Shown here: piece by piece, positions 1-34,050 of the stretch | Numbering within the stretch: position 1 is the first letter of the stretch | Layout: each line of letters opens with the position of its first letter | IMG/VR virus record: IMGVR_UViG_3300020045_005277 | Coordinates: 1 to 34,050 of that record | DNA from: a virus | Lineage: Duplodnaviria > Caudoviricetes | Length of the DNA stretch: 34,050 nt | Direction: 5' to 3' (one strand) | The notes under the pieces: model-generated | Seen by the model: only the letters and a program-made list of their open reading frames with translations | What the model was told of the DNA's origin: nothing | The model's database searches: none | Made by a program: the position numbers and the translations under genes

Positions 1-2
1 AA

Positions 3-266
3 TGCCTCGAAAACGAAATAGAAGCCGCAAAAACAGAGGCTTTCAATAGCTTTGAAAATCGTTTATCTATTTTACTTGACAAAAAATTACAGCCACTTTT
101 GAAAGCTAACGAAGATAATGCCGAATTAGTAAGGCAAAATATTCCGATTATTCGAAGCAAAAAGTTAGGGGTTATCTACCTTATACCATTGCTGACTATG
201 TTTTCTTTTGCGGTTAATATAGGTCAATTCGTTAATTATTTGATTCAGAAAATTTGGCATAGTTAA
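3..266 (+). CDS. 3' part of a protein with a C-terminal transmembrane helix (possible holin-like or membrane protein), truncated by the window start
   Basis: Frame is open from base 3 to TAA 264-266 (...CLENEIEAAKTEAF...KKLGVIYLIPLLTMFSFAVNIGQFVNYLIQKIWHS). It has a hydrophobic C-terminal segment and is not in the ORF track. Confidence 0.6.
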   Translation, partial: CLENEIEAAKTEAFNSFENRLSILLDKKLQPLLKANEDNAELVRQNIPIIRSKKLGVIYLIPLLTMFSFAVNIGQFVNYLIQKIWHS

Positions 267-281
267 AATATTGTATATTTG
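253..281 (+). promoter_or_regulatory. Possible Bacteroidota sigma-A promoter
   Basis: TTTG 253-256 and TATATTTG 274-281 (17-nt spacer, shorter than usual) just upstream of the ATG at 299. Confidence 0.45.
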
Positions 282-298
282 TTTAAAATTATTTCAAC

Positions 299-820
299 AT
301 GTACCAAGCAGGGGTTAAAGACATATTGCTAATCGAAAATAAGAACATTACTTTCAGGCATTTCGACCCCGCCGATTTTAATAATATCACGGACTTAAAT
401 AGCGAGGGTAAACAAATCAGCATTGAAAACATGCTGCGCCCTGAGTACGAAGCGCAATTTGGTTTATCAAATTCGGGTGATTTTACTCAGACGCTAAAAA
501 CTAAATTCTTCCTTTTAGGGCAAACTTTCGAAAATCTTGAATTGATAAACGACCTATCAAGTACTATTTACGGATGGTGTTTGCTGGTGACATTTTACGA
601 CGGCACATCGTTATTTTACAAAGTTCCTATGTTTATCAAGTCATCCGAAATTAAACCTCACAGCGAAAAATCTTTTTCCGTTGAGCTTGGTAACAACATA
701 CCAAGCATTGGAAAGCATTATAGTTTTGTTGGTAATATTTCAAGCTCTGATAAATACAGATTCGACACAACGATTTTAACATGGGATAACTCAATTTATA
801 CTTTTGATTATGAGCTATGA
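299..820 (+). CDS. Putative virion structural (tail-associated) protein
   Basis: 173 aa in the tail module, with a C-terminal aromatic/Asp repeat RFDTTILTWDNSIYTFD. Confidence 0.5.
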   Translation: MYQAGVKDILLIENKNITFRHFDPADFNNITDLNSEGKQISIENMLRPEYEAQFGLSNSGDFTQTLKTKFFLLGQTFENLELINDLSSTIYGWCLLVTFYDGTSLFYKVPMFIKSSEIKPHSEKSFSVELGNNIPSIGKHYSFVGNISSSDKYRFDTTILTWDNSIYTFDYEL

Positions 821-1220
821 GGCATTAACAGCTAAGCATCTTAATAATCTGAAAGAAAAAATTCAGAGAACTATTGCAAGCAAAGGCCTTGACAATTCAG
901 GCGAAGCTTTCAATTCGCTGGAGGTAAAAGGTAATCAGTTGTTAGGTAACGACTATATTTATTTTCTTGACCAAGGTAGAGCACCGGGTAAGTTTCCGCC
1001 TACATTAATTAGTTGGGTAAAAAATAAACTCGGATTAGAAGGAAGCGAAGCGAAGCAGGTAGATTTTTTAGTACGTAGAAAAATTGCACGCGATGGAACA
1101 AATATTTACCGAAACAAATCAAAAGGAATTGAATTAGATACATTGGTTGAAGATACATTGAACGAATTAACTAAAGAGCTGCCCGATTACGCAGCATCGG
1201 AGGCTTTGAAATGGCTTTAA
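804..1220 (+). CDS. Putative neck/tail-completion protein (HK97 gp10-like)
   Basis: SGEAFNSL...YIYFLDQGRAPGKFPP resembles HK97-gp10-like neck proteins; size and context fit. Confidence 0.55.
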   Translation: MIMSYEALTAKHLNNLKEKIQRTIASKGLDNSGEAFNSLEVKGNQLLGNDYIYFLDQGRAPGKFPPTLISWVKNKLGLEGSEAKQVDFLVRRKIARDGTNIYRNKSKGIELDTLVEDTLNELTKELPDYAASEALKWL

Positions 1221-2137
1221 CATTAGTAACTAATCCTGTTGGCTCAGGTGCTTCTAAAATATTTGCAGGCTTCCAAAAGTGTGAGGTTATTTTCAAGCGC
1301 GAAGACTTGCAAATAAATACTGTTGAGGCTGGTTCTGGAGGCGCAAAAATAAAGCATACCGGAGATTTAACAAGCCTGTTAGCTGTTGGTGATAGTATTT
1401 ATTTATATTCTGAAACCGCTAATTATGTTTATGACGGAATTTATCAGATACTTGTTATTGTAGCTGGTGAAATTACCGTTTCGGCTCCCTTTATCGAAAC
1501 GGGTACGGGAGGTTATATCAACTATTTAAAAAATTATTATGTGGAACTTCAGTGTGTTAGACACGATCTAACTGACGTAAATTTATTGCCTTTCGTGCTT
1601 CAGACGGATGGCGACGCAAAAGGAAATATAAGCATAGACGTAAGCATTATCAATGAACTAACCTTACAACGCGGTCCAATTGAACAGGGTGCAAGTTCTG
1701 AAAGTGTGCGCGAGTTTGTAATTAAGTACCGCGAAGTTTACCAAGGGAGTTCGAACTCATATACTTTAGTTTCGAACAAACTATTTATTTTTATGCATAC
1801 AATTGATATTCCGGAAGAGGAAACTATATTAAATAATTTCGATGAGCCACAAATTTACTTAGGCTACCAATCTGCGTTGTCGGTCGTATTAAAGGCAATG
1901 GATACAGGCTCTAAAGTTGACATGACTTACAACGAACTTGACATTAACAAACAAATAATCACGACCTCGACACTGGGGGAACTTGATTCAGATCAAAATT
2001 CGATCTATATTTGGGAGTGGAAAAGAACCGCCACCGCCAACGTAGCCACAAAGTACATTGACTTTAATCTTAGTATAAAAGCAGTATTTGACTTCTTAGC
2101 TGGCGATTTCGCTTCACCTGATTTTTTAACAGAATAA
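1211..2137 (+). CDS. Putative tail/baseplate structural protein
   Basis: 308 aa, beta-rich, overlaps the previous gene, C-terminal FDFLAGDFASPDF motif. Confidence 0.5.
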   Translation: MALTLVTNPVGSGASKIFAGFQKCEVIFKREDLQINTVEAGSGGAKIKHTGDLTSLLAVGDSIYLYSETANYVYDGIYQILVIVAGEITVSAPFIETGTGGYINYLKNYYVELQCVRHDLTDVNLLPFVLQTDGDAKGNISIDVSIINELTLQRGPIEQGASSESVREFVIKYREVYQGSSNSYTLVSNKLFIFMHTIDIPEEETILNNFDEPQIYLGYQSALSVVLKAMDTGSKVDMTYNELDINKQIITTSTLGELDSDQNSIYIWEWKRTATANVATKYIDFNLSIKAVFDFLAGDFASPDFLTE

Positions 2138-2148
2138 AATGAATAACC

Positions 2149-3006
2149 ATGGCAAATAGAACAACCGTCAAAAGTAACATACTTACAAAAAATGTCCCAA
2201 CCGTAACAAATGAGATTTTAACCGACATGTTGAATGCGGATATGGCTGACAACTTAGTTTTTCGTGAGGATGTTGTAGTAGCTCAAAGTTCGTCTGTAAC
2301 AAATATTACTTTAGACTTTACCGGCAAAGACAGGATCGACGTTACCAGAACCGGCGGAGCGATAACATTTACCGTGTCTAATCTGGCAGATGGTGACGTA
2401 AAATATATTTTGGTTAATAAAAGTCCTAGCACACATATAGGTTTTGTTAATGTATTAGATAAAACACCTTTAAATACAGTAGTTAATGAAGCCTCGTTAG
2501 TTCTTTATCAACTATTTAGAAAAGGTTCAAATATCTTCGCATGGGCTGTATATGATACCATTACGGCGAAGATTGCGACCATGGATGCTACTGAAGCTAA
2601 TCATTATAATACTGTTCAAGGCCAAGTTACGGCCTTAAATAGCGGGGTTAGCTCACATACAACGCAGATCGCATCTCATACAGCTACTTTAGCTACTCAC
2701 ACAAATATTTTAACTAATCATTCAACTCTAATAACTGAATTGCAAGAGATGAATCCGACATATCAAACAACTCATAGAATAAATTTTTCGGGTTGGAACG
2801 CATCGGCTGGAGGTTTTTCAATCATACACGGGGTTAATGCTGCAAAAATAGAACAATGGGAAGTTTATTTAAGAAACGGAACATCCGAATACTTTAACTT
2901 TAGAAATACAATTACATTATTTAGTACTTATTTTAGGCTATCTAATGGCGATTTAACTGCGTATACTAATTTAAATGGTTGGATAATATTCAAAGTAATT
3001 CCTTAA
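2149..3006 (+). CDS. Putative tail fibre or spike with a His-heptad coiled coil
   Basis: Thr/Asn-rich; His every 7 residues (codons at 2656, 2677, 2698, 2719) followed by a small C-terminal beta domain. Confidence 0.55.
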   Translation: MANRTTVKSNILTKNVPTVTNEILTDMLNADMADNLVFREDVVVAQSSSVTNITLDFTGKDRIDVTRTGGAITFTVSNLADGDVKYILVNKSPSTHIGFVNVLDKTPLNTVVNEASLVLYQLFRKGSNIFAWAVYDTITAKIATMDATEANHYNTVQGQVTALNSGVSSHTTQIASHTATLATHTNILTNHSTLITELQEMNPTYQTTHRINFSGWNASAGGFSIIHGVNAAKIEQWEVYLRNGTSEYFNFRNTITLFSTYFRLSNGDLTAYTNLNGWIIFKVIP

Positions 3007-3009
3007 AAA

Positions 3010-3429
3010 ATGGGCAAAATTTTCAAACTCATACGTCCAAAATCTTTAACCGATCCAAATTTCGAAGAGTTTGAATATTTGCTTAGTTGGATTGGCAGGG
3101 GTAGTGAATATTATTTCTATATGTTCCATGATGCCGAATTTGAACAAAATACCTCATCATCTGTAATTAATTCGAATGACAGCGAAAATATAGAGGCTTT
3201 GATTAGCAATATTGGTAGGTCAATTAACTTGCAAGCCTCTGATTTAAGTAAGAACGATCTTGCTATTATTTCGCAAATATTTGAAAACAAGATAGTTTAC
3301 CGAATAAAAAAAGATGGTACATTTGAAAAATACGCACCGGACTCTAATAGCTTCAAATTTAGGCTTATGGATGGTAGATACAATCTAAGTTTTTCTTTGG
3401 TAATGCCAAACATAAAAACATGGAAATAA
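3010..3429 (+). CDS. Putative distal-tail/baseplate protein
   Basis: 139 aa, directly upstream of and overlapping the hub-like gene; context only. Confidence 0.4.
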   Translation: MGKIFKLIRPKSLTDPNFEEFEYLLSWIGRGSEYYFYMFHDAEFEQNTSSSVINSNDSENIEALISNIGRSINLQASDLSKNDLAIISQIFENKIVYRIKKDGTFEKYAPDSNSFKFRLMDGRYNLSFSLVMPNIKTWK

Positions 3430-5168
3430 TTATAAACGGGAATGAAATACAACTAGGTGACAGCATGCCAACTATCACAAAGAAAAGCATTGATATAAAC
3501 AACCCTTCAGCAAGATTTCTCGACTACACCAACCAATTCAAAATACCTCACACAAATTATAATTCTAAAATTTTAGAACATCCTAGCGTAATTGGATCGA
3601 ATGGCTCATCTATGGGCAGATTATTTGATGTGCTGATAAATGACGTGTTTAAGATATTTTCCGGCAAAGGATATATTAACAATGTAACTAAAGATAGCAT
3701 TGATTTTCAGTGTGTTGACAACTCGAAAGATTTATTTACAGCTTTAGATAAAAAGTTAAATACGGTTGACTGGGATAGCGATGACACTATATTAACTCAA
3801 GCGGGTATCGAAGCACTTCAAACCGCTGCCATTTCTTCGCCGTGGGTGTGGGGTAAACTCTGCTTGCATGAAAATGCTTTGCAAGTTAATACCGATCAAA
3901 CAACAGGGGACACACGTTGCAAGTTTTCGCGCCCTTCATTTTATGTGCAGGGGCTTTTGTCACGTGCAGTAACTTTGCAAGGTTATACTTATTCGAAATC
4001 TGATATTGATCTTGCTTTTTCAAGTTTTCATTCGCAATTTTTTTTTACATCATATCAAAAAACTATAGCAGCTACATATAACCCCGCCGGTACTTTAGCG
4101 ATTACCGGATTAAATACTAACTATTTTGCGCATTCTGATTTGACGGTTAATTCTGGTAGCATAAATATAGGCATCAAAAAAACTAAATTTCGTGTCCGTG
4201 GTACTGTTACCAGTGATGCACTTATGACATTAGTTATTCGGGCCACGGATAATGTTGATATCACGAAAATTTCAGAAAGCAAATTACAGATAGGTGTAGG
4301 GGCGCAAATAGTAGACTTTACAAGCTCTGATTTTCAAAGTGATAATGGTTTTACTATTGATATGCGAATTGATGGCACGGGTTCAATTGATATTGACGCA
4401 TTACTATATACATTATTGGACGAAAAAGAGTTTGATCTTTCCGGCAATCCATTTTTAGGGTACAAAATTAAAGTTTACGACAACCTCCCAGACCTTACTT
4501 TTTTAGACTTGTTTAAGCTGATTTGCGTAATTGGCAACCAGTATCAAAAAATTGATTCCTTTGGTAAAACTTTCCAGTTCGAAAGTTTTGCGAACCTGAA
4601 TAAGTTAAATGCTGTAGATTGGTCAAAAAAGTTTATGCAGCAATCCGAAAGCATAACCTCGCAATTTGCGGGACTTGCGCAAAAAAACTGGTTAAAATAT
4701 ACTAACGATATTACTGTTAACCCCGAATTAGGGTGGTCAAGTTTCCAAACGGATAACGAAAACTTGGCAAAGGAAATAGACTATATAGCCTTGAAGTTCG
4801 GAGCCTCTAATGATGTTGTAATCAATAGTAACTCTATTGCTCAGGTGTCAATATATAACGATACTGGTAGAATTATAGACCGTACTGTTAACATGCGACT
4901 TTTTAAAATAACAGGAACATGCTTGGAATTTGAGCCTATTTCGTGGAGCAACTTAACAGCCTTATATTATGCCAACTTTTTTAATTCGCTTTCTCGGGTT
5001 CGGGCGATTGACGGCGAATTTAACTTATCAAAATTGGACGTACTTAACTGGACTGAAAAGCAGCTTGTTTATATAGATTATTTCAAAACTACTTTTATTG
5101 TTTTGGAAATTAGTAACTTTATTCCGGGCAAAAAAACCAAAGTAAAACTATTAGGATATGGCAGATAA
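3420..5168 (+). CDS. Tail tip/hub protein
   Basis: 582 aa. The N-terminal DINNPSAR..DYTNQFKIP and the C-terminal LVYIDYFKTTFIVLEISNF..GKKTKVKL resemble Bacteroidota siphophage tail-tip proteins. Adjacent to the tape measure gene. Confidence 0.6.
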   Translation: MEIIINGNEIQLGDSMPTITKKSIDINNPSARFLDYTNQFKIPHTNYNSKILEHPSVIGSNGSSMGRLFDVLINDVFKIFSGKGYINNVTKDSIDFQCVDNSKDLFTALDKKLNTVDWDSDDTILTQAGIEALQTAAISSPWVWGKLCLHENALQVNTDQTTGDTRCKFSRPSFYVQGLLSRAVTLQGYTYSKSDIDLAFSSFHSQFFFTSYQKTIAATYNPAGTLAITGLNTNYFAHSDLTVNSGSINIGIKKTKFRVRGTVTSDALMTLVIRATDNVDITKISESKLQIGVGAQIVDFTSSDFQSDNGFTIDMRIDGTGSIDIDALLYTLLDEKEFDLSGNPFLGYKIKVYDNLPDLTFLDLFKLICVIGNQYQKIDSFGKTFQFESFANLNKLNAVDWSKKFMQQSESITSQFAGLAQKNWLKYTNDITVNPELGWSSFQTDNENLAKEIDYIALKFGASNDVVINSNSIAQVSIYNDTGRIIDRTVNMRLFKITGTCLEFEPISWSNLTALYYANFFNSLSRVRAIDGEFNLSKLDVLNWTEKQLVYIDYFKTTFIVLEISNFIPGKKTKVKLLGYGR

Positions 5169-7635
5169 GGTAGTAATAGTAGAGATACAATACGATACAG
5201 ACATAGCTATTAAGAATGTCAATAACCTTACCGCAGCTATTGAGGGCGAAAAGGTTATGCAAGCTAAGTTAAAAAGTGAGCTGGAAGAAGGTACCATATC
5301 TCAAAATGATTACTCCAAGGCCGTTGAAGAAAGTAAGAATACACAAAGCAAAGCTAATACCGAACGAAAAAACACTATTCAATTACTCAGCTCTGAAAAA
5401 GGCAGCGTAAATGAACTAAAGGCTAACATTAAAACTTTGACCGCTGAACGGGATAAATTGAACTTATCCACGAAAGAAGGTCAAGACAAAGCAAAACTTT
5501 ACAACGCCCAAATAAAAGACATGCAGGCTGCCCTTAAGGGTGCCGGCGAAGAAACAAAAAAAACAGGTGGAGCTTTTGCCACATTGAAAAATGATTTAGG
5601 CAGCATTCAAGGCGCGGCGGGTGGAGTTATTGGAGGTATTCAAGGTATTATAAAAGCTTCTTTGGCTTTTATCGCCACACCTATCGGAGCCTTTATAACG
5701 CTGCTTGTAGGTGCTTTTATGCTTTTGAAGAAAGCGTTCATGGGTACTGAAGAAAACCAGAACAAGCTAAACAAAGTTACTAACATGCTTTCCGGAGCCT
5801 TTAACGCCCTGTTAGCTGTAGTGCGTCCGGTTGCTGAATTTATTTTCGACAAGGCTGTTAAAGCTTTTGAATTTTTAGGCCAAGCGGCTGAAAAGGCTAT
5901 GGGGTTAGTGAGTAAAGGTTTAAAGTTACTTGGATTTAAAGAGGCTGCAGCAGCCGTGGAAAATTTTACTACTAAAATAAAAGATAATGTAAAAGCCTCT
6001 ACCGAATTGGCAGACGCTGAAGCAAAGTTAAAAGAACAGCAAAGGCTTGCGCAAAAAGTGCAATTAGACTATCAGAAACAAGCGGAGAAACTTAGACAGC
6101 TTCGAGATGACGAAGCGAACAGTATATCAGACCGAATGAAGTCTAACGAAAAACTTGGTAAACTTTTAAAAGAACAGTCGAGTGCAGAATTAGCAATTGC
6201 CTATGAAGCTTTGAAAGTTGCTGATTTAAAAATAAAGACTGAAGGTAAAAGTACCGAAAATCTAGATCGCAGAGCAGAGGCATTGACTACAATTAGCGAC
6301 ATCCAAGAACGGATAAGCGGTCAGGAAAGTGAGCAGCTTTCGAACTTAAACGCATTGAGAAAAGAACAACAGGCAGCGGAAAAGACTAGGCTTGATACAA
6401 TAAAAGCAAATGCTGATAAAGAAATTGAAACTAATAAAAAGGTAGCTGAAGAAAAAAAGAAGCTATCAGAGGAAGAAGATAAACGGCGTGGCGATGCAAT
6501 TATAAAGCTGGCTGAGGTAAAGTTTCAGGAGCTGGAACTTGAAACAAAAAGTGCGAAGGATAAGGCAGATTTACAAAAAAAACAGGCTGATGAAGAGCTT
6601 GCAAGGTCGCTAGAAAATACAGCCCTACTACATGAGGAGGTCGATCTATTAAACGAAGAGCACAAGCTCAAATTAGCTGAAATAGATGCAGCTTATCAAG
6701 AACAGGTAAAAGCACAGCATCAGAAAGAATTAGATGACGCATTCGACGGGATGCAACAGATAATTGCTGCTACTCAGGGGATGGGTGACGCAAGGGTTAC
6801 TATTCTTTCGGATACTGTTTCTAAAATTGCTACTATCAATTTTGCGGAATTAAAGAGCAGTAAGGATACCATGGTTGCGATTGGCCAAGCTGCAACAGGA
6901 TTAACAAGCCTGATGACTAGCGGCCACGAAGAGGAGTTAGCAAGTTTCGAAAATGCGAAGGCTGAAGAGTTCGCTACTTTTAAAGCCGATTCAGAGGCTA
7001 GGCTATTGGCGGCGGGTGATGACGCTGACAAAAAAGCGTTAATTGAAGCCGAATTAAAAAAAGAGGAAGAAGCCTTAAATAAAAAGTATTCGGAAAAAGA
7101 GGACGCGATAAAAGAAAAGCAGTTTAAAGATGACAAGGCCAAAGCTGTTATCGATGCTACAATTGCCACTATCTTGGCAGTAACAAAATCACTTCCAAGT
7201 ATCCCGCTATCTATTACTGTAGGTGCTTTGGGTGCTGCTAATATTTTTGCTATTGCAGCCAAACAATACACACCGACAAAGAAATATGCAAAAGGTGGTA
7301 TTATCGGAGGCAATTCGCATGCTAACGGAGGAACCAACTTCTTTGGCTCGGACGGCTCAAGGTTTGAGGCTGAAGCTGGAGAAGCATTATTTGTAATGAA
7401 AAAAGATGCAACTGCTGAAATTGCAGCATTAAGCGCGATTAATGAAAGTTTTGGAGGCCGTTCATGGACTTCAAAACCTAGTTCGCATTTGGCGGATGGT
7501 GGCGAAGCATCTGGAATAAATCTGGATAAGTCAATCAACGAAGCTATTTCACGAACACCTATTTACGTGAGGGTTGCAGACATTGAAACTGGAATGACAG
7601 ACGTAAAGAATGTTAAAAGTGCGGGGGTTATATAA
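5158..7635 (+). CDS. Tape measure protein
   Basis: 825 aa; long Ala/Glu/Lys coiled coil with hydrophobic Gly/Ala segments (ATPIGAFITLLVGAF); C-terminal YAKGGIIGGNSHANGG...EAEAGE. Confidence 0.85.
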   Translation: MADKVVIVEIQYDTDIAIKNVNNLTAAIEGEKVMQAKLKSELEEGTISQNDYSKAVEESKNTQSKANTERKNTIQLLSSEKGSVNELKANIKTLTAERDKLNLSTKEGQDKAKLYNAQIKDMQAALKGAGEETKKTGGAFATLKNDLGSIQGAAGGVIGGIQGIIKASLAFIATPIGAFITLLVGAFMLLKKAFMGTEENQNKLNKVTNMLSGAFNALLAVVRPVAEFIFDKAVKAFEFLGQAAEKAMGLVSKGLKLLGFKEAAAAVENFTTKIKDNVKASTELADAEAKLKEQQRLAQKVQLDYQKQAEKLRQLRDDEANSISDRMKSNEKLGKLLKEQSSAELAIAYEALKVADLKIKTEGKSTENLDRRAEALTTISDIQERISGQESEQLSNLNALRKEQQAAEKTRLDTIKANADKEIETNKKVAEEKKKLSEEEDKRRGDAIIKLAEVKFQELELETKSAKDKADLQKKQADEELARSLENTALLHEEVDLLNEEHKLKLAEIDAAYQEQVKAQHQKELDDAFDGMQQIIAATQGMGDARVTILSDTVSKIATINFAELKSSKDTMVAIGQAATGLTSLMTSGHEEELASFENAKAEEFATFKADSEARLLAAGDDADKKALIEAELKKEEEALNKKYSEKEDAIKEKQFKDDKAKAVIDATIATILAVTKSLPSIPLSITVGALGAANIFAIAAKQYTPTKKYAKGGIIGGNSHANGGTNFFGSDGSRFEAEAGEALFVMKKDATAEIAALSAINESFGGRSWTSKPSSHLADGGEASGINLDKSINEAISRTPIYVRVADIETGMTDVKNVKSAGVI

Positions 7636-7835
7636 TGGCAGCGCGCGAAAAATATATAAAACAGCGGTCAAAATTTTGCAAACTAGCACTTTTGAAACCT
7701 AAAGAAGCCGCTGAAGAATTAAGAGACCTAGCCACAGGTCTGGAAAATTGTAAGAATACAGCTGATATTGTAGAGGCATTGAAAAACATTTTTGCCGTTA
7801 GCGAAAGAACTATTTTTAACGATTTTATTTCGTAA
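7635..7835 (+). CDS. Small protein with a C-terminal HTH-like motif
   Basis: 66 aa, TAATG overlap with the tape measure stop; IVEALKNIFAVSERTIFNDF resembles an HTH recognition helix. Confidence 0.55.
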   Translation: MAAREKYIKQRSKFCKLALLKPKEAAEELRDLATGLENCKNTADIVEALKNIFAVSERTIFNDFIS

Positions 7836-7840
7836 AAGTT

Positions 7841-7882
7841 TTGCAATAATTTGCAATTAATCAAATAATTTTTGTATATTTG
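7841..7882 (+). promoter_or_regulatory. Bacteroidota-type promoter with an overlapping TTGCAA-N4-TTGCAA operator, upstream of the cassette array
   Basis: TTGCAATAATTTGCAA 7841-7856; TTTG 7850-7853; 21-nt spacer; TATATTTG 7875-7882. Confidence 0.7.
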
Positions 7883-7897
7883 TGCATGGTTAAATGT

Positions 7898-8025
7898 GAT
7901 TAATGTTTAAGCTATGCGTAGTTCGGGATTACGTGGTACACATCAAACTACTCAAAGCCTACGAGCGAGGCAGGACGCTCGAATTTAGTAATAAACCCCG
8001 CATTACGTATGAGCGGGTGTTATAA
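7898..8025 (-). repeat. attC-like site 1 (128 bp)
   Basis: Minus strand reads TTATAAC-ACCC-GCTCATAC...GCATAGC-TTAAAC-ATTAATC. Plus-strand stem 7911-7927 pairs with 7997-8014 (14 WC, 2 G:T, 1 mismatch, bulged G8011). Inner hairpin at 7962-7981. Confidence 0.7.
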
Positions 8026-8037
8026 AACGGCTTTATT

Positions 8038-8502
8038 ATGAAAACTTATGTATTGACAGTTTCAAAAACATTCCCGAAAACTCATATAAAATCGGGACAA
8101 AATACTGATTTTGTTAGGCAAATAACAAAACTATTTACAAACGAAAATACCAAAATACATACCATAAGGGTAAATTATGACTTATGGGAAAAACGAGCAA
8201 AAGAAATAAACGAAGGCAAAGCAATTTTATCAATTAGATATTGGAGCGAGAAACCTTATAATTCAAAACAAGTTGAAATTTGCAGACTTGAAAAAATAGG
8301 AGTGCAAAAACTTGTTTTCAAAGAATCTAAATTATTAGGCGAAATTGCAATTGTGCCAGATAAAGATGTTTTTCATTCTTATACAATTGCTGATATTGCT
8401 AAAAATGACGGATTATCATTTGAGGATTTTAAAGAATGGTTTAAAAAATATGACCTAAATAATCCAATGGCAATTATCCATTTTACGCAGTACCGCTATT
8501 AA
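8038..8502 (+). CDS. ASCH/PUA-like domain protein (cassette gene)
   Basis: KIHTIR motif and C-terminal IAKNDGLSFEDFKEWF are typical of the ASCH superfamily; the stop abuts the att box at 8501-8515. Confidence 0.6.
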   Translation: MKTYVLTVSKTFPKTHIKSGQNTDFVRQITKLFTNENTKIHTIRVNYDLWEKRAKEINEGKAILSIRYWSEKPYNSKQVEICRLEKIGVQKLVFKESKLLGEIAIVPDKDVFHSYTIADIAKNDGLSFEDFKEWFKKYDLNNPMAIIHFTQYRY

Positions 8503-8508
8503 GCTGTT

Positions 8509-8637
8509 TTATAACGTTTTGCATAAGACTAGTAGCGGAATAGGAAGCAGTACACTATCAACCGCTAAAAACTTAATTAATTGTACTGTACTAACATACA
8601 CCACTTAAACCGCTATTGGTTTTATGCGGTGTTAGCC
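8509..8637 (-). repeat. attC-like site 2 (129 bp)
   Basis: Plus strand reads TTATAAC-GTTTT-GCATAAGACTAGTAGCGG (8521-8538) ... CCGCTATTGGTTTTATGC (8610-8627)-GGT-GTTAGCC. The stem has 15 WC and 3 G:T pairs; inner stem CAGTACA/TGTACTG. Confidence 0.75.
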
Positions 8638-8676
8638 ACAGTATTTATTTAGTAATCATTTTAAAAACAATAAATT

Positions 8677-9075
8677 ATGGAAAAGATTTAAAGAATTGAA
8701 GAAACTAACTTCAAAACAAAAGAAAGAACTTGGGGCGGTTACGATGGCTACCAAATAATAACAGACCAACAAACAATACAAATTGGGATTTCCGATGGGC
8801 AATGTTGTTGTGAAAACTTTGGTTGCATAATTACAAATGATGAAACCAAAGAGTTTATCGGTGCTGAATTACTTGGTATTTCAATTACAGATACTGCATT
8901 AAACAACAAAAAAAATGAAGAATTAGAATACTTAGATTGTGGCGGTGCAATGTTTGTGAACTTGGAAACAAGCGAAGGTTTATTGCAATTTGTAGCATAC
9001 AATTCTCATAATGGATATTACGGACATGAAGCTGTTTTAGTTAGCAAACAACTTAACTGCGAGGAAGGTCTTTAA
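8677..9075 (+). pseudogene. Cassette gene for a phage-type hypothetical protein (QCCCE...HNGYYGH), interrupted by TAA at codon 5
   Basis: MEKI*RIEETNF...ISDGQCCCENFG...FVAYNSHNGYYGHEAVLVSKQLNCEEGL*. In-frame TAA at 8689-8691, otherwise open to 9075, where the stop overlaps the att box. Confidence 0.7.
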
Positions 9076-9103
9076 TATTGTGGCTAACAAGTCGATAATC
9101 ACA
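9074..9103 (-). other. attI-like simple site (right junction of the array)
   Basis: Minus strand GATTATC-GACTT-GTTAGCC: degenerate L box, 5-bp spacer, GTTRR-type R box; no hairpin follows. Confidence 0.6.
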
Positions 9104-9174
9104 ATCCTCATAACTAACTATTACTCAATACCAGTTAAAAATTTTTCACGACTAAAATATAATCGCAACTAAAT

Positions 9175-9417
9175 ATGCCTAAAGCAGTAACATCCATAGA
9201 TATAACTAAAAGATTTTGCGAAATAGTGCAAAATAATGAACTGGACATAAGTGACGAAGTGAAAATTATTGAACTGATGACTTCGAAATATAATTTTCAA
9301 ACAGTTTAGAATTGTGCCAAAAGTAAAAATATGAGTTATAATGGCGTTATAAAACAAGTAGAAGCTGAGAAAATTCCAACTTTGACAATCGGCGAAGTTT
9401 TATTTTGCTTTATGTAA
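9175..9417 (+). pseudogene. Small HTH/excisionase-like protein with an in-frame TAG
   Basis: MPKAVTS...YNFQTV*NCAKSKNMSYNGVIKQVEAEKIPTLTIGEVLFCFM; TAG at 9307-9309; the C-terminal half resembles a winged-helix Xis-like fold. Confidence 0.55.
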
Positions 9418-9436
9418 ACTGCAATCACTGCACTTC

Positions 9437-9469
9437 AAAGCCTCTACACTTGTAGGGGCTTTTTTTTTT
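9437..9469 (+). terminator. Intrinsic terminator closing the accessory island
   Basis: GCCTCTAC-ACTT-GTAGGGGC hairpin followed by T10. Confidence 0.85.
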
Positions 9470-9484
9470 GCCTTTATTTACATC

Positions 9485-10570
9485 ATGAAAACACTCGATC
9501 TATTACATGACGTTGTTGATGAGCCCACACGGGTCGAATACGCTGAAAAAGGTATACAGTGTATTTCTGTTGAAGATGTGCGCAGTTTTATAAATGCTAA
9601 CAAAAACGAAGATTTACAATTCAACATCTCGACATTAGGCGGAAATCTAGCAGCCGCAATAACAATATCAAGCCTCATAAAATCTCATCCTAAAAAAACA
9701 ATCGGTAATATAGTTGGATTAACTGCAAGTGCTGGTACTGTCATTGCTGACAGTTGCGACGAAACAATAATGTCCGATAATACCTTATTTTTAGTTCATA
9801 ACGGCTGGAAGGAAGTAACAGGTAATGTTTACGATTTTCAAAAAGCCGCTGAAGATTTAGCCAAAAGCGATGCGATTATGATTAAACTTTATCGCGAAAA
9901 AACCAAACTTCCTGATGAAAAAATTATTGAAATAATGAAGGCTAGCGATTGGATGTCACCAGTTGAGGCCGAAAAATTAGGTTTTATCGATCGGATTTAT
10001 TCCGGTTCTAAAATAGCTGCAAGCGCAATTATTTCCAGCGCAAAAGAGCAAAATGTTAACGAATTATTAATTTTAAAACTCAAAGAAAAAATGTTAAAAT
10101 TCCCTTGGCAAAAGGAAACAAAAGCCGGCATAGTCGGTTATCCTTTAGCACTTGTGGCAGGTACGGCGATTATGAACGCTGAAGTTCCTGCCCCCGGTGT
10201 AGAAATTGCGCCCCTTGGCGCGATGTCTTTAGAAGATGGTGAGTACGAGCTTGCAGACGGTCGCAAGATCACAGTTGCTGGTGGCGTTATCACTGTAGTT
10301 ACTGATCCCGCAGCTCCTGCTATGGATGCCGTTGCCTCAACTGAAGAAGTTGTTGCTGCTGTTGCTCCTGTTATTGCTGCTGAAATCGCAAAAGTAGAGG
10401 CCAAATTTATGGCTGAACTTGGTAAGATTCAAAGTACTCACACACCTGTAAAAGGCGTTAGTATTGCTGCTCCTTCTGCTAAGGCTCAAACCCCACAGGA
10501 TTCCGCTGCAAAGGTTGAAGCAATTGCCGCTGGTATTCAGAAAAAAATTCAAGAATCTCGTAAAGCTTAA
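9485..10570 (+). CDS. ClpP-like prohead protease fused to a scaffold domain
   Basis: ISTLGGN, GLTASAGT (Ser), FLVHNGW (His) and WMSPVEAEKLGFID motifs; Ala/Pro-rich C-terminal scaffold with LEDGEYELADG. Confidence 0.9.
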   Translation: MKTLDLLHDVVDEPTRVEYAEKGIQCISVEDVRSFINANKNEDLQFNISTLGGNLAAAITISSLIKSHPKKTIGNIVGLTASAGTVIADSCDETIMSDNTLFLVHNGWKEVTGNVYDFQKAAEDLAKSDAIMIKLYREKTKLPDEKIIEIMKASDWMSPVEAEKLGFIDRIYSGSKIAASAIISSAKEQNVNELLILKLKEKMLKFPWQKETKAGIVGYPLALVAGTAIMNAEVPAPGVEIAPLGAMSLEDGEYELADGRKITVAGGVITVVTDPAAPAMDAVASTEEVVAAVAPVIAAEIAKVEAKFMAELGKIQSTHTPVKGVSIAAPSAKAQTPQDSAAKVEAIAAGIQKKIQESRKA

Positions 10571-10575
10571 TTGTT

Positions 10576-11517
10576 ATGGCATTAACTCTAACAAATACAA
10601 ATTACAACGGCGAAGTTTTAGAAAACTTGTACCTTGTAACTGGAGTAGGCAACGAGGTTGTTGAAAAAGGCGCAGCAAAATTGCACGTAGACATTTCTAC
10701 AAAAAAAGCTCTTCCCAGAATTTCGCAAACTGTTGATCCTATTGGGGATTATCAGGCAGGCGCACCGGGTGGAGAAACAGCTACAACTACTTACGCAGAA
10801 CGCGAATTAGTTGTAGAGCCAATGACTGTTTACGAAACATTTTTACCAAAAACTTTTCACGACCTTTGGAAAAAATGGCAGTCTATAGGAGACTTTACTA
10901 ACTTGGAATTAAATAACGAACTTTTAAATTCAGTTCTTGAATTGTTTAAATCTGGTATCGGAACTCAAATGTCAAAATTATTCTGGCAGGGTGACAAAAC
11001 TTTAGGGGCTGCAAATCCATTAAATAAATTTAACGGTATCATAACCCGCGCCAAACTTGACGCGAACGTTATCAAACCAACACCAGCCGGAAATATTACA
11101 GACCAGTCGTTTGTTGATATTCTTGCCGCTGTTTGGGCTGCAATTCCTGACAAATTTCTCGACGATCCTGATTTTGTTTTGCATGTTAATACAACTGACT
11201 GGAAAACCATGCAGGCTGGCAACACAAAATTAAAAGAAGCGTTTGTCGGTGTTTTTGGTATGAACATGGAAACCATGTACAACGAAAAAAGAATCAAACA
11301 TTTCCAAGGAATTCCACGTCACCACATCGTTGGTGCAAAAGTAACCACGGGCGAAGATTCTAACCTTAACATGGGTGTTTGGGTTGATCCTGTTAGTGAG
11401 GTTCCTTTAGTTGATCGTGTTGCTAACAACAGTCCTCAGTGGTTCTTGCGTCTGGATTTCAAGGCAGATGCAAACTATCGTGTTCCTGAAGAGCTTGTAC
11501 TTTACACACCAGTTTAA
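10576..11517 (+). CDS. Major capsid protein
   Basis: 313 aa directly after the protease; LFWQGD...NKFNGII motif typical of HK97-fold capsids of Bacteroidota phages. Confidence 0.85.
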   Translation: MALTLTNTNYNGEVLENLYLVTGVGNEVVEKGAAKLHVDISTKKALPRISQTVDPIGDYQAGAPGGETATTTYAERELVVEPMTVYETFLPKTFHDLWKKWQSIGDFTNLELNNELLNSVLELFKSGIGTQMSKLFWQGDKTLGAANPLNKFNGIITRAKLDANVIKPTPAGNITDQSFVDILAAVWAAIPDKFLDDPDFVLHVNTTDWKTMQAGNTKLKEAFVGVFGMNMETMYNEKRIKHFQGIPRHHIVGAKVTTGEDSNLNMGVWVDPVSEVPLVDRVANNSPQWFLRLDFKADANYRVPEELVLYTPV

Positions 11518-11519
11518 AA

Positions 11520-11915
11520 ATGAGAAATTTAATATTAATTAGTTTGCTGGTAGTTCTAGGAATTGCCGCAAACGCTCAAGCAGGTTATCAGACTTTTACA
11601 GCTGATACCACAAAAGGGGCTCAGACAAAGTATATAACTTCTACGGTTGCAACTCCTTACATGGGGTTAGCTTCGTTCGAGTTTACTCTTAAAGGGTTCG
11701 CTGCGTCTGATGACATTGTAGTAACATTGCAAGGTAGTAACGATTCATTTACAAAAGTATTTGACGTTGATACTACAACATACAGTGCAACAACTGTTAA
11801 TAGCTATGTTATGATCGACAATCCTGCTAAATATTTGAAATATCGTTTAAAACTAGTAGGGGCTTCGGGTGACACTGTTCGGGTTTATAATCCCATTTTT
11901 ATTTATAAGCGATGA
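11520..11915 (+). CDS. Signal-peptide-bearing beta-sandwich protein (paralog A)
   Basis: MRNLILISLLVVLGIAANA|Q Sec signal; FTADTTKGAQTKY; LQGSND...YLKYRL. Confidence 0.7.
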   Translation: MRNLILISLLVVLGIAANAQAGYQTFTADTTKGAQTKYITSTVATPYMGLASFEFTLKGFAASDDIVVTLQGSNDSFTKVFDVDTTTYSATTVNSYVMIDNPAKYLKYRLKLVGASGDTVRVYNPIFIYKR

Positions 11916-12292
11916 AAATATTACTCATATTTGTTTTTGTTCTTGGCTCTGCATTAGTGCAGGGTCAAGTTGCAAACCAAGTGTTTGCAAACGACACGAC
12001 TAAAGGGACGCAAACTAAATACTTTGTAGGCTCGAAAGAGGCCGGAATTTATCAAGGTATTGCAGGTTTTGTTTTTACAACCGCGCACGATGGGGCTACT
12101 ATTTATTTGGATGGGTGTTATACAACCAATAACTGGCAGCCAATTGATACCTTAGTAGTTTCAGGCGCTACATTAACCAGCCGAAAATTATCACAAAGCC
12201 CGCCTTTTTATAAAAATTATAGGCTCAGGTGTGTTGGTAACGGAGGTGATACTTGCTATATTCAAAATGTCCGTTACATTCTAAAATATTAA
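11912..12292 (+). CDS. Signal-peptide-bearing beta-sandwich protein (paralog B)
   Basis: MKILLIFVFVLGSALVQG|Q signal; FANDTTKGTQTKY; YKNYRL...GDT shared with paralog A. Confidence 0.7.
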   Translation: MKILLIFVFVLGSALVQGQVANQVFANDTTKGTQTKYFVGSKEAGIYQGIAGFVFTTAHDGATIYLDGCYTTNNWQPIDTLVVSGATLTSRKLSQSPPFYKNYRLRCVGNGGDTCYIQNVRYILKY

Positions 12293-12294
12293 AA

Positions 12295-12846
12295 ATGGCT
12301 ACAAATGTAAAAATTGATAGGGGCGTTGCTTTTGACGGCGCTGCTATTGTACAGGGAGGTATAGGTAATTATATCTTATGGATAAATAAAGAGGACTTAG
12401 ATAATGGGGTCATCACAGAGGACGCTATTTCTAAAGAAATAGAAACTATTACCTTAGCGGCTGGGATGACTGCCTACAAGTTAGAATCTTCAAAAGGTTC
12501 TGCTCAAATTATTCCTTCTAGTCCTTTTCGTGCAGTTAGTGCAATAGATGGTTTTGACCATTCAATTGACATGCGTATTGTTGACATGAGCCAGTTATCA
12601 ATTGATAACGCAAAAAGAATGCGATTTCAAAAAGGGGTCGTAATAATTCCATTAACAAGCGGTAAATCTTTGATGTACGGTCGCCGCGTTGGTATGCGAA
12701 TGAGTGATTTTCAAATGATGCCTGGCGACGCTGACACAGGCGGAACTTTTCAGGTTGTAATTAAAACACCTGATAACGACCCGCCCGAAATTGATCCGCC
12801 TCACTTGATCGAAAGTACTTTCGACATTTCCACCTTACTGGCATAG
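12295..12846 (+). CDS. Major tail (tube) protein; probable start at ATG 12295
   Basis: MATNVKIDRG...QGGIG...IETITLAAGMTAYKLE...LMYG..VGM, 183 aa, resembles Bacteroidota siphophage tail-tube proteins. Confidence 0.7.
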   Translation: MATNVKIDRGVAFDGAAIVQGGIGNYILWINKEDLDNGVITEDAISKEIETITLAAGMTAYKLESSKGSAQIIPSSPFRAVSAIDGFDHSIDMRIVDMSQLSIDNAKRMRFQKGVVIIPLTSGKSLMYGRRVGMRMSDFQMMPGDADTGGTFQVVIKTPDNDPPEIDPPHLIESTFDISTLLA

Positions 12847-12876
12847 CCATGCAAGGCAACGAAAAAAAATATTATC

Positions 12877-12915
12877 ATAAAGGTGGCTTATTTCAATTCG
12901 ATAAGCTACCTTTAT
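12877..12915 (+). terminator. Long hairpin after the tail-tube gene (terminator or mRNA stabiliser)
   Basis: ATAAAGGTGGCTTAT / ATAAGCTACCTTTAT, 14 WC + 1 G:T, 9-nt loop, followed by ATTTT. Confidence 0.55.
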
Positions 12916-12939
12916 ATTTTAAAAATAAACTAAATAACG

Positions 12940-13356
12940 ATGGAAAATCAGAATCAAAAAGCACAACAAAAAGCAGCCGAAGAAAAGGCAGCAGCGGAGA
13001 AGTTAGCAGCTGAAAAAGCAGCCGAAGAAAAGGCAGCAGCGGAGAAGTTAGCAGCTGAAAAAGCAGCCGAAGAAAAGGCAGCAGCGGAGACTTCGAAAGT
13101 CGACCCCACCAAGTACGACAAATACACCTCTTTAAAATTCTTGTTTCTTTCGGGTGCAAAGGTTAAAGACGAGGTTAAAAAAGAACTTGAAACTTTGGAA
13201 GCTGAATTAAAACTTTGTGCGGGGGCTAAACCTGTTCGCACAGTTAGGGCAGCTATCAAAAATGAACATTTTCTTTTAGTAGAAGGCGTGCCAGTACCGC
13301 AAGCAATTGAGGCCGCAATAAAGATAGAAGGTTCAGAAAAATACTATTTCGGTTAA
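12940..13356 (+). CDS. Hypothetical protein with Ala/Glu/Lys repeats
   Basis: KAAEEKAAAEKLAAE repeats encoded by a 45-bp tandem repeat. Confidence 0.7.
   Translation: MENQNQKAQQKAAEEKAAAEKLAAEKAAEEKAAAEKLAAEKAAEEKAAAETSKVDPTKYDKYTSLKFLFLSGAKVKDEVKKELETLEAELKLCAGAKPVRTVRAAIKNEHFLLVEGVPVPQAIEAAIKIEGSEKYYFG
12968..13090 (+). repeat. 45-bp perfect tandem repeat, about 2.7 copies
   Basis: AAAAAGCAGCCGAAGAAAAGGCAGCAGCGGAGAAGTTAGCAGCTG at 12968, 13013 and partial at 13058. Confidence 0.9.
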
Positions 13357-13504
13357 ACTGGAATCATTGAGTATCAATTAGTTATCATTTTAGTAAATCT
13401 TAATTTTAGCATGAAAAAACTCAGTACTGATAATCAGACACTTCTGCTTCTGCACAAGGCGATATTTGAAAGCAGTACGGGTAATTGTGCAATATATTGC
13501 AAAT

Positions 13505-14854
13505 ATGGAAGCTAATAACGGCTCAACACTCACACAAGATAACGGCAACTTAAAGGTTGCCGTTAATTCGATTCAACGGACTTTGTTTGTTGAGCGGTTA
13601 CATGTTAATATTGCTTATCCAGCTGATAGAATTATTCCATACGACCGCGATAATCTTTACCCCAACAAAATAAAATCTATAGCTCAACGGTCAGGAACAA
13701 CCATGAGCGCGATCGGAACTCTTTCCTCGTTTATTTCGGGTGAAGGGTTTCAGTCCATGGATACCGTCGTAAATCGCGAAGGGCAAACGCTTTGGGATAT
13801 ATTAAGGCACGTTTCGTTTAGTCGGTCGATGTTTGGCGGTTTTGCTTTACATTTTAATTATAATTTACTAGGTCAAATTATTGAAATAAACCCCATTAAT
13901 TTTGAATTTGTTCGCTGGTCAAAATGTTTGACTAAATTTTCTGTTAATCCTGATTGGTTCAGACGGTCGAGACGAAAGGAAGAAATTGAGTACAACTCTT
14001 TTTATCCTGAAAATGTCATAAACGAAATAAATGAATGTGGCAACATTCACGATTACAAAGGCCAAATATTATACTGGATTCCAAATATTAAAGATTACTA
14101 TCAACCTTGTAACTGGGATTCCGTTATGGATGATGCTCAATTTGAGGCAGAGGCTAAGCTTTATAGCTTATCTTCAATTCAAAATGATTATTCCCTTGCA
14201 GGTATCATTTCATACCCCAAAAATATCACAGACAAAGGCGAAATAGATTCGATTAAAGAAGAAATAGCAAGCGATAAAGGCAGCGCAAATGCTGGAGGTA
14301 TTCGCGTTATTGGCGCAATGCCTACCGAAAATTTTAATAATTGGAAATGGTTTACGCCAATTTCCAGAAATAACATTGATGGTTTACACACCAATCAAAT
14401 CGAACGGGCAAAGTTAAACATTTACGCAGCTTTTAGACAGCCACCTATTTTGAACGGTGTTGCTACGGGCGGAATGTTTAATCAGGAAAGCTTTGCCGAT
14501 GCCTTTAATTATTATAATACACAGACCGAAACCGAACGCAAAGAAGTCGAAAAGGAACTAACAAAAATTTTATCATATAGTGTTTGGCCTATACAGGTGC
14601 AAATTACGCCAAAATCTTTTGCCTTACGATCGGCTGACGGTTCGGCACCTATGCAAAATAATGCGGTAAACGCTGAGGTTAACAGCACGTTGACAAATTT
14701 AACAGGCCGTCAATTACAAGGTGTGTTTCGGATCACGAAAAGGTATAAGAAACAAGAACTTAGCTACGAACAAGCGGCTCAGTTGCTGTCTGATGGATTC
14801 GGATTTTCTGAAGATCAAGTACAAATCTGGTTAATAAATGATGATGGAAACTAA
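13505..14854 (+). CDS. Portal protein; probable start at ATG 13505
   Basis: About 449 aa; YDRDNLYP, GGFALHFNYN, KGSANAG and IYAAFRQPPILNG motifs typical of Bacteroidota phage portals; C-terminal NLTGRQLQ extension. Confidence 0.85.
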   Translation: MEANNGSTLTQDNGNLKVAVNSIQRTLFVERLHVNIAYPADRIIPYDRDNLYPNKIKSIAQRSGTTMSAIGTLSSFISGEGFQSMDTVVNREGQTLWDILRHVSFSRSMFGGFALHFNYNLLGQIIEINPINFEFVRWSKCLTKFSVNPDWFRRSRRKEEIEYNSFYPENVINEINECGNIHDYKGQILYWIPNIKDYYQPCNWDSVMDDAQFEAEAKLYSLSSIQNDYSLAGIISYPKNITDKGEIDSIKEEIASDKGSANAGGIRVIGAMPTENFNNWKWFTPISRNNIDGLHTNQIERAKLNIYAAFRQPPILNGVATGGMFNQESFADAFNYYNTQTETERKEVEKELTKILSYSVWPIQVQITPKSFALRSADGSAPMQNNAVNAEVNSTLTNLTGRQLQGVFRITKRYKKQELSYEQAAQLLSDGFGFSEDQVQIWLINDDGN

Positions 14855-15347
14855 TTTAATCACTATATCGGACGTTCAGCAATATCGCCAAATAGATTCG
14901 AAATTTAATCAAAATCGATTTGATACTTTTTGTCAAGAAATTCAGCGCAAAAATTTACGTGGTCTTTTAGGCGATAAGTTGTATTATGCATTTATGGCTG
15001 ATACCAGAACCGCCGGAATTTATAAAGAACTTTTAGACGGTAAAGAATATTCCGGAATGAATTTTTACGGACTCAAGCCTATTTTGTGTTACTGGTGGTT
15101 AGCCATTGCAGCCCGTGAAAGTGATCTTTTCCACTCTAATGTTGGAGCTATTCAGTTTACAAATAACCCACAGCAAAACTTCGAAACAGCAAAAGAAAAA
15201 GAACGCATTGCAACGGGTTACATGGAAACCGCTCAAACTTATGCAAATGACTGCATAAACTTTTTATCAGCTAATGCCTCAAATTATCCGCTTTGGATTG
15301 CTTCAAGTGAGGTTAATCAAACTAATTTTCTAACTTTTAAAGTATGA
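14838..15347 (+). CDS. Head-tail adaptor (connector) protein
   Basis: Follows the portal; LITISDV...EIQRKNLRGLLGDKLY...GLKPILCY helical pattern of head-tail adaptors. Confidence 0.6.
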   Translation: MMMETNLITISDVQQYRQIDSKFNQNRFDTFCQEIQRKNLRGLLGDKLYYAFMADTRTAGIYKELLDGKEYSGMNFYGLKPILCYWWLAIAARESDLFHSNVGAIQFTNNPQQNFETAKEKERIATGYMETAQTYANDCINFLSANASNYPLWIASSEVNQTNFLTFKV

Positions 15348-15703
15348 AATATTACCAAGCCACTGGATTATTGACTACTGAATTAGGTAGTAAAATTGCT
15401 ATCGGTTACGCTGGCAGGGATAAGGGTAAAAATAACACAGCTATGGAAAATGTGAGTAATGTTGGTCCCTTGCCTAAGGGCAAATACACTATTGGCAAAC
15501 CATACGATTCTGAAAATACTGGAAAATTTACGCTTCCATTAATTCCTTTTCCGGAAAATAAAATGTATGGTAGGTTAGGTTTTGCCATCCACGGAGATTC
15601 TATTTCAGCCCCTGGCACTGCCTCCCGTGGTTGTATAATAATGCCTCGAAAAGCACGCGAAGAAGTTAACAATTGTACTGATAAAATACTCGAAGTTTTA
15701 TGA
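15344..15703 (+). CDS. Tlde1/DUF2778-family L,D-transpeptidase-fold peptidoglycan enzyme; candidate endolysin
   Basis: GYAG...NVGPLPKGKYTIG...GRLGFAIHGDSISAPGTASRGCII (His...SxGC catalytic motif); no signal peptide; next to the holin. Confidence 0.85.
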   Translation: MKYYQATGLLTTELGSKIAIGYAGRDKGKNNTAMENVSNVGPLPKGKYTIGKPYDSENTGKFTLPLIPFPENKMYGRLGFAIHGDSISAPGTASRGCIIMPRKAREEVNNCTDKILEVL

Positions 15704-15891
15704 AAGCATTAGAAAATTACTACAAGCCAACTCCAAAAAAGTGGCGTATAATTGGGGATAGCATCCAAGATATAGCTATTGCGGCGGGGTCTATTGTTGC
15801 CATGGTTGCAGCACCTCCTGCATGGGTTCCGGTAGGTATTTTAATTTTGGGCAGAATTGGTAAAATAATTACAAATTTTGCTAGTGAGTAA
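15700..15891 (+). CDS. Putative holin
   Basis: 63 aa; YKPTPKKWRIIGD followed by two hydrophobic segments; ATGA-coupled to the peptidoglycan enzyme. Confidence 0.65.
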   Translation: MKALENYYKPTPKKWRIIGDSIQDIAIAAGSIVAMVAAPPAWVPVGILILGRIGKIITNFASE

Positions 15892-15908
15892 AAAATAGTT
15901 TAACTTTG
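15877..15908 (+). promoter_or_regulatory. Bacteroidota-type promoter
   Basis: TTTG 15877-15880, 20-nt spacer, TAACTTTG 15901-15908. Confidence 0.55.
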
Positions 15909-15930
15909 GATGTACTAAAAAATTAATCTC

Positions 15931-16275
15931 ATGCAAGACATTGACAAATTAAAACAAACAATTGAAGATGGTATTGAAGTTTTCGAAGCCATTCAAGAAG
16001 ATTTAAAAGACGACAAATTATCGTTAATTGAAGGCGCAAGCCTTGTAATAGCTCACGGAGGTAAAGCCGTTCGTTTTATAGGTTCCATAAAAGAAATAGC
16101 CGAAGAAGTAAAAGACGTTGACGGCGAAGAAATGAAGCAGTTAATTGAGGAACTTTCCGATAAATTCGGAGCCTCTGAAGATGTAAAAGATGCGATTGAA
16201 CAAATTGCCATCGGTGCTGGATATCTAAATGCAGGTATTCAGAAACTTATTAAAAACAAAGAATCAGGTAGTTAG
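15931..16275 (+). CDS. Hypothetical acidic helical protein
   Basis: 114-aa ORF with its own promoter-like motif and a downstream terminator. Confidence 0.7.
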   Translation: MQDIDKLKQTIEDGIEVFEAIQEDLKDDKLSLIEGASLVIAHGGKAVRFIGSIKEIAEEVKDVDGEEMKQLIEELSDKFGASEDVKDAIEQIAIGAGYLNAGIQKLIKNKESGS

Positions 16276-16305
16276 TAGATTTCATGTGTATTAGTTTTAG
16301 GTTTT

Positions 16306-16342
16306 CCCCCTTGTTTCGAGTAAGCAAGGGGGTTTTTATTTT
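16306..16342 (+). terminator. Intrinsic terminator ending the late/lysis region
   Basis: CCCCCTTGTTT-CGAGT-AAGCAAGGGGG then TTTTTATTTT. Confidence 0.85.
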
Positions 16343-16372
16343 GACGAAAGTACTAAAATAAGTGACGAATGA

Positions 16373-16404
16373 TTTGCAATATATTGCAAGTACGACTATC
16401 TTCA
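16373..16404 (+). promoter_or_regulatory. Early promoter with a palindromic operator
   Basis: TTGCAATATATTGCAA 16374-16389; TTTG 16373-16376; 20-nt spacer; TATCTTCA 16397-16404 (imperfect -7). Confidence 0.55.
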
Positions 16405-16435
16405 CTTCATCAAATAACAAAAAAAACAAAACACT

Positions 16436-16846
16436 ATGAATACCTATGAATATAGCCGTAATGGCGAAACACTTATCTTTTATAAAGAAGAGAACGATAA
16501 CAAATTTTCATTTTTAATTAAAGATAACCCCGAACTAACTGCTAAACTATTATTAAACGTTTCGCAAAAAAGAATTAAAGAGGAAAAAATAAAATATGCC
16601 GTGAATGGCATTTTCGAAAAATTAAAAAACACCGATAGTATAACTAACAAACTACCAGTTGTTGTTTATATTAATGATAATATACCATTTGAGGCATTTG
16701 TCACAAAACCAGATTTCGCGGGTGACATATCCAAAGCCATGGTTTTTTTAGAAACTTACCACGAAATTTCGTACAGTACTAAGGATCGTATTAATATTTT
16801 CATATACGATTCGATTACTAAAGAAAGAATATTTCTTGAATCTTAA
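16436..16846 (+). CDS. Hypothetical protein (first early gene)
   Basis: 136-aa ORF with an A-rich leader. Confidence 0.65.
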   Translation: MNTYEYSRNGETLIFYKEENDNKFSFLIKDNPELTAKLLLNVSQKRIKEEKIKYAVNGIFEKLKNTDSITNKLPVVVYINDNIPFEAFVTKPDFAGDISKAMVFLETYHEISYSTKDRINIFIYDSITKERIFLES

Positions 16847-16867
16847 AGTATCATTAAAAATAATATC

Positions 16868-17101
16868 ATGACACCACAATTCGAAGCCACTTTAAAAAAA
16901 GTAAGAGGTAATATTTCAGACATTAACTCAGTAATTGCCAGTAGAACAATTCTTTGTAATGAACTTCGCCAACAACTCAAGAAAAATAACGAATTTCAGG
17001 CCGTGCATTTCTGCCATGATTGCGGTAAGCCTTCAATAGCTGCCAACATGCAGCAAGTTAATGACAATTATTATTGTGGAATTTGTTACTCGGAATTGTA
17101 A
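16868..17101 (+). CDS. Small zinc-finger protein
   Basis: CHDC...CGIC. Confidence 0.65.
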   Translation: MTPQFEATLKKVRGNISDINSVIASRTILCNELRQQLKKNNEFQAVHFCHDCGKPSIAANMQQVNDNYYCGICYSEL

Positions 17102-17127
17102 TTAATTGCAAAACTTTACTATCTTTA
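17095..17127 (+). promoter_or_regulatory. Promoter with an operator variant
   Basis: TTGTAATTAATTGCAA 17096-17111; TATCTTTA 17120-17127. Confidence 0.5.
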
Positions 17128-17139
17128 CAAAAAAAAACC

Positions 17140-17364
17140 ATGAGAAACATACTTTCAAAAATTCCAGTACTTATAAAAGAAAAGTACGATATCACACTAG
17201 AGGGCGAACTTTTACACATGCACGCCCCAAATGTTTATGTAGGCATAAGGATAACTAAGATCGTAACAATTAACGACACACCAGAAGCCTTTAAGATAAT
17301 CACAGATAATGTGATTGTGGCTTTATGGTCGGATTTAACAACCATACACACAACCATTTTATGA
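17140..17364 (+). CDS. Hypothetical protein; probable start at ATG 17140
   Basis: MRNILSKIP...; A-rich leader; ATGA overlap with the next gene. Confidence 0.55.
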   Translation: MRNILSKIPVLIKEKYDITLEGELLHMHAPNVYVGIRITKIVTINDTPEAFKIITDNVIVALWSDLTTIHTTIL

Positions 17365-17549
17365 AAAAAGACTATGTTAAAGCTAAGAAAATTAGCGAGC
17401 GACTAACTGGCGAACCTTTCAAAGTTCGCCAAACTTCGAAAAAGTTTCAGCAAGTTATTGAAGACTGCAACAATGCTGTCGAATCAATACTCTCGAAAAC
17501 TGAACTCACAGAAAAAGAAAAAGAACAAGCCAACAAAATTGGGTTATGA
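17361..17549 (+). CDS. Hypothetical protein
   Basis: MKKDYVKAKK...; ATGA overlaps at both ends. Confidence 0.55.
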   Translation: MKKDYVKAKKISERLTGEPFKVRQTSKKFQQVIEDCNNAVESILSKTELTEKEKEQANKIGL

Positions 17550-17758
17550 ACAAGCAAAAAGCCATTGAAAAACTAGAAGAATTAGCCGCCGAATATGACG
17601 GATATACAGATATTTCTTTCGACATGGAAGGCTATGAGATCGAAAGCCGAGTGTTTGTTACTCATCACTTCGAAAAAGGCGATCACGAAAATCCAAGCGT
17701 ACACACTATTGACGTTGAAATATTAGAGTTTGAAATGAATTTAATACCTGAGGAGTAA
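17546..17758 (+). CDS. Hypothetical acidic protein
   Basis: 70-aa translationally coupled ORF. Confidence 0.6.
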   Translation: MNKQKAIEKLEELAAEYDGYTDISFDMEGYEIESRVFVTHHFEKGDHENPSVHTIDVEILEFEMNLIPEE

Positions 17759-17759
17759 A

Positions 17760-18284
17760 ATGGAAAAACTACCGACTATTGCAGAAATTACCAGTATGGA
17801 ACTTTCTGCCCGCGACAAAGGCAATGCTTTAAATGTATTACTAAACCAACCGCCGCCAACTGCTTGGTTAAAAAAACAAGATGGTGTTACTCATCTACCA
17901 ATTGACAAGGTTAGATTTCTGCTAACAAAAATTTTTATCGATTGGCGCGAAGAAATCAAACAAGTGCAAGTAATTGCTAACTCTGTTGTTGTTACTTGTA
18001 CTCTTCATTATTTAGATCCAATTTCGGGCAATTGGAAACAAATGGACGGGGTGGGAGCGGCTCCAATTAATACAAAAAAAGGTTTTGGAGCGTTGGCATG
18101 GGATGAGATAGTACATGATTCAGTGCATAAATGCGCGGGTGCCGCTGATGCTTTTGCCTTAAAAAACGCAGCTAAAAAGCTGGGTAAAATTTTTGGAGGC
18201 GATTTAATGAAAGAAGATTCGATTAATTACGACGGCCTCATTGATCAAGAAAAATTCAAAGGTGCTAAAATAACTGAAAAATAA
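17760..18284 (+). CDS. Sak/Rad52-family single-strand annealing protein
   Basis: HLPIDKV..LLTKIF..W, VVVTCTL, DGVGA and AFALKNAAKKLGKIFGGDL motifs; adjacent to the exonuclease. Confidence 0.8.
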   Translation: MEKLPTIAEITSMELSARDKGNALNVLLNQPPPTAWLKKQDGVTHLPIDKVRFLLTKIFIDWREEIKQVQVIANSVVVTCTLHYLDPISGNWKQMDGVGAAPINTKKGFGALAWDEIVHDSVHKCAGAADAFALKNAAKKLGKIFGGDLMKEDSINYDGLIDQEKFKGAKITEK

Positions 18285-18285
18285 A

Positions 18286-18316
18286 TTTGCAATTAATTGC
18301 AAAAACACTATCTTTG
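18286..18316 (+). promoter_or_regulatory. Consensus Bacteroidota promoter with a perfect palindromic operator
   Basis: TTTG 18286-18289; TTGCAATTAATTGCAA 18287-18302; 19-nt spacer; TATCTTTG 18309-18316. Confidence 0.75.
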
Positions 18317-18335
18317 ATAAACCAAAAACAAAAAC

Positions 18336-18947
18336 ATGAATACAACATTAACAAAAGAACAACGCGAACAACGCGTCGGAAAATTTACAGGCTCTGAAAT
18401 CCATAAGCTCATGGGAGCAAAAGGATTTGGAAAAACAGGCGAAACTTACATTTTTGAAAAGGCAGCCGAATTTTTAACAGGCCAGCCAAATAAAGACGAA
18501 TTTTCGTCTGCCTCGACTCAATGGGGTATCGACCACGAAATGGAAGCGCAAATGTACTTCGAAAGTGCTACGGGGTTAAAGATCAAATCAGGTGAAACTT
18601 TGGATAACGGATTTATTGCCGGTACTCCCGACGGCATTGGAATAAATGCAGATTGGGGCTTTGAAATAAAGTGTCCTTTCAATTCTGGAAATCACCTGAA
18701 AAATTTATCTATGCAAAAAGCTGAAGATTTGCAGGATTTAAGAACTGAGTACTACTGGCAGTGCGTATCGTATATGTGGTTAACAGGCTTAAAGAAATGG
18801 AAATTTTGCAGTTACGACCCGCGTTTTAAGGAGGAAAAACGGATGTTAATTCTTAACATCGATCTTAACGAAACTCACTTAACGCTATTGAAGCAGCGTG
18901 TTACTGAAGCAAAGTTAATGTTTGACAACATAATATCAAAGCTATGA
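18336..18947 (+). CDS. YqaJ / lambda-exonuclease family protein
   Basis: RVGKFTGSE, WGIDHE, GTPDG, EIKCP, YYWQ and FCSYDPR motifs. Confidence 0.92.
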   Translation: MNTTLTKEQREQRVGKFTGSEIHKLMGAKGFGKTGETYIFEKAAEFLTGQPNKDEFSSASTQWGIDHEMEAQMYFESATGLKIKSGETLDNGFIAGTPDGIGINADWGFEIKCPFNSGNHLKNLSMQKAEDLQDLRTEYYWQCVSYMWLTGLKKWKFCSYDPRFKEEKRMLILNIDLNETHLTLLKQRVTEAKLMFDNIISKL

Positions 18948-19132
18948 AAATCGAGTTTATAAAGGAAACTAGAGAAAATGGAACCGTATTTTTCCACACC
19001 GAAATAGACGGCCACTATGTCGAAAACTCTACATCTACTAAAGATCAGGTTGCACATGGTTATTTTAAAATGATATGCGAATCGAAAGCAATATCAAAAA
19101 GCGAAATTTTAGAAACTGTTGAAATAAATTAA
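18944..19132 (+). CDS. Hypothetical protein
   Basis: 62-aa ATGA-coupled ORF. Confidence 0.55.
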   Translation: MKIEFIKETRENGTVFFHTEIDGHYVENSTSTKDQVAHGYFKMICESKAISKSEILETVEIN

Positions 19133-19136
19133 ACAC

Positions 19137-20199
19137 ATGAAAAACGAAATCGAAAAAATTAACCCTCAAGAATTTGGGTTACAGGAAACAGAAGTTCAAA
19201 CAATTGAACAGGCTTTTGTGCCTAAAATCATTGAGCGTGATAATTTAAAAGTTATTTACGAACAATTAATTACAGGCGAAATCACGCCGGAACTTTGTGC
19301 AGAGGCTAAAAGCTTACGCAATAGATTAGTAAAAGTTCGCACGAGTATTGCGGACATACATAAAAGTCAAAAGGCTTTTTTTTTTAGCGGCTGGTAGATT
19401 TGTTGACGCGTGGAAAAATAAAGAGACTTTGCCTGTAACGCAAATGGAAGAAAGCCTTTCAGAAATTGAAACTCATTACGAACGAATTGAGCAACAGAAA
19501 ATTAAAGAATTGCAAACTTCACGGGCTTTGGAATTATCGGAGTTTGAAGCTGATTTTATACCCGGCAACCTTGGAGAGTTAACAGAACAAGTATGGAGTA
19601 ATTTTTTATTAGGAACCAAAACAGCCTATGAATTAAAAAAGCAAGCTGAAAAAGAAGCACAGGAAAAAGAATTGGAACGAGTAAGAATAGAAAGCTTGCA
19701 CAATGAGCGCACAGTTGAAATTTTAGACTTATGGCAATTTGTTCCTGATGCTGATAAACAAAATAATTTCGGGCTTTATACTCAAAGTTCATGGGTTGCT
19801 TTCCATGCCTATTTGTTAGAAGAGAAACATAACTTTGAATTGGAACAAGAAAGAATTCGAATTGAAAATGAAAACCTTCAAAAGCAGCTAAAAATACAGC
19901 AAGAAAAAGCCGATCAAGAACGCAAGGCGCAGGAAGAAAAGTTAAGATTAGCAAATGCAGAGCGCGAAAAATCAGAAAAGCTTTTAAAAGAAAAAGCCGA
20001 TCAAGAACGCAAGGCGCAGGAAGAAAAGCTTGCAAAGCTTGAATTTGACTTACAAAAAGGTGACGCGGATAAGTTTCAAGATTTAATTAATGACTTGGAA
20101 GTCCTGAAAACAAAGTACTCTTTTAAATCCGAAAAAAACAAAAAGAAGTACTACGATGTTTCTATCCTTTTGGAAAAAATCATAACTCATATAAAGTGA
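19137..20199 (+). pseudogene. Coiled-coil protein split by a one-base frameshift in a T10 run
   Basis: ORFs 19137-19397 and 19348-20199 join as KSQKAFFLAAGRFVD if T10 (19376-19385) is T9. Confidence 0.7.
19901..20028 (+). repeat. 41-bp direct repeat (19901-19941 and 19988-20028)
   Basis: AAGAAAAAGCCGATCAAGAACGCAAGGCGCAGGAAGAAAAG twice, encoding EKADQERKAQEEK. Confidence 0.9.
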
Positions 20200-20282
20200 T
20201 GACACCAAAACACTTTGCACTCGCTTTTATACTTTCTATAATTTTTTGGGCTTTATTTTTATTAACCTTAATAATTTCTTAA
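20199..20282 (+). CDS. 27-aa single-TM peptide
   Basis: MTPKHFALAFILSIIFWALFLLTLIIS; TGATG overlap upstream and TAATG overlap downstream. Confidence 0.55.
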   Translation: MTPKHFALAFILSIIFWALFLLTLIIS

Positions 20283-20686
20283 TGTATACTCTATTTCTAA
20301 TCTTAACGGTGGCAGCTATAATCAGCCAAACCGTACACACGTATTTTGTTTTCGATTCTTTCAGCCGATTGAAAGGCCGGTTAAAACTATTTCAGGCCGT
20401 CGTATTCTGCGGAATTATCTCTGTCGCTATCTTCGGTTTCGTTATCATAAATAAACCAGCCTTGGCGCTGCTTGGTGCCTTCGTGGAGATCGTAATTAAC
20501 ATGTATTACTATGCGCAGGACTTTTTCGAAAATGGAATAAAAGCAGTTAGAGAGCCTTATCAGTTAAAAGCAAAAAGAAACGCTGCCATCTGGAGGTTTT
20601 GGCGAAAAAATTGGGTAGCTATATTTTTTGGGCTGCTTATCCCGATGCTGATTTATATTTTCTCTATCGTAATGAGTGAGTTATGA
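20282..20686 (+). CDS. Multi-pass membrane protein; probable start at ATG 20282
   Basis: About four hydrophobic segments. Confidence 0.7.
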   Translation: MYTLFLILTVAAIISQTVHTYFVFDSFSRLKGRLKLFQAVVFCGIISVAIFGFVIINKPALALLGAFVEIVINMYYYAQDFFENGIKAVREPYQLKAKRNAAIWRFWRKNWVAIFFGLLIPMLIYIFSIVMSEL

Positions 20687-21213
20687 GCTATAAATACAAG
20701 TTTGACACAAAAGCACAAAGCCAGTTCATAAAGGACTGGCTTTGTGCTAATCAAGATGTTATAAAATTTATTGGAATATCTAAACGATCAGGGGTATCTA
20801 TCATTTGTATTTCAAAATTAATGCAAAACAAACATCTAACTATTAGCCAAGGTAATATTAACAAGATAGTGCCAATTTTAAAAAATTACGGGTTTAAAAT
20901 GCCTGATGAATTTACAAAATTTGAAGCTATAATTTGCGAAGAAGTTGGAAAGTTTACCGAACATAAATTATGTGTAAGTGAGTTATGTTCTCCAAGTCGC
21001 AAAAGAGAAATTGTTCTGGCTCGGAATTTATCTATGATTTTTAGAAAAAAAGTACTAAAGCATTCACTCGAAGATAGTTGTATGCCATATAATCGCAATT
21101 ATGCAACTGGTATACATGCTTTAAAATCTTCTAAAAATTTAATGGAAACTGATCGGAATTTTAAAATTATGGTCGGTGTAATTGAAAAAAGGTTAGGCTA
21201 CTCATTATTTTAA
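20683..21213 (+). CDS. DNA-binding protein with an N-terminal HTH and a DnaA domain IV-like C-terminus
   Basis: ELCSPSRKREIVLARNLSM...NRNYATGIHA resembles the DnaA C-terminal signature (SxxRxxxIxxARQ...RDHTTVxHA); no AAA+ domain. Confidence 0.7.
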   Translation: MSYKYKFDTKAQSQFIKDWLCANQDVIKFIGISKRSGVSIICISKLMQNKHLTISQGNINKIVPILKNYGFKMPDEFTKFEAIICEEVGKFTEHKLCVSELCSPSRKREIVLARNLSMIFRKKVLKHSLEDSCMPYNRNYATGIHALKSSKNLMETDRNFKIMVGVIEKRLGYSLF

Positions 21214-21247
21214 TTCGTAACTTTCAAAAAATCTAATCTTCTTTTTT

Positions 21248-23494
21248 ATGAGCAAAAAAACTCAAGAACACTTAATTTCAGTGTTCGATAATGCCGTCTC
21301 TACTACTCAAAATAGCTTATCACTAAATGATTACTTTGCGGGGATTATTAACGGTAAGTGGCAAGATGAGGTCATAGCCTACAGAACCGGAAAAACTACA
21401 AAGCAAAAAGTTCACGCTGTAACCGCCTCAGGCCTTTTCCTTGGTCGCAAAGATTCAGAACTACAAGAACATAGCGGTTTGCTTGTTATTGATGTTGATG
21501 CTAAAGATCAGACTATTCCGCCTAGCGAAATCCGCGAACGACTAAAAGAAATTCCAGAGGTTTTCGCAATACATAGCAGCCTTGGAGGCGAAGGACTTGC
21601 AGTTTATTTTCGGATAAACAAAGCAAAACATTTTGAAAGTTTTGAGGCAATTTCGAAAATGCTGGTAAACGATTACGGCATAGTACCTGACATGCATTGT
21701 TCCAATATTGGGCGCCTTCGTTTTGTGTCCTATGATCCAGAATGTCATTTGAATTATGGCGCCAACGCCTGGAACTACATCGAACCAAAAGAGCAAAGAA
21801 CAAGCACGGGAGAACAAAATTACAGTTGGGTTATTTATTCGGAAAATGACATAAACTACATTTTAAGTCAAATAAAAGAAAGGCAACTAAACATTGCACC
21901 GGATTATTATAGTTGGTTGCGTATTGGTTTTGGCCTTGCTGATAAGTTGGGCGATTCTGGGCGTGATGCTTTTAAAGTAATATCAAATTATTATTTTGGC
22001 AAACAAAAAATTGACACTGATAAGCAATACGACCGTTGCATAAAGGCTGGTAAATCTGGCATAACAATAAAAAGTTTTTTCTACTATGCAAAATTAGCGG
22101 GTTGCGCCCTAACTTCAGAGCGCACAAAGAAAATCATAACGATAGGTAAAATTCGAAGAAAACAAGAACAGACAGCAAGCAGCGGCGCAATCGTTAACGG
22201 GAAACAGGATGCAAAACAGTATCTTTTAGATTTCGAAAGCATAAGCGGTAAGGACGTTGACGAAATACTGGAACAAGTTTGGAAGGCTCCAGCGAAGGAA
22301 ATGGGAAGCGATGAGGGTTTATTGTTTGATATTGAATTATTTCTAAAATCAAACTACAAATTCAGGCTAAACGAAATTACCTCAGTGGTTGAGGTAGAAG
22401 GCGAGCCTCTGAACGATTACAACTTTAATTCGATTTACCTAAAATGTACGAAAGTTGTTGAAAAGGCAAACAAAGACAAAGTTTTTGATTTGATTAACAG
22501 TGATTTCACGCCAAAATATAACCCTATACACGAATGGTTTGAAAAGCACAAACACATCAAAACTACTGGTAACATTACAAAACTTGCTTTGTGTATTTCT
22601 TCCGATCTTTCTTTAGCTGATGCTTCATTTGTTGAGTATTTTATCGAAAAATGGCTACTTTCAATTATTGCCAGCGCTCACGGTACCTATTCAATTCTTT
22701 GCTTAGTCTTAACCGGTCAAGTTCAAGGCACGGGTAAAACTAATTTTTTCCGAGAATTACTACCGGAGCCGCTTCGATGGTTAATGTCAATTAATAAGCT
22801 TGACGGTAAGGAGGCGGACGTAGGGCAATTGATGTGCAGTAAGTGGCTCATCTTAGATGATGAATTTGGTGGTAAATCTAAGCAGGATGAAAAGAGATTT
22901 AAGGAACTTATATCTAAGGACGTTTTTTCAATTAGAAAGCCATACGGGCGATATTTCGAGGATATGAAGCGTTTGGCAGTTCTTTGCGGAACAACAAACG
23001 AAGAGCAGGTCATTAACGATTTAACCGGAAATCGCCGTATAATTCCGATCCAAGTCAATCATATAGACGAATCAAAATACAACGAAGTCGATAAGACTGA
23101 GTTATTTATAGAGCTTTACTGGAAATTTCGGGAGCAGCCAAAAGCATTCTTTTTTACAAAAGCAGACATCGAAAGGCTAAATGACATCTGTTATAATGCC
23201 AATCAAGTGGCGGCTGAGGTAGAAGCTCCTTTGCAGTTTTTCGGCAAAACAACAAGATACGATCCAGCGGCGGTTTTTCTTTCCGCAACTCAAATGCGTA
23301 CGATAATCGAACAGCGTACAGGCATTAAGTTAAGTTCTCAAAAGCTTACTATTTCGTTAAAAAATATCGGTTATGATGCTGATAGAAAACGAATTGACGG
23401 TAATAATTTACGCGGTTTTTGGGTGCTGGATAAGTTTAATTCTACGCCGGTTTTGCCTAATGATAACGATAAAATTGATCGTGTGCCGTTTTAA
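21248..23494 (+). CDS. Primase-helicase (VirE N-terminal/BT4734-like primase, PriCT-2, VapE/VirE SF3-like ATPase)
   Basis: HSGLLVIDVD, SLGGEGL and RLRFVSYD; YYSWLRIGFGL (PriCT-2); Walker A GQVQGTGKT, Walker B ILDDE, RKPYGR, CGTTN, TGNRR. Confidence 0.9.
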   Translation: MSKKTQEHLISVFDNAVSTTQNSLSLNDYFAGIINGKWQDEVIAYRTGKTTKQKVHAVTASGLFLGRKDSELQEHSGLLVIDVDAKDQTIPPSEIRERLKEIPEVFAIHSSLGGEGLAVYFRINKAKHFESFEAISKMLVNDYGIVPDMHCSNIGRLRFVSYDPECHLNYGANAWNYIEPKEQRTSTGEQNYSWVIYSENDINYILSQIKERQLNIAPDYYSWLRIGFGLADKLGDSGRDAFKVISNYYFGKQKIDTDKQYDRCIKAGKSGITIKSFFYYAKLAGCALTSERTKKIITIGKIRRKQEQTASSGAIVNGKQDAKQYLLDFESISGKDVDEILEQVWKAPAKEMGSDEGLLFDIELFLKSNYKFRLNEITSVVEVEGEPLNDYNFNSIYLKCTKVVEKANKDKVFDLINSDFTPKYNPIHEWFEKHKHIKTTGNITKLALCISSDLSLADASFVEYFIEKWLLSIIASAHGTYSILCLVLTGQVQGTGKTNFFRELLPEPLRWLMSINKLDGKEADVGQLMCSKWLILDDEFGGKSKQDEKRFKELISKDVFSIRKPYGRYFEDMKRLAVLCGTTNEEQVINDLTGNRRIIPIQVNHIDESKYNEVDKTELFIELYWKFREQPKAFFFTKADIERLNDICYNANQVAAEVEAPLQFFGKTTRYDPAAVFLSATQMRTIIEQRTGIKLSSQKLTISLKNIGYDADRKRIDGNNLRGFWVLDKFNSTPVLPNDNDKIDRVPF

Positions 23495-23495
23495 T

Positions 23496-23780
23496 TGTAC
23501 CAACGTTCCAACCTTGTACCAACTATTTTATAAAAAGTCGGTACAACTCAAAGTCAATAAACTCTAGGCTTGTAGAAGGTTGTACCAACTGTACCAACTA
23601 TAATATAATATAATTAATATATATAATATACATATAGTAGTAGGTGGTAGTAGTATAAAAGGAAGCGCACGTAGTACTGTAGGAAAGTCTTAAATGTTGA
23701 AAAAAAGCGGTAAGGTTGGTACAAATACTCCGAAACGCACGAAGCTCTAAGGATGAACGTGTACCAACTAGGTTGGTACA
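23496..23780. repeat. Iteron-like TGTACCAAC repeats around an AT-rich core; probable replication origin
   Basis: Forward copies at 23496, 23515, 23581, 23590, 23760; reverse copies at 23715, 23772 and a 1-mismatch copy at 23537; AT-rich tract 23599-23636. Confidence 0.75.
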
Positions 23781-23793
23781 AAACACTAAAAAA

Positions 23794-25197
23794 ATGATTC
23801 AACTCAGAAATTACCAGACACAACTTATTGAAGACACTCGACGCGAGTTCGTAAAAGGACACAACCACGTTGTCCTGCAGCTCGCGACTGGTGGAGGCAA
23901 AACTGTCATTTTCACGCACATAGTAAAAGAAGCAAGCGCAAAAGGACGCAAATGTTTGATCTTAACAAACCGCGTCGAGTTATTAGAACAGGCTGGAGGT
24001 ACTTTTTCAAATTTCGGTATCAAGTACGAAAATATTACAGCCAGTACCCGCGCCGTACCAACTGGTTTGGTTATGGTTGCCATGGTCGAGACAATGAAAC
24101 GCCGGGCAGTTGCAAGGCTTGACTTTCAAATGTTTTTAAAAAGCATCGATCTTTTAATAATTGATGAGGTTCACATTGCTGCTTTCGATCCTATATTTCC
24201 GTACTTAAAAGATACTTGCTATGTGGTCGGTGTGACAGCTACACCCACAAGACAGGGTAAAAAACACCTTTGCGATAATTTTTCAAGCATTGTTTCAGGA
24301 CCATCTATTTTGAGACTTATTAACGACGGCTTCCTGTCATCGCCAAAATATTTTGGTGTTTCCGTTGACTTATCAAAAGTCAAAATGAAAGCTGGAGAAT
24401 TTGATGAACGGGACCAGGAGCGTGTTTTTTCCGAAGTGAAAGTTTTCGAAGGGCTTAAGGAAAATTTAGCACTACACGCGAAAGGACTAAAGACAATGAT
24501 TTTTTGCCCTTCGGTACAAAGCTCTTTAAATGTTGCGCATGAACTTGGATGCTTGCATGTTGATGGTACAATGAATCCAAGCGACCGCGACCGAATTTTA
24601 ACGCAGTTCGAAAATACACCAGGCGCAGTAATAACTAATTGTGCGATCACAACAACTGGGTACGATCACCCAGGAATCGAATGCATAGTACTTTACCGGG
24701 CAACAACATCTTTACCTCTTTACTTGCAAATGATCGGGCGTGGCAGCCGGGTGACTCAAACTAAGCGCAATTTCATTATTCTTGATTTTGGGATGAATGT
24801 CCAGAGACATGGCTATTGGCACATAGACCGTGAATGGAGTTTGAAACCACCGAAAACTAAAAGCAAAAAGAAGGATGTTTTTCCTGTTAAGTTTTGCCCG
24901 TCATGCGGCGCTATAGTTTCGGTAAATGTTAAGACGTGCGAACATTGCGGATTTGTTTGGATGCAAACCGAAAAAGAAAGAGTATTTGCGGAGCTACAAG
25001 AATTAAGCTACAGCGAAATTAACAAGAGAATGAACGGCGCAAGCATAGAAGAAATGGAAGAGTTGAGAATATCAAAGGGTTACAAGGTTGGGTTTCTTTT
25101 GCATAAGTTTAAAGAGTTAAACCAATTCGAAGAGTACGCGAAATTGAGAGGTTTTAAAAAGGGTTGGGTAGAACATAATGCAAAAATATATTTGTAA
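23794..25197 (+). CDS. SF2 DEAD/DEAH helicase with a C-terminal Zn ribbon; probable start at ATG 23794
   Basis: LRNYQ, ATGGGKT, DEVH, TATP, TTGYD, QMIGRGSR, CPSC..CEHC. Confidence 0.92.
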   Translation: MIQLRNYQTQLIEDTRREFVKGHNHVVLQLATGGGKTVIFTHIVKEASAKGRKCLILTNRVELLEQAGGTFSNFGIKYENITASTRAVPTGLVMVAMVETMKRRAVARLDFQMFLKSIDLLIIDEVHIAAFDPIFPYLKDTCYVVGVTATPTRQGKKHLCDNFSSIVSGPSILRLINDGFLSSPKYFGVSVDLSKVKMKAGEFDERDQERVFSEVKVFEGLKENLALHAKGLKTMIFCPSVQSSLNVAHELGCLHVDGTMNPSDRDRILTQFENTPGAVITNCAITTTGYDHPGIECIVLYRATTSLPLYLQMIGRGSRVTQTKRNFIILDFGMNVQRHGYWHIDREWSLKPPKTKSKKKDVFPVKFCPSCGAIVSVNVKTCEHCGFVWMQTEKERVFAELQELSYSEINKRMNGASIEEMEELRISKGYKVGFLLHKFKELNQFEEYAKLRGFKKGWVEHNAKIYL

Positions 25198-25232
25198 TAA
25201 TTTGCAAATGTAAAATGTTAATCGTACATTTG
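25192..25232 (+). promoter_or_regulatory. Promoter with an operator variant
   Basis: TTGTAATAATTTGCAA 25192-25207; TTTG 25201-25204; 20-nt spacer; TACATTTG 25225-25232. Confidence 0.65.
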
Positions 25233-25255
25233 AAGAAACTTTTAAACTTAGAAAC

Positions 25256-25312
25256 ATGGCAAACGAATCAGAAAGTAGACTACAACAACAGTGCTTTATT
25301 ATTTTGATATAA
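25256..25312 (+). pseudogene. Orphan 5' end of the VRR-NUC gene
   Basis: MANESESRLQQQCFIILI* matches the N-terminus MTESRLQMECFV of the gene at 26136. Confidence 0.7.
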
Positions 25313-25334
25313 AAACTAATTTGTTGTACATTTG
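25303..25334 (+). promoter_or_regulatory. Promoter carried by the homing endonuclease insert
   Basis: TTTG 25303-25306, 20-nt spacer, TACATTTG 25327-25334; the ATG follows at 25339 (near-leaderless). Confidence 0.55.
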
Positions 25335-25338
25335 ATTC

Positions 25339-26139
25339 ATGGAAAATAAAATTAATCTAAACGAACGCAATAAATCTGGTATATACTGTATACAAAGTAA
25401 AGTAAATAATAAAAAGTATATTGGAAGCTCTTGCAATATATCGAAAAGATACAGAATGCATTTGCACCATTTAAGAGTATTAAGCCATAATAATCAACAT
25501 TTAATTAATCATGTAAAAAAATACGGCATTAAATCACTTTATTTTTATGTTATTGAACTTTGTAATATAGAAAATCTAATTGAAAGAGAACAGTATCACA
25601 TCGACAATAATACTGATCTATTTAATTGCAGAATAATTGCCGACAGAAACGATGGTATTAAATGGACAGAAGAAATGAAACAAAAATTTATAGGGAGAAA
25701 ACATTCAGAAAAAACTAAAGAAAAAATAAGGCAGCTTCATTTAGGGAATACTTATAGATTAGGTAAAAAACTTTCAGAAGAGTCTAAAATAAAAATAGGG
25801 TTAAAATCTAAAGGAAGGGTATTAACTGAGGAAGCTAAATGTAAATTATCAAAAGCTTTAAAGGGTAGGGTTATAAGTGAAAAAACTAAAGATAAATTAT
25901 CGAAAGCTTTAAAAGGTAATAAAAATGGGCTTGGTTCAAAGCATCCGATTGAAAATATGCAAGCTTTTATAGATAAACTTTCTATTCCTGTATTACAATT
26001 CAAAGAAGGTATTTTTATTAAAGAATGGAAGTCAACAATAGAAGCAAGTAGAACTTTAAAAATAAATAGAGGTAATATTCACGCCTGCATTGCAGGTAAA
26101 AGAAAAATAGCAGGAGGGTTTTTATGGAAGAAAAAATGA
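25339..26139 (+). CDS. GIY-YIG homing endonuclease with NUMOD3 repeats and a C-terminal NUMOD1-like HTH
   Basis: SGIYCI...KYIGSS, EREQ, repeated HSEKTKEKI / LSEESKIKI, C-terminal PVLQF...STIEASR...CIAGKRKIAGGFLW; markedly AT-rich. Confidence 0.92.
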   Translation: MENKINLNERNKSGIYCIQSKVNNKKYIGSSCNISKRYRMHLHHLRVLSHNNQHLINHVKKYGIKSLYFYVIELCNIENLIEREQYHIDNNTDLFNCRIIADRNDGIKWTEEMKQKFIGRKHSEKTKEKIRQLHLGNTYRLGKKLSEESKIKIGLKSKGRVLTEEAKCKLSKALKGRVISEKTKDKLSKALKGNKNGLGSKHPIENMQAFIDKLSIPVLQFKEGIFIKEWKSTIEASRTLKINRGNIHACIAGKRKIAGGFLWKKK

Positions 26140-26456
26140 CAGAGAGTAGATTGCAAATGGAGTGTTTTGTTTGGCACTGGAACACTTACCCGAATCAGCG
26201 CGGTTTATTCTTTAAGATAAAAAACGAAGGTACAAACAAAATCACAGGCGCACGCGACAAAGCAACTGGGTTAATCGCTGGAGTTGCTGATAGTTGCCTA
26301 CTTATTAACGGTACGGCCGTTTTTATAGAGTTTAAAACGGAAACGGGAAAACAAAGCCCTAAACAAAAAGAATGGCAATTTCAAATTGAAAAGGCTGGTT
26401 ATATGTATTTTGTCGTGAGGTCTTTAGGTCATTTTGAAAATATATTAAAATATTAA
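26136..26456 (+). CDS. VRR-NUC domain nuclease (Holliday junction resolvase-like)
   Basis: ESRLQ, GLIAGVAD, FIEFKTETGKQSPKQ, VVRS; ATGA overlap with the endonuclease stop. Confidence 0.9.
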   Translation: MTESRLQMECFVWHWNTYPNQRGLFFKIKNEGTNKITGARDKATGLIAGVADSCLLINGTAVFIEFKTETGKQSPKQKEWQFQIEKAGYMYFVVRSLGHFENILKY

Positions 26457-26467
26457 ACACTAAAAAT

Positions 26468-26659
26468 ATGATAAAAACATGGGTCGAAATGGTTTTCAAA
26501 GTAAAAATATTAACAGAAGAAGAGTACGTTAGTATTTTTATAAAAAATAACATGGCAGAACATAAGCTATATTCTATAAAAAAAGCTTACGAGATGTTGC
26601 ATAACCCTCTAGTTACTAATGCAAAAGAACGGTTAATTAATTTAATTGAATCTATATGA
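26468..26659 (+). CDS. Hypothetical protein
   Basis: 63-aa ORF in the operon. Confidence 0.5.
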   Translation: MIKTWVEMVFKVKILTEEEYVSIFIKNNMAEHKLYSIKKAYEMLHNPLVTNAKERLINLIESI

Positions 26660-26901
26660 GTAACACCCGCTTAATTTTCAAAACCGTAGAACTCACGCCC
26701 GACGGAATTTTAATTCGGAGTATAGAGATTCTTGACGCTATAAGTGGTGAAACAATTAGACCCGCTAACTTAACACCGGAACTTTGCAATTTGATTAAAG
26801 TTGTTGAAATAGATATAGATGCTTTTTTCGAAATCGAACAGCTTAAAAAAAAAAATAAAACAGTACATAAATTAATTAAAACGTTTAAACTTTATTCTTA
26901 A
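26656..26901 (+). CDS. Hypothetical protein
   Basis: 81-aa ATGA-coupled ORF. Confidence 0.55.
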   Translation: MSNTRLIFKTVELTPDGILIRSIEILDAISGETIRPANLTPELCNLIKVVEIDIDAFFEIEQLKKKNKTVHKLIKTFKLYS

Positions 26902-26905
26902 AAAC

Positions 26906-27712
26906 ATGAAAACATGCACAATTGACAATCAAGAATTTACATGGGAAACAAACGAAGATTTTTTAAAAATCATAGCTTCGTTCCCAAAATTTTCAATAGG
27001 TGAAAATTTTACAATAGGAAACAACTTCAAGGCTGGATACAACTTCAAGGCTGGAAACGACTTCAAGGCTGGATACAACTTCACGGCTGGAGACCGCTTC
27101 ACGGCTGGATACGACTTCAAGGCTGGAGACGACTTCACGGCTGGATACGACTTCACGGCTGGATACAACTTCACGGCTGGAAACCACTTCACGGCTGGAG
27201 ACGACTTCAAGGCTGGAGACGACTTCACGGCTGGATACGACTTCACGGCTGGAGACCGCTTCAAAGCTAGAGACCGCTTCACGGCTGGAAACGACTTCAC
27301 GGCTGGAGACGACTTCACGGCTGGAGACCGCTTCACGGCTGGAGACGACTTCACGGCTGGAAACGACTTCACGGCTGGAGACCGCTTCACGGCTGGATAC
27401 GACTTCACGGCTGGATACAACTTCACGGCTGGATACGACTTCAAGGCTGGTGACGACTTCACGGCTGGAAATATTCCATTAACTATTTTAAAATCTATAT
27501 CAATCAATGGTTTATATAAATATCATTCAGCCGCCTTAATTTGCAAGGAAGGTATTTATATCATTTTAGGATGTAAATTCCGATTGTTATCTGATTGGGA
27601 ATCTAATTTTTGGAACAATAATGACGAATTCCCAAATGACGGCTCCGAAAAATCTCAAGCCAGATGGAATGCTTTTTTACTTTTAAAATATTTTATCACA
27701 CTTAATTCTTAA
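26906..27712 (+). CDS. Hexapeptide-repeat (beta-solenoid) protein
   Basis: 25 F[TK]AG[DYN][DNRH]-type units plus 2 degenerate ones, with unique N- and C-terminal caps (ILGC..RLLSDWE..FW). Confidence 0.8.
   Translation: MKTCTIDNQEFTWETNEDFLKIIASFPKFSIGENFTIGNNFKAGYNFKAGNDFKAGYNFTAGDRFTAGYDFKAGDDFTAGYDFTAGYNFTAGNHFTAGDDFKAGDDFTAGYDFTAGDRFKARDRFTAGNDFTAGDDFTAGDRFTAGDDFTAGNDFTAGDRFTAGYDFTAGYNFTAGYDFKAGDDFTAGNIPLTILKSISINGLYKYHSAALICKEGIYIILGCKFRLLSDWESNFWNNNDEFPNDGSEKSQARWNAFLLLKYFITLNS
27026..27475 (+). repeat. 18-bp coding tandem repeat, 25 copies
   Basis: Consensus TTC A(C/A)G GCT GGA (G/T/A)AC (G/A/C)(A/G)C. Confidence 0.95.
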
Positions 27713-27716
27713 AATC

Positions 27717-28073
27717 ATGAAGAAAAATTATTCAGGTGAGATCGAACTCACAAAGTTGCAATCTGCCATTTTTACAACGCCAAAAGGCGTAAGGTGTCTT
27801 TTAATCCCGATAAAAGAAAACCACCTTAACGAATTTTCAGAGAACCGGTTTTCAATGCCTATCAACATCGTGGTTCACGAAGAAAAAGACAAGTACGGTA
27901 ACGCTGGGTTCATTGGGCAAAAACTTTCCAGTGAAGAATACAAGGCCATGACTGACGACCAGAAAAAAGAGACTAAACTTCCAATTCTTGGGAACTTCAA
28001 AGACTTCTCTCAAGGTGCCGATACTGGGAAACCAGCACCAGTGGCCATGACTGCTGATGACCTGCCTTTTTAA
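27717..28073 (+). CDS. Putative single-stranded DNA-binding protein
   Basis: IELTKL...DKYGN...LPILGN core, flexible linker and an acidic DDLPF tail. Confidence 0.65.
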   Translation: MKKNYSGEIELTKLQSAIFTTPKGVRCLLIPIKENHLNEFSENRFSMPINIVVHEEKDKYGNAGFIGQKLSSEEYKAMTDDQKKETKLPILGNFKDFSQGADTGKPAPVAMTADDLPF

Positions 28074-28081
28074 ACCTTAAC

Positions 28082-28109
28082 GGCGGGGTTAACGACCCCG
28101 CCCCTTTTT
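28082..28109 (+). terminator. Intrinsic terminator
   Basis: GGCGGGGT-TAACG-ACCCCGCC then CCTTTTT. Confidence 0.75.
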
Positions 28110-28193
28110 ATGAAAAAAATTGAATATATTGCATCGTTTTACGGATTAGTAGGTATTTTACTAGTAATCACATACTTATATTTAACAACATGA
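28110..28193 (+). CDS. 27-aa single-TM peptide
   Basis: MKKIEYIASFYGLVGILLVITYLYLTT; ATGA overlap with 28190. Confidence 0.5.
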   Translation: MKKIEYIASFYGLVGILLVITYLYLTT

Positions 28194-28588
28194 AAACCTG
28201 TAAAGCCTGCGGCAAACAATCCCAAAAAGGCCACTACTGCTATGCATGCGCCAAAGCTATTTACCGGAAAAATAATCCAATAAAAGCAGCTTACCAAAGT
28301 CTAAGAAGTGGGGCAAAACGCAGGGGTAAAGCATTTAATCTTACATTTGAGCAGTTTAAAACATTCGTTGTTAAAACTGAATACATGAAAAACAAAGGAA
28401 CTCGCTCTGAAAGTTATCACATTGACAGGATAGACGAAACAAAAGGATACACTATAGATAATATTCAAATCATGACAAATTCCGAAAATGTAAGAAAATA
28501 TTATAAATTTGTCGAACGGATAAATAACAAACCCGTTTTTTCTATAGGCATTTCTAAACCTGTTTTACAAAATAATTGTCCATTCTAA
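28190..28588 (+). CDS. HNH-like endonuclease with an N-terminal Zn finger
   Basis: CKAC..CYAC; HIDRIDETKGYTIDNIQIMTNSENVRK; directly upstream of the small terminase. Confidence 0.75.
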   Translation: MKTCKACGKQSQKGHYCYACAKAIYRKNNPIKAAYQSLRSGAKRRGKAFNLTFEQFKTFVVKTEYMKNKGTRSESYHIDRIDETKGYTIDNIQIMTNSENVRKYYKFVERINNKPVFSIGISKPVLQNNCPF

Positions 28589-28599
28589 AAAATAATACC

Positions 28600-29013
28600 A
28601 TGCCAGCACCCCAAGGAAATAAATACGCGCAAGAATGGAATCTTGAAAACGCATTACCTCGATTCGAAGATGCTTTGAAATATGCAACTGACGATCCTGA
28701 TTGCCTTTGCCTTCAGGATGCTATTTTTGAAACGGGGATTCCTTCCAGAACTTTTTACTATCTGTGTGCTAATCAGGAAGTTTTGCAAACAATAAAGGAA
28801 GACATTATGGATCACATAGTTAGTAGGGTAAACCGCCTAGCTATTAAAGACCAAGCACCAGCAGCACCAGCGATTTGGCGAATGAAACAACTTGGGGAAA
28901 AAGATGAACAGCACGTTAATTCTAACATCACAGCCAAAAACGAAATAACCGTCATTGATCCTGAGACGGCAAAAGCTATTGAAGAGATGAGACGTAAATT
29001 CGAGGAGGAGTAA
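28600..29013 (+). CDS. terS: Terminase small subunit; probable start at ATG 28600
   Basis: MPAPQGNKYAQEW N-terminus, central HTH, AIWRMKQLG.KD; upstream of terL. Confidence 0.75.
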   Translation: MPAPQGNKYAQEWNLENALPRFEDALKYATDDPDCLCLQDAIFETGIPSRTFYYLCANQEVLQTIKEDIMDHIVSRVNRLAIKDQAPAAPAIWRMKQLGEKDEQHVNSNITAKNEITVIDPETAKAIEEMRRKFEEE

Positions 29014-29019
29014 AAATAT

Positions 29020-29108
29020 TAAAACAGTGAATAAATCGGTTGGACTCCGATACGAAGGACTGGTTCCGGCGTGGTATGGTCGACATTAATTATCTCTTCA
29101 CTGTTTTA
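29020..29108. other. Structured non-coding element closed by a 12-bp perfect inverted repeat
   Basis: TAAAACAGTGAA 29020-29031 / TTCACTGTTTTA 29097-29108, with internal GC-rich hairpins. Confidence 0.45.
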
Positions 29109-29124
29109 TTTTAAAACAAACATT

Positions 29125-29232
29125 ATGATTAATATTATTTTAGGCTACGTTCTTGGCGTTGTAATGTGTGCAGCATTTGTTTTTGTGTTGCTTTTGTTCG
29201 GATATAACGGAGACTTTGACGACTACGTATGA
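29125..29232 (+). CDS. 35-aa single-TM peptide coupled to terL
   Basis: MINIILGYVLGVVMCAAFVFVLLLFGYNGDFDDYV; ATGA overlap with the terL start. Confidence 0.55.
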   Translation: MINIILGYVLGVVMCAAFVFVLLLFGYNGDFDDYV

Positions 29233-30437
29233 TTACAACCCGCGTATTCTCTGAAACTTTAGCAGCTTACAATGCTGGTTATAGAATTATAGCCAACCGT
29301 GGAGGTACGCGATCGGGCAAATCTTTTGCAGCACTACAGGTTAATGACCTGATAATGAACCTAAGCAAAAAAAAGCGGCTTATCTCTACAGTTTCTCATT
29401 CCTTTCCTCACCTTTCAGGCGGCGTTATACGCGACTACGAAATAATACTTTCGGCTCAAGGTGCTAATATTGACAAGATACGCAGGCAAAACCCTACACA
29501 ATACCATATTAACAACAGCCTTTTAGAGTTCATTGGATTCGATAAACCTGGCAAAGCCTTGGGAGCTGCAAGGGATATTTTGTTTATCAACGAAGCAAAC
29601 AAAATGCCTTTTAGCATTTGTAACCAGCTCATGATAAGAACCACTGAAACAATTTTTCTAGACTGGAATCCAAGTGAGGACTTTTGGTTTGATACTGAAG
29701 GCTTCGCAGATAGGCCAGACGTTAAAATAATAGACTCTACTTTCTATGATAACATAAATTGGAAAACTGGGAAGTGGAATCTTTCAGACGGTCAGCTCTT
29801 TGAATTGAAGCAAGCAAAGAAAAAGGCCATGAGTGAAGATGCAGCCGGAAAGCGCGGGTTTTGGTGGAACTGGTGGCAGGTTTACGGATTAGGTAAGAAA
29901 GGGCAACTTGAAGGGGTTATATTCCAAAACTGGCAGACGTTTAGAGAGTTGCTAGATTGCGAATTGTTCCGAATTTGGGCGATTGACTGGGGAGGTAATG
30001 ATCCAACAACGCTTGTGCAATTAGATTTCGACGGTGACAATAATCGCCTGTATATTACCGAACATATATACCAGCCGCAAATTTTAAACTCGAAGATTAT
30101 CGAATACATTCAAATTGTCAATCCTGAAAACTCACCAGTTATTTATGATAGCGCCCGAAAAGATAAAGGCTTCGAGCTTCAAATGGCTGGTATTAATGCC
30201 ATGGGTGCAACAAAAGGCGCAGGTTCCATTCTGGATGGTATTGATCGATTGCAAGAATTTGCTATATTTGTACACGAAGATTCTAAAAATGCTATTGACG
30301 AATTTAAGAAGTACAAAAGGATTCAAGACCCGATAACGAATAAGTTTCTGGACATTCCAGAAGATGCTAATAATCATATAATAGACCCTGTTCGTTATGG
30401 TGCAAGATTTTACAGGAAATCAGTGAGGCCACTATAA
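29229..30437 (+). CDS. terL: Terminase large subunit (PBSX/SPP1-like)
   Basis: GGTRSGKS, LFINEA, LDWNP, STFYDN, YGLG, AIDWG.NDPT, NNHIIDPVRY. Confidence 0.95.
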   Translation: MITTRVFSETLAAYNAGYRIIANRGGTRSGKSFAALQVNDLIMNLSKKKRLISTVSHSFPHLSGGVIRDYEIILSAQGANIDKIRRQNPTQYHINNSLLEFIGFDKPGKALGAARDILFINEANKMPFSICNQLMIRTTETIFLDWNPSEDFWFDTEGFADRPDVKIIDSTFYDNINWKTGKWNLSDGQLFELKQAKKKAMSEDAAGKRGFWWNWWQVYGLGKKGQLEGVIFQNWQTFRELLDCELFRIWAIDWGGNDPTTLVQLDFDGDNNRLYITEHIYQPQILNSKIIEYIQIVNPENSPVIYDSARKDKGFELQMAGINAMGATKGAGSILDGIDRLQEFAIFVHEDSKNAIDEFKKYKRIQDPITNKFLDIPEDANNHIIDPVRYGARFYRKSVRPL

Positions 30438-30506
30438 AGTAAAAAAAAACAAGTAGGTGCAGGCCAGCCCGAAAACAAACTAAAAACTATATCAAAAGAA
30501 AACTAA

Positions 30507-31043
30507 ATGATTCCAATCCTAATCTCTAACAAAAAATATAAGATCAAGTCAATAGCAGAACTCACAACAGCCGAATTTATTGAGCTGTCGAAAATTGAGA
30601 ACTGCGACACGGTGAAATATATAGCATGGCAAACAGGCGTATCAATGCAAGATTCTTTTTTTGCTGTTACTGCCAAATCTGTTGAACTTGCAATTGGTGC
30701 AGCTCCAGACATCACCAAAATTAAAAAGCCTAAAGGATTTGATTATTCAAAAATAATTGAGACAGTTGGCCAACGTCATCAAATAGAGAACTCAGGTAAA
30801 GAAGGCTTTGAACTTTTAGTCTATTGTTTGGCAGTTGCTCAGGCACGAAGCAATAACTTCGAAGTCATTTCAAACTTAGAGGCCGAATACTTACAGCGTC
30901 CATTTGCCGAAATTTTACCGGCGGGTTTTTTTTTCTTCAAGATTTACAGCAATGGCAGAAAACCAGATCGCAAAATTTTAAACTGGCTCAGGCATTTGAT
31001 CGATACAGCGAAGAAAAAAAGGCGGCGGGTGTTGAAAGGCTAA
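30507..31043 (+). CDS. Tail assembly chaperone (gpG-like)
   Basis: ELTTAEFIEL N-terminus and a slippery G GGT TTT TTT TTC at 30923-30935. Confidence 0.7.
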   Translation: MIPILISNKKYKIKSIAELTTAEFIELSKIENCDTVKYIAWQTGVSMQDSFFAVTAKSVELAIGAAPDITKIKKPKGFDYSKIIETVGQRHQIENSGKEGFELLVYCLAVAQARSNNFEVISNLEAEYLQRPFAEILPAGFFFFKIYSNGRKPDRKILNWLRHLIDTAKKKRRRVLKG

Positions 31044-31219
31044 ACGCTTATTCTAATTACTTAGAGATTCAAACTCTTTGCGAACTTTTGAATTGCGACT
31101 TTGAAAAAGTTTTGGAAAGCGATGACGGTTTTTGCACAAAGGTTTTGCTTTGTAACTTAGAAAAAACTACTTTTGAAACCAAGTTTTCTGAACTAATGCA
31201 AAAACGCCAAAAGAAATGA
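30507..31219 (+). CDS. Tail assembly chaperone -1 frameshift product (gpGT-like)
   Basis: The -1 frame is open from the slippery site to TGA 31217-31219 (LQDLQQWQ...SEEKKAAGVERL...KRQKK) and overlaps the next ATG. Confidence 0.75.
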
Positions 31220-31656
31220 GTTTGATTACAGACATAACTAGCATTATTACTGAGCTTTATCCAGACTCTAATTTTATTTTATCCTCTAAATTTCAGGCCA
31301 ACGTATCAGCATTTTTAACAGACCTATCCGAATTGCCTTTAATCATTTTAGACAATGACTTACCTCGCACGGCTTCGATACAAAAAAACAACAACGTATT
31401 AAAGGATTCAAAAATCTTAATTAGCTTTTTAAACTTAGACAATAACGGAACGGACGCAGACAGCGAAGCGATTCGTTCAGAAATGGAAGCCATGGCTGAC
31501 AGGGTCGCCGTTAAAATTTATCAGCTAATACCATGCCGGTTAGTTTCCGGAAATCAAAAATATAAAGTAACCCCTTTATTTCACGTGTTTAGCTCTAACC
31601 TTACAGGGGTAGCACTTGAGATGCAGGCGAATTATAACGAAATAGTAAACTTTTAG
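31216..31656 (+). CDS. Putative tail terminator / tail completion protein
   Basis: 146 aa; LPLIIL...ILISFL...NLTGVALEM pattern of gpU-like proteins. Confidence 0.55.
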   Translation: MSLITDITSIITELYPDSNFILSSKFQANVSAFLTDLSELPLIILDNDLPRTASIQKNNNVLKDSKILISFLNLDNNGTDADSEAIRSEMEAMADRVAVKIYQLIPCRLVSGNQKYKVTPLFHVFSSNLTGVALEMQANYNEIVNF

Positions 31657-31659
31657 ATT

Positions 31660-32022
31660 ATGGCACAAACATTTACAGCCGCCACAATGGGTAACGCTGC
31701 CAATGATGGTAACGGAAATCCAATTAGGACAGGCGGGTTAAAGATAGCAGCCGATTTGGGCGAACTTTATTCTAAAGAAACAGCCAACGCAGCAACTAGA
31801 GACGCATACGAAAATTCTTATCGGTGTGGTATTTCTATTGCTGTCACAACTGGAAGCAACACGATAGATTTTTCAACACCTTTTATAGATGCATTTTACT
31901 TACTTGAGATAAAAGACCCTACAGGAATAGTAACATCCTTGACCTCGCAGGATCAGGACGGTTTTGTCGTAGTAGTTTCGGGGAATGGTGTAATACATTA
32001 TATCGCTAATTATGTCAAATGA
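31660..32022 (+). CDS. Short fibre or baseplate-attached protein
   Basis: MGNAANDGNGNPIRTGGLKIAADLGELY resembles the T4 gp9/gp10-type N-terminal anchor (ANDGTGDxLR); C-terminal IDFSTPF beta domain. Confidence 0.65.
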   Translation: MAQTFTAATMGNAANDGNGNPIRTGGLKIAADLGELYSKETANAATRDAYENSYRCGISIAVTTGSNTIDFSTPFIDAFYLLEIKDPTGIVTSLTSQDQDGFVVVVSGNGVIHYIANYVK

Positions 32023-34050
32023 TGGTAAAATAATAATCGGTGCCTCAGGTTCTGCGGTTGGTTATGTCGGTGATGACTTAAACAATAAAGGATTCTACGA
32101 CAACGAATCAGATTTAATAACAGCCTTTCCCACAGCGGAACTAGGCTGGTATGCTATTGTAGGAGATACCGATAGCGTTTGGGTCTGGGACGGTAGTCTG
32201 GAGGAGTGGAGAGATAGCGGTTCGCCTTTTGTCGCCGGCGGGATGCAGGTTGCTACATACGACCCAAGAGCAATTCAAAAGGATGTATTCGATCAAGATA
32301 ATATGACCGACGGTACGATTAACAAAAATTTTACCGCAACCGAACAAACAAAACTAGCAGGCATAGAAACAGGGGCGCAAGTTAATGTTCCCGCTGCATG
32401 GTCTGAGATTACAGGCAAACCAACAATACCAACTACGACCGCTCAACTACCTGACAGCCTAAATAAAAGATATGTAACAGATGCCAACCTACAAGATTTA
32501 GCGACCCTTGGAAGTGGAGGGTTTGGAATTTCGGAGGCTCCAGAAGATTCCAAAACTTATGGACGCAAAGACGCCGCATGGGTTGAGGTTACTGGAGGTG
32601 TTGGATCAATAGATACCGTGCCCTTAGATTTTAGCACTCAAATAGATTTATCTAATTTAAAGGCAATATCTGCTGTAGAACTTACCGAAAATACAGTACT
32701 TACACCTTTGGCAGTAACATCTGTATGTGATATGAACAGTCACGCATTAGCATTGAGGTTAAACGGTTTCGAAGCTGACTTAACCGCCTTTACATTTATC
32801 GAAACTCAACTGGCAGAATTAGACCTAACTGAAGGCTATGTGAACATCCTTATATTTTGGCGTATGTTTAACGTGTATTATTACACGATTTTCCGAGCTT
32901 ACGAATGGACTGAACCCGATATTGACGCACCCGTTTTAACTAACGTCGGGTTATCTAGCATTACTCCAACAACCGCTATTTTATCAATCACCAGCGATGA
33001 AGGAGCAACTGGTTACTGGGCTGTTTATGCCGATGGTTCGACAACAAAAACTAAGGAAGAAATTATAGCAGGTACCGGAGCCATTATAAGAGGCGATTTC
33101 CCATTGAGCGCCGGTTCGCCTTCTACTGATAACATCGAAGGTCTTACACATACTACGCCTTATGATTTACGATACTTTGCCCGTGATGGTGCAAGTAATG
33201 ACAGTGATCCCGTATTACTTGATTTTAGCACAATCGCCCGTGCGCAATTAGCAACACCAAACCCAACCGGCTCGCAGTTAGATTCCGACACCGCACGATT
33301 TATATGGTCAAATATTACCGGTAATGCTGGTTACTCATATCGGACCCGTGTAAATTCAGGTACTTGGAGTGGTTATACGTCATTAACAACAAATACCACT
33401 CAAGTAGATATCGACGGCACAAACGGTCAAATTATTGGTTTGCAAATTTTAGCTAAGGGTAATAATACTACAACTGTAGATTCTGAGCTTAGTACTGAGG
33501 ATTCGGTCGAACTGGCTGAAACTATCACTCAATTAACCGCCCCAACCGCCGGCACCCCTGTAGTTAATACAGATGTACAAATTACAGTTCCTATTTCTGA
33601 TATTGACGATAATGCCGATAGTGTAACTGCAAGGTATAAGCTAACAAGTTCAGGAACGTGGTTAAATCATGCTACTGGTTTAAGTGTAGGTATAACAGAA
33701 CATGCATTTAATGGATTAACTGCAAATAGTGCTTATGATTTTGATTTTATTGTGGTTGGAGCTGGGTACTCAGATAGTAATCCATCTAATACAGTTAGTG
33801 CTACTACAATGTTGGCAGCCGCTACCCTTGTAAGTATCGCAACGTCAACCGATGGATTAACAGTTACAGAAACTTACAGTCGTGCGATGAGTACGCCGTC
33901 AACCAGCGGTGTAACATTTAGTCCTGCAAAAACTTTAGTTAGTAGGGTACTAGACACAGATACTACTAAGGTTATAACAACCATATCCGTTGCTTTTGCA
34001 AGTACTGATACAATTACCGTAACATTGCCTAGTTTAAATGCTGCAAGTGG
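32012..34050 (+). CDS. Long tail fibre/adhesin with a foldon-like motif and FN3/Ig-like domains; truncated by the window end
   Basis: Frame is open from ATG 32012 to the end (about 679 codons; absent from the ORF track). Motifs: KLAGIETGAQVN, WSEITGKP, EAPEDSKTYGRKDAAW and FN3 signatures GLTHTTPYDL and GLTANSAYDF. Confidence 0.85.
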   Translation, partial: MSNDGKIIIGASGSAVGYVGDDLNNKGFYDNESDLITAFPTAELGWYAIVGDTDSVWVWDGSLEEWRDSGSPFVAGGMQVATYDPRAIQKDVFDQDNMTDGTINKNFTATEQTKLAGIETGAQVNVPAAWSEITGKPTIPTTTAQLPDSLNKRYVTDANLQDLATLGSGGFGISEAPEDSKTYGRKDAAWVEVTGGVGSIDTVPLDFSTQIDLSNLKAISAVELTENTVLTPLAVTSVCDMNSHALALRLNGFEADLTAFTFIETQLAELDLTEGYVNILIFWRMFNVYYYTIFRAYEWTEPDIDAPVLTNVGLSSITPTTAILSITSDEGATGYWAVYADGSTTKTKEEIIAGTGAIIRGDFPLSAGSPSTDNIEGLTHTTPYDLRYFARDGASNDSDPVLLDFSTIARAQLATPNPTGSQLDSDTARFIWSNITGNAGYSYRTRVNSGTWSGYTSLTTNTTQVDIDGTNGQIIGLQILAKGNNTTTVDSELSTEDSVELAETITQLTAPTAGTPVVNTDVQITVPISDIDDNADSVTARYKLTSSGTWLNHATGLSVGITEHAFNGLTANSAYDFDFIVVGAGYSDSNPSNTVSATTMLAAATLVSIATSTDGLTVTETYSRAMSTPSTSGVTFSPAKTLVSRVLDTDTTKVITTISVAFASTDTITVTLPSLNAAS

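What the first reader, a model, noticed from the sequence alone, without database searches (positions are those of the whole stretch)
7895..9103. Phage-borne integron-like cassette array without an integrase
Seen: two genes sit between three recombination-like sites. Gene 8038-8502 is bracketed by GTTATAAAACGGCTT (8019-8033) and AAGCTGTTTTATAAC (8501-8515). Gene 8677-9075 is bracketed by GTTAGCCACAGTATT (8631-8645) and AATATTGTGGCTAAC (9074-9088). Each pair is 14/15 complementary to itself but not to the other pair beyond the GTTA core. The spacers 7898-8025 and 8509-8637 are 128-129 bp hairpins with unrelated sequence but the same architecture (TAAY-6 nt-stem...stem-4 nt-GTTA). Established: this is the signature of integron cassettes, where R'' and R' boxes are complementary within a cassette circle and attC sites are conserved in structure rather than sequence. 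Integrons are mainly described in Proteobacteria chromosomes and plasmids. Inference: a Bacteroidota phage captures 0.6-kb cassettes (7904-8514, 8515-9087) using a host tyrosine recombinase in trans, as a plug-in accessory gene system.
Basis: partly seen in the sequence, partly recalled or inferred. Interest (0 to 1): 0.93.

Follow-up and report, generated by a model that had tools for sequence, protein, structure and literature searches.

The report
Reversed phage cassettes with recombinase-free dock
This bacterial virus carries two gene cassettes that recur with other neighbours in other phages, bounded by integron-like DNA hairpins facing the opposite way to those in host chromosomes, and ending beside a broken copy of a small predicted DNA-binding gene that closes such arrays in many phages, which likely borrow a host recombinase; this copy is likely decaying.

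Summary
The boxes are real (14/15 each) and mark mobile units. Cassette 1 with its upstream hairpin recurs at 96% inside another phage's array, breaking at the AAC triplets. Related phages have this slot empty or filled otherwise. It is not a canonical integron. Arrays of this hairpin family lie beside Xer-like recombinases lacking the IntI domain. Host chromosomes run recombinase-attI-gene-hairpin; phages carry genes the other way, with the docking site downstream. The scan found this system, and its reversed polarity, before on other DNA (40 notes), and phage CALINs are in print (Qi 2023). Not found in my paper or scan look-ups: this array ends at a broken member of a ~75-aa family, predicted to be a winged-helix dimer. 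In 79 of 81 loci that gene follows a docking site plus a TTCAA-N4-TTGAA palindrome. Of 18 near-complete such phages, 15 encode no tyrosine recombinase. Four cultured Cellulophaga phages share the dock with four different last cassettes. The window's copy is likely decaying: stops in gene 2 and the dock gene, a damaged first hairpin. The enzyme, strand and crossover are inferred, not shown.

The parts
7836..9417 (+). Inserted accessory island between a small conserved gene (7635-7835) and the terminator before the Clp-type head protease
   Evidence: L002 and L004 run from the small gene's stop straight to the terminator and protease; L001 and L003 hold other fillings
7850..7882 (+). Likely promoter, TTTG-N21-TATATTTG (Bacteroidota-type consensus recalled, from no call)
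   Evidence: sequence; a sigma-70-like match 7851-7880; function inferred
7898..8025 (+). attC-like hairpin 1, damaged (AAT for AAC and arm changes); travels with gene 1
   Evidence: 24.5 bits on model R1; 96% copy in L043 starts at the TAAC and folds fully
7904..8514 (+). Cassette 1 = hairpin 1 + gene 1 + closing box
   Evidence: 597/620 identity to L043 over 7901-8517 with different cassettes on both sides
8038..8502 (+). Gene 1, 154 aa, ASCH-like by language-model features; function unknown
   Evidence: no Pfam hit; PHROG 8581; Atlas feature score 0.97 to a putative ASCH cluster without a common Pfam family
8509..8637 (+). attC-like hairpin 2
   Evidence: 72.3 bits, E 1.8e-10; arm pairs on the + strand
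8515..9087 (+). Cassette 2 = hairpin 2 + gene 2 + closing box
   Evidence: homology to L006, L038 and one metagenome contig ends at 9088; L006, L007, L013 carry the gene between their own different self-complementary boxes
8677..9075 (+). Gene 2, DUF7448 (PF24240), with an in-frame stop at codon 5
9085..9149 (+). Non-hairpin end of the array: likely a degenerate attI-like dock; the family palindrome is present only as a 3-mismatch version at 9115-9149, not significant alone
   Evidence: 9085 scores 9.6 bits on the dock-type core matrix (rank 21 of 686 YAAC sites) and -6.1 on the recombinase-linked core
9175..9417 (+). Broken dock gene (TAG at codon 45): homolog of the 73-80-aa family that closes such arrays
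   Evidence: tblastn read with X at the stop, 41.5% over 65 aa, E 9e-9 to L164; C-terminal piece to profile A1 E 4e-6; translation
9437..9472 (+). Intrinsic-terminator-like hairpin of the phage backbone
   Evidence: a terminator sits at the same place in L001-L004

Best explanation
The stretch is a two-cassette piece of a Bacteroidota integron-like system built in the phage (reversed) polarity, ending at a degenerate dock and a broken dock gene, whose cassettes were likely moved by a Xer-like tyrosine recombinase supplied in trans and which is likely no longer active in this phage. Shown by comparison: the unit is hairpin + downstream gene + closing box, exchanged at the AAC triplet. Arrays end downstream at a non-hairpin site, followed either by a short recombinase (type A) or by a palindrome and a ~75-aa gene (type B, as here). 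Host chromosomes hold the same hairpins with genes the other way round, behind a related recombinase. Inferred from integron biochemistry (PMC5027507 passages): the hairpin recombines as a folded single strand, here likely the gene-sense strand; excision makes a circle whose two boxes pair; new cassettes enter at the dock, at the promoter-distal end. Inferred: the host's chromosomal recombinase is the likeliest donor enzyme, and a host cassette would land antisense in the phage operon and a phage cassette antisense in the host array, which would keep two pools apart. More weakly inferred (about 0.5): the dock protein binds the palindrome as a dimer; whether it gates or recruits the recombinase or only represses itself is open. 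The island likely arrived as a block.
For: Mobility: L043; cassettes shared by phi19:3 and phi13:2 keep the upstream hairpin and diverge 2 and about 16 nt after the final AAC; four Cellulophaga phages are near-identical from AAC into the dock gene, each with a different last cassette; three unrelated metagenomes cover almost only 7900-9088 at >=85% identity. Structure: 57 sites, 93% of cells paired, 283 compensatory cells against 81 in shuffles, a G.T pair in 56 of 57. Of 156 spacers, 130 have a left spacer 3-4 nt longer than the right and 140 fold better on the gene-sense strand. Type A: 207 cassettes in 309,950 nt upstream against 5 in 428,131 nt downstream of 80 viral recombinases. Type B: 55 cassettes in 148,234 nt upstream against 0 in 192,503 nt downstream; 16 of 16 loci tested have model hits, all 32 upstream and on the sense strand; palindrome in 79 of 81 type B against 2 of 75 type A loci, background 0.06 per 160 nt; 15 of 18 near-complete type B records lack PF00589. 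Host: model hits in 51 of 101 genomes; close recombinase homologs in 39 of 301; genes opposite to the model strand in L259-L261 and L244; 8 of 9 recombinase loci with hits have them on the strand opposite the enzyme (18 loci given); host attI cores resemble type B cores by eye. Dock protein: homodimer score 0.78 against best control 0.00, runs agree 100%, pLDDT 88; the mark was reached by 20 of 30 solved pairs and 1 of 23 single chains.
Against: No recombination, circle or empty-site joint was seen (one search shows none). The window's own dock is weak. The stops could not be checked, because no source run holds the stretch. In four Cellulophaga phages a 418-428-aa prophage-type integrase follows the dock gene directly, and such integrases lie near 2 of 81 viral loci, so the small protein may be an ordinary excisionase there. 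The fold match to Xis/RdfS is weak (Z 3.8). The strand bias in folding may partly follow the A-rich sense strand. Hairpin 2-like sites also precede other genes, and gene 1 and 2 homologs carry other hairpins, so hairpin and gene are not permanently linked. The systematic count of which hairpin travels with the gene was not completed; it rests on three pairwise cases and the four-phage dock.
Confidence: 0.72

Rival explanations
1. Same cassettes, but the working enzyme comes from a phage: the short type A recombinase of a co-infecting phage or prophage, or the ~420-aa integrase that follows the dock gene in Cellulophaga phages, with the small protein as its excisionase.
For: 230 viral loci encode a relative of the short recombinase and the best 80 sit behind arrays; 4 of 4 Cellulophaga phages have dock gene then integrase; weak Xis-like fold.
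Against: The window's end scores negative on the type A core matrix; 29 of 35 type B records have no PF00589 match and the six found are 386-422 aa; the genes after the dock gene are mostly unrelated to each other.
Confidence: 0.13
2. An ordinary CALIN: canonical attC cassettes moved by a true IntI, as proposed for phage CALINs by Qi et al. 2023.
For: AAC/GTT core, complementary boxes and stem-loop match attC. Qi et al. recombined one of two Polaribacter phage P12002L sites with IntI1 (PMC9892861), and that phage carries hits to this hairpin model next to its methyltransferase genes.
Against: Linked recombinases lack the IntI-specific domain; the spacer is strongly asymmetric; the gene lies downstream of its hairpin; complete integrons were barely found in Bacteroidetes (PMC9024848 passage).
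Confidence: 0.07
3. Genes are shuffled by homologous or microhomology recombination at the repeated hairpin arms, using the phage's own YqaJ-type recombination genes; the hairpins act as RNA leaders.
For: The window encodes a YqaJ exonuclease; hairpin families recur before different genes; start codons often lie within or just after hairpins.
Against: The four Cellulophaga junctions share only AAC on the cassette side; each cassette's two boxes co-vary across several hundred bases, which matters only in a circle; the same hairpins lie antisense to genes in chromosomes.
Confidence: 0.08

Closest known systems
CALINs in phage genomes (Qi et al. 2023, PMC9892861), including Polaribacter phage P12002L
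   Same: Tandem attC-like sites and small genes in a phage with no integrase; P12002L matches the same hairpin model, all 15 hits at E<=1 on the gene strand.
   Different: That paper (main text read, supplement not) treats the sites as canonical attC for IntI, reports 17 CALINs in 10,705 genomes, and does not describe reversed polarity, a Xer-like enzyme, a downstream dock or a dock gene.
Integrons (IntI, attI, attC cassettes; class 1, Vibrio)
   Same: Cassette logic, AAC/GTT core, boxes complementary within a cassette, structure conserved over sequence, one non-hairpin entry site.
   Different: The enzymes lack the IntI domain; spacer offset is 3-4 nt; a G.T pair is near-invariant; in phages the hairpin precedes its gene and the entry site is promoter-distal.
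Treponema 'reverse' chromosomal integrons (PMC3607928)
   Same: Integrase transcribed toward attI in the direction of the cassette genes, as in the Bacteroidota chromosomal loci L259-L261.
   Different: Treponema has IntI and attC with a protruding G; the phage arrays here are the mirror image of that layout.
Excisionases/RDFs (RdfS, Xis, P2 Cox) and BldC/MerR-type winged helices
   Same: The C-terminal half of the dock protein is a predicted winged helix; top structural rows are RdfS (Z 3.8, rmsd 5.2, 53 aligned) and Pukovnik Xis (Z 3.1, rmsd 2.0, 39 aligned).
   Different: Scores are too low to assign a family; there is an added two-helix predicted dimer module; it is mostly found without an integrase.

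Membership tests
Integron (complete) | Tyrosine recombinase gene in the element | tested here: not met
   No PF00589 match in the 34,050-nt record, rated 90% complete and linear; also none in relatives L003 (91%) and L004 (100%)
Integron (complete) | Integrase carries the IntI-specific additional domain (10.1101/2022.02.06.479319 passage) | tested here: not met
   Phage enzyme: query 173-210 spans VchIntIA 175-260; host enzyme: 163-189 spans 179-247; TIGR02249 157 bits against cut-off 265
Integron cassette (attC) | RYYYAAC / GTTRRRY boxes complementary within the cassette | tested here: met
   14/15 for both; co-varying in homologs
Integron cassette (attC) | Imperfect hairpin conserved in structure | tested here: met
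   Family covariation; window site 2 matches strongly, site 1 is damaged
Integron cassette (attC) | Hairpin lies 3' of its gene; the bottom strand is the folded one | tested here: not met
   In phages the hairpin travels with the downstream gene and the sense strand folds better in 140 of 156; chromosomal arrays do meet the order
Integron cassette (attC) | Extrahelical bases near the L box (PMC5027507) | tested here: inconclusive
   A single bulged base in L043's copy of site 1; none in window site 2; no consistent bulge in the 57-site consensus
Integron cassette (attC) | Recombination of the folded single strand, circular intermediates | not testable with these tools
   Needs the bench; contigs showed no precise excision joint
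CALIN in phage (Qi 2023) | At least two attC-like sites within 3 kb and no IntI | tested here: met
   using my own model
CALIN in phage (Qi 2023) | Detected by IntegronFinder or HattCI + INFERNAL attC models | not testable with these tools
   Those models are not on hand; Rfam gave no family hit on these hairpins
Excisionase/RDF (dock protein) | Winged-helix fold | tested here: inconclusive
   pLDDT 90 model; Foldseek none at E<=0.001; Z<=3.8
Excisionase/RDF (dock protein) | Binds att-site DNA and changes the direction of recombination | not testable with these tools
   Only the association with the palindrome and a predicted dimer

The most novel reading that the evidence does not exclude
Bacteroidota phages carry a portable, recombinase-free docking module: an attI-like site, a palindrome and a small dimeric winged-helix protein that binds it and recruits or gates the host's non-IntI cassette recombinase. 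With it, phages run their own mirror-polarity cassette pool (methyltransferases and other accessory genes) on the host's enzyme, while cassettes that cross between phage and host land silent. This window is a decaying copy.
Probability: 0.35. Interest if true: 0.88.

Novelty: new variant of a known kind. Interest (0 to 1): 0.7.

Why it matters
Integrons were barely detected in Bacteroidetes with IntI-based tools (PMC9024848 passage). Here an integron-like system with an IntI-domain-less enzyme appears in about half of the sampled genomes and in many of their phages, with phage genes built in mirror polarity. If it holds, cassette recombination does not need the IntI domain, and phages without a recombinase can still trade accessory genes site-specifically. 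The dock module and four cultured Cellulophaga baltica phages make the open question raised by phage CALINs, which enzyme fills them and where, directly testable.

Tried and rejected
Rfam: no family fits the window's sites or the hairpins in 7 other loci. An exact search for the window's array end found 0 viral contigs. A third box pair at 19941-20307 has no model hit and is treated as chance. The dock-protein profile was not found in 301 sampled genomes at E<=1e-8, with no positive control in that set, so this shows little; it does occur in the Ferruginibacter MAG locus L039, in a phage-like context. No source run and no certain RNA holder was listed, so the stops and expression are untested. 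Foldseek gave no match for the dock protein. Four of five genome-contig loci of gene 2 were printed (partly cut): L038, L039 and L040 showed no recombinase in the printed part. The all-against-all count of which hairpin travels with a gene was not completed. The supplement of PMC9892861 could not be read, so I cannot say which P12002L sites were assayed, and it may bear on prior description. Not-in-print claim: nine searches listed no paper describing this family, the reversed polarity or the dock gene; the library lacks most subscription papers. Scan look-ups for the dock gene or palindrome returned nothing; one search returned one note on an integrase-less slot without it.

Full report
Setting. 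The window is a whole 34,050-nt linear virus record rated 90% complete. It has terminase, portal, Clp-type head protease, primase-helicase and YqaJ genes. A Bacteroidota host is inferred from relatives of the island's parts (Bacteroidales and Ferruginibacter MAGs; Cellulophaga and Polaribacter phages). It has no tyrosine recombinase.

Observation. The boxes are as stated, 14/15 each. Alone they are only moderately above chance: 3 pairs at >=13/14 against a mean of 0.27 and a maximum of 3 in 30 simulations. Gene 2 has a stop at codon 5. Site 2 folds its arm on the + strand; site 1 does not form its long stem; the third site is not a hairpin.

The slot is variable. Five viral relatives of the protease were found. 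In L002 and L004 the small upstream gene is followed at once by the terminator and protease. L001 has other genes and no such hairpins. L003 has other genes and one cassette of this family. L005 was too short to tell. So 7836-9417 is an inserted island.

The units are mobile. L043 shares 7901-8517 at 597/620, starting at the TAAC before hairpin 1 and ending just after the AAC behind gene 1, inside a longer array of other cassettes. Among 32 viral loci of gene 2, L006, L007 and L013 bracket it with their own, different, self-complementary boxes. Most of the distant homologs have no boxes, so it is a common phage gene that has been put into cassette form in some lineages. Three unrelated metagenomes cover almost only 7900-9088 at >=85% identity, with loose ends at 7900, 8505-8512 and 9088, but also at 8017 and 8634, which shows that hairpin types are shared between cassettes. 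Two cassettes shared by phi19:3 and phi13:2 keep the upstream hairpin and diverge shortly after the final AAC.

The hairpin family. I collected 156 unique spacers between box-defined cassettes. The left spacer is 3-4 nt longer than the right in 130, and the gene-sense strand folds better in 140. I aligned 57 of the 73 listed sites of 100-140 nt, none from the window and not L043's copy of site 1; one (L006) resembles site 2 in its right arm. They pair in 93% of cells with 283 compensatory cells against 81 in shuffles, far above slid controls, and carry a G.T pair in 56 of 57. The structure was derived from this same alignment, which favours it. The model ranks the two window sites first and second. 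Rfam has no such family.

Where arrays end, type A. L007's array ends at a non-hairpin site followed by a 267-aa tyrosine recombinase. Around the best 80 of its 230 viral relatives there are 207 cassettes upstream (309,950 nt) against 5 downstream (428,131 nt), and a conserved core in 73 of 75. The enzyme is closest to XerA among solved structures and lacks about 48 residues of VchIntIA that include the IntI domain.

Where arrays end, type B, as in this window. The ORF at 9175-9417, broken at codon 45, is a homolog of a 73-80-aa family (PHROG 18952; 273 clusters at 50% identity; 119 viral loci, best 80 kept). In 81 loci (those 80 plus L039) there are 55 cassettes upstream and 0 downstream, and in 31 of the 58 with >=700 nt upstream a detected cassette ends within 120 nt of the gene. 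In 79 of 81 the gene follows YAAC-N14-16-TTCAA-N4-TTGAA (<=2 mismatches; background 0.06 per 160 nt), a motif found in only 2 of 75 type A loci. All 32 model hits in 16 of 16 loci tested are upstream and on the sense strand. None of the 81 loci holds a relative of the short recombinase; 2 hold a prophage-type integrase. Of 35 whole type B records, 6 have a PF00589 match, all 386-422 aa; of the 18 at least 90% complete, 15 have none. Four cultured Cellulophaga phages are near-identical from AAC through the palindrome into this gene, each with a different last cassette, and each has 2-4 model hits upstream. Against a simple story: in these four a 418-428-aa integrase follows directly. The protein is predicted as two helices plus a winged helix, weakly like RdfS and Xis, and as a homodimer (0.78 against best control 0.00; 20 of 30 solved pairs and 1 of 23 single chains reach the mark). 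A dimer fits a palindrome, but binding is not shown. The window's own dock is degenerate.

The host side. In the phylum of a Bacteroidales MAG, 51 of 101 genomes have model hits, often in rows, and 39 of 301 have a close recombinase homolog. In L259, L260 and L261 the order is recombinase, non-hairpin site ending in GTTRRRY, gene, hairpin, with the genes on the strand opposite to the model; L244 agrees. In 8 of 9 recombinase loci with hits, out of 18 given, the hits oppose the enzyme's strand; the exception, L127, has the phage layout. The host enzyme tested also lacks the IntI domain. This layout resembles Treponema integrons (PMC3607928 passages). Phage arrays, including P12002L, are its mirror image. 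Host attI cores look like type B cores by eye; I did not score this.

Mechanism. Shown by comparison: cassette boundaries, exchange at AAC, two kinds of array end, opposite polarity in host and phage. Inferred from integron biochemistry (PMC5027507 passages): single-strand hairpin recombination, circles, entry at the dock. Inferred: the enzyme is borrowed, most likely from the host; cross-pool cassettes land antisense; the dock protein binds the palindrome, which lies both next to the core site and just before the start codon, so it may gate recombination, repress itself, or both. The exact cut within AAC cannot be read from sequence. This copy is likely dead or dying: AAT at the first junction, a hairpin 1 that no longer folds, stops in gene 2 and in the dock gene, and a weak dock. 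Assembly error cannot be excluded.

What is known. Phage CALINs, including one in a Bacteroidota phage, are in print (PMC9892861; parts 1-4 of 7 read, that is the main text; supplement unavailable). Of PMC9024848, PMC5027507, PMC8618304, PMC3607928 and 10.1101/2022.02.06.479319 I saw passages only. Nine searches listed nothing on this family (see Tried and rejected). The scan's notes hold the system 40 times and the reversed polarity repeatedly; they are leads, and I tested both points here. I found no note on the dock gene or palindrome. Verdict: it works like an integron cassette array, fails membership on the enzyme and on polarity, and is a new variant of a known kind.

Noticed in passing
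L012, L014, L041 around the gene 2 homolog: By eye the gene lies inside the loop of the hairpin, between its two arms, rather than after it.
   Followed up: no
L025:950-1500 and L031:2930-3450: Gene 2 homologs in GC-richer phages are bracketed by short GTTA.../...TAAC boxes next to different, GC-rich hairpins that do not match model R1: a second, perhaps proteobacterial, phage cassette family.
   Followed up: partly
L001:4390-4800 and L003:3950-4520: The same slot holds other genes separated by a repeated ~60-nt GC-rich inverted-repeat element that is not of the attC-like family.
   Followed up: no
L003:5022-5400: One cassette of the family in the same slot, ending in an attI-like core followed by a short inverted repeat, with no dock gene.
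   Followed up: partly
L258 (Polaribacter phage P12002L 28000-48689): Six model hits at E<0.01, all on the gene strand, several next to DNA methyltransferase and Mom-like genes.
   Followed up: partly
window 26906-27712: 268-aa ORF made largely of a 6-residue repeat (FTAGxx), with GC 0.49 against about 0.37 elsewhere.
   Followed up: no
window 25339-26139: GIY-YIG/NUMOD3 homing endonuclease in a low-GC stretch.
   Followed up: no
window 12940-13356: Protein with an AAEKLAAEK-type low-complexity repeat, just before the portal gene.
   Followed up: no
window 19941-20307: A 13/14 complementary box pair with no hairpin hit; likely chance.
   Followed up: yes
L043:600-769 (-): Group II intron D1-D4 fragment about 2 kb upstream of the cassette array.
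   Followed up: no
L038:3150-3992: Gene 2 shares one cassette with an upstream gene and lacks its own hairpin, yet ends in the same closing box as the window.
   Followed up: no
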